Below, in pieces: positions 1 to 64,000 of a stretch of 64,000 bases of DNA. The first letter of the stretch is position 1. Each line of letters starts with the position of its first letter. The notes below the pieces were generated by a model. The model did not search any database, was not told where the DNA came from, and saw nothing but the letters and a program-made list of their open reading frames with translations. The DNA comes from Thermoproteota archaeon (lineage in GTDB: Archaea; Korarchaeota; Korarchaeia; Korarchaeales; Korarchaeaceae), in assembly GCA_015522685.1 (NCBI GenBank), contig WALU01000049.1, positions 22,441 through 86,440 of the forward strand. Direction: 5' to 3'. The translations under genes and the position numbers were made by a program.

Positions 1-820
1 GCTCCTTCGACGGAAATAGGTATCTAAACTTGGAGTCCACCAAGAGAGTCAGTATTCTCCTATTTCTAGAGATCTTGGATCTGATCTTCCAATGAGACAT
101 TAATACCACATAGGGAATTAATCTTGCAATGGATGTGCCATACCTTGTGGTCATCTTGAGGATGGATACAGGTCCGCTCACCTCTACTATTATTTTACCT
201 TCCTTCTTCTCGGCGGCGTACATGAGTCCAAACCTCTTTAAGCTCCTAAGTAAGTTCTTGATCTCCCATCCCGATACTTTAGCTTCTATTCTTAGGTCAA
301 GCGCCTTGAAGAGAGCAGTTTGGAGGAGAGATAAGTTGTATTCCTTAAGGAGATTCTCTGGAGAATAGTTAAGTCCCCCAACAAGTACCTGTAACTTATC
401 TGAGTCAGCCCAGAGGCTCTTCTCCAACTCTTCCCTCTCTATACCCAGCTCCTTTGTCGCTTCATTGAGAGCATCATCCCTAAGTTCCTCAGGAACAAAT
501 CCTCCATATTTAATATTAACAAGTCTGAACACAACTTCCCTTGCTCTTTCAGGCTCAACGATGGTATTAGGCCTTTTAAACCTACTAGTTCTCTCTAGTA
601 ATATAGTTAGGCCCCTAACAAGCTTATAATCAATTCCAGTAGATTCATATATCTCCTCTATCTCCTCAACCCTCTCTTGTATCTCACTTAGCTTAACACC
701 TGCCTTAAAAACTCTAATCAGATCTCTAGCTAGCTGAAGCTCCTCATCCGAGCCCCTCGCCCATATGGGGTAGATGATGCCCTTGCTTATCCTCACCCTT
801 AGAAGCTGAGAGGGGAGCAT
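1..820 (-). CDS. bax1: DUF790/Bax1 endonuclease, partner of XPB (3' end runs off the window)
   Basis: Manual translation from the ATG at 820: MLPSQLLRVRISKG...NLLKEYNLSLLQTALFKA...SGPVSILKMTTRYGTSIARLIP, which are DUF790 motifs. The start overlaps the XPB stop (TAATG). Confidence 0.88.
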   Translation of the reverse strand, partial: MLPSQLLRVRISKGIIYPIWARGSDEELQLARDLIRVFKAGVKLSEIQERVEEIEEIYESTGIDYKLVRGLTILLERTSRFKRPNTIVEPERAREVVFRLVNIKYGGFVPEELRDDALNEATKELGIEREELEKSLWADSDKLQVLVGGLNYSPENLLKEYNLSLLQTALFKALDLRIEAKVSGWEIKNLLRSLKRFGLMYAAEKKEGKIIVEVSGPVSILKMTTRYGTSIARLIPYVVLMSHWKIRSKISRNRRILTLLVDSKFRYLFPSKE

Positions 821-2136
821 TATCTCAATCCCTTCCTTCTTCTACTGGATATCCTAACCTCAGACGTTCCTTTAGATACTACTTCATAGAGAACTGCTCT
901 TTTACCTTCTCTCTTCCTTAGTATTCTTCCTAATCTCTGAATAAACTCCCTTCTACTTCCAGTTCCTCCTAATATTATACCGACTCTGGCATCTGGCACG
1001 TCTAACCCTTCATCCAATACCTTTGAAGTGACTATCTTCATAACAGATCCTATCTTGAAGGCATCCAATATTTTCTCCCTCTCTCTTCTACTTGTCCTGT
1101 GAGTTATTAGAGGTATCAGAAATCTTTTGCTTATTTCCTCGGCCATCTCATTGTATTCCGTGAATATTATCACTTTATCTTCTCTATGGCTCTCTAAAAG
1201 ATCTTGAAGAACCTGAAACTTTGCTTTTGAGTTTATAGCTATTTTCCTAGCTTCATTCCAGGATAAAAGAGCCTTCCTAGCATGAATATTCCTACTGCTC
1301 CTCATTACAAGTTTTCTGAAGTCTTCTAAGGATCTCATCGAGATACCTGCTTTCTTTAGAGATTCTTTGTATTCTCTCAAGAAGCGCTCATACTTCTTCC
1401 TCTCATCATCCAGTAGATCTACCTTGAGCCTGATTGCATCAAACTCTGATAGATGCTCGCCAGCCAGCTCCTTTGGAGCTAATTGATAGATAATCCCACC
1501 AACCAATGGAAAAAGGAGTCTATGCCTTCCATCTTCCCTCTCCAAGGTAGCAGTTAGGCCCATTCTATAAGGGGAGGCTGATAGCTCTGCTATCTCTATA
1601 TAGCTCTCTGCAGCTAAATGGTGCACCTCATCAAATATAATAAATTGAAACCTATTCCCTAACTCAGCAGCTCTCAGATAGGCTGAATCATAGGTAATTA
1701 CTGTTATGGGATCAAGGTGCTCCTTACCACCTCCTATGATACCGACTTCAATGCTGCAAAGGGATTGTATGGTCTCTCTCCACTGATTTAAGAGGGGGAG
1801 CGTTGGCACTACAATCAGAGTAGGTTCCTTTAGAACTTCCATGGCCTTCAGAGCGATGTAGGTCTTACCAGCGCCTGTTGGAAGGGCTATTATCCCTCTC
1901 TTGCTCTTGAGCCATGAACCGAGTGCATCGTCTTGGAAGGGTTTAAGCTCAACTACTTTTCTCAGCTTAGGAGAAGGTAATAGATCCATGACCTCATCAA
2001 TGGCCTGGGGAATCAGTTCTTTAATCTCCCTGTACTTATAGGCCATCGCTCTCAGCTTTCCCATTCCAGGATCCCATTTACAATAAGGCAGCCTCTTAGC
2101 TCCCTCAATCAGCAAAGTGCCTCTATCATAGCTCAT
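820..2136 (-). CDS. xpb: XPB/Rad25-family SF2 DNA helicase
   Basis: LPTGAGKT, DEVHH, GLTAT and QRLGRILR motifs; translationally coupled to bax1. Confidence 0.93.
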   Translation of the reverse strand: MSYDRGTLLIEGAKRLPYCKWDPGMGKLRAMAYKYREIKELIPQAIDEVMDLLPSPKLRKVVELKPFQDDALGSWLKSKRGIIALPTGAGKTYIALKAMEVLKEPTLIVVPTLPLLNQWRETIQSLCSIEVGIIGGGKEHLDPITVITYDSAYLRAAELGNRFQFIIFDEVHHLAAESYIEIAELSASPYRMGLTATLEREDGRHRLLFPLVGGIIYQLAPKELAGEHLSEFDAIRLKVDLLDDERKKYERFLREYKESLKKAGISMRSLEDFRKLVMRSSRNIHARKALLSWNEARKIAINSKAKFQVLQDLLESHREDKVIIFTEYNEMAEEISKRFLIPLITHRTSRREREKILDAFKIGSVMKIVTSKVLDEGLDVPDARVGIILGGTGSRREFIQRLGRILRKREGKRAVLYEVVSKGTSEVRISSRRRKGLR

Positions 2137-2257
2137 TCTGAGAACTACTATCTCACCAACTAATGTGACTAGTTAAAATGAAAAATATTCGCAGCTCTCG
2201 AAGGGAATCTTTGGGTAACTTTTTAATAAAAATCGGATTTTTTGAGTAGGTGTTGTC

Positions 2258-2680
2258 ATGCCTAGGAGAAGGTTAAGTTATCCAATTGAAGCTATTGAGG
2301 GGGTAGGGGGAGCTTATTCAAAGAAGCTCAAAGGAATAGGGATTAAGACAATTAATGATCTACTGAAGCTAGCATCTAAGAGATCAGAAAGAAGAAAACT
2401 AGCTAAGAGCCTAGGAATATCCGAGAAGAGGATCTTAGGTTGGATAAACAGAGCAGACCTATTCAGAATTCCAGGAGTAGGAGAGGAGTATTCTAGTCTG
2501 CTAGAGCAAGTTGGCGTTGATACAGTTGCAGAACTATCAAAGAGAAGCCCAGACAATTTGTATGAAGCTCTTCTAAAGATAAATGAGAAAAAGAAGCTAG
2601 TAAGAAGGCTTCCTACCAAAAACCAGGTAGCTGGCTGGATAAGATCTGCGAAAAAATTAAAGAGGATAATAGAATACTAA
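2258..2680 (+). CDS. DUF4332 helix-hairpin-helix protein
   Basis: IEGVG...GIKTINDLL, WINRADLFRIPGVGEEYSSLLE, VRRLP pattern. Confidence 0.85.
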   Translation: MPRRRLSYPIEAIEGVGGAYSKKLKGIGIKTINDLLKLASKRSERRKLAKSLGISEKRILGWINRADLFRIPGVGEEYSSLLEQVGVDTVAELSKRSPDNLYEALLKINEKKKLVRRLPTKNQVAGWIRSAKKLKRIIEY

Positions 2681-2914
2681 ATTTCATTATTTCTCTATAA
2701 TTTTCCATTTAATTATCATATTCTAGTTACTTTAGTAAGATAAGATATGTCTATCATATTATCTCAGATTAAAGGAATAGGATGAGCCATTTATCTTACT
2801 TGAACTGATCGAGGCAAGCCTTTTGGTCTGGAAGGTAGAATTCAAGGTCAATAAGTTTTCGCTTAGGACGACGATTAAAGTTAGGGAAATGAAAGCTTAT
2901 AAGTCCCCCCAAGG

Positions 2915-3715
2915 TCACCACAAACCAATTGCTCTAGTTCCATTCTTCTTTATATAGTACTCAACGCTTCTCATAAGTCCTAATGCAAATAGAACCATCG
3001 CTGATGATTCAGCTATTGATATCAGAAAAGCTTCGCTGAGGAGGATCGATTGCTCTGCCCCTACCGCAACTTTCATGAGATATACGGGAGCTATATAAGG
3101 TATTAAGAGGTAGGGAATCCTGATCCGAGATGGCAACATGCTTATTGGAATTATGAGAATCCCTATAATACCAAAGTTTAGTATCTCTAAGAACTGCTGA
3201 GATACACTAGTCCTCATAGATGCGGCAGAGATGGAGAGAGCATATGATAAGCTTTCTATTATCAGAAAAGTGAACCCGACAACTATAAGGATGGGATCCT
3301 TAAACGTCATCAAATCCTTACCAAAAATATCACCTAGAAAATAGCCCATAACTATAATTATGACAAATGATATTGTCGTCCCTGTCAGGACCCTACCAAC
3401 TATTGCTGTAAAGGGAGATGTATTTCTGATTATGTGCTCTTCCACCATACCCATCATTATAAAGAAATTCGTCCATCCACCTATGAGAGAGGTGAAGCTA
3501 GATATTATCGTCCAAGCTGCTATTGTCCAGTAAGCAAGCCTGAGAGCTGTTGTTAGATGGTCTGGTGGTACAAATAGTAGGATACCAAGTATGAAGAGAA
3601 GTATCCAGAGAGTTTGGGATAGTATCATGTTAAGGAAGCCCATCCCATATCTCCACAACCTGATCGTGTGGAGGATTATTATCGCCTTTATCTTAGCCAT
3701 CATTTCATACGACAC
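2915..3715 (-). CDS. ABC-2 type exporter permease
   Basis: About six hydrophobic helices; overlaps the upstream permease in an ATPase-permease-permease operon. Confidence 0.75.
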   Translation of the reverse strand: MSYEMMAKIKAIIILHTIRLWRYGMGFLNMILSQTLWILLFILGILLFVPPDHLTTALRLAYWTIAAWTIISSFTSLIGGWTNFFIMMGMVEEHIIRNTSPFTAIVGRVLTGTTISFVIIIVMGYFLGDIFGKDLMTFKDPILIVVGFTFLIIESLSYALSISAASMRTSVSQQFLEILNFGIIGILIIPISMLPSRIRIPYLLIPYIAPVYLMKVAVGAEQSILLSEAFLISIAESSAMVLFALGLMRSVEYYIKKNGTRAIGLW

Positions 3716-4517
3716 CTTTCTTCAGAGCTTTCTTCTCAGCCTTTCCAAGGGCTGAGTAGGAGGCTAAGTTGTAAAGCAGGGACATCCCCAGAAGTATTGC
3801 TATGAGAAAGGTAATCTCCGCCAGCTTAGGAGCTCCTATCAGGGATGCAAGCCTCGCCAGCTCAAAGGTATAGGTTGTAGGTATGAGACCTGAAAGTATC
3901 CTAGCCCAAGCTGGGAATAGATAAGCTGGGTAGAACGCGCCGGAAAGAATGAGCACTATAGGATTTAGCCAGCTAAGGATATTGCTCTCTTCCTTTAGAG
4001 TCAGGAGATATGAGCCGAATATCGCAGAAAAGCCGAGTAAGGGTAGCATTCCTATCACAATAGCTAAAGTTATTATGAGGACATCTTGAATACCTCCTAA
4101 GATCCCTTCTCTCCAGATAAGCAGAGGAACAAACTCTGTAAGGTGTATAGAAGACCAGAGAAGGTATCTAGGGACATATGACATGACTAGGGTAGTAGAT
4201 GTTCTGTAAGGAGCTAGAAGCATGTATGGAAGGGTTCCTGACCACCTATGAGTTAAGACGGCTCCTCCAACTTCCCACATAACGGACATCGATTCCATGG
4301 CTATGAGAGTAGATGCAACGAAGAAAACAATGGGGTCGGCATTTACCTTGACATTTGATTTGAAAGTCTGAGTTGAGCCAAAGATGAATCCCATCCCCAG
4401 CATTAGGGTCAGTAGGATATATGGCCAAGTGAGGAAGGATATCAGTTCAGCTCTATTGTTCTTGAAGAAATATATATCTAGAGTAACACCTGATTTCAGA
4501 AGGTTCAGGATGCTCAT
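3705..4517 (-). CDS. ABC-2 type exporter permease
   Basis: Hydrophobic, with RWSGTLPYMLLAP and LSGAFYP...IPTTY ABC-2 signatures. Confidence 0.85.
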   Translation of the reverse strand: MSILNLLKSGVTLDIYFFKNNRAELISFLTWPYILLTLMLGMGFIFGSTQTFKSNVKVNADPIVFFVASTLIAMESMSVMWEVGGAVLTHRWSGTLPYMLLAPYRTSTTLVMSYVPRYLLWSSIHLTEFVPLLIWREGILGGIQDVLIITLAIVIGMLPLLGFSAIFGSYLLTLKEESNILSWLNPIVLILSGAFYPAYLFPAWARILSGLIPTTYTFELARLASLIGAPKLAEITFLIAILLGMSLLYNLASYSALGKAEKKALKKGVV

Positions 4518-5530
4518 TCTGCCCCTCCTTCAGTCAATTCTATGAAAACATCCTCCAGAGTTGGTTCCTTGACCTCTACCCTTCTTACATGGACCCCTAA
4601 GCTATAGAGCGATTCTAAAATCTCCTGCGTCACTATCCCCCTTTCATCTGGCCTTAAAACCACCTTTATCCTCACGTTCTTCTCTCTAGGCTGTATTTCC
4701 ACATCCCTACCGAGAACCAACCTCAGATCATCAGTGATTTTTCTCAGGCTAGCCCTAGCTGGAAGTATAGCGCTTATCTCCAATGTTATATTACATAAAA
4801 CAGATCTCTTAAGCCCTTCTACTCTATCAAGTGCTATTATTTTTCCTTTATTTATTATAGCAAGTCTATCGCAGACTATCTCAGCCTCAAACATATTATG
4901 CGTCGTTATTAAGACAGTCTTGCCTTCATTATGAGATATCCTTGCAAGTAATTCCCTTAAAAGCCTAGCAGATGGGGGATCCAGACCGAGGGTAGGCTCG
5001 TCTAGGATCAATAAATCTGGATCTGTAAGCATCGCTCGAGCGACACTGAGCCTTGCCTTCATTCCTAAGGAGTATTCTTCATAGAGTTTATCCGAGGAGC
5101 CGAGTTCCTCGAGCCCAACTACCTTAAGCATTCTCTGGACCCTCTGCTTTAGATCGGAACTGCTCAGTCCATAGAGCATTCCGAAGTATGTAAGGTTCTC
5201 CCTGCCAGTCAACTTCCAGAAAAATCCCTTCTCCACGCTGAGCGATACCCCTATCCTCTTTCTAACTTCAGTGGCTTCTTTTACGACATCATAGCCAAGA
5301 ACCTTAGCCTTTCCTGAATCTGGAAGGAGAAGCGTACTTAGGATCTTAACTGTCGTCGTCTTGCCAGCACCGTTCGGTCCTAAGAGTCCAAATACCTCTC
5401 CCTTTCTAATAGTGAAAGATACTCCTCTGAGAGCTTCCACTATCTTCTTTTCCCTCTTAGTTATGCCTTTCCTTAGAAAAGTCTCATATCTCTTCACTAG
5501 GTTCTCGGCTACGACGACTTCACCCTCCAT
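4514..5530 (-). CDS. ABC exporter ATP-binding protein (DrrA-like)
   Basis: GPNGAGKTT, YSLGM, ILDEPT, TTH, C-terminal PTLEDVF. Confidence 0.95.
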   Translation of the reverse strand: MEGEVVVAENLVKRYETFLRKGITKREKKIVEALRGVSFTIRKGEVFGLLGPNGAGKTTTVKILSTLLLPDSGKAKVLGYDVVKEATEVRKRIGVSLSVEKGFFWKLTGRENLTYFGMLYGLSSSDLKQRVQRMLKVVGLEELGSSDKLYEEYSLGMKARLSVARAMLTDPDLLILDEPTLGLDPPSARLLRELLARISHNEGKTVLITTHNMFEAEIVCDRLAIINKGKIIALDRVEGLKRSVLCNITLEISAILPARASLRKITDDLRLVLGRDVEIQPREKNVRIKVVLRPDERGIVTQEILESLYSLGVHVRRVEVKEPTLEDVFIELTEGGAE

Positions 5531-5595
5531 AAAAACACCTTAAGGCCCCCTACACGTAGGTTTGCTGTAAAGAAATTTAAACCTCTTGACCCAAT

Positions 5596-6402
5596 ATGAT
5601 CAAGAAGTGGGCATTAATGAAAGGCGAGCAGCATTTGGATAAGTACTCCGCAATAGTGTGGCCACTACTATCCCAGATAATATCTGCTGCAGTAGTACTG
5701 AGTATAAGGCCAACGCCGCAAATAGAACTAGGTATAGAGGAATCTGCAGGTCTATCTCTTTTTTACGTCTTAATAGTCCTTGTTACTGCCTCCTTGATAT
5801 TATTACTTATTAGAAAGGGGATGTTCAGCATAATAAGGCTGCTTACAATTACCTTCTTCGCATATTCATCTTTCATAGCAATAGATAATCTCCTCTATTC
5901 ATTACAGGTCCATTGGTCTATAGAGCTGATGGTAGCAGTAATTATAACCTGGTTAAGCTTGAGGAGAGATATCTGGGGAAACATGGCCAAGTCTTTTTTG
6001 GCTGCATCTCTAGCCTACCTATTCGTCTACTTCTTCAATGATCTCTTTATCTATTTCTTATTGGCAGGTCTTGCTTTCTACGATGCATACTCGGTATTTA
6101 AGGGGCCACTAAGCAAGCTTTTGATGGTATCCAAAGGAAAGAGCGATCCTCTTGAGCCTCTGATGGTATTTCATGGAGACATTTCAATGGGGCTAGGTGA
6201 TGTATTTTGCTACTCCATGGCTTCTGCTTCTTCTCTCAGGTCTTTGAAAATTCCTCTTGCATTCTTACCAATTGTTATTCTTAATATAGGTATTCTAATA
6301 ACTATATGGCTCCTGTATAGAGCTAAAAGATCTCTTCCTGGGCTAACTATACCTATAATTCTCTGGCTTGCTGCTCAGCTGACTTTCCATGGTATTAGAT
6401 GA
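5596..6402 (+). CDS. Presenilin/SPP-family (GxGD) intramembrane aspartyl protease
   Basis: Multiple TM helices with the YD motif (FYDAY), GLGD motif and a PAL-like LPGL near the C-terminus. Confidence 0.85.
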   Translation: MIKKWALMKGEQHLDKYSAIVWPLLSQIISAAVVLSIRPTPQIELGIEESAGLSLFYVLIVLVTASLILLLIRKGMFSIIRLLTITFFAYSSFIAIDNLLYSLQVHWSIELMVAVIITWLSLRRDIWGNMAKSFLAASLAYLFVYFFNDLFIYFLLAGLAFYDAYSVFKGPLSKLLMVSKGKSDPLEPLMVFHGDISMGLGDVFCYSMASASSLRSLKIPLAFLPIVILNIGILITIWLLYRAKRSLPGLTIPIILWLAAQLTFHGIR

Positions 6403-6444
6403 GCTGAAAGCATCATTAAATTCCGGTAATCCTTTCTCTCCTAG

Positions 6445-7842
6445 ATGGATACTATAGTGTTAGGGAAGGAAGTAGAAACAGGCAAGGACTTCAAGCTCAA
6501 GGTTCCTGAGCTTGTAACTGGAAGGACAGCCATAATAGCTAAAACTGGCTACGGAAAGTCTTGGACCATCAGGAGGATAGTAGAGCAGTTGCTGGACACA
6601 GGTTATCCCGTTGGGATAATAGATCCTGAGGGAGAGCATTCTTCTCTAGCAGAGATATTCGACTTGCTTATTATAGCGCCAGATGGAGATGTGGATCTCA
6701 CTAGGGTATCTCCTACGAGGCTAGCTCAGGTTGCTGTAAGAGGGGTGAGCTTCATACTTGATCTATCTAAGTACGATCCAGATATCTCCTCGGAGCTTAC
6801 TATCAGCACTCTAGAAGCATTAATGAATATGAAGGGCAATGGTGGTTTCCTAGTAGTGGTAGATGAAGCTAAGGTGTTGGCCCCTGAGAGGGGAGTTGGG
6901 AGTACCCTGGGGAAGCATGCTTTATTTACTACGACGTGGCTCAATGCTTTAGCGACTAGAGGAAGGAAAAGGGGGTTAGGCCTTCTCTTCTCAACCCAAA
7001 GGCCCCAGCTCGTATCTAAAACCCTACTTAGCCAAGCAGAGAACAAGATAATCTTGAGAGTTGAATATAGTCGGGATCTATCAGCAATAGTCGAATTCCT
7101 CGGCCTTAGCAAGAGAGTGGCTAGAAAGATCACTAGATTGGATAGAGGAGTAGCTTACGTGGAGGGTCCATTCGCTGATAGATCTAGCTTCGTTAGAGTA
7201 GGAGAAGTCAGAAGTGCTCATCTTGGCTCCACTCCGAGCCCTAAGCCCAGACCTCCCCCTAGCCTGAAGGAAGTAGTGAGCTTTCTTTCGATGGGTGAAC
7301 TTGAATCGTTAAATGATGAGGAGAGGGAGGTAGAGCTTGAAAGAGCTGAGGAAAGAAGGAAAGGAAAAGTAGGAGAGACTAGTATTAAAGCGAAAGAGAA
7401 AAGTGGTTTCAATAGGAAGGGAAGGAAGATAGATATTAGATCCCCGGAGATATTCTCACTACCTCCTCAAAGCCTAAGCTCAAAGATAGCTGAAGATTTG
7501 GTAAAGAGAAGGAACGAAATGAGGTCCTTGGTTAGTACCTTGGAAGACAGGAAAGGAGAAATGAAGGAACATGTTTACCAGCTATTGCTCAAGGAATATG
7601 AGAGGGAAATGAGTCATCTAGAGGATAGCCTTGAACCTTACAGGGAGGAAGCTAGAGAGGCTATTCTGGTGCTGGAAGCCGCCATAGAGGATAGAAAGAA
7701 TATGATCGCCGCCCTTAATAGAAGCAAAAGCTTCCTTAAGAAATTATGCAATAAACTGAAAATTTATAAGCTAAAAAGAGAGATAAGAGATCTAGAAAGA
7801 AGATTGAATAAGACAAAACGCCTCCTGAGTAATTTAAGATGA
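6445..7842 (+). CDS. HerA/FtsK-like (DUF87) ATPase with C-terminal coiled-coil extension
   Basis: Walker A AKTGYGKS, IIDPEGEH, Walker B VVVDEA, RGRKRG, STQRP; then a Pro-rich linker and a charged helical tail. Confidence 0.85.
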   Translation: MDTIVLGKEVETGKDFKLKVPELVTGRTAIIAKTGYGKSWTIRRIVEQLLDTGYPVGIIDPEGEHSSLAEIFDLLIIAPDGDVDLTRVSPTRLAQVAVRGVSFILDLSKYDPDISSELTISTLEALMNMKGNGGFLVVVDEAKVLAPERGVGSTLGKHALFTTTWLNALATRGRKRGLGLLFSTQRPQLVSKTLLSQAENKIILRVEYSRDLSAIVEFLGLSKRVARKITRLDRGVAYVEGPFADRSSFVRVGEVRSAHLGSTPSPKPRPPPSLKEVVSFLSMGELESLNDEEREVELERAEERRKGKVGETSIKAKEKSGFNRKGRKIDIRSPEIFSLPPQSLSSKIAEDLVKRRNEMRSLVSTLEDRKGEMKEHVYQLLLKEYEREMSHLEDSLEPYREEAREAILVLEAAIEDRKNMIAALNRSKSFLKKLCNKLKIYKLKREIRDLERRLNKTKRLLSNLR

Positions 7843-7888
7843 TCCCGAGGTTTAGATTATGAGAAGGATATTTTAGAGGATCGAAAAA

Positions 7889-8110
7889 ACGAATCCTCAA
7901 ATAGATAAATTTCTCAGGAGAAACAACGTATTGGCTGTGGTTGGGGTATCTAGAGATTGTGAGAGTGGAGGTATGAGTTATGTTCTTTTTCAAGGAATAT
8001 TACAGGAGAGTATACACATTAATTCAAATGCAAGTGAAATCGATGGAGATAAAGCTTATCTTAATCTATCGCGCGATTTAATGCTATATGTTATACCAGC
8101 AATAAGTTAA
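7889..8110 (+). pseudogene. Remnant of a CoA-binding domain protein (YccU-like)
   Basis: Translates as NPQIDKFLRRNNVLAVVGVSRD...INSNASEIDGDKAY, matching the family's AVVGxSxD and VNPxxxEIxGxKxY motifs. No ATG (ACG at 7889), scrambled middle, truncated. Confidence 0.6.
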
Positions 8111-8199
8111 CAGAACCTTGATAAGTAAAGTTTATATTCAGCAGAAGTATGCTTTCAAAACCTCTATAGGGTGGGATTGTTGATCCAACTAGAAGATCT

Positions 8200-9924
8200 T
8201 TGAATGGACGAGTCGTAGATGCTATATCCTCTCTTTTGATAGAATTAGGTGTTCATACCTTAGTGGGTGTGATTGGTGGCTCCATAATGCCCCTCTATGA
8301 TGCGCTTTATCCCTACAGAGACGAGATGGAGATTATAATGTTCAAGCATGAGCAAGGGGCGGCTCATGCAGCTGATGCCTATGGCAGAGTTGCGAGGAAG
8401 CCTGGCGTAATGGTAGCTACTTCGGGGCCTGGAGCTACAAACCTCGTCACCGGCATAGCAAATGCCTATATGGATTCCTCTCCGGTTATGGCCCTTACAG
8501 GGCAAGTTGCCACGGAAGTGTTTGGAAGAGATGCATTCCAGGAGACAGATATCTTCGGTGTTATAGCGCCAATAACTAAGTTTGTGTATCAAGTGAAGGA
8601 TCCAAAAGAGACCATTCCAGCAGTAGCGGCAGCTTATAAGATGGCATTGATAGGGAGGCCTGGGCCTACTCTTGTAGACCTACCAAGGAATATTCAAGTT
8701 GCTGAGGCTAAGGATCAGAAGAGGAAGATTCTTCCACTCAACTTCAGGAGATACCTCTTACCAGATCCAAAAATCGAAGATATAAGAAAAGCTGCTAGTC
8801 TGATAGTAGAGGCAGAGAGGCCAGTTATATTGGTTGGTGGAGGTGTTTACTGGTCAAAAGCATCAGATAAGGTACTAAAATTGGCTGAATACATCCTCGC
8901 CCCAATAGTGACGACTCTTCCAGGAAAGAACTCCGTTCCCTTCAATCATCCACTTGTTATGGGACCAGCGGGAATGCATGGTAGGGCAGAGGCTGATGCT
9001 GCATTAGCGAATGCTGATGTCGTTCTTGCTGTCGGAACGAGGTTCTCAGATAGAACAGTAGGAAGATTCGATGAGATGAGGGAGAAGAAAGTTATTCATA
9101 TAGATATAGATGCGAGTGAGCTTGGCAAAAACATCCCAACAGAGGTTGCAATAAGGGGAGATGCTAAAACTGCACTAGAAATGCTCCTTAATGAGATAAA
9201 AACTGTGGAAACTAAGGAAAGGGATAAATTTCTGTCTTGGCTCAGATACATAAGGGAAGAGTTTGAAAGATCCTTGAAAGAGTGGGAAAACAGTTTTAAA
9301 GGCCTTGCTCCATGGAGAGTATTAAAAACATTGAGGAAGTTCCTTCCTAGCAACTCAATAGCAGTAACAGGTGTTGGAAGCCATCAGATGTGGTCCGAGA
9401 TTCATTGGAATGTGCTCTTCCCTGGAACATTCATAACATCGGCTGGTTTAGGAACTATGGGATTCGGTATACCAGCAGCCTTGGGAGCTAAGCTAGCAGC
9501 TAGAGATAGGCAGGTGGTATGCATAGATGGTGATGGAAGTTTTCAGATGACCTTAAACAATCTATCTCTGATTAGAGATTATGACCTTCCATTTATAGAA
9601 GTGATATTCGATAATAGAGCCTTAATGCTGGTCAAGCAGTGGCAGATATACCTTTATGAGAGAAGGATCATAGCAACTGAATTCTCAAATAATCCTGACT
9701 TCGCCAAGATATCGAATGCCTATAACATAGAGTTCTCGAGACCTGAAAGCTATGAAGATATAAAGAAATCCGTGGAATGGGCCGTTAGGAACAGAGAACC
9801 TCTCATACTTGATATAACATTGGACAATGAGAAGGACATTGTTTTGCCATGGGTTCAGCCTGGAAAATGGCTTACAGATGCCATACTTCCACCTAGCATG
9901 GAGATTGATCTGAAATGGAGGTAG
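8200..9924 (+). CDS. ilvB: Acetolactate synthase large subunit
   Basis: KHEQGAAHAADAYGR, TSGPGATN, DAFQETD, ThDP motif GDGSF. Confidence 0.95.
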   Translation: MNGRVVDAISSLLIELGVHTLVGVIGGSIMPLYDALYPYRDEMEIIMFKHEQGAAHAADAYGRVARKPGVMVATSGPGATNLVTGIANAYMDSSPVMALTGQVATEVFGRDAFQETDIFGVIAPITKFVYQVKDPKETIPAVAAAYKMALIGRPGPTLVDLPRNIQVAEAKDQKRKILPLNFRRYLLPDPKIEDIRKAASLIVEAERPVILVGGGVYWSKASDKVLKLAEYILAPIVTTLPGKNSVPFNHPLVMGPAGMHGRAEADAALANADVVLAVGTRFSDRTVGRFDEMREKKVIHIDIDASELGKNIPTEVAIRGDAKTALEMLLNEIKTVETKERDKFLSWLRYIREEFERSLKEWENSFKGLAPWRVLKTLRKFLPSNSIAVTGVGSHQMWSEIHWNVLFPGTFITSAGLGTMGFGIPAALGAKLAARDRQVVCIDGDGSFQMTLNNLSLIRDYDLPFIEVIFDNRALMLVKQWQIYLYERRIIATEFSNNPDFAKISNAYNIEFSRPESYEDIKKSVEWAVRNREPLILDITLDNEKDIVLPWVQPGKWLTDAILPPSMEIDLKWR

Positions 9925-9928
9925 TATC

Positions 9929-10207
9929 ATGAGAGCAGAGATAAGGCTTGAGATGAGGATATTTGGCGGCCTTGATCAGCTTTCTAGGGTCATTAACATA
10001 ACTAGAAGGGGCAGGGTCTCTTATAGGAATATAGAAGTAAAATTTGAAGACGGTGAAGTCAAAGCTGCAATCGATATGAAAGGAAAAGCCAAGGAAATAG
10101 AGTGGCTTATAAAGAAAATGGCTACATTACCAGAAGTAATCTCTATTGAGACACGTGCTAGAACTGTAGAGCTCGAAGATCCCCTGACTGAGATTTTTCT
10201 TCCTTAA
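9929..10207 (+). CDS. ilvN: ACT-domain acetolactate synthase regulatory subunit
   Basis: Small ACT-like protein (LSRVINITRR...KMATLPEV) between ilvB and ilvC. Confidence 0.7.
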   Translation: MRAEIRLEMRIFGGLDQLSRVINITRRGRVSYRNIEVKFEDGEVKAAIDMKGKAKEIEWLIKKMATLPEVISIETRARTVELEDPLTEIFLP

Positions 10208-10227
10208 GTTTGATGAGGTGTTTTCCT

Positions 10228-11211
10228 ATGGCGAAGGTGTATTTAGATAAAGATGTTAGTTTAGAGCCCCTAGAGGGCAAGACTCTAGCTGTAGCCGGGT
10301 ATGGAATACAAGGAAGGGCTCAGGCCCTGAATTTGAGGGATAGCGGACTTAATGTAATAGTAGGAGTGAGAAAGGGAAAATCTTGGGATCTAGCTGAGAA
10401 GGAAGGTTTCAAAGTATATAGCGTCGGAGATGCTGTAGCTGAAGCAGATGCCGTTCTCTATCTACTGCCAGATATGGCTCAACCTGATGTATGGGCTAGG
10501 GAGGTGGAGCCTAACTTGAAGGAAGGAGCAGTAGTTAACTTTGCGCACGGCTTTGCTATACATTATGGCCTCATAAAGCCAAGAAAAGAGTTAGATGTAG
10601 TGATGGTCGCACCGAAGGCCCCGGGAGCTGCTGTGAGAGAGGAATACTTGAAAGGTAAAGGCGCCCCTGCCCTCGTAGCGATATACCAAGACTATTCAGG
10701 AATGGCAAAGGAGTTCGCCTTAGCTATAGCAAAGGGAATAGGAGCTACTAGATCAGGTGTTATAGAAACGACTTTTGCTGAGGAGACGGAAACGGATCTA
10801 ATAGGAGAGCAGAATGTCCTCGTAGGAGGGCTAATGGAACTTTTGATGAAGGGATGGGAAACTCTAGTGGACATGGGATACCAACCAGAAGTGGCATATT
10901 TTGAGGCTCTAAACGAAGCCAAGCTTATAATGGATCTAATATGGAGGTATGGTATAAAAGGAATGCTAGATAGGGTTTCCGTCACAGCTAGGTATGGCGG
11001 CCTCACGGTGGGCCCCAAAGTGCTAGATGATGGGGTGAAGGACAGGATGAGAAGATATGCTGAGAGAGTGGTGAGTGGTGAGTTCGCTAGAGAGTGGGTG
11101 AAGGCATACAGAAATGGAGGAAATAAGCTAGACGATCTCATGAGAAGAGTAGAGAGCCATCCGATAGAAAAGGTGGGTCACCGAGTCAGAAAGCTTATAT
11201 TTGGGGAGTGA
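10228..11211 (+). CDS. ilvC: Ketol-acid reductoisomerase
   Basis: GYGIQGRAQALNLRDSG, APKAPG, ETETDLIGEQ; ATG at 10228 follows a GAGGTG RBS. Confidence 0.96.
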   Translation: MAKVYLDKDVSLEPLEGKTLAVAGYGIQGRAQALNLRDSGLNVIVGVRKGKSWDLAEKEGFKVYSVGDAVAEADAVLYLLPDMAQPDVWAREVEPNLKEGAVVNFAHGFAIHYGLIKPRKELDVVMVAPKAPGAAVREEYLKGKGAPALVAIYQDYSGMAKEFALAIAKGIGATRSGVIETTFAEETETDLIGEQNVLVGGLMELLMKGWETLVDMGYQPEVAYFEALNEAKLIMDLIWRYGIKGMLDRVSVTARYGGLTVGPKVLDDGVKDRMRRYAERVVSGEFAREWVKAYRNGGNKLDDLMRRVESHPIEKVGHRVRKLIFGE

Positions 11212-11429
11212 TATTGAGGTGTCTCTTTTTTCTATTTTTATCTTTTAATTTTTGACATATGGAAGATTTTTTACTATTACGACTACTTTCTAAGACTATG
11301 TCGATAAAATTTTTATACAACGGTAGTATCTCTACTATACTTAAAATTTAAAAATAGTATAATAAGAATGCTTTGGCTCTATCTCTTCACTCTGTTGCTA
11401 CTATCAAGCAATCACCTAAAGGACATTTA

Positions 11430-11922
11430 AGTACTCACACAAAATTGTCCAGTATAGTCTTTAGATCTCCCTCAGCCCCTTTATTTCATCTAGCATCTCA
11501 TCCTATCTTTTTAACATTCCGTCTTGTTTCTTTAGTATTTCATCTTGTTTGTTTAACATCATGTATTGCCTTCCCAGTATTTCATCCTGCTTTCCTATCA
11601 TCCTAAGTCCTATCTCTATCATTTTACTCAGCTGCAGAGTCGTGAAATACGATCTAAATCTCTCTATATCTTTAACAGGCTCTTCATAATCTTAAGAGGA
11701 GATGCTACTAATCTCTGCTCCTTTAGGGAGTATGCTTCTAACATCATCCTCTAAAGTTCTTACTACTGCCTCATTTTCATCATATAATACTTCTACAGAG
11801 TTCTTGCATATATTCCTAGCTTAAAAAGCATTTAGGTCATGCTCACTGGCGAGGTTAGGGAGAAACATTCTGTAGCCCAAATCCTGAACTTTGCTGCCCT
11901 TAATGAGAAGCTTCCTTTTCAT
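11430..11922 (-). pseudogene. Acylphosphatase-domain protein with KQDxxL heptad coiled coil, inactivated
   Basis: From ATG 11922: MKRKLLIKGSKVQDLGYRMFL...*ARNI..VEVLYD...ISS*DYEEPV...GKQDEILGRQYMMLNKQDEILKKQDGMLKR*DEMLDEIKGLR. In-frame stops at 11821-23, 11692-94 and 11503-05. The 3' end is approximate. Confidence 0.85.
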
Positions 11923-12175
11923 CAATGCAAGTTGCTTTGATATCAATTTAAACGTTATCTGTCAATTGGCGATATATTTAAGGTTATGAAATTTTTAGAA
12001 ACGTATTATATTTACTATCGAGATATAGTGTAAAGTGAAGCGAATGATATGTTCACCTATCTGTCTAGTCTAGCTATATGCTCATAACCTTTCACTTTAG
12101 GAGAAGTAATGAGATAAGTTGAGAAAAATATAGGCTAGGCTAAGTGAGAAATAGCGTTAAAGATTCTTATATCAG

Positions 12176-12472
12176 TCAGAGGTTCTGGGCGGCAATCCAT
12201 TTTTCCATTATATTGTAGTGGGCTTCTCCTCTGTACTTGGTGACAATCTGGGTCATCCATCTCGGTAAGATAGTCTCTCCAGTTAAAGAAGCCTTAAGAA
12301 CAGTCTTTATATGAGCCAGCTTTGAGAATTCCTTCAGAAACTCATTCAGCTCATCCATCGAGGGGAATGAAAGCACATATGTATACTCATATCCTCTATC
12401 GCCCTTCAATTCCAGTAGTATAGGCACCTTCAACTTAGAAATTTCATCTAGAAAGCCTTCTGGGGATAGCAT
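12176..12472 (-). CDS. Hypothetical protein, possibly the 3' fragment of a decayed gene
   Basis: Protein-like composition; the upstream sequence looks coding but in a shifted frame. Confidence 0.4.
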   Translation of the reverse strand: MLSPEGFLDEISKLKVPILLELKGDRGYEYTYVLSFPSMDELNEFLKEFSKLAHIKTVLKASLTGETILPRWMTQIVTKYRGEAHYNIMEKWIAAQNL

Positions 12473-12688
12473 GATTGGTTGGATCTGAAGAGGACATCAA
12501 TATCTTTCCCTTGTGAAGAGAGGCTACCTTATGTAAGGATGAGGAATCAGGTGAATAGGCTACTGCGAAGAAGTAGGCCTCCGCAAAGATACATCACCCA
12601 AGAGACATTCCTTGTCTCCACTTAAAAACCTTATTCTGATTCGCAACCCATATTTTATTATATAGATTATCATTATCCATTGCAAAGA

Positions 12689-12748
12689 GGCCATCAGTCC
12701 GCCCGTCATACCCCATGATTCAGGTTTAAGGAATTATCATCATCGGCC
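12689..12748 (-). ncRNA. C/D-box guide sRNA; D-guide targets 16S rRNA C1402 (E. coli numbering)
   Basis: Minus strand reads GGCCG-ATGATGA(C)-TAATTCCTTAAAC-CTGA(D')-ATCATGGGGTA-TGACGGGCGGA-CTGA(D)-TGGCC, with a terminal stem. TGACGGGCGG is the exact complement of the universal 16S CCGCCCGUCA. Confidence 0.88.
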
Positions 12749-12852
12749 ATGCTATGATGAAACGAGAGCTATTAACGTTTACCACTATAAACTATAAGGC
12801 AAGCGAATAGCAGCTGTCGGAAATCTTTAATAAGCTCTCTCGGAATTCTAAC

Positions 12853-13362
12853 ATGATGACCAGACTTCTATCCTTCTTGATGCTGTCGCTGATTTCATTA
12901 GTTGTGACAAGTTCTCTTGCATCTGCATCAGTCCTCACCGGGCCTGTAGCCATAGTCTCAAATTCTATAGATATGCCAACTGCAAATAGAACAGCAAATA
13001 TCTTGAAGGAGATGGGCTTCGAGGTGAAGATATTCTTCCCCAGCGAATTTGATGACGCCCTCAAGTATGGGCAGTTTGTGATAATACTGGGGGGCCATAA
13101 GGCGCCTGAAGGCATAGGTCAGATATCCACAAAATTCCTATCCGCCGAAGAGAAGGCAAAGCTTGAAAGAAAGAATTATGCATATTATTTCATCAAGAGA
13201 GGACCTGAAAGGAAGCCTGTTGTCATAATAGCTGGCAATGATAGGTTTGGAACATATAGAGCGACAAATACCTTCCTCATTAAAGGAATAAAAGAATTAT
13301 CAGATTTCATCTCTTCACCTGGAATCGTAATGGTGGCGATGACATCGCCTGCAGGTGATTGA
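12853..13362 (+). CDS. Secreted protein with S-layer-associated domain
   Basis: Signal peptide; IILGGHKAPEGIG...IIAGNDRFGT pattern of archaeal S-layer/cell-surface domains. Confidence 0.7.
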   Translation: MMTRLLSFLMLSLISLVVTSSLASASVLTGPVAIVSNSIDMPTANRTANILKEMGFEVKIFFPSEFDDALKYGQFVIILGGHKAPEGIGQISTKFLSAEEKAKLERKNYAYYFIKRGPERKPVVIIAGNDRFGTYRATNTFLIKGIKELSDFISSPGIVMVAMTSPAGD

Positions 13363-13368
13363 GTTGCC

Positions 13369-13391
13369 CCTAGCTCCTACGAGGAGCTAGG
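13369..13391 (+). terminator. Perfect 10-bp hairpin just after the gene (terminator or stability element)
   Basis: CCTAGCTCCT-ACG-AGGAGCTAGG, 6 nt after the stop at 13362. Confidence 0.45.
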
Positions 13392-13399
13392 AGATTGAG

Positions 13400-14560
13400 A
13401 TGCTAGCATCCCCCCCATAAGCTTACTCAGGGGTAGAGTATTTCTCCCCATGGCCTTGCCCCTGAGGTACCTGGCAGGATGCTCTGATCCAGATGATCCA
13501 ATATTTCACTTATAGAAGCCATTTTAGTAACAGGTCCTCCTTTAATTCCTGTTTTAGAGGGAGGGCCTAGCTGCACTGGTGGCTGGAAGAATAAATGCAT
13601 GTAGCTAGGTATCCCCCTTCCCTATGAAGTAGCTCTATTCTCCTTGCCTTGGATTGGTTCATGTTAAACACTGCTGGAAGGGAAAGAAGAGCTATCAATA
13701 GATGAGATCCTTCATTTCGTTTCTAGCCTCTTGAATGTCATCGAGTCTATATCTATCCAAATACCCGGGAAATCCATTCTCTCAGTATCAACGCAAACCA
13801 TGTTTACTTATCTACTACCTTAAGGCGATTCAGCATCTTTTATCTTCTCTAGTAGGAGAGATAGACCTCTTCTCAAAGCTCTATCTGAATTTTTTCCCAA
13901 CCATCTGGGTCTATTAATTAGCTCTTCTATCTCCTCTTTTTTATGAATCTTCTCGTAGATCTTCAGGCCTAGGTGACCTTGCCTTCTTAAACTGCACTGA
14001 AGGGTAAATCCATTGCCTTCCTCCTTACTGAAGCTGCATGAAACAAATACGCCTTGAGAAACTTCCACCTTCAGCATTTCTATCGCTGATTTCTGTACTA
14101 GGATCTTATTTAAGGTTGATAGCCCTCGAACTTTAAGCTCCGTAAGCAGGTAAGTTGAGAAAATGTTGGCAGAGTTGATGAAATTTGTAGAAGCAGCTAG
14201 CTCCCTTGCGAGAGATGTGGCAGTCTCCAAGGATCCTGACGACCCAGATTTGATTATCATAAGCATGAAATCTCCAAGGAAGAGGTTAGATCAGATGAGA
14301 GAAGAGAGATAATGAGCTAATCACTAGAATTCTCCTCAAGAGCTCCTCCGTTGAAAGAGCCATCAAACCACTTAAGGAGGAGTTCTCCAAACTTAGGTTC
14401 ATAGTGGAGCATGCTGGCGCCGAGTTGGAGGCTTCTAAGACAGATATCTTTATACCATTCATAAACCGAGCGGGAGGAAGGGGAACTTATCAAGCCTCTT
14501 TGAGCATCCCCTTTAAGTACAAGGCTTACCTAGACCTGTGTTTCAGATTATATCATGGTG
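13400..14560. pseudogene. Decayed coding remnants on both strands (includes ORF 13820..14266)
   Basis: + strand 14163 onward: MLAELMKFVEAASSLARDVAVSKDPDDPDLIIISM, then a frameshift to DNELITRILLKSSSVERAIKPLKEEFSKLRFIVEH. - strand: LKIYEKIHKKEEIEELINRPRWLG followed by many stops. Confidence 0.4.
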
Positions 14561-14636
14561 CTTGACGGTTTTTATTATAGAGCTCAATGCAATAGATGTT
14601 AAGGCTGGAAAGATGCCTAGCCTAATTACGTGCAGC

Positions 14637-15419
14637 CTAGATAAATATCTTTAGAATCATCCAGAGAGCAGCTCCTAGAAGTATCAACGAGAAGGCTCCT
14701 CTTAACCTTCCCTCATCTATCTTTACATGCATTCTAGATCCTACCTGAGACCCAAGAATGACTAGAAAGCCAAGAAATGTGGCGAGCGTAGGATCTATCC
14801 CTCCTCTTACTACATGACCCAAGAAAGACATGGAGGATGACGATAGGGCCAAGAAGCTATTTGTGGCCATAGCTATCCTGAGAGGGACTCCTCCTAAGAT
14901 TGTGCATATAGGAACTATCAATCCTCCTCCAGATATCCCAGCCATCCCTGCTAGAAAGGCCACTATAGTCACAGGAGGAATCATTCCGGCAAGCCAGATC
15001 TCATAGTCTGTCTCTCCAACATTTCTTCTGATCAAGAAGAGTCTCGATCCCTTGAATTCCTTCTTAGATAATATCATGAAGGCTGACATTATTAGTAGAG
15101 ATGAGAAGCATATCTTGAGGTAGATTGAGGGTATTCTGTAAGAGATAAATCCTCCTAGAAAGGAGGAGATTCCTACTACTGCTCCAAGTATTATAGCTAG
15201 AGTCCAGTCCAAGAGCTTATGTTTTCCATGGTAAACGATCACCATGGAAAGCCCTTGCAATGTTATCAAGAGGAGACCCAATGATGCAGCTCTGTAATAG
15301 CTGAAGCCAAGCAGTGTCATCAGGATGGGGATGTAGAGTTCTCCTCCACCTTTCCCAAACATTGAGAAAACCAATGAAATGAGGAAGATTAGTATTGCTG
15401 TCATCAAAAACTGGTGCAT
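14637..15419 (-). CDS. TauE/SafE (TSUP) family sulfur-compound exporter
   Basis: Duplicated GxGGG motifs (FGKGGGELYIP, GISGGGLIVP), about 8 TM helices. Confidence 0.9.
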   Translation of the reverse strand: MHQFLMTAILIFLISLVFSMFGKGGGELYIPILMTLLGFSYYRAASLGLLLITLQGLSMVIVYHGKHKLLDWTLAIILGAVVGISSFLGGFISYRIPSIYLKICFSSLLIMSAFMILSKKEFKGSRLFLIRRNVGETDYEIWLAGMIPPVTIVAFLAGMAGISGGGLIVPICTILGGVPLRIAMATNSFLALSSSSMSFLGHVVRGGIDPTLATFLGFLVILGSQVGSRMHVKIDEGRLRGAFSLILLGAALWMILKIFI

Positions 15420-15430
15420 AGAAGCTGCTA

Positions 15431-15456
15431 GCTTAAGTTAGTATATAAACTTAAGC
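15431..15456. promoter_or_regulatory. Inverted-repeat operator overlapping the TATA box of the TSUP gene
   Basis: GCTTAAGTT-agtatata-AACTTAAGC; the minus strand contains TTTATATA. Confidence 0.55.
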
Positions 15457-15493
15457 AACTACAGACTGAGAGGTGATCGTGCTTATGCTATAT

Positions 15494-15853
15494 CTATACA
15501 TCCCTTTTCGCTAAGATCTCCTGAACTTTAGGTGCGATATCTTTTCCTACTATTCTACACGCGTTAGGAGGAGCTATTCCAGCTGCGATAGCCTCAGCAC
15601 AATCTCTACATGTAGGAAAGCCACATGCTCCACAGTTCATCTTTGGGAGGAGAGAGTAGATCTCATCAACGAGGTTCTTATCCCTAAGTTGATACTGAGC
15701 ATCTGTATGTGGTGCCTGAGCTATTGAAGGTATTGATTGATTTAGATAAGCTGGCCAGTGCATCCCTCTAGCGCTCATTCTAATTCTCATCCCTTTTCCT
15801 TTGCTTCTTCTCCATCTCCGTCTGTATCTGTAACCCAAAATAATCACCACCAC
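15494..15853 (-). CDS. Small Fe-S cluster domain protein (RnfB N-terminal-like FeS domain)
   Basis: LPKMNCGACGFPTCRDCAEAI...NAC motif; Arg-rich N-terminus. Confidence 0.8.
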   Translation of the reverse strand: MVVIILGYRYRRRWRRSKGKGMRIRMSARGMHWPAYLNQSIPSIAQAPHTDAQYQLRDKNLVDEIYSLLPKMNCGACGFPTCRDCAEAIAAGIAPPNACRIVGKDIAPKVQEILAKRDV

Positions 15854-15913
15854 TTAAGTTGAGGCTGCCTATTAAAGTTAGGTGGACTGATCTTTTTTAT
15901 ACACCTTCCTAAG

Positions 15914-16642
15914 CTAATAATGTGTCTTTGAGATTCTCAGGCACTTGAGGAGTAGAATTATGAAAATGGAGATTAGAGGAGATACTAGTGCAGGCAAAAG
16001 TGAATTCATACCCGAAACAGCAATTATCGATAGAAAAGTAGAGAAGTAGGGAAGCAACTTAGTAACTCCTAGTGATCCCTTAAGGTCGTCCCTAGCTATG
16101 GCTCGGTAGAGCAATAGGGATATGTAAGAAGTGAAGAACCATCCTATGAAATTCTCGGTGGGTATACCGAACCAAGGACCGGTGGTCTCCCATTTCCAGA
16201 CCTCTAGGTCTGTCATTACCGGATCTACCGCCATATCAAGAATTACCATTAGCAGGGAAGTGAGAAGATCTCGCGCCACTCCAGTATATAGATAAGAGGC
16301 TGCTATGTAGGATATGTAGAGGTATACGCCCCAAGCAAATATTATTGGGATCGGTACTCCAAAAACCTTGGCGCCTTCAAATTTAAGATACTCATATCTG
16401 CCAAATGGCAGTCCATAGTTGATGCCTACGTATTCCATGATTAAGCCAACCAACGAGCCTGATGCAAACAGTAGCAGACTACTCTCCCATTCCTTAGATG
16501 ATATGGCGAGCGAGAGAAAGAAAAGTATAGTTAGAGATATATCCGCTTCTTTCCTATAGCCTAAAAAGGAGAGGAGAGCATTAAGGATGTATGCAAGTGA
16601 TAGTAGGTAGAGGGAGATTCTGAAATATGTATTACCGATCAT
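15914..16642 (-). CDS. CruF/DUF422-family membrane protein (carotenoid hydratase-like)
   Basis: EYVGINYGLPFGRYEY, GVPIPIIFAW, DMAVDP, WFGIPTENFIGW. Confidence 0.85.
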   Translation of the reverse strand: MIGNTYFRISLYLLSLAYILNALLSFLGYRKEADISLTILFFLSLAISSKEWESSLLLFASGSLVGLIMEYVGINYGLPFGRYEYLKFEGAKVFGVPIPIIFAWGVYLYISYIAASYLYTGVARDLLTSLLMVILDMAVDPVMTDLEVWKWETTGPWFGIPTENFIGWFFTSYISLLLYRAIARDDLKGSLGVTKLLPYFSTFLSIIAVSGMNSLLPALVSPLISIFIILLLKCLRISKTHY

Positions 16643-16692
16643 TGAGAAAAAAGACCTTCATACTTTTTCAATCTAATCTATTCTATTCTAAT

Positions 16693-17466
16693 CTATTCTA
16701 TAGTACTCCTCTCGAATATTCTAACCGAGACGGTTATGAATCCGATGCATAGAATGATTAACGCAGATATATCAGCGATTAATGGTATGGAATTCACTCC
16801 AGTTAGGAAGTACCTCGTAGAATCAACAGCAAATGTTAATGGGTTCATATAGAATATAATCTTAGCCGCACTAGGAAGTCTGTCTATTGGATAGAAAGCT
16901 CCACTAAGAAATATAAGAGGTAATGTTATCAGGCTCATTATGAGCTGGAATCCCTCGGGGCTTCTCATCTTAGAAGCTATCGCTATACCTAATCCATTGA
17001 AAGAGAGGGCTGTAACTAAACCAAGGGCCAAGGCTGGTAGTGAGCCCTCAAGCTTCAATCCGGGCACTAAGAGATACATCATACAGAGCACTATTGCTCC
17101 TTGTAGTACGGATGTTAGCGAATCCCCAAAGGCCCTTCCTATTATTGCATAAGTTCTAGAGGCAGGCGCTACCAGTACTTCCTTCAAGAATCCAAATTCC
17201 TTGTCCCAGATGACTGATATTCCTCCCACTAGGCTTGAGGTGAATATCGTCATTACAGTGATGCCCGGAGCTAGGAAAGCTAAGTAATCTATTCCTCCGA
17301 AGAGCTGCTTAGATAATCCTCCCCCTAAAGAAAAGCTCCATCCCATCCCTAGAAAGAGAAAGAATATGAGTGGATTAACTATAGTACCGATTAGCCTAGA
17401 TTTAGCCCTGAAATATCTCTTCAGCTGTCTATAGGTCATAGCAAGAAGTATGCCTCCTTCGTTCAT
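16693..17466 (-). CDS. ABC-2 exporter permease (DrrB-like)
   Basis: WDKEFGFLKEVLVAP, FLSGAFYP, NPLTFAVD. Confidence 0.92.
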   Translation of the reverse strand: MNEGGILLAMTYRQLKRYFRAKSRLIGTIVNPLIFFLFLGMGWSFSLGGGLSKQLFGGIDYLAFLAPGITVMTIFTSSLVGGISVIWDKEFGFLKEVLVAPASRTYAIIGRAFGDSLTSVLQGAIVLCMMYLLVPGLKLEGSLPALALGLVTALSFNGLGIAIASKMRSPEGFQLIMSLITLPLIFLSGAFYPIDRLPSAAKIIFYMNPLTFAVDSTRYFLTGVNSIPLIADISALIILCIGFITVSVRIFERSTIE

Positions 17467-17470
17467 GAGA

Positions 17471-18493
17471 TCACCTCCTCATTCTAGCTCTGGCCGCCCT
17501 TCTCATTCTTATAAGATCCTTCCAGTTTCCTTCCTCATCTCTCAGCTCTCTACCGGTGTAATGAAGAAAGACATCTCCTAATGATGGCTGAGTGTACTTT
17601 ATCTCTTCTACTTTGATATCGAACGTGTTTGCAAGTTCGAAAACGGGAGGTATTGCCTTAGATGCGTATCTCACGCTAAATGCAACCATATCTCCCACTA
17701 ATCTATAAGATAGAGCTATTCTCTCCCTTACGATCTCTTCCGCGAACTCTTTAATCTCATCCATTGGATTGTTTACCTTTACATAGAGCATATCGCCACC
17801 AAGGCTATTCTTAAGATCTTCCGGACTACCCATAGCCATTATTTTACCATGATCTATTATAGCGACCTTGTCGCATAGTTTTTCGGCCTCATCCATGTAG
17901 TGGGTTGTCATGAATATCGTGACATTCTCCTCTTTCCTCAGCATGCGTATGTATTCCCATATTCTAGCCCTAGTTTGGGGATCCAATCCTATCGTAGGCT
18001 CGTCTAGGAACAGAACCTCTGGACTATGCATCAATGCACGCGCTATCTCAAGCCTTCTCATCATACCACCGCTGTAATTCTTAACAGGCACACTTTTGAA
18101 CTTTGTAAGCTCAGCAAACTCTAATGCGTCTTCTATTCTCATCTTAAGCTCATCTCCTTTCAAGCCGTATATGAGACCGTGTATATACAGATTTTCCCAT
18201 CCAGTTAAGTATCTATCAGCCGTATTGTCCTGAAAGACTACTCCTATCTTCTCTCTTACCTTTATAGGCTCTTTTATGACATTATGACCGGCGACAAAGG
18301 CCTCTCCTCCAGTCGGCTTCATAACAGTTACAAGGATGTTTATAGTCGTGGTCTTGCCAGCGCCATTGGGCCCTAAAAAGCCGAAGATCTCTCCCTTCTT
18401 TACATCAAAACTAACTCTATTTACAGCGATTAGATCCCCAAATTTCTTGACTAAATTCCTTGCAGAAATTGCAGATTCATCCATTTGGCTCAC
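17471..18493 (-). CDS. ABC exporter ATP-binding protein (DrrA-like)
   Basis: GPNGAGKTT, YSGGM, FLDEPT, TTHYMDEA. Confidence 0.95.
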   Translation of the reverse strand: MSQMDESAISARNLVKKFGDLIAVNRVSFDVKKGEIFGFLGPNGAGKTTTINILVTVMKPTGGEAFVAGHNVIKEPIKVREKIGVVFQDNTADRYLTGWENLYIHGLIYGLKGDELKMRIEDALEFAELTKFKSVPVKNYSGGMMRRLEIARALMHSPEVLFLDEPTIGLDPQTRARIWEYIRMLRKEENVTIFMTTHYMDEAEKLCDKVAIIDHGKIMAMGSPEDLKNSLGGDMLYVKVNNPMDEIKEFAEEIVRERIALSYRLVGDMVAFSVRYASKAIPPVFELANTFDIKVEEIKYTQPSLGDVFLHYTGRELRDEEGNWKDLIRMRRAARARMRR

Positions 18494-18960
18494 CTCAGAT
18501 ACTTATCACTCATAATTCTCTTGAGATCGCCAGAAAATCTCATAAAAGAGATTCTAACTTCTTCTTTTTGCTTTTCGCTTAAGGAATTGTAGGAGGATAC
18601 TACTTCCTTTATTAATAGGAAAGGTTTTAAGCCTATTTCTGAGATAAATTCTCTGAAAGCCTTTATGCTCTCTATCATTGGTTTTACTTCGTCCCTATGC
18701 TCCCTGAGGAATTCCAGCCCTTGATTTGTTATATGGTAAACGTTCTTCCTTTCTACCCTCTCAGAAACAATGTAATCCATATCCTCAAGGAGCTGAAGAG
18801 TAGGGTATATTATACCAGGACTTGGCTCGTAACCTCCTCCAACGAGTTCCTTTATCCTCTGTATTATCTCATAGCCATGCAGAGGCCCCTCCCTGAGCAT
18901 ATATAACATTAGATACTTGAAATTCCCCCTCACCTTGAGCTTTGGCTTAAAGTCGTACAT
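18490..18960 (-). CDS. PadR-family transcriptional regulator
   Basis: PLHGYEII...PSPGIIYPTLQLLED...RKNVYHIT. Confidence 0.93.
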   Translation of the reverse strand: MYDFKPKLKVRGNFKYLMLYMLREGPLHGYEIIQRIKELVGGGYEPSPGIIYPTLQLLEDMDYIVSERVERKNVYHITNQGLEFLREHRDEVKPMIESIKAFREFISEIGLKPFLLIKEVVSSYNSLSEKQKEEVRISFMRFSGDLKRIMSDKYLR

Positions 18961-18987
18961 ATATCTCTAGATATATCTAGAGATATA
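18960..18987. promoter_or_regulatory. Perfect 28-bp palindrome, probable PadR operator
   Basis: TATATCTCTAGATATATCTAGAGATATA abuts the padR start codon; TATA-like TTTATTA lies just upstream on the minus strand. Confidence 0.7.
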
Positions 18988-19166
18988 GATATAGTAATAA
19001 AGTTGATCCCTTACAACATTAGATTCAGCTGAAGAATGAGGGGGGTAGGTAGGTTATCTAACCACAGGGAGGATCAAGTGGAGCATAGTTGTTGATGTAA
19101 TGTATACTTACTTTCACTCAATCAGCTAATGCTACGAACTTACATGAATGCGAAAAGTCATCCCCT

Positions 19167-19320
19167 TCATAGATTTGGAGGGAAGAGCATGACTCTGGCA
19201 TTGTCTAGCATATCACGATTATTATTGAAGAATATGTATGCGCGCGAATTTCCCCTTATTAAGCTCATTAGTTCGTCCTTAGCATCAAGTTCGGAATAAG
19301 TATTAGATAAGATCTTATGG
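19167..19320 (-). pseudogene. C-terminal remnant of a DUF72-family gene
   Basis: Translates as TYSELDAKDELMSLIRGNSRAYIFFNNNRDMLDNARVML*, resembling the DUF72 C-terminal YxFFNN...NA motif; no intact 5' part. Confidence 0.5.
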
Positions 19321-19410
19321 TTTACATATCGCCAAGTTACCAGTTACTATAAAGCTTGACCACTATCTCGCTTCCCTCTTAATCATTAAATTTTTGTACA
19401 TATAAGTAAC

Positions 19411-20616
19411 ATGATGAGGATAGCTGTTATTGGAGCGGGATTAATGGGTAGAGCCGCGGTCCTCGATTTAGCTGATGACTCGATGAGCCCTAATGTAGAG
19501 GCGATACTTGTAGTTGATATTAATGAAAGAAGAGCAAGAGAGGTATATGAAGAGGCAATAAAGCTCACAAGCACTAAGGAGATGGAATATCGCAAGATAG
19601 ATGCTACATCGAAAGATGAGGTGATTAGCATATTAAAGGAGTTCAAAGCAGATGTAACGCTTAACGCTGCTCTTTATACAACTATTCATACAGTGATGAA
19701 AGCATCTTTGGAGGCAGAATCTCACTATCTAGATCTAGGAGATGATGTAGATGCATTAATCTTTCAACGAAGTTTAGATCTAAAATTTAAGGAGAGAGGG
19801 TTAATTGCTCTACTGGAGATGGGAGGAAGTCCTGGCCTCATAAATATTATGGCCTCTAAAGCAGTTGGAGAGCTGGATAGGGTAGAGGAGATAATCCTAA
19901 GGGAAGGGTGGATCGATCTGAACAACTACGACTCCCTTGGAATCCCTCTCCCAGTTCCTTATTCCTTTGATACTATATTAGATGAGTTAGAGCAGCCAGT
20001 GGAGATATGGAAGGATGGTAAGATAGAAAAGGTACCTCCCTTCTCTGGCAGAGAAACAATGGAATTTGTAGATCCAATAGGGAAGCAGGAGCTCTATTAC
20101 GTGGAACATCCAGAGGTCTACTCACTTGGAGAGACCTTCAAAAGGAAGGGGTTAAGGTTTGTGGATTACAAGCTTTCCTTCCCCAGAGATTTGCTACTGA
20201 AATATAGACTGCTCAATTGCTTAAAATTGACTTCTAACTCCCCTGTGAAAGTAGATAGTATGAATATAATCCCTAGAGATCTTTTGAGGGAGATGGTAGC
20301 ACAGATGATGGAGAATAAGGAGGTAGAGCCCAACGATTACGATATCATGAGGGCCATAGCGAAGGGTTGGAAGGGAGGAGTCAGGTCTAAGGTAACGATA
20401 GAAGCTTTGATAAAGTGGAGTGAGAGGTGGAAGGTGAGTGCCCAAGCTCTGCTCGTCGGCAGTCCAGCATCAATAGCGGCCCAATGGATCGGACTTGGGA
20501 TTTTAGATACGCCAGGTGTTCACTACCCTGAGGAGATAATAAATCCTATTCCATTCTTGAAAGAGGTGATGAGTAGAGGAATAAATTTCATAGAGAAAGT
20601 GGAATTCCAGCTTTAG
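19411..20616 (+). CDS. Saccharopine dehydrogenase-family NAD(P)-dependent oxidoreductase
   Basis: IAVIGAGLMG, HYLDLG, GGSPGL, HPEV, GVHYPE. Confidence 0.9.
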   Translation: MMRIAVIGAGLMGRAAVLDLADDSMSPNVEAILVVDINERRAREVYEEAIKLTSTKEMEYRKIDATSKDEVISILKEFKADVTLNAALYTTIHTVMKASLEAESHYLDLGDDVDALIFQRSLDLKFKERGLIALLEMGGSPGLINIMASKAVGELDRVEEIILREGWIDLNNYDSLGIPLPVPYSFDTILDELEQPVEIWKDGKIEKVPPFSGRETMEFVDPIGKQELYYVEHPEVYSLGETFKRKGLRFVDYKLSFPRDLLLKYRLLNCLKLTSNSPVKVDSMNIIPRDLLREMVAQMMENKEVEPNDYDIMRAIAKGWKGGVRSKVTIEALIKWSERWKVSAQALLVGSPASIAAQWIGLGILDTPGVHYPEEIINPIPFLKEVMSRGINFIEKVEFQL

Positions 20617-20801
20617 TTCCGGTAGCTCCTTCACTAACACATCAACTATCTAACCCAGAGCTTTCTCCAGTGGCTATTGCAAATTTACCCCTTAATCCTA
20701 GTCCATAGGGAAGCTACCCTGTATACTAGTGAAAAATCCTTGCTGTGAGGTTACGTCATCAACGTAAAACTCTTTAAAAGGTGAGTATACTCTAGGAGCT
20801 G

Positions 20802-21893
20802 ATGAAAAACAGACTTGCCTTACTGCTCGCATTGATTCTACTCCTACCGATTCTAATAATAGGACAGGCAAGCGGAGAAAATCCCCCTAAGATTGTTATA
20901 GTTAGCAATAAAGCTGATATGCCTACTACTAGATTCATTGGTAAGCTATTAAATCAATCTGGGTTAGCTTATAATGTATTAGGGCCCAGTTCCTTTGAAG
21001 ATGCCCTCAAGGGCTATGATATGATCCTATTGCTGGGTGGTCCTAAGGCTTATGATGGTATGGGAAACATAACCTCCAATTATATACCGCCCAGCAATTC
21101 ATCGACGCTTATAGAAGAGCCAAAGACCTTCCTAATCTCTGTTTTTAAAGGAGGCAGGGATATAGTTGTATTAGCAGGCCACACTAGGAGAGATACTATG
21201 GATGCTGCTTCATATTTCTTCAAGGATTCAATAAGGCTTACGAGCCTCTGGGGATGGGCTGGATACCCAGTTGATTTCAGGGTAGGATCCTTCGTTATAT
21301 ACTATGTGGCAAGATACTACTACAATAACAAGACGGGTGAATTTAAGGGATATCCTTGGGGAAACGTGAAAACAGAGACATTAAGCAAGCAGGATATCAA
21401 TGATAGTACTCTGTACAATGTGACCACCATCGAGGAGCATCTATACTTAGATGTGAATTATACAACAGTAACTGTGAACTTGGTGGATAGTTTAGGAAGG
21501 CCGCATATCTGTAAGATGGTGCAATTTATAGATAGCAATCTATCTAGGCAGTCGAAGGGCTGCCCGAAGCCATCCCGTGGAAGCTTAGGAAGGACTAGGG
21601 TATATGTTACCTTTAAGTTTGAGGAGACAGCAAATAGAAAATACTGGAAAATCGCAGGGAATAATGTCAGGAGGTCTTTACCTTATCCAATAGGCACGAG
21701 GCATATCAAAACAGATCTTGTGCTTAAATATGCATTCAAATACCCCTCTTGGAAGCCAGACCCTGAGTTCATCCTGTTATACGTAAATCCAGCAATACCC
21801 TTTGGAGGTACTGTTGTAAGGACATTGAATTCGGTAGTCAATGGACAGCCAATTACGACAGAGGTAATAAATCTCACAGCTTTTAGGCCATGA
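20802..21893 (+). CDS. Secreted glycoprotein with N-terminal S-layer-associated domain
   Basis: Signal peptide; LLGGPKAYDGMG...LAGHTRRDT paralogous to 12853..13362; nine N-x-S/T sequons. Confidence 0.7.
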   Translation: MKNRLALLLALILLLPILIIGQASGENPPKIVIVSNKADMPTTRFIGKLLNQSGLAYNVLGPSSFEDALKGYDMILLLGGPKAYDGMGNITSNYIPPSNSSTLIEEPKTFLISVFKGGRDIVVLAGHTRRDTMDAASYFFKDSIRLTSLWGWAGYPVDFRVGSFVIYYVARYYYNNKTGEFKGYPWGNVKTETLSKQDINDSTLYNVTTIEEHLYLDVNYTTVTVNLVDSLGRPHICKMVQFIDSNLSRQSKGCPKPSRGSLGRTRVYVTFKFEETANRKYWKIAGNNVRRSLPYPIGTRHIKTDLVLKYAFKYPSWKPDPEFILLYVNPAIPFGGTVVRTLNSVVNGQPITTEVINLTAFRP

Positions 21894-22014
21894 ATGTATA
21901 AGAGTCAGAAAATGCAATAAGGTATATTATTCAAGGTTGTTTGTGGCGGATTACCCCACTATCAATCATTATATGTAAGCATAGATCTCTTCCATGATAA
22001 AGAACGGTGATCCT

Positions 22015-22893
22015 ATGGAAGCAAGGGCGGTGTCCTCCAGAATTTCCGACTATATATGCCTAACGAAGCCCAAGCAAACATTTCTTCTCCTCCTTACCTC
22101 TATATTTACCTACCTAGGTGCCGGTGGTTACGATTTGAGGGTTCTAGTTCTTCTAACAGCAGCCATGGTTCTTTCCATATCAGGGACAACAGCAGTTAAC
22201 ATGACTCTAGATGCAGACATAGATTCATTGATGAGGAGAACTAAGGAGAGACCTGTACCTTCCGGTAAGGTATCTCAGGAAGGCGCTTTATCGTTTGGAA
22301 TTACTATCTTTCTCTTAGGTGTAGCCGTAGCTTACATTATAAACTCTTGGACGGCTTTAGCTACATCCTTAGGTGTAATATTTGATCTGTTAGTTTATAC
22401 TCTATGGACAAAGAGGAAAACTCCCTTTTCCATAGTCTTCGGCGGCATCGCTGGAGCTGCACCTTCTCTTGCTGGATGGACCGCAGCTAGAGGCTTAGTA
22501 GAGCTACCTGCCATTCTTATAATGCTAATAACGATGCTGTGGATACCAGCTCATATTTGGTACATATCGATATATTACTTGAATGATTATAGGGCAGCGG
22601 GAGTTCCCATGCTCCCTGTTGTTATAGGTGTAGAAAGAACTGCAAAGGTAATTGCAGCGTCTATAACTATAATGACAGTGACTGAACTGGCGCTTTTCCT
22701 GATAGGATCTATGGGCATGGTATTTCTCGCAATAGCTTTACCTCCTACCCTGCTTCTCCTGTATAGATCGATCTTATATGCTAGAAATCCAACAGCAGAA
22801 GGAGCTAAGAAAATGTATAAGACAGCGAGCCCGGTAGAAGGAGCGGCTTTCCTTGGTATTGCACTGGATGGATTGGCCAGACTTCTGCTGTAA
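22015..22893 (+). CDS. ctaB: Protoheme IX farnesyltransferase (heme O synthase)
   Basis: LTKPKQ, DADIDSLMRRTKERPVPSG, LWIPAHIW, DYRAAGVPMLPV; ATG 22015 follows a GGTGA RBS. Confidence 0.92.
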   Translation: MEARAVSSRISDYICLTKPKQTFLLLLTSIFTYLGAGGYDLRVLVLLTAAMVLSISGTTAVNMTLDADIDSLMRRTKERPVPSGKVSQEGALSFGITIFLLGVAVAYIINSWTALATSLGVIFDLLVYTLWTKRKTPFSIVFGGIAGAAPSLAGWTAARGLVELPAILIMLITMLWIPAHIWYISIYYLNDYRAAGVPMLPVVIGVERTAKVIAASITIMTVTELALFLIGSMGMVFLAIALPPTLLLLYRSILYARNPTAEGAKKMYKTASPVEGAAFLGIALDGLARLLL

Positions 22894-22931
22894 GCTAAAA
22901 CTTATTATGTCACATTTTTAGGGTATAGGTT

Positions 22932-23348
22932 ATGAGTTCTAAGGTAATTGTTAAGGGAGAGCTTGTCTTCAGCAATGGAGATGAGTTATTCCCCTTCTTT
23001 GATAAGTTAGGGATACCAGAGGAGAAAATAAAGCTGGGGAAGGCCTATACAGATGAACTGAAGATCGAGGAGATAAGAAGGGAGAATAATGAATATCATG
23101 TCAAGTTTGAGGGCGATCTCAATTGGCCATCAAATCTAGCACCTTCTGGAGAAAACCCACTAGATTGGCTCAAGACTCAGACGGCAGGTTTGGTATGGGA
23201 TGTAGAGGACCTAAAGACTTTAGAGGTTTTTAAGGGATCCGAAGACCTCAAATTCTCATTCTACTCCGATGAAGAGCTAGCTAAAAAGAGAGAAGAGTAT
23301 AATAAGTGGTGGATAGATTCTGCTAGCAATATAGTCGGGCTTTTCTGA
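22932..23348 (+). CDS. Hypothetical protein
   Basis: Clean ORF with typical composition and a TATA-like element upstream; no family recognised. Confidence 0.7.
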   Translation: MSSKVIVKGELVFSNGDELFPFFDKLGIPEEKIKLGKAYTDELKIEEIRRENNEYHVKFEGDLNWPSNLAPSGENPLDWLKTQTAGLVWDVEDLKTLEVFKGSEDLKFSFYSDEELAKKREEYNKWWIDSASNIVGLF

Positions 23349-23455
23349 GATTGACATTCAATGCTGAAAAATAAAAAGGAGGTTACTTTATAGTGGCTAT
23401 TCACCAAAAGTATAGCATAGGTTTTTATATAGTCTATGAAACTAGGTAGCTTGGA

Positions 23456-23779
23456 ATGGTTGCATTCGATGAGAGATTAAGAGATCCAGTTACAGGACTT
23501 CCACTGGAGCTTTTTTCCTGGGAAGAAGTCGAGAAAGAACTTACACCGGTAAGGATAAGATCGGAGAGGAGAAGGGGAAGGGATGTCACCATTATAGAGA
23601 ACCTCCCATTTTCAAAGGAAAACATGAAATCATTTTTGAAGGAGATGAAGAAGATACTGGCTTGTGGAGGGACCTATAAGGATGGATATGTACTTTTGCA
23701 GGGAGATCATAGATACAAAGTGGCAAAGCTATTGAAGGAGAGGTGGGGAATACCGGAGGATCAGATAGAGATAGAGTAG
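23456..23779 (+). CDS. sui1: Translation initiation factor SUI1/aIF1
   Basis: RRRGRDVTII...KKILACGGT...LQGDHR. Confidence 0.93.
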   Translation: MVAFDERLRDPVTGLPLELFSWEEVEKELTPVRIRSERRRGRDVTIIENLPFSKENMKSFLKEMKKILACGGTYKDGYVLLQGDHRYKVAKLLKERWGIPEDQIEIE

Positions 23780-24001
23780 ACGATCATCGGTTAGGTAAAC
23801 TGTAGCAGCCAATACAGTTACTTTCTATGGGGCTTATAGTGTAGCCAGTTTGCCCTGCTCTCCTTATGAGGCGTAGCTTGTATAGGTATAGTCATCAGCA
23901 TGTGAGAAGCCATTGTTGATAAAAGCTCGCAATAAGTTAAAGAAGTGGAGCTTAAAAGAAAAATAGATGAAAGAGTGGAGAATTCCTTATACGAGGAAAG
24001 A

Positions 24002-26053
24002 TCATGGTGGAAAGAAGGCAACGAATGTCAGGGCTACTATGGTAACTAGCTTTATGAATATGTGTAATGATGGACCTGCTGTATCCTTAAGTGGATCTCC
24101 AACAGTATCCCCTACCACGGCAGATTTATGAGCATCAGATCCTTTTCCCCCATACAGCCCTGTCTCCACCAGCTTCTTAGCATTATCCAATGCTCCACCG
24201 GCATTTATCATGAATATCGCTAGCAAGCCTCCCGCTATTGTCGCTCCGACTATAAAGGAACCGAGAGGCCCTCTACCAAAGATTAGCCCTATTATTATTG
24301 GAGCGAAGAACGTTATTAAGGTTGGAGATATCATCTCCTTCAATGCATGCTTTGTTGATATATCTACAGCTTTAGCATAATCTGGTTTAGCCTTGCCCTC
24401 AAGTAAGCCTTTTATTTCCCTGAACTGCCTTCTCACTTCATCTACTAATTTATTAGCGGTTCTACCAACAGATTGCATGGCCATGGCAGAGAAGAGATAT
24501 GCTAACGTTGAACCTACTATTACACCTACTAAGATGAAGGGATTTGCTAACTCCACTCCGGCTGCTTGCGGATTTACTATCCTAACATCTGTGAGATATG
24601 TTTTCAGGCCGGCAGATGTTAGGTAAGCAGAGAAAAGAACGAATGCTGAAAGCAAAGCGCATGCCATAGCATATCCTTTAGTTATGGCTTTCGTTGTATT
24701 CCCTACAGCATCTAAAAGGTCTAAGCCTCTCCTCACATCTTTACCTAAACCAGACATTTCAGCTATACCTGCAGCATTGTCGGAGATTGGACCAAAAGTA
24801 TCTGCTGCCATTATTATACCTGTAGTAGAGAGGATTCCTGCAGTAGCTGCTGCTATTCCATAGAGCCCATCTATCCAGAAGGCTAAAGATACTACAGTGC
24901 CTATCACTATTAGGGGAAGAAAAGCGCTTTCCATCCCCATAGAGAGACCTGCTATAACGTCTAAAGCAGGACCGAACTTAGACGATTCTGCTATATATCT
25001 AACTGGCCTGTACTGAGTTCCAGTATAGTACTGTATAATCATTCCCACAAGCAGGCTTGCGACTAACCCCAGCACAGCGGCATAGAATACTTCTATGTGA
25101 CCTAGGAAGTTTACAGCCATTACATAGAAGAATGCTAGATTAAGAATACCAGCTACAAGTAATGATACGTTAATCGCTGTTATAGGACTTTTAACACTCT
25201 CTCTTACTAAGAATATTGCCACTATTGTTGATATAATCCCGAGAGATTCGGCTAATAGTGGAAACATTATACCATTAAGTCCATAGAGAGAGAAGAAGGC
25301 CACTCCGAGAAGCATCATGCCAATTATGTTATCTGAGAAAGACTCGAAGAGATCCGCTCCCCTCCCAGCGCAGTCACCTACATTATCCCCAACCTGGTCA
25401 GCTATAACAGCAGGATTCCTAGGATCATCTTCAGGTATGCCAGCTTCCACCTTTCCCACTAGATCAGCTGATATATCTGCAGCTTTTGTGTAAATACCTC
25501 CCCCCAGTTGAGCAAATAATGCAGCTAAGCTAGCTCCCATGCCAAACGGGACTATGGTGTGGAGGGCCATCTCAAGCTGTTGCGGCGATTTAATGGAATA
25601 GAATGCATTTATTGCTAGATAGAGAAGCCCTATACCTAAAATGCTTAAACTGACTACAGATAAGCCCATGACAGAACCTCCCCAGAAAGCAATTTTGAGG
25701 GCCTTCTTTGGAGAAGTTCTGGCAGCATTCGTGGTCCTAACGTTCGCTCTCACTGCTGCATTCATCCCTATATATGCTGCTATGAGCGAGAGGACTGCTC
25801 CTGTTATGAATGACCCTGCTGGAATATCTCCTTCTAGAATCCCAAGAGCTATAGCTATTAAGATAATGAATACTGTTATTGTATAAAACTGCCTTTTCAA
25901 ATAAGCATTAGCTCCTTCTTGCACATAGGATGCAACAGCTACCATTTCAGGGGTTCCTGGTTCTTCTCTATTCACAAGGTAGTAGATGAGAGCTACAAAC
26001 AGCATCCCCACTATCCCCATTATTAAAGGAATTAGTTCTAGCAATTTGATCAC
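24002..26053 (-). CDS. hppA: Membrane-bound H+-translocating pyrophosphatase, K+-independent type
   Basis: GGIYTKAADISADLVGKVEAGIPEDDPRNP and GDTVGDPLKDT motifs; GNTTKA has Lys at the K+-dependence site. Confidence 0.96.
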   Translation of the reverse strand: MIKLLELIPLIMGIVGMLFVALIYYLVNREEPGTPEMVAVASYVQEGANAYLKRQFYTITVFIILIAIALGILEGDIPAGSFITGAVLSLIAAYIGMNAAVRANVRTTNAARTSPKKALKIAFWGGSVMGLSVVSLSILGIGLLYLAINAFYSIKSPQQLEMALHTIVPFGMGASLAALFAQLGGGIYTKAADISADLVGKVEAGIPEDDPRNPAVIADQVGDNVGDCAGRGADLFESFSDNIIGMMLLGVAFFSLYGLNGIMFPLLAESLGIISTIVAIFLVRESVKSPITAINVSLLVAGILNLAFFYVMAVNFLGHIEVFYAAVLGLVASLLVGMIIQYYTGTQYRPVRYIAESSKFGPALDVIAGLSMGMESAFLPLIVIGTVVSLAFWIDGLYGIAAATAGILSTTGIIMAADTFGPISDNAAGIAEMSGLGKDVRRGLDLLDAVGNTTKAITKGYAMACALLSAFVLFSAYLTSAGLKTYLTDVRIVNPQAAGVELANPFILVGVIVGSTLAYLFSAMAMQSVGRTANKLVDEVRRQFREIKGLLEGKAKPDYAKAVDISTKHALKEMISPTLITFFAPIIIGLIFGRGPLGSFIVGATIAGGLLAIFMINAGGALDNAKKLVETGLYGGKGSDAHKSAVVGDTVGDPLKDTAGPSLHIFIKLVTIVALTFVAFFPP

Positions 26054-26114
26054 CTCGCTTAGATTTGCTTTCTAAGCGACTTTGGGGATTCCCTTTTAGA
26101 ATTTAAAAAGGTAA

Positions 26115-27638
26115 TTAACAGGGTTCTATTGTGCTAGGAGGCTTAGTGGTTATCGCATAGGTAACCATTGTGACCTGAGGAATTTCTGACGTTATCCTCT
26201 TGGATATCTCCTCTAGAATATCCGAAGGCAGTTCATACCAATCGGCCGTCATGGCGTCCTCGCTCTCAACTATTCTCACTGTTACTATGTAGCCATCGAC
26301 GCGAGTATCCCCCTTTACACCTACCCACCTATCGTCCCCAACAGATGCGAAGGCCTGCCACACTTTATTGTAGAAACCTTTCTTCCTGAGCACCTTTTCA
26401 ACTATTGCTGAAGCCTCTCTCACAATACTCAATTTTTCCTCTGTAACCTCTCCTATAATCCTTACTGCCAATCCGGGTCCTGGGAATGGGTGCCTCTCAA
26501 CAATCTCCTTGGAGAGACCTAAATGGAGAGCTAGCCTTCTCACTTCATCTTTGTAAAGGTATCTTAAGGGTTCTATAACCTTAACCTTAGATTTGATCCA
26601 TTCAGGAAGCCCGGCCACATTATGGTGACTCTTTATCCTATCGGCCCCTATCTCTCCCCCACTCTCTATCACATCAGGATAAAGAGTACCTTGAACCAAA
26701 CAGTCAAAATCCCTACCTTTAAGTGATTTAGAGAAGACCTTCACGAAAAGTTCTCCTATTATCTTCCTCTTTTTCTCACATTCTTTTACTCCTCTTAAGG
26801 CACTGAGGAACTCCTTTGAAGCATCTATATATATGGGATTTATTCCAGTCCTTTCAAGCAAATTTAACACGTCTTCCGGCTCGTTCTTTCTTAACAGGCC
26901 ATGATTAACGAATATTGAGGTGAGCCTGTCACCTGCAAATTGATTTACTAGGAAAGTAGCTACTGTGGAATCAACCCCTCCGCTTACAGCCGATGATATG
27001 CTACTGCATTCCTCAAGTTCCCTTTTGAGGTATTCTTTTATGAGCGAGATCATCCTATTCTCAGTCCAATCTCTGCTGCTTCCAGCTATTTTTACAAAGT
27101 TATCAAGCAGGATACTTCCTTTGTAGGTATGCTTTACCTCAGGATGGAACTGAACACCGTAGATGGGTAAGCTCCTGTGCTTGAAAGCAGCAATATATCC
27201 GTTCTCAGATATGGCAGTTACTATAACGTCTTGAGGTGGAGATGCAACGTGATCGGAATGACTCATCCAAACAGTCTCCTCCTCATCCCATCCCTCAAAT
27301 AGACCCGATCTATCCAGTATCTTTACCTTAGTAGGACCGTATTCCCCTTTTGATCTCCTCACTTCTCCGCCCATCATAGCCGCTATAAGCTGGAACCCAT
27401 AGCAGATTCCCAGCACTGGAATTCCTAAACTTAGTATCCACTTGCCAATTTTAGGGGCTTGAAGCTCGTATACACTACTAGGCCCCCCAGATAATATTAT
27501 TGCATCTGGTCTTATCTCTCTTACCATTTTTAGAGTGATCTTGGTGTAGGGAAGTATCTCAGCATAGACCCTTAGATCTCTGATCCTACGCGTAATTAAG
27601 TGGGCATATTGCCCACCGAAGTTCACCACTAGGATCAT
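26115..27638 (-). CDS. guaA: GMP synthase (fused glutaminase and synthetase)
   Basis: LGICYG, QFHPEV, SGGVDS, IKSHHNV, KPPSTIE. Confidence 0.97.
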   Translation of the reverse strand: MILVVNFGGQYAHLITRRIRDLRVYAEILPYTKITLKMVREIRPDAIILSGGPSSVYELQAPKIGKWILSLGIPVLGICYGFQLIAAMMGGEVRRSKGEYGPTKVKILDRSGLFEGWDEEETVWMSHSDHVASPPQDVIVTAISENGYIAAFKHRSLPIYGVQFHPEVKHTYKGSILLDNFVKIAGSSRDWTENRMISLIKEYLKRELEECSSISSAVSGGVDSTVATFLVNQFAGDRLTSIFVNHGLLRKNEPEDVLNLLERTGINPIYIDASKEFLSALRGVKECEKKRKIIGELFVKVFSKSLKGRDFDCLVQGTLYPDVIESGGEIGADRIKSHHNVAGLPEWIKSKVKVIEPLRYLYKDEVRRLALHLGLSKEIVERHPFPGPGLAVRIIGEVTEEKLSIVREASAIVEKVLRKKGFYNKVWQAFASVGDDRWVGVKGDTRVDGYIVTVRIVESEDAMTADWYELPSDILEEISKRITSEIPQVTMVTYAITTKPPSTIEPC

Positions 27639-28957
27639 GTTACACCCGGTCCTGCCACCTTAGCTATAAACCTTATAGATCCCCCTTTAAAGTTGGAGAA
27701 TGCTTCTATATCATCTCCAATACCATATATACTTTTTAGGAATCCTCCTAAGGTGAAAGCCATGCTCGTCTGTCTTAGGGACTTAGTGACCTCGCCGTTT
27801 TCTATGAGGAAAGATGTTTCTGCCATTCCACTGAACTCTCCCGTTGCTAGATTAGGCGTATCTATAGTGTACACTACTAATACTCCTCTCTTAGTATCTA
27901 TAAGCTCGTCTGCCTTCATTCGAAGGGAGGGAGCTTCTATACTCACGGTATGAGGTGAGATCGAAGGAAGATGTGCGTGATCCCTTGAAGCATTGCCTGT
28001 GCTTTCCTTTCTCTCTTTAGATGCTGTATACCAATTGTGAAGTAGGGCTTTGAATACTCCTTTCTCCACAACGTAAGTTTTACGGGTAGGTATCCCTTCA
28101 GCATCAAAGCTTGAGCTGCTACTTAGCCAAGGGATCCTTCCATTGTCTACTATACTTATCTCATCCTTCGAAATTCTCTCACCAACTTTCCCGGTAAGAA
28201 AGCTCCTACCATACTGTACATTCTCCGCATTGGCTGCCTGACCTGCTATGAAAGGAACTATGGTAATTTGGGCTTTAGGCTTGAGTATTAAGGGAAGTTC
28301 TTCCACGCCTATCGTTATAGCATCTAGTGTCTTTACGGCTAGCTTGCCAGCTTCCTTCCCAACTTTCTCTGGATCAAACATATCTAACCTTCTACCATCA
28401 GAGAAACCGAAGCCTGATCCTCTTTTATCACCATCTTGGCTGGCAGCTTCTACTTCCGCTGAGAAGTATGTCCTTTCCTCTGATGTATTGACTCCCTTGG
28501 AGCTGTAAATTGAGACATTTACATGCCTAAGCTCAAAGCTGCCCGAGATAGATTTTACCTTCTGGGATATCTTAGCAGCTTCTATAGATGCCATAAAGAG
28601 TGACGCTGCCTCTTCCACACCTAGATTTCTCAGCTTTGGATCCATGAGATCGTTTATGTAGGAAATGCTGGCGGGTTCAGGCAATCCCTTGAAGTTTAAG
28701 TCCTCAGGGGCAGCTTTAGCATTCATGACAGCTTTCTTTCCAATTTCACTACCATCCATCGGATTGGTAGCGAATGCGAAGCCAAGCTTCTTCCCAATAG
28801 CAGCCCTAACACCTAGCCCAGTGAACCTAACAGAGCTTGCTGTCTTCATGGCGTTCTTCTCTGCTTGGATGGAGATCCCCCTTCCTATAATCTCAAAGGC
28901 TTCTGCCTCATTAGCGCCTTCAGATAAAGCTACCTTCACAGCTTCCTCTTCTAACAT
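27635..28957 (-). CDS. pmbA: PmbA/TldE family protein
   Basis: FDAEG, STGNA, NLATGEFS; no HExxxH; paired with tldD. Confidence 0.9.
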   Translation of the reverse strand: MLEEEAVKVALSEGANEAEAFEIIGRGISIQAEKNAMKTASSVRFTGLGVRAAIGKKLGFAFATNPMDGSEIGKKAVMNAKAAPEDLNFKGLPEPASISYINDLMDPKLRNLGVEEAASLFMASIEAAKISQKVKSISGSFELRHVNVSIYSSKGVNTSEERTYFSAEVEAASQDGDKRGSGFGFSDGRRLDMFDPEKVGKEAGKLAVKTLDAITIGVEELPLILKPKAQITIVPFIAGQAANAENVQYGRSFLTGKVGERISKDEISIVDNGRIPWLSSSSSFDAEGIPTRKTYVVEKGVFKALLHNWYTASKERKESTGNASRDHAHLPSISPHTVSIEAPSLRMKADELIDTKRGVLVVYTIDTPNLATGEFSGMAETSFLIENGEVTKSLRQTSMAFTLGGFLKSIYGIGDDIEAFSNFKGGSIRFIAKVAGPGVT

Positions 28958-28958
28958 A

Positions 28959-30317
28959 TCATCTCCCCCCAAAGACTAGCTTCTTTACCCTAATATGGGG
29001 TGCTCCCGTCGTAACGGGAACCCATTGACCATACTTTCCACACATTCCAGGATCATGGGTCAGGTCGTTTGCAATAGCATCTATATTATGGAGAACATCT
29101 AAGGTCATTCCCGTAATTGCTACCTCTCTAAGTCTCTGTTTTAGCTCTCCATTCTCTATTAGCCACCCTCCTTCAGCTTTAAACATAAACTGCCCTTTTG
29201 CTGGGTCTGTATACCCATATAAAGATCCAAAGGCATATATTCCGCTTTTCATTTCTGAGAGCATCTCATCAAAACTCCAGTTCCCAGTTTCTATGAAAGT
29301 GTTAGACATCCTGACTATAGGAGGGTTATCATAATCCATTGATCTGGCATTCCCGGTTGGCTCTATCCTGAGCCTTGATGCCGTTTCCAAGCTGGTCATA
29401 TAACCTGAGAGCAAGCCTCTCTTCACAATATACTTCCTCTTTGATTCCGTTCCTTCATCATCATACTTGTAGCTCCCATACAGGCCCTCAATAGTTGGAT
29501 CATCGATAACGCTTATCATATCAGATCCGACCTTCTTATCCATTTTCCCGACAAGTATGCTTTGATTATTTACTATGGCATCTCCCTCAGCTGCATGGCC
29601 GAACGCCTCATGTATGAAAACACCAGCTAGTTTCGGATCTAGAATTGCTGGTGAAGTGCCTGGAGGAGCTGGCTTAGCGGATAAAGCTTCCACTGCCCTT
29701 TTAGCAGCAAGCTCTGCTACGTTCGATCCTTCAACTATCTTCATACCTCCAACGCCTCCCTTAGATTCGAAGGCACTCTCTGTAAGTTCGGCTTCATGAG
29801 AAAAGATGTAAGCAGCTAACCTGACTCTAGCTGTCTTTTGATTTATGTCCGTTCCTAAAGAGTTAACGATTCTAGTTTCTCTCATAACATCTCCGAATAG
29901 TATGTTGGTGTTTCTGATCTTGTCCATCTTTCTGGCCTGTTTATCCTGTTCCTGGATTAGTTCTACCTTTTCTGAAGTGCTAACCTCCCAAGCTGGCTTT
30001 TGAGCTTTTACCTCATATCTACCTCTGAAGGAAGGCCATTCTGGCTCTATATGTTCCGCCCATTTAGAAGATAGCTTAGCCAGCTCAACAGCATCTTTAA
30101 CAGCATCTTTCAGCTTAGCTAATGAGCTGGCAACTCCTAGCCCCCAGCCCCCTTTGTAAAGAGCTCTAACACTTATTCTGAACTCGCTTCCTCTAGATAG
30201 CTCTCTAACCACTCCGTCTATCATACGGATCGTTGTAGTCTCAGATCTTTCCCTCCTAACTTCAACAAAATCTACACCATCATCTAGCGCGAGAGATATT
30301 GCATCCTCCAACTCCAT
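28959..30317 (-). CDS. tldD: TldD metalloprotease
   Basis: HEAFGHAAEGD, YDDEG, RMSNT, CGKYGQWVPV. Confidence 0.94.
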   Translation of the reverse strand: MELEDAISLALDDGVDFVEVRRERSETTTIRMIDGVVRELSRGSEFRISVRALYKGGWGLGVASSLAKLKDAVKDAVELAKLSSKWAEHIEPEWPSFRGRYEVKAQKPAWEVSTSEKVELIQEQDKQARKMDKIRNTNILFGDVMRETRIVNSLGTDINQKTARVRLAAYIFSHEAELTESAFESKGGVGGMKIVEGSNVAELAAKRAVEALSAKPAPPGTSPAILDPKLAGVFIHEAFGHAAEGDAIVNNQSILVGKMDKKVGSDMISVIDDPTIEGLYGSYKYDDEGTESKRKYIVKRGLLSGYMTSLETASRLRIEPTGNARSMDYDNPPIVRMSNTFIETGNWSFDEMLSEMKSGIYAFGSLYGYTDPAKGQFMFKAEGGWLIENGELKQRLREVAITGMTLDVLHNIDAIANDLTHDPGMCGKYGQWVPVTTGAPHIRVKKLVFGGR

Positions 30318-30450
30318 ACATAGTTATTGAGGAGAACCCGATATAATCATTCTGAGTTTCATCAAAGGTGCTATGCTAAGAGATTCTTCAGATGAGTGGA
30401 CTTTCTACAGCCAGAAGAGAAAGCAGGATAGGGTCCATTACCAAGTATGA

Positions 30451-31278
30451 GTGAAGCATTTTAATCTGAAACTGAGAGTTAGTGCGAGGTTCTCTGAGAT
30501 GCATCCATGTAAAGATGCAACTAGAACTTGGCGCGGTATAAGGATAGCTGCAGATTATAAGTATACCATTGAGCTGGAAGGTAAAGGTAAGGCTGGTTAT
30601 TTTTACACAAGCCCAAATTTAATTGAGGAAGCGATAATAGGGTTTCTCTATTATAAGAAAGGGATAGATTATGATATACGCCTGGTGGATCTCACTAAGA
30701 TCAATGAGTTAGAATATTTAGCTAAAGTTTCAAGGAAAGATAAGTTATTGGAAATACCAAGTTGGGTAGAAGGCTCGATAGATTGGGACCTAGCTCTAAA
30801 ATTATTAGGGAAGTTATCAGAGCTTGTCCCAAAGAATGAATGCCCTTATGCATTCCATTCGATGGCTCTCTTCCTTTTACTTGATGGAAAAATCTCTTCC
30901 ATAATATCCCTAGTAGATGCAAGTAGACATACTGGTATGATTAAGATATTGGGATGGGTATTGAGGAAAGGCTCCTCTCTGAGTGGTTATACCCCTGTCC
31001 TAGTTACAACTGGTAGAGTTTCAAGCGATCTGATTGATATGATAAATTCCATAAAACTGAAAATTGTGCTAAGTCCGAGACATGCGTTAATGAGTGGAGT
31101 AGTTTCAGCAGAGTCGGAAGGTATCACTTTAGTTTCTAAGGATATAACTCGTAGATTGAAAGTATTTACATATCCAGAAAGAATAGCAAACGCCCCTATA
31201 GTTGAATGGAAAGAGAATCCAATAACAGCAAACTACAGAAAAGATGTAAGTAAGGGAGGAAGCCTGCCCATTTGTTAA
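30451..31278 (+). CDS. fdhD: FdhD-like formate dehydrogenase sulfurtransferase (divergent)
   Basis: FHSMAL, DASRHTGMIK, TTGRVSSDLI; adjacent to the fdh operon. Start may be ATG 30499. Confidence 0.75.
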   Translation: MKHFNLKLRVSARFSEMHPCKDATRTWRGIRIAADYKYTIELEGKGKAGYFYTSPNLIEEAIIGFLYYKKGIDYDIRLVDLTKINELEYLAKVSRKDKLLEIPSWVEGSIDWDLALKLLGKLSELVPKNECPYAFHSMALFLLLDGKISSIISLVDASRHTGMIKILGWVLRKGSSLSGYTPVLVTTGRVSSDLIDMINSIKLKIVLSPRHALMSGVVSAESEGITLVSKDITRRLKVFTYPERIANAPIVEWKENPITANYRKDVSKGGSLPIC

Positions 31279-31293
31279 TGTCCTTAAGAATTT

Positions 31294-32181
31294 TTATTCT
31301 CCTTGCTCTTGCTCAGATTCAGATTCAGACTTAGATTTGAGAGATGCGTTTAGACTATCTAACTTGAATGTCCATACCGGGTATAGTTCCCTAGGAATCA
31401 TTCCCCCGGCTATCTCCTCATCAACAACCTTCCAGTACTCACCGCATTTCTCACACACATAAAGCCTAAATTTGTTGCTCTCAAGAGAGTAGAAGCCAAG
31501 CTTCTTCTCATCTTCATTCCCACAGAACGGGCATTTTAACCTCCGAAATGGCCATTCCATTCCACAGATTTCACATTTGAGGGTTAATTTCCTCCCTTCA
31601 CCAGACATGTATCCTGTTCTTGTATAACTACCACATATCGGGCAGTATCCTCTATACCAGCTTTTAACGTCTATTTCATCGCTTGAGATCTCTTTAAGTG
31701 ATTTTAGAACAGGCTGTATTGTCCAAAGAGCCAAGGCTTTAATCAAGTCTAAGTCTACATCGAGACCTGCAGCTACGCCTCTCGCATAATCTTCTTTACC
31801 TTTTAGGGAAGATATAGCTAACTCTTTGATATCAAAAGCCCTTTTATCGAGGGCAGATAACACTTTATTTAAATCATCAATTAGCTCTTGCCTGTGTTCT
31901 TTCACAACACTGATTATTTCCTTCATTAGATCTTCCCAAAGCTCTTGCTTTATTGTGGGAATCCCGAAGATCTCTATTAGAGGTTTCCCTTCTTCAGTTA
32001 CCTTCCCTGCTCTTTCCCTTATAACATCCTTTTGCCAATCTATCTCCTCTGTAACTCTTTTAGATAACTTATCTTGGATTTTTAGTAAATCAGAGTAGAA
32101 AAGTAAGGATTTCCTAAGCTCTGGCTCATCTAGGGATATCTTATCAACTGCCTGCCTCAGTAAATCAAGCTCATCACTCAT
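31294..32181 (-). CDS. fdhE: Formate dehydrogenase maturation protein FdhE
   Basis: CPICG, CEIC, RRLKCPFCGN, CEKCGEY Cys pairs. Confidence 0.92.
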   Translation of the reverse strand: MSDELDLLRQAVDKISLDEPELRKSLLFYSDLLKIQDKLSKRVTEEIDWQKDVIRERAGKVTEEGKPLIEIFGIPTIKQELWEDLMKEIISVVKEHRQELIDDLNKVLSALDKRAFDIKELAISSLKGKEDYARGVAAGLDVDLDLIKALALWTIQPVLKSLKEISSDEIDVKSWYRGYCPICGSYTRTGYMSGEGRKLTLKCEICGMEWPFRRLKCPFCGNEDEKKLGFYSLESNKFRLYVCEKCGEYWKVVDEEIAGGMIPRELYPVWTFKLDSLNASLKSKSESESEQEQGE

Positions 32182-32250
32182 GTGATCACAGGTCCTCTAG
32201 ATGGACCTTTGATTTAATTCTTTTCATAAAAAAGAGGAAGGGGATTATAA

Positions 32251-32991
32251 TTACTCTTCTTCCTTCCTATGCCATCCTGGAAGATGCTTTGCAACATACT
32301 CTTCTGTCAGCCTACCGGTCCTGAACATCGCCCTTACCATTGGTCTATGTTCGGGTATTAGGACAGCTGTGTAAACATGAACTATCAGACCAATTGCTGC
32401 TAGGAAGAATCCTATATCATGTATCATGTGAGCCCATCCCCATATGCTTGGGGAGAACATGTCTCTGAACCACATTATGGTGCCAGTCACGTACATCACT
32501 ATCATTCCTATAATAACAGTCCATATCCATCCTTTCTGCCCTAAGTTATACTTGGAGAAAGGTACAGACTTTTTGTGTACATAATAGTCAACTAAGTCCT
32601 TAGTTCCTTTCTTAAAGCAGCTCCAGCTCCAGCATTCAGGCCATATCTCCATTTCCCTTAAAGCCCCAAGTTCCCCAAGGAAGAAGGGTATCAGTATTAG
32701 AGCCAAGCCAAAGGCTGAAAGTCTGTGTACGAGCCTCGCTATTTCCATTCCTAGCGAGTAGGGATTGTACACCGGGCCTATCACGACAGAAACTGGATAG
32801 CTGTAAAGGTAAGCTAGCCAGCCAAACCAGTCCTTGCTGATGAGAGGCAATCCCGTTAGGAAGAAAGCTGCAACAAAATGGATGAGATGCTTATGAACCC
32901 ATATCTGCATCTCACTGAATGTCCTAACTGCCTCACATTTGCTTATCCACATAGTATGAGTGATGCATTCCTCTTTAGCCATATCACTCAC
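32251..32991 (-). CDS. fdnI: Formate dehydrogenase cytochrome b (gamma) subunit
   Basis: Four TM helices with His ligands, KYNLGQK, HVY...AMFRTG...HLPGW. Confidence 0.9.
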   Translation of the reverse strand: MSDMAKEECITHTMWISKCEAVRTFSEMQIWVHKHLIHFVAAFFLTGLPLISKDWFGWLAYLYSYPVSVVIGPVYNPYSLGMEIARLVHRLSAFGLALILIPFFLGELGALREMEIWPECWSWSCFKKGTKDLVDYYVHKKSVPFSKYNLGQKGWIWTVIIGMIVMYVTGTIMWFRDMFSPSIWGWAHMIHDIGFFLAAIGLIVHVYTAVLIPEHRPMVRAMFRTGRLTEEYVAKHLPGWHRKEEE

Positions 32992-33790
32992 CTCCCTTCT
33001 TAAGTTCCTTCTTCTCTCCTTTTTCCTGCATTCTCTTAGCTCTCCAGTAGATGAAGTGACCAGCAGCAGCTAGGAGCGTGAGACCGACAAGACCCCATCC
33101 TATGGGCTTTACCACGTTGGCCTCAGACTCAATCTCTCCCTTACTTGGGTTCTTAAGAAGCCTCTCTCCAAAGTATTTTGGATCGGTGAGCTTTCCTTTA
33201 TATTTCTTAGATGTGTAAATCCAATGTGTATGGCCCACAACATTATTGACATTATCTCCGTAGACTTCATATCCCTGAGATTTGTATTTGTTCACTAGCT
33301 CATTGTAATCGCCGAATACTAAAGCATCTGTTGGGCATGCAGTAACACATGCTGGATTAAGCCCATTCTGAATTCTATCGATACAGAAGGTACACTTGTA
33401 AACTTTCTTGGTGTAGGGATCATATCTAGGAACATTGTAGGGACAGGCCTCAATGCAGTACCTACAGCCTATACACTTATCTTCTCTTATGACCACAGCA
33501 CCCTCTGGATGCACCTCTATCGCATTGACTGGGCATGCCTTAGCGCATGGAGCATTGCTGCAATGCATGCATTGCCTCTTAAAGAAGAGCCAGTGAAACT
33601 CACCACCATCCTCTATCTCCTTAGCCTCCATCACAGTCCAAACGTTTGGCAAGAGATCTGGAGGATTCGTCAACGTTGGAGTAAAGTCTGTTACCTCAGC
33701 TCTCGTGTTGTTCCAGACATGGCAAGCTACCTGACAAGCTCTACAAAAGATACAATTATCTACATTAAATGCTATAGCTTTTTCTCCCAT
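32984..33790 (-). CDS. fdnH: Formate dehydrogenase iron-sulfur (beta) subunit
   Basis: Four 4Fe-4S Cys sets (CIFCRACQVAC, CMHC..PC..ACP, CIGCRYCIEACP, KCTFC..PACV..CP) and a C-terminal TM anchor. Confidence 0.93.
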   Translation of the reverse strand: MGEKAIAFNVDNCIFCRACQVACHVWNNTRAEVTDFTPTLTNPPDLLPNVWTVMEAKEIEDGGEFHWLFFKRQCMHCSNAPCAKACPVNAIEVHPEGAVVIREDKCIGCRYCIEACPYNVPRYDPYTKKVYKCTFCIDRIQNGLNPACVTACPTDALVFGDYNELVNKYKSQGYEVYGDNVNNVVGHTHWIYTSKKYKGKLTDPKYFGERLLKNPSKGEIESEANVVKPIGWGLVGLTLLAAAGHFIYWRAKRMQEKGEKKELKKGGE

Positions 33791-33794
33791 AAGA

Positions 33795-36700
33795 TCACCT
33801 CCTTGGCCTTATACCAGGTACATTCACCTCATTAGCTCTGTAATCGTACTTCTCTGGAGACGCTTTCCTGACAAATGCCAAGAATACCTTTGACTCCTGC
33901 ATCGTGGTGACTGTGTCCATGTAAACATCAGTAATCGTATTCGCCACGGCATACGTGCTATGGGCGCCCTGCCATCCCCAATGCCAAGGTAAGTTTATGA
34001 CATATACTTCTTTACCATCTATATTGAGTTTAGGTACTCTATGCGTGACTAGGGCTCTCACATAGATGATGTTCCTGTTGTTTCCTACTTCCACTATATC
34101 TCCGGGTTTTATCCCTAGTTTATCTGCTAAAGGCTTTGGAATTTCAGCAAATGGTTCTGGAACAAGTTCAGCTAGAAGAGGAACATTTCTAGTGAGCTGA
34201 CCTGTATGGAAGTGCTCTGTCATCCTATTTGTCGTAGCGACAACCACTTCAGCTCCTTTTGGCTTCTCCATTTCTTTCGGTAATATACTAACTGTCTCCT
34301 TGAGATGCTCCCAACCAGATGGTGGCTCCAAGAATTTATAGTTCTCAGATCTCCTCCAAGCCATTGCAGGGTATTTTGTCGCTAAATCTAGACTTGGAGA
34401 TTCAACAGGCTCATAATGCGTCGGATATCTCATATCCCAGGCGAGGATCTCACTTGGATTGCTCGGGTTCGGATATGCATACCACTCTCCGTACTTCTGC
34501 TTCATCTTTATTATCGCTTCTTTAAAGCCTACCTGTTCCACAAGGCTTCTCAATTCCTGGCTGAACTTATCCTTCACTTTAGCCCAATCATAGTAACCAA
34601 CATACTTGATGGTCTTTCCATTAACTTTCTTTGTTCCCTTGAAGTATGGTTTGAGGTAACTAGCCTTCCCTGCGTTTACAACTTCCTTATCATAGTAGAA
34701 GCTCTCACATAATGGACATCTTATCCCTAACTCATTGTAGCTTACCACTTTAGCCTCTGAACTTGAGAATTCTGCTATCTTGCCAACAACCTTCTCGTAC
34801 CACAGTAGCTCCTTAGAACTCCTTGCCCCAGTGAACAAATCAGCCATTCCTGACCAAGCCCTCTTATAGAATTTGCCTATAAGGAAGTTATGCCCGGGTA
34901 TGAAAGCAGGTCTCCATTTTCCGCTCTTTGCATCCATTATTTCTCCGCTCTCTCCAGTTATACTAACTGCCATCCCATTTAGCTCCTTACCAACCATGAA
35001 CTCTCCTGAAGGGAATTTGAAGTTGAACTTCTTGCCTAATGTTTTTGAGAGAGTCCACAGGTTATAGAGGATCCTTACGTTCTTGGGCCAAGTCCAAGAC
35101 CAGTCCTTATACATAAGGTATTTCTTATCTAGAATACCGTCTATGTCATTTTCTTCCCTGAGTAGGGGCTTCCTGCGTTTAGATAAATTTCTATGGTAAT
35201 ACCAGTCATACATCCCATTATAGAGATCCACCGCTAGATCTATCTCCTTATAAACGAGTTCAGGATCCACATACGCGTAGTCAGAATCGGGGAACTTACC
35301 AGTAGCGTAATCCATGAACGGCTCTATCTTTCTCTCATATAAATCAACGAACTCACCGGTGTATGGATTCTTTATTGCTACCTTCTCGCTTCTCTTACCG
35401 TAGGTTAGGCTTGGCATTCTTACTACTCCATATCTCTTGAAATAGTCCCAAAGCTTGACCATTATCCAGAGATCAGGCTTGGCCTCTCCTGCGGGAGGTA
35501 TTACTCTATCCTGCCACTGAACCCAACGATTGCTATTAGTTATAGAGCCATATTTCTCATACTGAACAGCCCCAGGAAGCAAGACATCAGCAAATGTTGA
35601 CGTCTCAGTTTCCCATAAGTCAACTACCACTAGAAGCTTAAGAGAAGCTAGAGCTTGATATGTAGCAAGGGCATCTGCATCACTAACAGCTATATTCTCA
35701 GCCATTATCATTGCTGCTTTTATCACATTATCAAAGAGAACGCCCTGCCACCAAGTATTCTCAGTGTACCCTTTACCAAACGGGAAGTCGCTTATTACTG
35801 TCCCGTTCTTGGGATCGCTTTCTGGATCAGTCCCAACGAATATCCCCCAAATAAGCTCGAAGCGACGCCAGTTCTGGAACCACCAGGACCACATAATCTT
35901 GGCGGAGTTGACATTGCCTTTTTCCCTTGGGCCAAAGCTACCTCCGGCCCAGTCAGGTATATTCCAGTGCCAAGCATCTGGGAAGCCTTGATTCTTCCAA
36001 TCCTGGTAAACTCTCATTTGAAGTGGGCTTGATGGCTGCTTTATATATCCAGGTAATACGTGGGATAAGATACACATATCAGTTGTCCCTTGAACATTAC
36101 TATGTCCTCTATATGGGTTGAGACCACCACCAGGGAATCCCATGTTCCCTAACGTGAGTTGGATTAAGGTACTCATTCTAGTAATTTGAGTGCCTACGTG
36201 ATGTTGAGTTTGTCCCATTGCCCACTGTATTGAGCCGAACCTCTTGAAGTTTGTTGTCACTCCACTATTCTCTACGTAAGTTTTAGCGATGAGCTCGAGC
36301 TTATCAACAGGTATACCTGTTATTTTAGATACCTCCTCGGCTGTATAAGCTTTTGACATATCTTTGAACTCTTTTATCTCACTCAGATCAACGTTGAACC
36401 TTGTTGCATATTCCTTGAATGTATCAAGTTCATCTACAGGTGGATTTCTCTCCCAGAATGCATAATGAAGGAGATACATCATGAAAGCCAGATCTGAGCC
36501 TGGCCTAAAGAATGTGAATATATCTGCCTGAGAAGCAGTCCTATTGTACCTAGGATCTACGACTATTAATTTCAGTCCCTTCTCCTTACCCCTCAGAGTA
36601 TGCCTCATACTGACTGGGTGGTTCTCAGCAGGATTACCACCGAATATCAAGTAAGCCGTTATAAATTGAGTATCTATGAAAGTTTGAGTCTGAGCTCCGA

Positions 36701-37433
36701 AACCTACAGTACCAGCAAGGCCAGCCACAGTCGTAGAATGACATCTTCTAGCATCATGATCTATGTTATAGCTTCCTAGCATTGTCGCGAGCTTCTTTAT
36801 GATGTATGCTTCTTCATTGGTAAGCTTAGCTCCAGCCTCTATCCAAAACGGGAACTTCTTGCCTTTATAGTAATAACCATCACTATTCTTCGGATTCCAT
36901 CCAACTTCATCTAATATCTTCTTCGTCTTCCCAGCTATATAGTTAAAGGCCTCATCCCAAGTTACACGCTTCCAGACAGGCTTATATTTCTCCAGTATTG
37001 CTCTAAGCTCATCTTGATTTCTTACTTTCTTTAGTTCTTCAACAGGAGGTTTGGGATTGACCCTTATCATAGGATATCTTAGCCTCCTAGAGTTATACTC
37101 TCCAAGTAGCTCCAAGGACGCTTCTCCTTTGGGACATAGCTTCCCTTCATTCAGCGGATTATCTGGATCTCCTTCTAAATGAACAACACTATCTCCATGT
37201 TTATAGAATATTATTCCACAGCCAACGGAGCAATATCCACAAACTCCCCTAACTTCTCTTGTTATCTGTAAGTTTTTCTGGCCTATCTCGCCAAGATAGT
37301 ACCTTTTAGGCTTAGGAAGTCCAAGTACTTTCTTTGTAGCATCTGAGAACATTAAAGAAAATGCACCGAGGCCCGCTACCTTGAGAAAAGTTCTTCTTGA
37401 AACCTTCAAATCTTCTATCAAATTTTTTATCAC
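33795..37433 (-). CDS. fdnG: Formate dehydrogenase alpha subunit (Mo/W-bisPGD, Tat-exported, Cys ligand)
   Basis: SRRTFLK Tat motif, CGYCSVGCG...LCPKG, active-site ARRCHS, RGHSNVQG. Confidence 0.94.
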   Translation of the reverse strand: MIKNLIEDLKVSRRTFLKVAGLGAFSLMFSDATKKVLGLPKPKRYYLGEIGQKNLQITREVRGVCGYCSVGCGIIFYKHGDSVVHLEGDPDNPLNEGKLCPKGEASLELLGEYNSRRLRYPMIRVNPKPPVEELKKVRNQDELRAILEKYKPVWKRVTWDEAFNYIAGKTKKILDEVGWNPKNSDGYYYKGKKFPFWIEAGAKLTNEEAYIIKKLATMLGSYNIDHDARRCHSTTVAGLAGTVGFGAQTQTFIDTQFITAYLIFGGNPAENHPVSMRHTLRGKEKGLKLIVVDPRYNRTASQADIFTFFRPGSDLAFMMYLLHYAFWERNPPVDELDTFKEYATRFNVDLSEIKEFKDMSKAYTAEEVSKITGIPVDKLELIAKTYVENSGVTTNFKRFGSIQWAMGQTQHHVGTQITRMSTLIQLTLGNMGFPGGGLNPYRGHSNVQGTTDMCILSHVLPGYIKQPSSPLQMRVYQDWKNQGFPDAWHWNIPDWAGGSFGPREKGNVNSAKIMWSWWFQNWRRFELIWGIFVGTDPESDPKNGTVISDFPFGKGYTENTWWQGVLFDNVIKAAMIMAENIAVSDADALATYQALASLKLLVVVDLWETETSTFADVLLPGAVQYEKYGSITNSNRWVQWQDRVIPPAGEAKPDLWIMVKLWDYFKRYGVVRMPSLTYGKRSEKVAIKNPYTGEFVDLYERKIEPFMDYATGKFPDSDYAYVDPELVYKEIDLAVDLYNGMYDWYYHRNLSKRRKPLLREENDIDGILDKKYLMYKDWSWTWPKNVRILYNLWTLSKTLGKKFNFKFPSGEFMVGKELNGMAVSITGESGEIMDAKSGKWRPAFIPGHNFLIGKFYKRAWSGMADLFTGARSSKELLWYEKVVGKIAEFSSSEAKVVSYNELGIRCPLCESFYYDKEVVNAGKASYLKPYFKGTKKVNGKTIKYVGYYDWAKVKDKFSQELRSLVEQVGFKEAIIKMKQKYGEWYAYPNPSNPSEILAWDMRYPTHYEPVESPSLDLATKYPAMAWRRSENYKFLEPPSGWEHLKETVSILPKEMEKPKGAEVVVATTNRMTEHFHTGQLTRNVPLLAELVPEPFAEIPKPLADKLGIKPGDIVEVGNNRNIIYVRALVTHRVPKLNIDGKEVYVINLPWHWGWQGAHSTYAVANTITDVYMDTVTTMQESKVFLAFVRKASPEKYDYRANEVNVPGIRPRR

Positions 37434-37546
37434 CTCTCTTGCAGAGTAGGGTCAAAGACCCTAAAACTTAGTTGAGACTTTTACAATATAAATATAGCCG
37501 AAAAATAACTTTATTATTCATTTTGGGATAGATATATCGAATCATA

Positions 37547-37566
37547 GTTATTATAATTGTGATAAC
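37547..37566. promoter_or_regulatory. Imperfect palindrome upstream of the fdh operon (candidate regulator site)
   Basis: GTTATTATAA-TTGTGATAAC (8/10 dyad) in the AT-rich divergent promoter region. Confidence 0.35.
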
Positions 37567-37674
37567 GTAATTGTCATATATAATTTATCATATGTTAATT
37601 AGTCTTTATGTTTTCGGAAGTCATTAGCCAATTGTATACAAAGGGTTATAATCGAGGATTGGACCATTTAGTGT

Positions 37675-37812
37675 ATGAGTTGTGAAGAGGATGATAATTT
37701 CGTAGAAGAACAGCCAGAAGATGAATTTGCTCTAGAAGAGCTAATGTTCCCTGAGAGGTCTAAATGTAGGAAGAAAGGTAGTAGGAAGAGGGATAAGTTT
37801 GTAGCTCGGTGA
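37675..37812 (+). CDS. 45-aa hypothetical microprotein
   Basis: MSCEEDDNFVEEQPEDEFALEELMFPERSKCRKKGSRKRDKFVAR*; AAAGGGTTATAA (BRE/TATA) about 25 nt upstream. Confidence 0.5.
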   Translation: MSCEEDDNFVEEQPEDEFALEELMFPERSKCRKKGSRKRDKFVAR

Positions 37813-37954
37813 AAGTCCAAGGATCTTGTTGGTCTCTGCTCTTCTCTTTGTTAGTATACCGTGATGATATCATTTGATGGAATTTGTCACATGGGTATTC
37901 TATATTGGATAAGAGATAGTTTTATTAATCTGGGTTTTTAGGGAGTAGTCAGGA

Positions 37955-39016
37955 ATGAAACAAGAAAGTCTTCTAGATAGTTTGAAAGCATATAGAGAGG
38001 TAGCAATCACATACAAGGGACAAAGAATCCTCGATTCAAAACTTGCTAAGATTTTGGAGGACATAGATAAGAAAGGCTCTATTCTCTCTGCTGCCAAATC
38101 ACAGGGAGTATCTTATTCGTGGGTTTGGAACAAAATTAATGAAATGGAAGAACTATTAGGAGAAAAGGTAGTCTGTGTGAAGAGAGGAGGTCATAGAGGG
38201 GGAGGGGCCTCCTTAACAGATACTGGGAGGCTCGTTTTAGATTTTTATAATCAATCATCAGCTAAAGGTTATAGAAGGCCCTCTAAATCTAAAGCTGAAA
38301 CTAAGGAGGATAATACAGTATTTGGTGGGGGGTATGACCCTATCATAGAGGCTCTCCTAAAGCAATATGCCAGTGAAATAGAGTTTCAGTGGACAGGGTC
38401 CCTTACAGCTTTAACAGGTCTTCTTGCAGGTACAGTAGATATTGCTGGTATACATTTATATGATCCAGAGACAGGTACTTTTAATATCCCTTACGTGAGG
38501 AGGCTCTGGCTATCCGATTCCCTTATAGTGATGAGAGGATTTGAAAGAGAAATAGGCCTCATATTCAGGCCTGAGCTGGATGTATCCTTTCCATCGGAGA
38601 TAATAGAGAAGGGGCTTCGATATGTTAACCTAATCAAAGGTCATGGAGCCAGAGTACTTGCCGACTGTCTTCTAAGGATGAGTGTTAGGATGCTAGGTCA
38701 TAGTGATCCCAATTTGGAGAAGTTGATAAGGGGATACGATGTCGAGGTGAGAACGTCATTTGGGGTAGCCAAGAAGATAGTTAGAGGAGAAGCTGATGTT
38801 GGATTCGGCATAAGGAAGGTAGCCGTAGAGTTCGGTTTAGGGTTCAAAAGGTTATTATGGGAGAATTATGATCTTGCAATCCGAAAGGAATCGTTAGGAA
38901 AGCTTATGATATCTAAGATAATTGAGATTCTCACATCAGAGAAAGCAAAGAGTATGATAAGGAAAAGTGAGGGTTATAGACCTTCACCTGATTTTGGTGC
39001 CATTCTCCTTAGATAA
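37955..39016 (+). CDS. ModE-like HTH fused to a PBP-like ligand-binding domain (regulator)
   Basis: KGSILSAAKSQGVSYSWVW...RGGHRGGGASLT; GSLTAL...DIAGIHL...YDL. Confidence 0.88.
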   Translation: MKQESLLDSLKAYREVAITYKGQRILDSKLAKILEDIDKKGSILSAAKSQGVSYSWVWNKINEMEELLGEKVVCVKRGGHRGGGASLTDTGRLVLDFYNQSSAKGYRRPSKSKAETKEDNTVFGGGYDPIIEALLKQYASEIEFQWTGSLTALTGLLAGTVDIAGIHLYDPETGTFNIPYVRRLWLSDSLIVMRGFEREIGLIFRPELDVSFPSEIIEKGLRYVNLIKGHGARVLADCLLRMSVRMLGHSDPNLEKLIRGYDVEVRTSFGVAKKIVRGEADVGFGIRKVAVEFGLGFKRLLWENYDLAIRKESLGKLMISKIIEILTSEKAKSMIRKSEGYRPSPDFGAILLR

Positions 39017-39061
39017 GACTTAGAGCATTAACTGGGAACATGAACTATAGTTCCCTGTATC

Positions 39062-39367
39062 CTACTCGGGAAACATTTCCTCGATATGGCTCGTATCAGG
39101 GTTCCAAACTTTCAATTTTATCCCCTTTTTCTCCTTAGGTTCTATCATAAGATATCTCTTGGAAGTTTTGGTGGGTATTATAAAGTACTCATCCACTCTA
39201 CCACTCTTATGGTAAAGTACTAGTTTATACTTATTCTCTGTCCTTTCTTTCGTTTCTAGGTCTCTATACTCTATGAGAGCGAACTGACCTCTGGAGACTA
39301 TTGTCCTTATTTCCTTCTTTCCCTTCCTACTTATCGTTATTGCCTTCTCCACAGACATACCCATCAA
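39062..39367 (-). CDS. Hypothetical basic protein
   Basis: Clean ORF co-oriented with the upstream genes; no family recognised. Confidence 0.65.
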   Translation of the reverse strand: MMGMSVEKAITISRKGKKEIRTIVSRGQFALIEYRDLETKERTENKYKLVLYHKSGRVDEYFIIPTKTSKRYLMIEPKEKKGIKLKVWNPDTSHIEEMFPE

Positions 39368-39402
39368 ATATTGCTGTGATAGGAGGATATAATCTTCTCC
39401 AT

Positions 39403-39726
39403 TTAGTAACCATAGCCTTCCTCCGTGAAGCCACTTGTCTCTTCCTTTTTGAGATTAAGCTTCAGCATATCTCCTATTGTCGGTCTTCCTAACTTCTCAT
39501 ACTCTTCCGGAGTTAGTGTTATGGTTACCGCAGGCATTTGAACCTGAGCAACTGGAGTAGGTAGCTTCATGTACTTCTCCATAGCCCTGACTACTTGAAA
39601 CATCATAGCTTCCTCCTCGCTCTCAGGAGGAGGTACCTCTTCAACACCTTTAGGCCTGCTTAGAGAGAGGATTACCCCAGGAGGAGCTTTCCTGACTTCA
39701 GTCACTTCTAAATAAAGTTCTAACAT
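39403..39726 (-). CDS. Arcadin-1-like protein
   Basis: ESEEEAMMFQVVRAM...P, then PAVTITLTPEEYEKLGRPTIGDMLKLNL, resembling the arcadin-1 C-terminal (I)TLxLTEEE..xGDxIxI pattern (recalled, not searched). Confidence 0.6.
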   Translation of the reverse strand: MLELYLEVTEVRKAPPGVILSLSRPKGVEEVPPPESEEEAMMFQVVRAMEKYMKLPTPVAQVQMPAVTITLTPEEYEKLGRPTIGDMLKLNLKKEETSGFTEEGYGY

Positions 39727-39798
39727 TATAACCCCTTTTTTGAGTTGCATACATTAATAATGTTTGATCCTCCATTTCTTCAGTAGTCGCTATGAGCA

Positions 39799-40320
39799 TT
39801 AAGCTTTTCGAGGTAATGGAGGAAGGTACCTCATCCTCCTTCCCTCCCCTATTATCGCCTCAGCTAGCTCTCTAGGACTGTTATAACCTCTTGTATAGTC
39901 TCCTCTGGTAGAATAAACTCCTATTATAGGAGGAGCTAGCTGATCTATTAAGGAGATCGCTTCCTTAGCGCTCCACACAGCCAGCGCCTTGAAAACTCTC
40001 TCATCATCAGCTGCTATCTTCCTGAATCCTAGTAAAATAATTGCATCTGGCTTTACAGGCATCAGGCATTGAATTCCCTTGACAAGTTCATCTAAACTGT
40101 CAGGAACGTATGTAGATGTGTAAGCTATTCTACCGGCAGAGTATGCCACTTTCACACTTGCTCCAGCCCAAGCCAGTTCCATGAGTTCTTTAGGCATGCT
40201 TACTTTCCTCAATGATATTGCAGAGGCTACTCTATATCCAGAACTTGCCAGTATCTTAGTAAGAGCACCATATAAGTCATTTCTTTTGCTTCCTAAGATT
40301 GATACAAGCATCATTTTCAT
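39799..40320 (-). CDS. MobB-like protein with degenerate P-loop
   Basis: LVSILGSKRND...LASSGYRVAS...AGA...PDAIILLGFR follows the MobB layout but lacks GKT. Confidence 0.5.
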   Translation of the reverse strand: MKMMLVSILGSKRNDLYGALTKILASSGYRVASAISLRKVSMPKELMELAWAGASVKVAYSAGRIAYTSTYVPDSLDELVKGIQCLMPVKPDAIILLGFRKIAADDERVFKALAVWSAKEAISLIDQLAPPIIGVYSTRGDYTRGYNSPRELAEAIIGEGRRMRYLPPLPRKA

Positions 40321-40847
40321 CACCCAGGCCATCTCTCGGATGATACAAACTTAGCTAGAGCCATAAAGACCCCATGCACATATAAATCAGTCCTACTTAC
40401 CGCCCCTCTCGTGAAAAATCCTATAGCACCTTCTTCCCTCCTTATATTTGCTCTGCCACTTATTTCAGCCATGAGGTCTCCCAATTCCTTCCCCATGAGG
40501 AGCTTAGGAATGAAGCTTCTTGGACATTCAAACCAGCCGCTAGTTCCAGTGTTATAAACTCTATCCTTTCTCTCTATCCAGACGAACCCGGTACAGTAGT
40601 AGCGGCCGGCAAAATAGGATATTCCTCCTTCTATACCCACCCCGAAGTCGGCACCTGTCTTCATTAAAGAAGCTTTAGCCCTGTTCTTGGCTCCTTCTAC
40701 TACCAAAGGCCCAATAGGCTCTAGAGGTACTCTGCTATCTACCTTGACTCCTTCTACCTCAACGATCCAAAATTTAGAGAAAGCACGCTTGGTAGCTTCT
40801 ATTTTAACGGGGTTTGTGGAACCTACTGCAACCAACAACTTCTCCAT
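40320..40847 (-). CDS. yjjX: Inosine/xanthosine triphosphatase (YjjX/DUF84)
   Basis: [34 protein letters not shown]. Confidence 0.92.
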
Positions 40848-40912
40848 CTCGGATCATAATCAATGTACACTTATACTTATTACTACGCACCTCATTAACT
40901 CCTGGTGATCAT

Positions 40913-41314
40913 CTGACAGGTGAGATAGAGGCCCAAGTAGAGGAATATCTCAATAAAATGAATGTGAAATACCGGAAGGAAGAAGGTGCAATCACTTCTC
41001 TTTGGAAGGTCGGAGATAAGGAGTATTGGGTTCTCGTATTCATCGGAGACGATTGGGTTGCTGTTAGAGCAACAATTTTGAGGAAAGATAAGGTTCCACA
41101 AAGCGTAGATTTCTTTAAGCAGCTGCTTAAAGCCCATTACAGCCTTGCGGAGGTGAGATATGACATGGATGAGGAGGGTAATATAGGATCAAGTAAAACA
41201 ATACCAGCTACAGGCCTTAATCAAGATATATTCTCAAGCGAGTTCAATTCTATTGTCTTCGCTATAGACTACTTCAGACAGGAGATAGCTTCTAGGTTTG
41301 AGATAAAACTCTAG
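40913..41314 (+). CDS. YbjN-like (type III secretion chaperone fold) protein
   Basis: FFKQLLKAHYSLAEVRYDMDEEG pattern. Start uncertain: CTG 40913 follows GGTGA; the first ATG is at 40958. Confidence 0.65.
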   Translation: MTGEIEAQVEEYLNKMNVKYRKEEGAITSLWKVGDKEYWVLVFIGDDWVAVRATILRKDKVPQSVDFFKQLLKAHYSLAEVRYDMDEEGNIGSSKTIPATGLNQDIFSSEFNSIVFAIDYFRQEIASRFEIKL

Positions 41315-41416
41315 ACTAATCTAAACTAAAATTATTTTCTTCACTTTCATTAGATCTTATCTCAAGGATTAACATTTATGGGTAGGGAACTAGTTCAAAG
41401 GATTTACCACTATCCT

Positions 41417-42430
41417 CTATCTTTCCTCTATAAACTCATCTACAGCCATTCCAAAATGTCTAGCCATTCTACCTTCGACGTATGCTAGTATCTTATCTCC
41501 AATCTTAGCTTCAGTGACTGATAAAGGAGTTCCATCAGGCCTCATTAGAGGAACAGTCTCTGCGAGCTGAAGAATTGCCCAACCTTCTTTTCCATTAGTC
41601 TTAGCCCTGATTAGGACTAAAGGCCTTCTTTCCATCTTAGCCCTTCCTGTGCTCATGACTCTTTTCCTGCCATCCTTGCTAACTGCTAATACCTCTACTC
41701 CAGACCTTATCTCGGATAGATACTTTGTCTTTTCATTCGGCATTAGTATATAGTTTGAAACAGCCCCAGCATTAACCCTGAACTCCCTAGGCGATGTGAA
41801 AGGCGATTCTAAATTCTCACTATGAACTAGGAGGAAGAAAGAAGCGGAACCGCCTACAAGCATTCCCTCCCCCTTTGAAAGGATTGAGGCCGTATCCACG
41901 CAAACCCGATCACCCATACCTACCTCTCTAACCTCAGTAACTTCTGCAGTGACTAGGTGTAGGGGAGTAGCCTCCTCAAGTATTCTCTTAGCCTCGCTTA
42001 ACTCACTTAAATCATGTATGGAGACCACCACTCCCTTTATTCCTCTTTCCAATACTCCCAAGAGGGATCTAGCTTCTTCAAGTGTGGTAGCAATAGCATA
42101 GATCCTATCCCCGCTGCCAAGGCTAGCAATTAAATTCTCTAAAGGAATTATCTTCCAGCCCTTGCTATCTATGAGTACATTCTCAGAAGTAGCAGCTTCC
42201 TCTACTATAGAAAGATCATCTGGACTCTTAATCCTGACTAATGTGAGATCCCCTTTAGAAGGCCATTCTTCCACTTTGACTAGAGATGAAGCATTAACTG
42301 AACCCTCTAAACTCTCCCTCGCTTCCTGACTTAAGGCCAGTATCTTAAAGCCCATCTTAGCAGCTTTCTCTATAATCAGATCGGGAGAGTTATCAGCCAG
42401 AATTATGAGTTCCTTGGACTCCGTAGACAT
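41417..42430 (-). CDS. aroB': 3-dehydroquinate synthase II (archaeal AroB')
   Basis: WKIIPLENLIA, GDRVCVDT, REFRVNAGAV, RHFG. Confidence 0.94.
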   Translation of the reverse strand: MSTESKELIILADNSPDLIIEKAAKMGFKILALSQEARESLEGSVNASSLVKVEEWPSKGDLTLVRIKSPDDLSIVEEAATSENVLIDSKGWKIIPLENLIASLGSGDRIYAIATTLEEARSLLGVLERGIKGVVVSIHDLSELSEAKRILEEATPLHLVTAEVTEVREVGMGDRVCVDTASILSKGEGMLVGGSASFFLLVHSENLESPFTSPREFRVNAGAVSNYILMPNEKTKYLSEIRSGVEVLAVSKDGRKRVMSTGRAKMERRPLVLIRAKTNGKEGWAILQLAETVPLMRPDGTPLSVTEAKIGDKILAYVEGRMARHFGMAVDEFIEER

Positions 42431-42732
42431 CGCATTAGCCTATAGAAATGAAGTAATTTAAGTTGAAGTGCGATTCTCTCTGCACTCCCAATATCTAGAA
42501 ATTGTTACATTAACTTGATGGATGCAAATTTCGTTCTACTTGGAGCTTCTCTCTGGCGGTGATTCTATTAGGCTAATAAAGAGCTTCTTAAAGCCCATCT
42601 TAGCAGCTTATAGTATTCTCCACATCTTCGATCTCACTGGACTGGATGGTATATATCTAGCCGGTATGGATATTATCCTAACAGGTGCCTGGTCCTTTTC
42701 CCAATTCCCTCACATAATTGTAAGGAGGAACT

Positions 42733-42978
42733 CTAGGCACTTCGATTAAGTATCTCCAAGAACTCTGGTTCTGCACGATACCTGGGCCTTTTCGACAGAA
42801 CCCTCGTTAGCTCCTCCTTTCTCGGTTTACTAATCTCTTCTCTCACTACCTTGACAGCGCATCCTCCGCAGTATCCAGCTCCACTACATAGTAGAGGAAA
42901 GACAATTATTCTGCTTATGATATTAGCAAGCAGTTCTCCTTCAGCTGCATCAGCCATATCAGCTGGGAGTATCTTCAT
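42733..42978 (-). pseudogene. 2Fe-2S ferredoxin-like N-terminal fragment (truncated)
   Basis: LLCSGAGYCGGCAVKV (Cx5Cx2C) without the distal RLAC cysteine; downstream sequence is disrupted. Confidence 0.55.
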
Positions 42979-43000
42979 CTCATCTTCACTTTAGACTTCT

Positions 43001-43945
43001 TTAGATTGATCTAACCACCTCCACTATTACTCTTAGTTTCCTTATAGCTGACTCATAAGCTTCTGGACCAGCTGATTTTAGACCACCGAATCCACAATCT
43101 CCACTTACTAAATCTACTCTTTCCTCGCCAAATCTCTCGATTATAGCCTTTAGAAATCGCCTGACTTCATCCTTGCTCTCCACCCTCAAGCTCTGAGCAC
43201 TGACAATTCCGGGTGAAATTATCTTACCACCTTCCTCCAACTTTTCCCTCGAGAACCTCTCCAAATTAGATCTGGAATTATAGAACTCATGGCTAAGATA
43301 TTTGAGAGGCAGTTTCATCAGCAGGTTTGCCAGTTTAGGAGACAGCTTACCGCATATATGGGTACCTCTCTTAGCTCTCACGTTAGAGAATACCTTCTCG
43401 TATGACTCTACTATATCTTCTTCAGTGTAATCGAATAAGATCCTTCTCCCTATTAAGAGATCGACTACTGGTTCATCAATGAATATATATCCAAAACCTT
43501 TAGAATTTATTTCTCTGGATATCTTGGCGACATATGGTACGAAAAATTCAAATAGATTCTTCTTATCCGCTACTAGTGAATTGAATATACCTCCTTCTTT
43601 TATCTCAACCCTGCTAGCGAGGGTAAATGGACCTGTTATAGGAAATCGTACTTTAGAAAGGTCGAAATTCATTTCTCCAGCGATACTGAGGAACCAATCA
43701 ACTTCCTCTATATTGATTTGAGGTTCTCCTCTTAGATCTATGGGCCTGTACTTCCCTCTCCCTATTGGTTCCAGGTACCCCATCTCAGCTAGGGGTTCAA
43801 GGTACATATCTGTAAAAAGCCTCAGTTGAGGTACTGGAGGTATGGTTATCCCGGCATCTAGCGTATCTAGGAAGGCCTTCCTCAGATTGTTTATTGAGTG
43901 ATCTAGAGGGTAACTGCCCACATGAGACGTCTCCACTTTCGACAC
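43001..43945 (-). CDS. metE: Cobalamin-independent methionine synthase-like protein (core catalytic domain)
   Basis: HVGSYP, ITGPFTLA, IDEP, Zn ligands HICG...E...DCGFG. Confidence 0.8.
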   Translation of the reverse strand: MSKVETSHVGSYPLDHSINNLRKAFLDTLDAGITIPPVPQLRLFTDMYLEPLAEMGYLEPIGRGKYRPIDLRGEPQINIEEVDWFLSIAGEMNFDLSKVRFPITGPFTLASRVEIKEGGIFNSLVADKKNLFEFFVPYVAKISREINSKGFGYIFIDEPVVDLLIGRRILFDYTEEDIVESYEKVFSNVRAKRGTHICGKLSPKLANLLMKLPLKYLSHEFYNSRSNLERFSREKLEEGGKIISPGIVSAQSLRVESKDEVRRFLKAIIERFGEERVDLVSGDCGFGGLKSAGPEAYESAIRKLRVIVEVVRSI

Positions 43946-44104
43946 CTATACTAGGTGATCCTCAGAGAATTAAGCATTGACCTCAATCTAGGTCTAAAAT
44001 CACCCAATTGCCTAACAGAATACTCTTGGGCCTGAGAGATGGCAGCTGTTATTTCGCCTTGCATGCACTCAAAGCTCTTATTTATCATGTACCATCGCCT
44101 AAAG

Positions 44105-44932
44105 ATGGTAGTAAATTCTAGAACGAAACTCACATGCCTTATCGGCCACCCCATCTCTCATTCCATTTCTCCACTGATACATAACACCTCTTACAGGGAT
44201 CTGGGATTGAATGCTATCTATCTAGCCTTCGATGTAATTGATTTGCCAAAGGCTTTAAGAGGCCTGGAAGAACTTGGAGCTATAGGCTGTAACATAACCA
44301 TACCTCATAAGGAGCTTGCTCAGGATCTTATGAGCTGGTTGAGTGATAGTGCTGAGCAAGTGGGAGCTGTGAATACCGTGAAGTTCGATGACGGTCTCTT
44401 AGGATATAATACTGATGTGAGTGGCGTGATCTATAGTCTCAACCTGTTCAACACAAGTCATTTTGATAGAGTCCTCCTATTAGGCGCCGGAGGAGCTGCA
44501 AGATCCGTTTTAGCCGGTATTTTCGGAAGAGCTAATAGGGTATATGTGACATCTAGAAGGATTAAAAGAGCTAGAGGAATCCTAAGCCTATGTAGCAGGC
44601 TGGGACTAGATGCTGAGGCCATCCACTGGGAAGAGAGAGAGAAGTATGTCGGGAAAGTAGATTTACTAGTTAATGCAACGCCGCTTGGAACTCTGAGTGA
44701 AGAGATTCCTATCAATCCAAAATTCCTCAAGCCAGGCTGTCACGTGTTCGACCTAGTTTACAATCCTCCTAAAACTCACCTAGTGAAGGAAGCTATTAGA
44801 ATGGGATGCGAGGCCGTAGGAGGAGTCCCTATGCTAATTAGGCAGGCCTCTGAGAGCGAGAAGATATGGTTTGGTGCTAATCCTAATGAGGAGATAATGA
44901 TGAGGGCTGCAATAGATTATCTAGGTGATTAA
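44105..44932 (+). CDS. aroE: Shikimate dehydrogenase
   Basis: GHPISHSISP, NITIPHK, GAVNT, NTD, GAGGAA. Confidence 0.95.
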   Translation: MVVNSRTKLTCLIGHPISHSISPLIHNTSYRDLGLNAIYLAFDVIDLPKALRGLEELGAIGCNITIPHKELAQDLMSWLSDSAEQVGAVNTVKFDDGLLGYNTDVSGVIYSLNLFNTSHFDRVLLLGAGGAARSVLAGIFGRANRVYVTSRRIKRARGILSLCSRLGLDAEAIHWEEREKYVGKVDLLVNATPLGTLSEEIPINPKFLKPGCHVFDLVYNPPKTHLVKEAIRMGCEAVGGVPMLIRQASESEKIWFGANPNEEIMMRAAIDYLGD

Positions 44933-45749
44933 AGTGAGGAAGATAAGGGTTAACGGTGCCATCACTGTAGTCAATGCCATAGCAAGCTGGAAGGGATCTG
45001 CTATAGGGATAGATTACGAGGTTTCAGCAACAGCAGAGGTATCGGATGATCTTCATGTGAGGCCAGATGATCTTCTCATTAGAGAAGCAGCGTCGCTAGC
45101 ACTCAAGGCCATAGGGGGAGAGGGTGCCTATGTCGAGGTTAAATCAGAGATACCGATAGGTTGGGGTCTGAAGAGCAGTAGTGCAGTAGCTAATGCCACA
45201 GTCTTGGCAATAATGTCCTTATATGGAGAAGTTAGCATGAAGAAAGCTTTAGAGATATCAGTAAGGGCCTCTAGGATGTCTGGAGTTAGCATCACGGGAG
45301 CTTTGGATGATGCGGCAGCCTCGATGCTTGGGGGTTTCGTCATAACTGATAACTTGAAGGATGAGATCCTCATGAGAGCTCCTTTAAAGGAGAGGAACGT
45401 GGTCATACTTTTACCTGATAGAGAGAAAGCAAAGCTAACAAGAGAACTTGACGCAAATATGATGAAACCCCTGGCTAATGTCGCAGAATCGATATTTGAT
45501 TTATTACCTAAGAGAGTATGGGAGGCCATGACCCTCAACGGCCTCCTCTACTCCTCAATATTAGGTTACGATCCCAGTCCCGCCTTGGATGCAGTGAAGC
45601 TAGGTGCTCTAGGAGCGGGTCTTTCTGGTACCGGTCCAGCAATAGCTGCCGTCTGTGATAAATGCGGTGAGATCGTCAGGAAGTGGTCCTCTTTAGGTAA
45701 AGTTGTAGTCAGGAGGATAACCAATGAGGCTGCCAGGTTCACTACATAG
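44925..45749 (+). CDS. aroK: Archaeal shikimate kinase (GHMP family)
   Basis: GAITVVNAIA, PIGWGLKSSSA, TGALDDA, LSGTGP. Confidence 0.93.
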   Translation: MIKVRKIRVNGAITVVNAIASWKGSAIGIDYEVSATAEVSDDLHVRPDDLLIREAASLALKAIGGEGAYVEVKSEIPIGWGLKSSSAVANATVLAIMSLYGEVSMKKALEISVRASRMSGVSITGALDDAAASMLGGFVITDNLKDEILMRAPLKERNVVILLPDREKAKLTRELDANMMKPLANVAESIFDLLPKRVWEAMTLNGLLYSSILGYDPSPALDAVKLGALGAGLSGTGPAIAAVCDKCGEIVRKWSSLGKVVVRRITNEAARFTT

Positions 45750-45829
45750 TCCATTAGGTATTTAGCTCCTCTATAATTGCTAAGAGATAAGGAGAATGTG
45801 CCGCAAATGCACCACTTATCCAACCAGCA

Positions 45830-47656
45830 TTAAAGAGACCTTAGTTCATTCCATCTAGCTAGATTAACTGTTTGTTTTATGAAATCTGGGAGCAGCTTAA
45901 AATACGTGCGCTTAGCGTATCTTTCATCTGCCATGATGAATATGCCTCCATCCTCCTCCGATCTTATTACCCTTCCAAGGGCTTGAGAGGCTCTTCTTAG
46001 CGCTGGAACTACATATGCTAGATATCTTCCCCTCCTTGTCCCATAAACTCTCTGACTATATTGGATAAAGAGCCTTGTCTTCGTTGTAAGACGATCGAAT
46101 GGTATTCCTAACAGCATTACTCCTTCCAGTTCCTCACCAGGGAAATCAGCTCCTTCAGCAAATCTGCCACCAGAAGGCGCAACTAGCAATCCTATCTTAC
46201 CCTGCTTGGGTAGCAGCTTAAACTCATCTAGCATATTACTGGCTTCATCACCAGGCATATCTTTCTTCTCAATAAAGAGATGGCAATTATGCCTACCTGA
46301 TAGCTCCTCTATACTTGGTAAGACCTCATCCTGAATTCTATAGCTTGCAGTGAATATGGCTAGATTCCTAGGAAGAGATAAAAAGGTATCTATGACTCTG
46401 AAATACCTCCCAACCATTTCTCGTGATAGTTCCTCCCCCTTTGTGCTCACTCCCTCTATTATAATACTTTTAACCTTATCTGGATCCGCCGTAGATGGAA
46501 CGCTCATTCTGGCACATTTTTCCACTCCTGTGGTCTCAGCAAAGGCATCTATTGGCTCAAGGGTCCCTGATATGAATATGACGGAGTGAAAGTCCTTCCA
46601 GATGGAAGCCAGTATGTCCCTAGCGCGCATATCCCATACTTCAAGCTTCACTCTCTCCTTATCTCTAGAATAGAGATAGGCTACCCCATCTTCTCCTTTT
46701 TTCTCCAAGGCTGCCACTAAGAAATCGGCTAGGGAGTTTAAGTAAGAACGAGGCTCCTTCCCCTCAATAATCCGATCCTTATATATATCATTAGCAAGCT
46801 TGTAAATGAATCTTATATCTTCTGGCGTGAAATCGGTGGAAGATAGGAGGTCTTCCAAGTAAAAGGTACCGTCCTTTGATGTTGTTACCTTCAGCATGAA
46901 ATTTGATAATCTCTCTATTTTCTCCCTAAGCCTATACTCATCATTTGGATCGTATTTCTCCGCCTCTCTAAGAGATCTTTCAACGGTAGTGGAGGTAATT
47001 GATTTACTATTCATTTCTATAGCGGCCCTATTTATATTATGGGCCTCATCGATGATGAGTATAGATTCCCTAAAGGGAATCTTCCTCCTTATAACCCATC
47101 CAAGCGGTGAGAGTATGTAGTTATAGCTCAGAGAAATGACATGGGAGTATTCTAGGAGAGCTATTTGTAGGAAGTAAGGGCATACCTTCATCTTTTTCGC
47201 TATTTCAAATATTTCAGAAAATGTAAGAGGCTCTGAAGGAATTAGTAGATCTCTCATTCTCTTTAGATTGCGATAATAGAGACATTTATCCCTCTTCATT
47301 CTGCAAAGCGTTCCAACTCCCTCATAGCTCTTAACATTAAGCTCCCTAGCCAGAAGGCACATATCTCTCTTTCCCCTGAAGGAGAGGCCAAAGACCCTTC
47401 TCTTCTTATTCACCATTGCCAGCTCTTCTATCGGTCTATCCGTCTCATTTCCGGTTCTAACAGTCCATATTATGGATCCTTTCATACCCTCTATGAGAGG
47501 GAGTAGAGCAGCGAGCACTACGGGAGTCTTCCCGAATCCGGTAGGCGCATGAAGGCAAAAATTCTTTCCCTCCTCTACGGCTGATCTTATGGATGCTATG
47601 GCCTCCTTTTGATAGTGACGAGGTTCGTAGGGAAAGTACTCTAGATCTGGATCCAT
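45830..47656 (-). CDS. xpd: XPD/Rad3 Fe-S DNA helicase
   Basis: APTGFGKT, Fe-S cysteines (DMC, LC, KC, CPYF), DEAHN, SGTL, QALGRVIR. Confidence 0.94.
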   Translation of the reverse strand: MDPDLEYFPYEPRHYQKEAIASIRSAVEEGKNFCLHAPTGFGKTPVVLAALLPLIEGMKGSIIWTVRTGNETDRPIEELAMVNKKRRVFGLSFRGKRDMCLLARELNVKSYEGVGTLCRMKRDKCLYYRNLKRMRDLLIPSEPLTFSEIFEIAKKMKVCPYFLQIALLEYSHVISLSYNYILSPLGWVIRRKIPFRESILIIDEAHNINRAAIEMNSKSITSTTVERSLREAEKYDPNDEYRLREKIERLSNFMLKVTTSKDGTFYLEDLLSSTDFTPEDIRFIYKLANDIYKDRIIEGKEPRSYLNSLADFLVAALEKKGEDGVAYLYSRDKERVKLEVWDMRARDILASIWKDFHSVIFISGTLEPIDAFAETTGVEKCARMSVPSTADPDKVKSIIIEGVSTKGEELSREMVGRYFRVIDTFLSLPRNLAIFTASYRIQDEVLPSIEELSGRHNCHLFIEKKDMPGDEASNMLDEFKLLPKQGKIGLLVAPSGGRFAEGADFPGEELEGVMLLGIPFDRLTTKTRLFIQYSQRVYGTRRGRYLAYVVPALRRASQALGRVIRSEEDGGIFIMADERYAKRTYFKLLPDFIKQTVNLARWNELRSL

Positions 47657-48254
47657 AATGATACCCTCATTCTGATGGTATTAAAGCGGTCTGATTCGTA
47701 CTATCATATAGACAGTTTGATATAAGGTCGCATCTAGTAGATCTTAGGCTGATGGCCTTCAAATCAATTTCTATCTGAACGATCTCATTCACATTCCGAT
47801 CAGTTAGCTAGCTGATGGAATTTATGTCTTCACAGGATATATGATTCTTATGTCCCTGTAGCTTAGGCTTAGCATGTAGACATCCTGACCCGGTATTTTC
47901 CTATTAGGATTTAGTAGAATAGGATAGAATAGAATAGAAATCAGCCATTACAAATATTCACTTAGGATATAAGATGCTTTGAGAGGAGGAGTATAGGGTC
48001 ATCCTATGAGCGATATCCATAAATAAAAGGAAAGATCTTGAAATACTTGGAAAACTAAGGTTCCAGTACTTCCTTTACTTTCACCGCAGGCCCTCAGCGC
48101 AAATGCTATCAAGGCTGGGAGAGAGAACATACTTTCTCCGCTTTTAAGGAAAGCTAACTTAGGTGAATTTATGGCTTATATCGTAGATAAAGAAATAGAA
48201 GTGAAGAAACTAGGATCTTTGGGTGTAGTAAGAAGGGCTACAGAAGTGATTTAA

Positions 48255-48788
48255 ATGGAGAAATGCGCAGTTTTTGACATAGATAATACACTTTTTGATG
48301 CAAGAGAGAGGTATAGAGTGGCCATAAGAAAGTTTAATGTTCTTTCTCCTAGAGAACTTCCTTTTGAATTACAGAAGGATTTTTGGAAGGACTTTATGAG
48401 TCCCGAGCTATTTCACTTAGATAAGCCTATCTCTAGATCAATAGAGATGATAATAGGTGCTAAGAAGAGGGGTCTGAGGATCGTTTTGGTAACTGGCAGG
48501 TATGAGTGGTTGAGAAGGGAGACCATCTTGCAGTTAATGTTAGCTGGAGCTCCCTCTGATGAGTTGTTGATGAGGCCCAGTGATAATTATCAGGAGGACA
48601 GAGAACTAAAGCCATTCCTGATAAAGGATCTAAAATGCGAGGTCGTAGAGTATCATGATGATGACTTAGGTGCTCTACTAGAGATGAGAAAAATGTTTCC
48701 TAATGCGTTATTGTTCTTGCATAAGCCTGATGGAACCTTTAATATACTTCCTTATGGAGATATGCCAAAGCGATCTCATCTTCTCTAG
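48255..48788 (+). CDS. HAD-superfamily acid phosphatase (PNK 3'-phosphatase-like)
   Basis: VFDIDNTL, LVTGR, LLMRP...K, YHDD. Confidence 0.82.
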   Translation: MEKCAVFDIDNTLFDARERYRVAIRKFNVLSPRELPFELQKDFWKDFMSPELFHLDKPISRSIEMIIGAKKRGLRIVLVTGRYEWLRRETILQLMLAGAPSDELLMRPSDNYQEDRELKPFLIKDLKCEVVEYHDDDLGALLEMRKMFPNALLFLHKPDGTFNILPYGDMPKRSHLL

Positions 48789-48929
48789 TTCATCGCTGAT
48801 CTTACGTGGCTAAGTATCTAGAGGATTATAACTGCCCCCGAGGATAGACGAGCAGGGTTTATAGCTACAATCCTTGAGGGATGTAGGCAGTAAGTAAAGT
48901 AAATTAGTTGGGAGATCTACATAAGAATC

Positions 48930-49469
48930 ATGAGAAAATCTAAGAGGTATCTCATTTGGGCTTTTATCCTGTTGATAGCTATTGCATCTCTTGCAGCATG
49001 CCCAGTCAATTTAGAGGAGGGAATATCATATGCTTCCAGCTGGGGAATACCAGTAACATTTGGAATATCAGCATTATTGATATCGATTAAGCTGAGATCT
49101 GCTGGTTTAGATACTTTGAAGCCTTTTGCTGCATTCACAGCGGCTTTCGGCTCTCCTTGGGTGGTAATCTTAACTATTTTTGCTTCGAATAGAGTTATCT
49201 TGGTTTTATATTATGAAGGAATAGGAAAGAACTATCTTCTAATGCTAATATCATGGTTTATTTATCTGGCCTTATCTTCTTATATAATAACATTTAATCA
49301 CAGTAGCGAGAAGATCATTGAGGTTTCATCCATTTATATGGTACTATCTGCCGCGATTCTATCTATACTTCCCATCTGTTCCGTTGAATGCTTAGTTTGC
49401 ATAGTTCCCGCTAGCTTGATCTCTATAGGGATTCTCGGAATAATAGTTGAACCTAGGAGGCTCATTTGA
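48930..49469 (+). CDS. Hypothetical integral membrane protein
   Basis: About six hydrophobic segments. Confidence 0.6.
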   Translation: MRKSKRYLIWAFILLIAIASLAACPVNLEEGISYASSWGIPVTFGISALLISIKLRSAGLDTLKPFAAFTAAFGSPWVVILTIFASNRVILVLYYEGIGKNYLLMLISWFIYLALSSYIITFNHSSEKIIEVSSIYMVLSAAILSILPICSVECLVCIVPASLISIGILGIIVEPRRLI

Positions 49470-49570
49470 TAGTAAAGTTAGAGGACCCTTCGTTCATTAA
49501 GGAGTATTTTTGGTTCAGCTCGAAGTTCTCTCATATTCTGTCTGTTATGAGTGCTAATAAAGTTAATTAT

Positions 49571-50272
49571 CTAATCTAATAGCTTATCTAGCCTTTTGAA
49601 GGCTTTATCTATCTCTTTTGGGGTTATAGAGAAGCCCTCAAACACGATGCTCTTCAGGACATCTAAAGGAGTTTCATCAAAGTACATATTCACTAGATTA
49701 ACTCCCTCGAGCTCTGCTACCTCTCCGGGCTCCCTCTCTTTAATTACATAGGTTTCGCTGTAGAGCTTTAATAATCCTGGAACAGTGATGGTACTCACTG
49801 ATAGAGCTAGAGGGTAGGTTCCGGCCTTATTTACTAGATACTTGGGAGTTACTCTATCAGCTCCTACAAGTCCAATAGCTCCAGATCTTTTAGCATACCA
49901 AGGCAGCAGAGCATCAATCACTAAAGTGATTGAGAATCCTTCTTCTCTGAGTATTTTAGCTGTCTCTATTCCTTCTAGGCCAGGACGTGATTCACTTATG
50001 ATCACTTTGCTGACACTCGATCTTTTCAGGCAGTTGATCACAGCGGAGCTTCTACTTAAAGTCGCTATTTTCTCAATATTCATGTCTGACAGAAGATTGG
50101 CACATGTTTTAGCTAGTTCTACCTTAGATTTCGTATAAAAGCTTTTTAATCTATTCAAGGATCCAGAGCATGCAGAATCTCTCAAATGCCCTAGTATGGA
50201 CATCTCTGGATGGGCCGTTAGCAATCTATTTGCATCTGAACATGGATCATTGCTTCTAGCTAATATACCCAA
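49571..50272 (-). CDS. eIF2B alpha/beta/delta-family protein
   Basis: TLSRSSAV, SESRPGLEG, VGADRV...VNKAGT, YFDETP. The frame stays open and conserved-looking up to 50335. Confidence 0.85.
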   Translation of the reverse strand: MGILARSNDPCSDANRLLTAHPEMSILGHLRDSACSGSLNRLKSFYTKSKVELAKTCANLLSDMNIEKIATLSRSSAVINCLKRSSVSKVIISESRPGLEGIETAKILREEGFSITLVIDALLPWYAKRSGAIGLVGADRVTPKYLVNKAGTYPLALSVSTITVPGLLKLYSETYVIKEREPGEVAELEGVNLVNMYFDETPLDVLKSIVFEGFSITPKEIDKAFKRLDKLLD

Positions 50273-50324
50273 AGCATCCTCAAATATCTCGAGAGAACCT
50301 CTTCTCTTATCCCTCAGGAGAGAA

Positions 50325-51629
50325 TCAATGCTCGTATGCTAGACCCTCCTCAAATGTATACTTAACCGTTCTAAAGTTCTTTCTAAGATCTCTAACCTCC
50401 TTCGCAATCTTGCTTGGATCTTCCTTATCTAGTAGGACTTTTCTGTACAGCTTGGCTATAAGTTTCATCTCATCTCCTCCCATTCCAAGCCTAGTTATCT
50501 CAGCTACACCCAACCTCAGTCCACCTGGATCCTTGAAGGTCCTTCCTCTCTTTATATCCCATGGTAGAAGATTTCTGTTCACAATAATGTTAGCCTGCTC
50601 AAGCAGTTTTTCGCACTTATACCCTCCACCTACCTCGTCAACATCGAGTAGAACCTGATGACTCTTGGTGAAACCCAAGTGCTCTGCCACTACTTTGAAT
50701 CCTTCGTCATGCAGGGCATAAGCCAAGGCTTTAGCATTACTTACCACGGCTTTAGCATAGTTCTTGCCAAAGTTAAGAATTTCGCAGGCCGCTATAGCTA
50801 GAGCGGCTACTGCATGCAGGTGATGGTTGCTGAGGAGCCCTGGAAAATTAGCTCTCTTTATCAGATCAAATTTCTCCTCATTGTTTGTTATAACTGCTCC
50901 ATGTTGCGGGCCAAAGAATGTCTTATGCGTGCTAAAGGTCATGGTATCTGCTCCTTCATCTATAGGATGCTGAAATTGTCCTCCCGCTATGAGGCCAGCC
51001 ACATGAGCTGCATCATAATTCACTAAGGCTCCCATAGACCCGGCCACCTCTACTATCTCCTTAACGGGCTGCGGGAAGAGGATTACGCTACCACCGAGCA
51101 TCATTAACTTAGGATTATACTTCTCTATCCTCTTGATAGTCTTGTCTACATCTATGTTCATGTTCTCATCATCGAACGCTATATACCTGACATTTAGCCC
51201 TCTCACTGCCCCGGCAGTGCCTCCAATGAATTGGCCCTTAGATCCTGTAAGGGGTCCCATACTTATGTGCCCTCCTTTAGTTATTGGGAGGGCCATCACT
51301 ACATCTCCCGGCTGAGTTAAAGCTGTATAGATGGATAGATTAGCTACTACGCCACTGATTGGCCTAACATCAGCAAATCTAATGTGATATATCTCCTTTA
51401 TGAGATCCATTGCTAGAGATTCGACCTTATCTATATATTTTGTCCCAGCATAGACTCTCTCGCCTACCCATCCTTCTGCATATCTATGACCGAAATCGCT
51501 TGCTATAGCTCTTCTAACAGCCGGGCTGGAGACATTCTCACTAGCTATCATGGGAAGAGAGGAATCAAACCACTTGCGATGCTCCTCTATCGAGGAGAGG
51601 ACCTCCTTATAAGCGCTTCGAGGATCCAA
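50325..51629 (-). CDS. glyA: Serine hydroxymethyltransferase (archaeal type)
   Basis: MIASEN, RYAEG, GGHISM, DAAH, STHKTFFGPQ. Confidence 0.97.
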   Translation of the reverse strand: MDPRSAYKEVLSSIEEHRKWFDSSLPMIASENVSSPAVRRAIASDFGHRYAEGWVGERVYAGTKYIDKVESLAMDLIKEIYHIRFADVRPISGVVANLSIYTALTQPGDVVMALPITKGGHISMGPLTGSKGQFIGGTAGAVRGLNVRYIAFDDENMNIDVDKTIKRIEKYNPKLMMLGGSVILFPQPVKEIVEVAGSMGALVNYDAAHVAGLIAGGQFQHPIDEGADTMTFSTHKTFFGPQHGAVITNNEEKFDLIKRANFPGLLSNHHLHAVAALAIAACEILNFGKNYAKAVVSNAKALAYALHDEGFKVVAEHLGFTKSHQVLLDVDEVGGGYKCEKLLEQANIIVNRNLLPWDIKRGRTFKDPGGLRLGVAEITRLGMGGDEMKLIAKLYRKVLLDKEDPSKIAKEVRDLRKNFRTVKYTFEEGLAYEH

Positions 51630-51690
51630 AATATCACACCCAATATGGGATGAGGGAAGAAGTTATAACTGTAAGCGAACTTAAAGTAGA

Positions 51691-52878
51691 ATGCTTGAGG
51701 AATATGTGCTTAGGTGCATCCAGTGTGGTCATGAGCTTAAAGCCGATCCTTGGGTGCTGTCCTGCCCTAAATGTGGAGGCCTTTTATCCTCTGAGATTAA
51801 GGAGAAGCCCCTAGCCATCTCATGGTCTCTTTTTAGAACTAGAAGATTTGGTGTCTGGAGATATAAGGAACTCCTGCCTCGGATAAAGGAACCGGTTACG
51901 TTAGGAGAGGGTGGAACTCCCCTAGTGAAGATAGGTAAGAAGATATGGGTTAAATTTGAGGGAGCTAATCCAACTGGGAGTTTTAAAGATAGGGGAATGA
52001 CTGTAGCTGTATCTTTAGCTAAGGAAAGCGGTGTTAAAAATGTTATATGCGCATCCACTGGAAACACAGCTGCTTCTATGGCTGCCTATGCATCAAGAGC
52101 TGGGATGAGAAGTTTTGTTGTGCTTCCTAAGGGAAAAGTGGCGAGAGGAAAACTTGCACAGACTGCTCTCCACGGTGCCATAGTAATAGAGATAGAAGGA
52201 CCGTTTGATCTGGCTTTAGATGTTGTAAGGGAAATAGCTGGTCCTGATACTGGGCTCTATCCACTAAACTCTCTCAATCCTTGGAGGATTGAGGGACAGA
52301 AGACCTTAGCATATGAAGTAGTAGATGAGATAGGAGTACCTGACTGGATTATTTTACCTATAGGAAACGCTGGTAACATATCGGCTATATGGAAAGGCTT
52401 TTTGGAGATGAGAAAGTTCGGGCTGATAAGAAGAATGCCAAAGCTTGCCGGTGTACAAGCAGAGGGAGCAGCCCCCATAGCGAGGGCATTTAAGGAGGGA
52501 AGGAAGGAGCCCCTATTCACTGACAATCCCAAAACAATTGCAACGGCTATAAGGATAGGAAGACCAGTTAACTGGGCTAAGGCATTCAAAGCGTTGAGAG
52601 AGAGCCAAGGAGTCGCTGAGATTGTAAGCGATCAAGAGATAATAGATGCTCAGAGGAAGTTAGGAAGGATGGGTCTAGGCGTAGAACCTGCTTCTGCTTC
52701 ATCCTATGCTGGCTACCTCAAATTGCTGAAAGGAGATGTGATGGGAGAAGAAGATCGCATAGTAATGATTGCTACTGGCCATGCCTTAAAAGACCCAGAC
52801 TCCTCACCTCCAGTGGAATCTATAAGAGCCTTAAATAAAGAAGAGGCAATTAATAAGATAAAGGAGTTGATCTCATGA
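51691..52878 (+). CDS. thrC: Threonine synthase
   Basis: NPTGSFKDRG, CASTGNT, PIGNAGN, TGHALKD. Confidence 0.96.
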   Translation: MLEEYVLRCIQCGHELKADPWVLSCPKCGGLLSSEIKEKPLAISWSLFRTRRFGVWRYKELLPRIKEPVTLGEGGTPLVKIGKKIWVKFEGANPTGSFKDRGMTVAVSLAKESGVKNVICASTGNTAASMAAYASRAGMRSFVVLPKGKVARGKLAQTALHGAIVIEIEGPFDLALDVVREIAGPDTGLYPLNSLNPWRIEGQKTLAYEVVDEIGVPDWIILPIGNAGNISAIWKGFLEMRKFGLIRRMPKLAGVQAEGAAPIARAFKEGRKEPLFTDNPKTIATAIRIGRPVNWAKAFKALRESQGVAEIVSDQEIIDAQRKLGRMGLGVEPASASSYAGYLKLLKGDVMGEEDRIVMIATGHALKDPDSSPPVESIRALNKEEAINKIKELIS

Positions 52879-53774
52879 GGGTTAGGGCTTGGAGCACAAG
52901 CGCTAACCTAGGTCCAGGCTTCGATATAGTGGGAATAGCCCTCAGGGCCTTTAAAGATTCGGTAGAGGTTGAGCTGGAAGAAGGAGGCCCAAATGCTCTT
53001 GTCACAGAAGTTAAAGGTCCTTACTCATCCTTAGTACCGAGGGGAAGGGATAATGCTGCTGCCTTCGCAGCCAGAGCAGCATTGGAGATCGCTGAGCAAA
53101 AGCTAACTGCCAAGATAAGGTTATGGAAGGGAGTTCCTCCGAGGAGGGGATTGGGGAGCAGCGGCGCCTCCTCGGCTGCTGTCGTTAAGGCAATAAATAT
53201 AATGCTAGGAAACCCATTAGATGAGAATAAGTTGATAAAAGCTGCAGCTGAAGGAGAAAGAGCTACATCTGGGCATCCTCATCTAGATAATGTGGCTCCT
53301 TCTCTTCTAGGTGGGCTTGTCATAATAGGAGAAGAGATTGTAAAGATAGAACCTTCAGTTAGGTTTGTGCTTGCAATTCCTTGGATAAATACTCCAGATA
53401 GAAAAACAGAATTCATGAGATCCATACTCCCTAGAAAGATTGAGATGAGCAAGTTAGTGAAGAATTCAGCTAGCCTTGCACTGCTGACTTTAGGGATGGC
53501 GACCGGTGATTTAGAGATAGTCGGCAAGGGAATGTCCTTCTCAATCATAGATGAGTTGAGATCTAGGATGATCCCCGGATTCAACAAGATTAAAGAAGCA
53601 GCAATGAGAGCTGGTGCCCTGGGGTTATCTATAAGCGGGGCTGGGCCTAGCCTTCTCTTCCTTTGTGATAAGTGCGAGCCTGTTCTAATGGCAGTTAAAA
53701 GAGCTTATATTTCGGTAAATATACCAGCTAGTATAATGGTTGTAGAGCCAGCTGAAGGATCTGCGAAAGAATGA
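52875..53774 (+). CDS. thrB: Homoserine kinase
   Basis: TSANLGPGFD, GLGSSGAS, HLDNVAP, ISGAGPS. Confidence 0.96.
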   Translation: MRVRAWSTSANLGPGFDIVGIALRAFKDSVEVELEEGGPNALVTEVKGPYSSLVPRGRDNAAAFAARAALEIAEQKLTAKIRLWKGVPPRRGLGSSGASSAAVVKAINIMLGNPLDENKLIKAAAEGERATSGHPHLDNVAPSLLGGLVIIGEEIVKIEPSVRFVLAIPWINTPDRKTEFMRSILPRKIEMSKLVKNSASLALLTLGMATGDLEIVGKGMSFSIIDELRSRMIPGFNKIKEAAMRAGALGLSISGAGPSLLFLCDKCEPVLMAVKRAYISVNIPASIMVVEPAEGSAKE

Positions 53775-53786
53775 AGGGTGTAAGTA

Positions 53787-54500
53787 ATGGAGGAATTTGT
53801 AGGCCTAGCTCTCCTGCTCGTTGATCTAATGCTCCTTATAGCAACCATAATTCTCCTGTATTTCAGCAGACATGAAGCGGAAGGTAGAAGAAAGTTGGTT
53901 GAGCATCTTATAGAAGCGACGAGGGTTCTTACTAGGACTCAATACTTTCACTTCGTAATAGATGCTATGAGGAGTGCGAAGAGGGAAATTTTCGGCTCTA
54001 TTACCGGAGCTAAGCCAGGAGAATCATTGGAGTTCTTCGAGAAGATCGTCGATGAGATACAGCATGCCACATCAAAGGGCGTGAGAATAAGATACCTGGT
54101 TCCTGAAGGAAGGGGATGCCTTTACGTTGGATATAGATATACTAAAGCGGGAGCTGAAGTAAGATATCATAGTGGTCTAGTTGTGTATGATCTGAGGCAT
54201 ATGGTTGTAGATGATAGGGTAGTAGCGATGGGATTCCCTGAGAGAGTGGGTGCTGAGCAGCCCACTAGAACGGGAATAAAGATAGAGTCAGAAAGCCTAG
54301 CTAAGATATTTAAGGAGAGATTTGAGAAGCTTTGGAGAGAAGCAGTACCTTATGAGAAATACTTGAGCCAAGTTATTTCAGATATAGAGAGAGCTAACCC
54401 GAAGATATCGCCTAATCTTGTAGCTAAGCAGTTAGATCTTCCTATTGATGAAATAGATAGAGTATGGACTAATATGAATAAGAGTATTGACCAAGGATAA
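53787..54500 (+). CDS. Membrane-anchored protein with PLD-like/TrmB effector-type domain
   Basis: N-terminal TM helix, SAKREI...KGVRIRYL...RHMVVDD...FEKLWREA, possible C-terminal HTH. Confidence 0.6.
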   Translation: MEEFVGLALLLVDLMLLIATIILLYFSRHEAEGRRKLVEHLIEATRVLTRTQYFHFVIDAMRSAKREIFGSITGAKPGESLEFFEKIVDEIQHATSKGVRIRYLVPEGRGCLYVGYRYTKAGAEVRYHSGLVVYDLRHMVVDDRVVAMGFPERVGAEQPTRTGIKIESESLAKIFKERFEKLWREAVPYEKYLSQVISDIERANPKISPNLVAKQLDLPIDEIDRVWTNMNKSIDQG

Positions 54501-54527
54501 TAGAATCAATTCAATTTGATTTGATTT

Positions 54528-55835
54528 TTACTTGCTATTGAATATAATATTACTTTTGTTTTTATCTTTCTTGGAAATCGTCCGCTCACTTTCACCTTTC
54601 TCTTTTATCGATAGGGCAAAGAGGAAGTCATATAAGGAATAGAGAAGAGCAAATGCAGAGGCAGGGTATTCTAAGTATATATCGAGGAGGTCGCCTCCTG
54701 CTAATGAGGAGATGGCCCTTGGTCCAACAAGGGAAAGGTTATAAAGGGAGTTCGCAGTTCCTCTATCCTCTACTGGCGTGTTTTCCATAAATAATGTCCA
54801 TATAAGAGGAGCTGGTGCATAAGATCCCATGGCCTGGAGAACTAATATAATAGATGCTATTAGGAAATTATTCACGAAGGGAAGAAGTGCCATTAACGCT
54901 GCGGTCATTCCTTGAGAAATAACGATAAATCTCACCGTTCCTATAACCTTTGAGAGGGAGGGGGCTATTAGATAGCTAAATGATGATACCAAGTAAATTA
55001 AGGTGAGGACCGTTCCGACAGGACCTGATTCGACTCCATACTTCTTTCCTAAGTAGTAACTTGTCAGGGGATAGAAGAAGCCCATTGCAAGACTTGATAT
55101 AGACAAGAGAATGATCAGGTTTCTCGCTACTGAGTTCTTAAATGACCTAGTTACTTCGCTCCATCCCACATGACTGATGCTGGACGCTCTATTTTTCTCC
55201 TTTATTAGCAGGAGTAGGGGAATCGCAGATAGAGTAGCTAAGAGAGAGAGAGCTATCATGAACCTATAAGCTTGAGGATAACTTATTCTAGAAGATGCCA
55301 CCATGAGTTCTGGTATCCACCCCATTAAGCTGCCGGTAGAAAAGCTGATGCTGTATAGAAACATTTGGAGGCTGGACGCTTCCTTCAGTTTGCTCTCCGC
55401 AAGATCTGCCAGCCATGACTGGAATGCTGGAAGTGCCAGAGATGAAAATCCCCCTAAAACTCCACTTAGAATTATAGATATTACATTCAGCCCCCAGAAC
55501 ACTACTATTCCTATTGATAGAGCAGATAGAGTGTATCCAAGGAGGACAGGCCTCTTCCTCCCCACCTTATCTGTCATTACTCCAGCTGGCAGGAAGACCA
55601 AGGTCATTATAATACCTTCTAGGAAACTGTAGAGCCCTAGATAACTACTATTAATACCTTTTGTCTCAAAGTAAAGTCCCCAAACTGAGTAAAAGAGGCC
55701 ACCAGATAGACCTGTAGGTATACTTGTGATCAGCAATAGTTTCAAGTCCTTCTCTAGGTTCCCTAATCCATTAATCATTTTGGATAATAAGTAGAATCCT
55801 GTATATATTAAATAATTTCCCTTCTTCTTTATCAA
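54528..55835 (-). CDS. MFS transporter
   Basis: GVMTDKVGRK motif A, about 12 TM helices. True start is probably ATG 55778. Confidence 0.9.
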   Translation of the reverse strand: MIKKKGNYLIYTGFYLLSKMINGLGNLEKDLKLLLITSIPTGLSGGLFYSVWGLYFETKGINSSYLGLYSFLEGIIMTLVFLPAGVMTDKVGRKRPVLLGYTLSALSIGIVVFWGLNVISIILSGVLGGFSSLALPAFQSWLADLAESKLKEASSLQMFLYSISFSTGSLMGWIPELMVASSRISYPQAYRFMIALSLLATLSAIPLLLLIKEKNRASSISHVGWSEVTRSFKNSVARNLIILLSISSLAMGFFYPLTSYYLGKKYGVESGPVGTVLTLIYLVSSFSYLIAPSLSKVIGTVRFIVISQGMTAALMALLPFVNNFLIASIILVLQAMGSYAPAPLIWTLFMENTPVEDRGTANSLYNLSLVGPRAISSLAGGDLLDIYLEYPASAFALLYSLYDFLFALSIKEKGESERTISKKDKNKSNIIFNSK

Positions 55836-55983
55836 TTTATCATATAAATTGAAAAAAATAAAGTTTTCATATACAAAATTCCAATACCTATTATTATAGG
55901 TAGTATTCTTATCTGAAAAATCGGGAGGAATGGAGAGTAATATCCCACATAAAAGATTATATCACTAGCATCTCTTTTAATTC

Positions 55984-56059
55984 GGGCCGGTGGTCTAGAG
56001 GCTATGACGCCGCCCTCACACGGCGGAGACCGGGGGTTCGATTCCCCCCCGGCCCACCA
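55984..56059 (+). tRNA. tRNA-Val(CAC), CCA encoded
   Basis: GGGCCGG acceptor stem, anticodon arm CCGCC-CTCACAC-GGCGG, TTCGATT T-loop, ends ACCA. Confidence 0.97.
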
Positions 56060-56088
56060 TGGTGAAATGATTGGAGAGGGAAGGAAAG

Positions 56089-56370
56089 ATGGCCCGATAT
56101 TCTATATCTAGATTAGCTGGGAAACCCATAATAACTGATAAAGGCCTTATGCTGGGGGAGGTTACTGATTTGGTGGTCGATGAGATAACCGGAAAGATGA
56201 TTTCTTTGGTTATTAGAAGTAGTAGGGGTGCTGCTGATGCTCTACTCCAAAAATTAAAGAGAGATAGGAAAGGAAATGTCCTAATTCCTTATTCTACAGT
56301 TAAATATATAAGAGAAATGATTGTAGTAGATGAAAGGCTTCTTAAAGTATATATCGCAACTAAGGGATGA
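56089..56370 (+). CDS. PRC-barrel domain protein (CdpB-like)
   Basis: LAGKPIITDKGLMLGEVTDLVVDEITGK...LIPYSTVKYI. Confidence 0.85.
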   Translation: MARYSISRLAGKPIITDKGLMLGEVTDLVVDEITGKMISLVIRSSRGAADALLQKLKRDRKGNVLIPYSTVKYIREMIVVDERLLKVYIATKG

Positions 56371-56640
56371 TCAGGCCTTTTTTCTTGACTCTCTTTCCAA
56401 ATAATCGGCTATATCCTCAGACAATCCTGACAGGAGTAATTTTACTTTAATGATAGCGGGTGCTTCTTCCTCTGCAACACTTCTCATATATTTAGATCGA
56501 TCTGCTAGTCCAAGCATTTTATATGCCTCATCTAAATAATCCATAGCCTCATCTATATCTACTGTCTTACCTAATAAGAGATTTTCCCTTATCTTCCGTC
56601 TGAGTTCTTCATTTAATTCTAATATATAACTTAAGGACAT
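56371..56640 (-). CDS. Hypothetical protein
   Basis: Clean 89-aa helical ORF. Confidence 0.6.
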   Translation of the reverse strand: MSLSYILELNEELRRKIRENLLLGKTVDIDEAMDYLDEAYKMLGLADRSKYMRSVAEEEAPAIIKVKLLLSGLSEDIADYLERESRKKA

Positions 56641-56701
56641 CAGTTAATTAGTGGCGCATATTTTTACATGTATGCCTTCGCAATCAGCTGGTGAAAGTTT
56701 A

Positions 56702-57055
56702 ATGGTGGAAGTTACCCTCAAATCCATTAGGCAGGATCCAGCATTCGAGCTAGATGTACTAAGATTTTCCTCGGAGAACGACTCTCTTACATTAACGTTG
56801 GAGCTCCCAAAGGGATTCTTAATCCTTAAAAAAGGATCTAAAGCAGTCCTGATTATAGGAGAGGAGGGAGAAGGAGATCTAGTGATGAAAGGCCACGTCT
56901 ATAGAGCAGATACTAATTCAAGACAGGTAGAGATATCATTCCATGGACTTTGGCTTAGAATGACCTATAAGAGTTCCCTACCATTCAAATTAATGGAAGG
57001 ACAGGATGTATATCTCACAATGAGATTCATAAATGGTTTATCAATAAAAAATTAA
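56702..57055 (+). CDS. rpo8: RNA polymerase subunit Rpo8 (RpoG, RPB8 ortholog)
   Basis: OB-fold pattern with VMKGHVY and ISFHGLWLRM (compare RPB8 YVMxGxVY and SFGGLLMRL), ending VYLTM. Confidence 0.8.
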   Translation: MVEVTLKSIRQDPAFELDVLRFSSENDSLTLTLELPKGFLILKKGSKAVLIIGEEGEGDLVMKGHVYRADTNSRQVEISFHGLWLRMTYKSSLPFKLMEGQDVYLTMRFINGLSIKN

Positions 57056-57122
57056 TGTGATTATGAAATTTTTATTTTACTTTCATGCAAGAAATATTAA
57101 TATTTTTGAATAAGTATTTAGA

Positions 57123-57869
57123 GTGATGCATGAAAGGACGTGTCCTCTCTGTGGTTCTCCCTTAGTTAGGGAGAATGGTCTGCTTGTGTGTAGTAACTGC
57201 GGTTACATTGTGAGTGAAGAATTGCTACCAAGCAGATTTGATGGAGCTTATTATATCAAAGAAGATGAATTTAGATCAATAAATGATATAGTCTCCAGAC
57301 TAAATTTACCTAGCGAGGTTTCTAACATGGCTAAAGAAATAATATTGAATTATGAGGCCAGTACAGGCAAAAAAGTGACTCTATCTATGCTTATTGCCTC
57401 TGTGATAATCTCAGCCAGATTGTATGACATACCTATACCGATTAAAGAGGCCAGCAGGAAATATCCAAGAGTATCCCCTTCTCATCTAGCCTTAACCATC
57501 GGTGTGTTGGAAGATGAGCTCCCAAAGAAGGAAGGTGTACCGTGGGAAGGCTATATCAATTATCTCATTAGAAAACTGTCTCGGGATGAGAGAGTTATAG
57601 AGATCCTCAAACAATCTTCTGGAAAATTACCTCTGCAGATAATAATAGAGAGACTCAGGATAAACTCTATAAGAGAGATGAGAAGAGTAAAGAAGGATAG
57701 TAGATCTCGTATGGTAGGTAGAAACCCTATATACATCGCTGCTGCAATAGTTTACATAACTGGCAAGAAGATAGGTATAAGAGGGCTGTCTCAAGGCCTA
57801 ATGGCAGATGCCCTAGGTGCGAATAGATCTACCATCTCTAAAGCGTTAGTGGTGGTGAGAAGGGATTGA
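57123..57869 (+). CDS. Transcription initiation factor TFB paralog (short, divergent)
   Basis: Zn ribbon CPLCG...VCSNCG, two cyclin-like repeats, GRNPIYIAAAIVYI...SQ...A...STI. Confidence 0.8.
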   Translation: MMHERTCPLCGSPLVRENGLLVCSNCGYIVSEELLPSRFDGAYYIKEDEFRSINDIVSRLNLPSEVSNMAKEIILNYEASTGKKVTLSMLIASVIISARLYDIPIPIKEASRKYPRVSPSHLALTIGVLEDELPKKEGVPWEGYINYLIRKLSRDERVIEILKQSSGKLPLQIIIERLRINSIREMRRVKKDSRSRMVGRNPIYIAAAIVYITGKKIGIRGLSQGLMADALGANRSTISKALVVVRRD

Positions 57870-57883
57870 ATTATGAGGAGATT

Positions 57884-58018
57884 ATGTTTGAGATAGAGAC
57901 CATCTCCCATCAAATAGAGTTTCTCTTCTTTAAGCTTGATGATTTGATGAAGAGGATAAGCAACATTGAAAGTAGGCTGAATACCATTGAAAAGAGGATG
58001 GACCTTGAGATTAGGTAG
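57884..58018 (+). CDS. 44-aa coiled-coil microprotein
   Basis: MFEIETISHQIEFLFFKLDDLMKRISNIESRLNTIEKRMDLEIR*; GAGGAG RBS; regular heptad hydrophobics; fills the gap between the TFB paralog and the ATPase. Confidence 0.65.
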   Translation: MFEIETISHQIEFLFFKLDDLMKRISNIESRLNTIEKRMDLEIR

Positions 58019-59723
58019 AGAAAACGTTTCGATAATCCTCGCAATAATCCTACTAACTATTACTTATGTGTATAAGCGACTGAATTTAATTCTATCTATT
58101 GTAAGTAAATACCAGCTCATTCTAAGTGCTTCATTAGCTCTAGCACTGATTTCTTTAGCTGTACTCTTAAGTAGGAGAAAGATTTATGGCTCTACCCCAC
58201 TTCAAAACGCATTGACCGTGGAATCTAGAGGAAGAAGATATCTGATTCTTCCAACTGAATTAGAAGTCGAAGAACAGAGCGCGCAGTTAGATCTCAAAAA
58301 AGTAAAGGGTATCATAGAGAGTATGAATGTTGGAATGTCCCTCCTAGTAACACAGTGGTCAGGCAGAAGATTCTTCAATCAGATAGTAGGAGGAGGGATT
58401 AGTACTAAGCTGTTACTATGGTCTCCTCTAGGAGATCTCAATGAAGCGGAAAACTCTCTTAAGGCTACTCTTTCTGCTCTCAATAGTTCAATAGAGGGAA
58501 TTAGACTGAAGATTGATGAAAACTTCTCAATTGATCCGGAGGCGCTATCTGGGATATTAAATTTGAGCAAAGGATCAGAAAATCTTGAGGGTATAGCATT
58601 TGGAAGAGAAGAGAAAAAAGATCTGCCTATGCTGGAGATAGGTGAGCATAAAGGAAAGGTTATTGGCATCCCCTTGGCGGATATATCAAGGCATATCCTG
58701 ATCGTAGGTCAGACAGGTTCTGGTAAAACTACAACATCCAAGAGGATAGTATACGAAGCATGGAATTTAGGAATACCCTCTCTCGTCCTAGATATACATT
58801 GGGAGTATAAATCTCTGATTTTCCAGCTTGGAGGTAAGATCTTTACAACGAAGGGAGGATTACCTAACATATGCATAAATCCCCTTGCGGAAATTCACAA
58901 GAGCAGCGAGAAGGAGATATTTTTACTCTCTGAAACTCTATCTAATATCCTAGACTTGACCCCCTCTCAATTTTATTTCCTAATGAACGGTCTCAAAAGG
59001 ATTAGAGATCAGGCATTAGATGGTAGCGCTCCCTCAATGAAAGATCTGGTATCTGAGCTTAAGGAGATGAGGCTAGCTTCACAGGCAGAGGAAGAGAGTA
59101 GAGCTTCATTAGTCAGAAAGCTCGACCCAATTATCATGTCAGAAGGAGCTGATATATTCAATTATGATAACCTAAGTATCGAGGAGATAGGTGGCTCTCT
59201 CTCCCTCATTGACATAGGGGATATAAGAAGCGATATCTTAAAGCAGTTAGTGATATTCTTCATCTTAAGAAGGATAAAAGATAGATTTGTGAGAGAGGAA
59301 GGGAAAGCTCTCTATCCAAGGATGCTTATAGTTATAGAAGAGGCTGAAAAACTCATACCACATTATAGCGATGTTACTGGAATGAATATAATCGACAGAT
59401 TGTTCTCAGAGCTGAGGAAGTTTGGAGTTTCCTTGGTACTAATAACTCAAAGCCTAACAGATATCCCGGAGGGAGTAGTGAGAAATACTGGAACCAAAAT
59501 ATACCATAGAGTCGAATCACCCTCAGATTTGAGGGCCCTCAAATCTATTCTGGGAGAGAAGAAACTTCTGAACCTAGTAACATCCCTCTCGCAAGGAGAG
59601 TGCCTTGTTGTAACCTCAAGCTCAGTGTATAGGGCAATGGTTTCCTCTGTAGAGGAAAGATCAATAGATGCTAAGGCCATAGAGAGAATCTTGAGGTATA
59701 CTCCTTTCTATTGGCCATCTTGA
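57987..59723 (+). CDS. Membrane-anchored VirB4/HerA-family ATPase (CedB-like)
   Basis: Two N-terminal TM helices; RHILIVGQTGSGKTT, LDIHWEY, VIEEAE, SELRKFG, ITQS. Confidence 0.85.
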   Translation: MKRGWTLRLGRENVSIILAIILLTITYVYKRLNLILSIVSKYQLILSASLALALISLAVLLSRRKIYGSTPLQNALTVESRGRRYLILPTELEVEEQSAQLDLKKVKGIIESMNVGMSLLVTQWSGRRFFNQIVGGGISTKLLLWSPLGDLNEAENSLKATLSALNSSIEGIRLKIDENFSIDPEALSGILNLSKGSENLEGIAFGREEKKDLPMLEIGEHKGKVIGIPLADISRHILIVGQTGSGKTTTSKRIVYEAWNLGIPSLVLDIHWEYKSLIFQLGGKIFTTKGGLPNICINPLAEIHKSSEKEIFLLSETLSNILDLTPSQFYFLMNGLKRIRDQALDGSAPSMKDLVSELKEMRLASQAEEESRASLVRKLDPIIMSEGADIFNYDNLSIEEIGGSLSLIDIGDIRSDILKQLVIFFILRRIKDRFVREEGKALYPRMLIVIEEAEKLIPHYSDVTGMNIIDRLFSELRKFGVSLVLITQSLTDIPEGVVRNTGTKIYHRVESPSDLRALKSILGEKKLLNLVTSLSQGECLVVTSSSVYRAMVSSVEERSIDAKAIERILRYTPFYWPS

Positions 59724-60262
59724 GGCAAAGAATCGATTATTGATATGAAGTCTGAGGACCAGTTAAATCTCCCTAATTCTCTCCTCTTCCTTCCCCTTAA
59801 AAAATCTAAAACTACCCTAATCTCATCATCTGGCTTACTTTCACATCCATCTACTTCTACTATCCGTTCCCTTCCTATTATTACTAAGGCATCATAAACA
59901 GGACCATCTATCACTTCATACTCTATATTCTCTCTTATTTTACCTAGAGAATACCCCCTAGACCTCAATCTTTCCAAAAGGATTGAAGGTCTGCATCTAA
60001 TTACTACAGTGATTATTACGAGATCCTTCGGTATCGCGTTAGGGGAAATCGTTTCAACAACTAAGCATTTATTATCAACCAACTTTTTTATCTCTTCTGT
60101 GATTGGTACTTCATCTAAAATGAGAGAATTTCTTTTATGATCGATTCCTAAGATGAATCCCCTCTCCTTAGCCAATGATCCAACGTTTAGATAGTCGCAT
60201 CTTATCTTCGATGCTAGTCTCTTGGCCAATATTGTCTTGCCAGAACCTGGAGTTCCTATCAC
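59708..60262 (-). CDS. Adenylate kinase, AK6/Fap7 type
   Basis: GTPGSGKT, LERLRSRGYSLGKIRENIEYE. The tracked 5' extension is antisense to tRNA-Glu; the true start is ambiguous around 60262-60276. Confidence 0.85.
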   Translation of the reverse strand: MIGTPGSGKTILAKRLASKIRCDYLNVGSLAKERGFILGIDHKRNSLILDEVPITEEIKKLVDNKCLVVETISPNAIPKDLVIITVVIRCRPSILLERLRSRGYSLGKIRENIEYEVIDGPVYDALVIIGRERIVEVDGCESKPDDEIRVVLDFLRGRKRRELGRFNWSSDFISIIDSLPQDGQ

Positions 60263-60333
60263 AACAATTATCCCATGGGGCTTATCTTCTCTCGAGAAAT
60301 GTTTATATTCCCTATATCCATTCCATGCCTTAG

Positions 60334-60408
60334 GCTCCGGTGGTGTAGCCCGGCTAAGCATAGGGGCCTCTCGAGCCCCAGACCTGGGTTCAAATCCCGG
60401 CCGGAGCA
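60334..60408 (+). tRNA. tRNA-Glu(CTC), no encoded CCA
   Basis: GCTCCGG/CCGGAGC acceptor, GGGGC-CTCTCGA-GCCCC anticodon arm, TTCAAAT; TTTATA promoter upstream and a T-tract downstream. Confidence 0.97.
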
Positions 60409-60426
60409 TCATTTTTATCTACTCAC

Positions 60427-60810
60427 TTAGTATGGAAGTTCTCCAAAGAGGGAGATGATAGGATGAAAGTTCGCGATTCCAACTAAAGCTAGCCATAGTA
60501 CATAAGCTACCAAAGCTGTCACTATGAGACGAACTGGTTGTTTGTTATAGGCAGGAATTAGTAGAAATAAAGCCTGCATCATAACTAATATCAAGTAAAA
60601 GTTACTTAAAATTACATTTTGGGGTTGCATCCATACGATCATGACCCATACCCCTAGCTCAGCTATGAATAAAGCTACAGGAAATGTGAAAATGGCAAAT
60701 AATGCACCATAGATTGTTTCTACAAGTACTTTCTTTATGGCAGGGGGTAAGCCTCTCTTTCTTCTAATGGTAGAAGTCTTGCTCCTCCAACTCCTAGACG
60801 ATCTTAGCAT
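60427..60810 (-). CDS. Hypothetical membrane protein
   Basis: Basic N-terminus plus three TM segments; directly downstream of pyrH. Confidence 0.65.
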   Translation of the reverse strand: MLRSSRSWRSKTSTIRRKRGLPPAIKKVLVETIYGALFAIFTFPVALFIAELGVWVMIVWMQPQNVILSNFYLILVMMQALFLLIPAYNKQPVRLIVTALVAYVLWLALVGIANFHPIISLFGELPY

Positions 60811-60816
60811 ATAGAA

Positions 60817-61518
60817 TCACCCCAACTTTATAATGCTTCCTACATTCTTTCCTTCTATTAGATCGAGTAAAGCTTCTGGATTATCTCCACTTAAAATTAT
60901 CGTTGAGATAGACGATCTTCTCAGGATTTTAATTGACAATGCGTCGAGAAGCTCGTAAGTACCTGGATGATAGGATTTATCTATTATAATATGCTCTAAT
61001 TCATCATAAGTTAAAGTTTCTATCTTTTTAGCATCTGGATATAGCTTAGGATCCTTATCATAAACTCCATCGACTCCAGTCATTTTAGCAATAATGTTAA
61101 ACTCAAGCTTCTCAGCCAAGAGGGCAGCAACTGCATCTGTAGATTGACCTGGCTGCATCCCTCCACTTACAGGTATTCTATTCATTGCTATGGCAACTGC
61201 AGCATCTTCATAGCTCTTAACTATTTTAGGATAGGCTAAAGAGCCAAGAGAAGACATAATTACTGTAGCATGCAGCCTAGTAGCAAGTATTCCTGCATAA
61301 TCTTGGGTATAGTTATCTCCTCCCATGTTCCTAATCACATCTATGTATATCCTTGCTAGGTCACTGCCACCAGTTACTATCGCTATCTTAATACCCAAAC
61401 CCTTCAACTCTCTCACTACCTTCGATATCCTCATTATCAACGAATAATCTCCGCTCATTATGCTTTTGAATGTATATCCCCCCATTAGGAGGACTAAACC
61501 TTCTACCTTCGAGGCCAA
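60817..61518 (-). CDS. pyrH: UMP kinase
   Basis: VTGG...AR.YI, QPGQSTDAVAA, VDGVYDKDPK. Confidence 0.94.
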   Translation of the reverse strand: MASKVEGLVLLMGGYTFKSIMSGDYSLIMRISKVVRELKGLGIKIAIVTGGSDLARIYIDVIRNMGGDNYTQDYAGILATRLHATVIMSSLGSLAYPKIVKSYEDAAVAIAMNRIPVSGGMQPGQSTDAVAALLAEKLEFNIIAKMTGVDGVYDKDPKLYPDAKKIETLTYDELEHIIIDKSYHPGTYELLDALSIKILRRSSISTIILSGDNPEALLDLIEGKNVGSIIKLG

Positions 61519-61542
61519 AGGATCACCTTTCTCCTAAATAAC

Positions 61543-62529
61543 TTAGTAGAATCTTATGGCTCTTTCTAATCTAGATAAAAGTACAATTCTGCTTTGAGGT
61601 GACTCGTCTATTATATTATATCCAGATAAGCTAGCTAGTTTGCGAGCAAACTCCTTCACTTTCTCATGACTTGGCATATTCTCCCTTCTTAATCTCCTCC
61701 TTGAGTATCCTATCCACATGTAGGCCTTGGGCTCAACGTAAGTTGGCGTAGATCTCTTTATTATACGAGAAAATTCCCTGATAGTATCATCATCCATATT
61801 AAATTCTTTTATGAGGGGAATCCTCATTACCGTAGGACATGAAAATGATTGAAGGAGGTCTAAAGTTCTGTTTACCCTCTCCCAAGCATCAGACCATAAA
61901 GGCCTAGTTATCTCCATGTAAAGCTTCTCATTCGGGGCTGGTAAAGTGACATAAAGCTGAGTGGGCTCTTTCTCAAGCCTCTCTAATCTCTCTGGCAAGG
62001 TCCCATTTGTAACTATGAAAGTAGTCATTCCCCTTCTAGAATAAGCTTCAACCAATCCTCCTATATGAGGATATAATGTAGGCTCTCCTGTGAGAGATAT
62101 GGCGGCATGCTTTGGCTCTTCTGCCTCAAAAACCCATTCTCTCTTAAAAACCTTCACTCCCTTATATCCTTGGACCATCATTCGATGGAGCCTTATGCTC
62201 TCCTCAGCTATATCTTCAGGGTCATCCCATCTATCCGATTCATCAGGTACTTCTTTCCATCTATTCTCAAGGGGAACATCGCTAACATTTAATCTCCAGC
62301 AGTAAAGACATTGTAGATTGCAGAAGGATGCTGTTGGGGTCGTCTGTAGGCAGCGCCACGAAGGTATCCCGTAAAATTTGTGTTTATAACATGTCCTCCC
62401 TTCCATTAAGGCTTTTCTAAACCAATGGCATGGTTTTATGGCTGAATGATTTAGAACAATCTTATAGCCCTGCTTTTCCATGAGCTTTCTCACATAATTA
62501 GGTACCTTTACAATGCCAGTAGATAACAT
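61543..62529 (-). CDS. taw1: Radical SAM 4-demethylwyosine synthase (TYW1/Taw1)
   Basis: HSAIKPCHW, CYKHKFYGI, CNLQCLYCWR, HAAISLTGEPT. Confidence 0.95.
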   Translation of the reverse strand: MLSTGIVKVPNYVRKLMEKQGYKIVLNHSAIKPCHWFRKALMEGRTCYKHKFYGIPSWRCLQTTPTASFCNLQCLYCWRLNVSDVPLENRWKEVPDESDRWDDPEDIAEESIRLHRMMVQGYKGVKVFKREWVFEAEEPKHAAISLTGEPTLYPHIGGLVEAYSRRGMTTFIVTNGTLPERLERLEKEPTQLYVTLPAPNEKLYMEITRPLWSDAWERVNRTLDLLQSFSCPTVMRIPLIKEFNMDDDTIREFSRIIKRSTPTYVEPKAYMWIGYSRRRLRRENMPSHEKVKEFARKLASLSGYNIIDESPQSRIVLLSRLERAIRFY

Positions 62530-62563
62530 CTTTATCCATTCTGAGTCCTTGTTCTAGATAATA

Positions 62564-63187
62564 ATGATTCTTCCCATGTTGGTAAGTAAGCAGTTAGAGT
62601 TAGCTCGCGATGAGCTAGAGCGTCTGAATTCATTAAGGGAGGAAGCAATGAAGCTGTCAAGGAAATGGCTTTCTCTCTGCAGAAATTCGATCCTGAAAGC
62701 TAGGGAGAAGAGGGAATTGGGTCATGTAGAGGACCAGCTGAGGTCTATGATAGAGGAAGTCAATAAATTTCTCAGAAGATGCACACTGCAGTTAGGCTAC
62801 CTCGATAGTTCCGTAAGATCCTTGATTTCTGACTCTCTCCAAGAGGCAGTAGAAGGTATAGCCCTAGCGAGGTTTCTAAGGGGAATGGAAATACCTAGTC
62901 ATAAGGAGCTCAATGTTAGCCCCAGGGAATATGTACTAGGAATTGGAGATGCCGTAGGAGAGCTTAGGAGAGTAGCTCTCCAGCTTTTAATAGAAAGGAA
63001 AATAACTGATGCCGAGAAACTGGTATCATATATGGACGAGATATATGAAAACCTAAACTCTATGGTATTTCCTGATTCGCTTCTGCCTGTAAGAAGGAAG
63101 GCTGATGTCGCTAGATCTCTTATAGAGAAGACTCTCTCTGAGATTATTATGATGAAAACTTCCACCGAGGTAAGAAGCGATGAGTAG
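62564..63187 (+). CDS. Translin/TRAX-family protein
   Basis: LREEAMKLSR, QEAVEG, YVLGIGDAVGELRR, RRKADVAR. Confidence 0.9.
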   Translation: MILPMLVSKQLELARDELERLNSLREEAMKLSRKWLSLCRNSILKAREKRELGHVEDQLRSMIEEVNKFLRRCTLQLGYLDSSVRSLISDSLQEAVEGIALARFLRGMEIPSHKELNVSPREYVLGIGDAVGELRRVALQLLIERKITDAEKLVSYMDEIYENLNSMVFPDSLLPVRRKADVARSLIEKTLSEIIMMKTSTEVRSDE

Positions 63188-63857
63188 GGAATTAAAAGAA
63201 CTAGATCCATATACCTCACATTTGCTATTGGCTGTAATCCTCCTTGGAGGATCTAAGAAGCCTGTAAGAGCTTCCGATTTATGCGAATACTTGGGCACCT
63301 CTAGGGCAACAATATCAAGGTGGATATCAAAAGCTGATAATCTCGGCTTTTTGAGATCAATTATAGCCAAGAGGGTTCAATACATAATGGCTACTCAGAA
63401 ATCCTTAGAATTGATCAAGACGATATATGAAATGACCGAGGGAGTAAAATGGGATAAAGAGGTGCTAATGGCAGAGGTATTCTCAGGCATGAGAGAAGGT
63501 GCATATTATATATCTCGTCCAGATTATGTAATGGGTTTTAAGGAGATAGTGGGATATACGCCATTTCCAGGCACACTGAATTTGAAAATAAGGGAGGAAA
63601 ATGTTATCAAGGTCAAGGAATGGAGGAGAAAAGTTAGGCCAAGAGTTGTACCAGGTTTTGTTGAAGCGGGGAGGGCCTTTGGAGAGGTAGAAGTGCTCCC
63701 AGTAGAGCTCAATGGATCAATACATGCTCATGCTATATTTCCTCTTAGGAGGCATTACGGTGATAATGTATTGGAAGTAATATATCCTGAAAGCTTAAGA
63801 GTCAAACTAGATCTGAAAGATGGGGATATAGTAGCAGTTACACTGGAGACATGGTAA
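63180..63857 (+). CDS. ribK: CTP-dependent riboflavin kinase with N-terminal HTH (RbkR type)
   Basis: HTH SRATISRW; SGMREGAYY, PFPGTLN, LEVI...LR..L.LKDGD. Confidence 0.92.
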   Translation: MSRELKELDPYTSHLLLAVILLGGSKKPVRASDLCEYLGTSRATISRWISKADNLGFLRSIIAKRVQYIMATQKSLELIKTIYEMTEGVKWDKEVLMAEVFSGMREGAYYISRPDYVMGFKEIVGYTPFPGTLNLKIREENVIKVKEWRRKVRPRVVPGFVEAGRAFGEVEVLPVELNGSIHAHAIFPLRRHYGDNVLEVIYPESLRVKLDLKDGDIVAVTLETW

Positions 63858-63930
63858 TGGGCCGGGGGGGAATCGAACCCCCGGTCTCCGCCTCGTCAAG
63901 GCGGCGTCATAGCCTCTAGACCACCGGCCC
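63858..63930 (-). tRNA. tRNA-Val(GAC), no encoded CCA
   Basis: Minus strand GGGCCGG...CCGCC-TTGACGA-GGCGG...TTCGATT...CCGGCCCA; A-rich BRE and TTTAAG upstream. Confidence 0.97.
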
Positions 63931-64000
63931 CTCTGACCCAAGGAAGAGGTCCTTAAATAAGTTTTTTAAAGAGAATATCCCAGCATCTTGCCACTAGGAC

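Follow-up and report, generated by a model that had tools for sequence, protein, structure and literature searches.

A single-copy box C/D sRNA gene conserved across Korarchaeia, with predicted guides for 16S C1402 and the 915 region

On the minus strand of the window, by which we mean the whole 64,000-nucleotide stretch of DNA that was analysed, positions 12748..12689 read as a 60-nt box C/D layout preceded by a promoter-like element. From 5' to 3' on that strand, the features are as follows:

12770..12780, minus strand: BRE/TATA-like element (AAACG and TTAATA), about 22-32 nt 5' of the first stem base
12744..12748, minus strand: 5' half of the terminal stem, GGCCG (from the sequence and a stem check in homologs)
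12737..12743, minus strand: C box, AUGAUGA (from the sequence; conserved in 27 homologs)
12724..12736, minus strand: D' guide, UAAUUCCUUAAAC, complementary to 16S 914-922 (E. coli numbering)
12721..12724, minus strand: CCUG, the D' register homologous to that of canonical relatives (by homology)
12720..12723, minus strand: D' box, CUGA, 13 nt past the C box
12710..12716, minus strand: degenerate C' box, AUGGGGU (set by comparison with the homologous AUGAGGN and RUGAAGA in relatives)
12698..12709, minus strand: D guide, AUGACGGGCGGA, complementary to 16S 1399-1408
12694..12697, minus strand: D box, CUGA (from the sequence; invariant in 27 aligned sequences)
12689..12693, minus strand: 3' half of the terminal stem, UGGCC (from the sequence and the stem check)

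The C box, D' and D boxes, terminal stem and degenerate C' box named in a preliminary description of this DNA are all recovered when the minus strand is read afresh. The GGCCG/UGGCC stem has 5 bp, one of them G-U, and a short AUC loop lies between the D' box CUGA and the C' box AUGGGGU. C' and D are separated by 12 nt, C and D' by 13 nt if the window's own CUGA is taken or by 12 nt in the homologous register. As placed here, the C' box matches RUGAUGA at four of seven positions, lacks the A of the GA dinucleotide, which a K-loop requires, and stands exactly 12 nt upstream of box D. Another placement, AUCAUGG with a 15-nt D spacer, was rejected, since it leaves only 2 nt from D' to the GA position of C' and is also contradicted by the canonical relatives, in which 12 nt separate the homologous C' from D.

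Around the element, a divergent 169-aa ORF on the plus strand (12853..13362) is intact, has a hydrophobic N-terminus and adjoins the sRNA in all nine relatives examined, with 53-81% identity. A Pfam search of five flanking ORFs of the window, this one included, returned no family, and the same search of three ORFs of a relative returned just a sub-threshold S_layer_C match (E = 0.008) on that relative's copy of the 169-aa ORF. Downstream of the element lies a minus-strand gene (12593..12176) that aligns to 137-150-aa ORFs of relatives in two frames, switching near 12461, which is due either to a frameshift or to an assembly error. Further away, 13422..13736 (plus strand) is a remnant, with five in-frame stops, of a gene of about 300 aa that is intact in the relative G013 (36% identity over 116 residues), where it too has no Pfam family. 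The picture of an RNA surviving "amid decayed genes", drawn in the preliminary description, thus holds for the remnant and for the downstream gene with its change of frame, but not for the divergent 169-aa gene, which is intact and conserved.

How far does the box layout carry by itself? A relaxed box pattern finds only this site in the 1.48-Mb genome, and five shuffled genomes give 0, 0, 0, 1 and 1 matches; the layout alone is weak evidence for the element, to whose reality the complementarity of the D guide adds support and which conservation settles. Strict dual-box regular expressions run on the whole genome gave no match (none in shuffles either), a terminal-stem scan of the genome gave 11 sites against 3-10 in shuffles, and half-mer scans with rRNA-complementary guides gave 6 against 3-9; in these three scans signal is inseparable from noise, and they miss the element because its C' box is degenerate. 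Judged by such crude pattern scans, canonical C/D sRNAs seem scarce in the genome; a scan for a C box, a D box and an rRNA-complementary guide yielded 12 sites against 2-10 in shuffles, the most plausible further sRNAs lying outside the window at C2:732 (+) and C13:23398 (+). The 60-mer folds at -11.7 kcal/mol, no better than shuffled sequences (z = +0.5), and a poor showing against shuffles is expected of the C/D class.

At gathering thresholds, the only Rfam matches in the window are three tRNAs, and the element belongs to no curated family. A permissive search of 601 bases around it returned 12 sub-threshold matches, all of them to C/D-box families. Ten of these overlap the element on its own strand, and the remaining two are adjacent to it or lie on the complementary strand. 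Same-strand scores peaked at 17-18 bits, against thresholds of 42-60; sR2 and snoPyro_CD reached about 18 bits against thresholds of 42-45, no Pyrococcus family rose above 18 bits, and the element stays below the gathering threshold of sR2, snoPyro_CD, sR1, sR41 and the others. The element has the shape of a C/D RNA and lies outside every curated family. As for the tRNAs of the window, at 55984-56059 (+), 60334-60408 (+) and 63858-63930 (-), they are Val-CAC, Glu-CTC and Val-GAC, respectively, and their G+C content (67-73%, against 42% for the genome) fits a thermophile.

Conservation in relatives, which the preliminary description had put forward as a check, is extensive, with the C and D boxes and both guide cores kept. 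BLAST with the 60-mer, run on 40 other genomes, recovered 18 full-length homologs at 76-93% identity; 16 of the 20 congeners have one, and the remaining two represent two other genera. Scanned over 43 genomes of the phylum, a sequence model built from 27 homologs (R1) detects the family in 36 of them, with one full-length copy per genome, a count to be read bearing in mind that many of the 43 scanned genomes contributed sequences to the model. The phylum is here Korarchaeia, the NCBI lineage of Candidatus Methanodesulfokora being among the supports for this delimitation. By family, R1 matches 32 of 35 genomes in f1, one of two in f2, both in f3, neither of the two in f4 and not the single one in f5; the model found no copy in the congeners G004, G006 and G017, which are 80%, 63% and 99% complete. 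Across the 27 aligned sequences, flanks and internal loop diverge while the C and D boxes and the cores of both guides change little or not at all: five of the six columns of the C-box UGAUGA are invariant and the sixth is conserved in at least 90%, UGAGGA standing in its place in two sequences, and besides the invariant CUGA of the alignment, box D is CCGA in genus g2. In each of the 27 homologs the ends pair as a stem over 4 bp or more, with compensatory variants such as GAGCCG/TGGCTC, AGTGTA/TACACT and TGTGG/TCACG. The 29 homolog loci listed carry, at a fixed upstream distance, an A/T-rich TTAAWA, TTTTAT or TTATTA, mostly after AACG, and this conserved BRE/TATA-like element would, from its form and position, act as a promoter. 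One further complete family member was met on a 16-kb contig (L141) in a metagenome-assembled genome labelled Sulfurovum sp., with the C box, an AUUCCUUU guide, an GAUGGGCGG guide, the D box and a 6-bp terminal stem; this is probably a mis-binned archaeal contig.

The genome also encodes the proteins that such an RNA would need. Fibrillarin (287 bits) and Nop5 (Nop, 220 bits) are adjacent genes on contig C38, and two genes belong to the L7Ae family (Ribosomal_L7Ae, 94.6 and 60.2 bits). RsmI is the bacterial protein-only 2'-O-methyltransferase of C1402 (NCBIfam TIGR00096); it would share with the predicted role of the element the same nucleotide and the same modification, but it is a protein enzyme that uses no guide RNA, and its model has no match in the window genome, which is 92% complete. 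Overall, we are strongly confident that the element is a genuine box C/D sRNA gene.

Regarding its targets, the rRNA of the window genome is of limited help: the 16S breaks off at model position 828, where the contig ends, the 23S has no match in the assembly, and both 16S target sites are absent from it. The pairings were therefore tested on the complete rRNAs of congeners. UGACGGGCGG forms 10 contiguous Watson-Crick pairs with 16S 1399-1408 of the congeners G012, G015 and G002, and this is the best site of the window's D guide in 16S and 23S together (10 of 12 pairs); in the three congeners, scores fall to 9.5 for the runner-up in 16S and to 9 for the best place in 23S. A run of 10 contiguous pairs at any place in 16S or 23S is attained by just 1.5% of 2000 random 12-mers. 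All nine family members with an assembled 1400 region read ACACCGCCCGUCAACC there, and in the window genome CCGCCCGTCA is found elsewhere at a single unrelated site, on contig C52. Counted from box D, the guide runs A1, G2, G3, C4, G5, and G5 faces C1402, so that the 10/10 pairing and the box D + 5 assignment to C1402 proposed beforehand are both reproduced on the 16S of three congeners. In the 27 sequences, the GA and the GGGCGG of the guide are invariant, with C or U between them. For the E. coli numbering of this target we relied on the established landmarks G1405, U1406, C1407 and A1408. The E. coli line in the alignment of Dennis et al. (2015; PMC4644070) agrees with the numbering used, and an identical guide end (GGGCGGA followed by CUGA), that of Ignicoccus sR11, is assigned to C1402 by Seistrup et al. 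(2016; PMC5389701).

The case for the second guide is of another nature. Against AAGGAAUUG, that is 16S 914-922 of congeners and the segment proposed in the preliminary description, the D' guide forms eight contiguous Watson-Crick pairs plus a G-U at 922; beyond 914 comes a mismatch opposite 913 and then two A-U pairs. This is the best rRNA site of the D' guide in G012, G015 and G002 (10 Watson-Crick pairs and one G-U out of 12), with a score that is unremarkable, being equalled by 22.5% of random 12-mers. The support for this predicted target is evolutionary rather than score-based. In the AUUCCUU of the guide, four of seven columns are invariant in the 27 sequences and the other three are conserved in at least 90%, and in five of 11 genomes the guide nucleotide facing 913 changes together with the rRNA, pairing as U-A in G012 and G015 (U in the guide, A in the rRNA) and as C-G in G018, G022 and G024. 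The other six genomes, those with the window's guide nucleotide, have an A-G mismatch there. The mismatch opposite 913 (A-A or A-G) adjoins the predicted target, and the A-G mismatch would weaken D'-guided methylation in this clade. Taken from the register of canonical relatives, the ancestral D' target would be A915, when the window's own CUGA, one nucleotide further along, would give A914.

The internal motif that should serve this second guide has decayed in the genus. It is degenerate in 16 of the 17 genus members, the GA (xxGA) of D' being kept in only two of 17 homologs and C' often lacking its A, and in three species the D'/C' boxes have turned into a plain CCCC/GGGG hairpin. By comparison, members of genera g2, g3 and g5 and of family f3 have a canonical D' of CUGA, CGGA or CCGA, and their C' is RUGAAGA, RUGACGA or RUGAGGA, in the layout C, 12-13 nt, D', 3-4 nt, C', 12 nt, CUGA/CCGA. 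A second locus matching the half-pattern in G012 (L156) has no upstream C box and was set aside as a chance match. In-vitro studies in archaeal systems suggest that both motifs contribute to the efficiency of methylation, and in eukaryotic snoRNAs D'-guided methylation tolerates degenerate internal boxes. Either D'-guided methylation tolerates the decay of the motif here, or the D' guide is kept for pairing alone.

From the architecture, the conservation, the complementarity and the presence of the protein genes, we infer the following course of events. A gene with its own promoter would give an archaeal box C/D sRNA of about 60 nt, whose terminal C and D boxes would form with the stem a kink-turn bound by L7Ae, upon which Nop5 and fibrillarin would assemble. 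The 12-nt D guide, paired with 16S 1399-1408, would then present C1402 to the active site of fibrillarin by the fifth-nucleotide rule, and the D' guide, paired with 914-922, would lead to methylation of A915 (in the register of canonical relatives) or of A914 (with the window's CUGA). Alternatively, the D' guide may be mainly a second anchor, given that the internal C'/D' motif is degenerate in the genus, and would join the rRNA segments flanking helix 28 during folding of the subunit. On these grounds, we consider it probable that the sRNA guides 2'-O-methylation of C1402 while its second guide anchors or methylates at 914/915.

The alternative that survives best would keep the pairings and drop the chemistry, making the RNA an assembly chaperone that clamps 914-922 and 1399-1408, which border the 3' major domain on either side, with no methylation from D' and perhaps none from D. 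It would account for a D' guide core that is almost unchanged in the 17 genus homologs (one has GG for AA at the 5' end) although the GA of D'/C' is mostly lost, and it fits the fact that in congeners (L032-L034) 16S 921-927 (UGACGGG) is perfectly complementary to 1402-1408 (CCCGUCA). By the same complementarity, the D guide nearly copies rRNA 921-930, with one difference, and masking 1399-1408 could prevent the formation of a wrong helix. A similar clamp on helix 28 has been proposed for sR17 of Nanoarchaeum equitans (PMC4644070). However, pairing alone requires neither the terminal C/D boxes nor the 12-nt D spacing nor the C1402 register, all of which are strictly conserved, and chaperoning and methylation are compatible with each other; we therefore regard a pairing-only function as unlikely.

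A related and bolder reading, in which the RNA would be above all a dedicated 30S assembly clamp, is one that we hold as doubtful. Its guides would grip the stretches that adjoin helix 28 on its 5' and 3' sides and would block the non-native 7-bp pairing of 921-927 with 1402-1408, methylation of C1402 timing the release. Three things point to it, namely the persistence of the D' guide while the D'/C' K-loop decayed in the genus, the recurrence of both specificities on one Methanopyrus sRNA (in swapped order) and on neighbouring Ignicoccus sRNA genes, and the place of the element among the very few recognisable C/D sRNAs of its genome. If this were true, the RNA would be an ancient core biogenesis factor and not one of many stabilising guides.

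Returning to the predicted guide for C1402, it is possible to ask whether the D guide of a genuine C/D sRNA might address a 23S site or another RNA instead. In G012 (L017) and G015 (L018), the D guide is the variant GAGACGGGCGGU, which has lost the pair with A1408 and matches 23S ACCGCCCUUCUC at 11 of 12 positions (at 2835 in G012 and 2280 in G015, as extract positions with flanks counted), position 5 likewise lying opposite a C. The guide of these two genomes may thus have two targets, and the target read from complementarity is not unique in every species; moreover, the rRNA assembled for the window genome lacks the 16S target site. Nevertheless, on 23S the guide of the window's element achieves no more than 9 of 12 pairs, six of them contiguous at most, and the invariant core GAYGGGCGG fits the universal 16S in every lineage, when it is the 5' end that varies. 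Nor is a tRNA target convincing, as the best match among the 40 tRNAs of the genome has 9 of 12 pairs with five contiguous. A target other than C1402 is, in our estimation, highly improbable.

Little can be said for the element being the 5' leader, processed or not, of the minus-strand gene at 12593..12176, to which we give a very slim chance. The two are on the same strand, with the element about 95 nt upstream, and the gene is syntenic in G013, G019, G009, G002 and G007. But in G018, G014, G012 and G015 the sRNA persists without this gene beside it, the gene changes frame in the window, and C/D sRNAs excised from longer transcripts would still count as sRNAs. Finally, a chance arrangement of boxes in non-coding DNA that makes no RNA, for which one could invoke a box pattern expected about 0.4 times per shuffled genome and a folding energy no better than that of shuffles, is virtually without probability, being already contradicted by the phylum-wide conservation, the invariant boxes and guides, the covarying stem and the conserved promoter.

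From a comparative perspective, one close likeness to the element is sR114 of Methanopyrus kandleri, an expressed C/D sRNA that carries both specificities (PMC4644070). One of its guides, GUGAUGGGCGGA, matches 16S 1399-1409 by complementarity, in the register of the element's D guide, and the other, AUCCUUUAAGUG, is complementary to the 909-918 region (PMC4644070). The order is nonetheless swapped, with the 1400 guide at D', the 91x guide at D and CCGA as boxes, and the targets given in that source are 16S U894 (E. coli U912) for D and "NP" (no prediction) for D' (PMC4644070). The likeness reflects either homology or convergence. In Ignicoccus hospitalis, the D' guide of sR11 terminates in GAUGGGCGGA just before CUGA, exactly as in the homolog of genus g3 (PMC4644070), and Seistrup et al. 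(2016) state that sR11 could direct Cm1402 (PMC5389701). Like the D' guide of the element, sR09 of the same species bears a guide for the 915 region, CAAUUCCUUUAU, and the coordinates listed for sR09 and sR11 are about 120 nt apart (PMC4644070). Unlike the element, Ignicoccus has its two guides on two sRNAs, with the C1402 guide at D', and methylation of C1402 was measured there at less than 50% (PMC5389701).

As for the 914-922 segment, sR105 of Sulfolobus acidocaldarius, sR70 of M. kandleri and sR57 of P. calidifontis carry AUUCCUUU guides against it, with listed targets A896 and A897 (alignment positions) that we equate here with E. coli A914 and A915; their partner guides differ from that of the element in addressing G876 and G868 (same alignment) and not the 1400 region (PMC4644070). 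Nanoarchaeum equitans sR17 resembles the element as a dual guide with targets on opposite strands of helix 28, and Dennis et al. (2015) proposed it as a long-range folding chaperone clamping that helix, but it addresses other positions, A915 and U1371 as that alignment numbers them, with guides that show no sequence relationship to those of the element (PMC4644070). In the same organism, Cm1402 was measured and no guide was found for it, as reported by Seistrup et al. (2016; PMC5389701). The modification is likewise listed for Pyrococcus abyssi, whose Cm1369 corresponds to E. coli Cm1402, yeast Cm1639 and human Cm1703 (PMC11542601, Table 2), in a 2024 review whose reference list includes Gaspin et al. 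(2000) (PMC11542601). The equivalence of yeast Cm1639, guided by snR70, with E. coli Cm1402, on which the preliminary description leaned, is stated in PMC2794176, where human Cm1703 is tabulated with them, and snR70 and its human and plant counterparts would share with the element the guiding of 2'-O-methylation at the C1402 equivalent (PMC2794176, PMC11542601); they are, however, eukaryotic snoRNAs, whose families are absent among the Rfam matches of the element at E values up to 10. This likeness is one of function, with a guide forced by the universal target.

The novelty initially attached to the element was consequently overstated, as archaeal guides for C1402, guides for the 915 region and the idea of a bridging or chaperoning sRNA are already in print, and the RNA class, the target and the bridging idea must be counted as known. 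What is new, as read from sequence comparison, is the predicted single-copy sRNA family conserved across Korarchaeia, the apparent joining of 915 and 1402 guides in a single RNA, of which Methanopyrus has a counterpart in swapped order, and the seeming decay of an internal box motif whose guide stays near-invariant. The part of the literature examined holds no description of C/D sRNAs from Korarchaeia, a group that it names in other contexts. Archaeal guides for C1402 have been noted only sporadically, and the korarchaeal family supplies a conserved, single-copy predicted one. To our knowledge, Cm1402 is among the very few ribose methylations made at the same rRNA nucleotide in bacteria, by a protein, and in eukaryotes, with a snoRNA. 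The family also lends itself to comparative work on two points: whether selection can maintain a guide once the box motif that serves it has decayed, and whether small-subunit assembly repeatedly relies on one RNP to pair with both the 915 and the 1400 regions. Its practical value is modest and lies in annotation, in a seed alignment for an RNA family and in a testable target prediction.

Beyond Korarchaeia, the exact C1402 half-pattern occurs in five of 301 genomes of the phylum of G034, a figure obtained with an exact pattern that misses variants. None of these five has an AUUCCUU partner guide in the same RNA, each carrying another partner guide, and the coupling of the two guides is therefore not general in that phylum. 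Loci L192-L195, from family f27 of the same phylum, are C/D sRNAs whose D guide, UAGAUGGGCGGA or AAGAUGGGCGGG, stands in the C1402 register, and their differing D' guide (UUCACCUC...) might pair with the upper end of helix 44, on its 3' strand.
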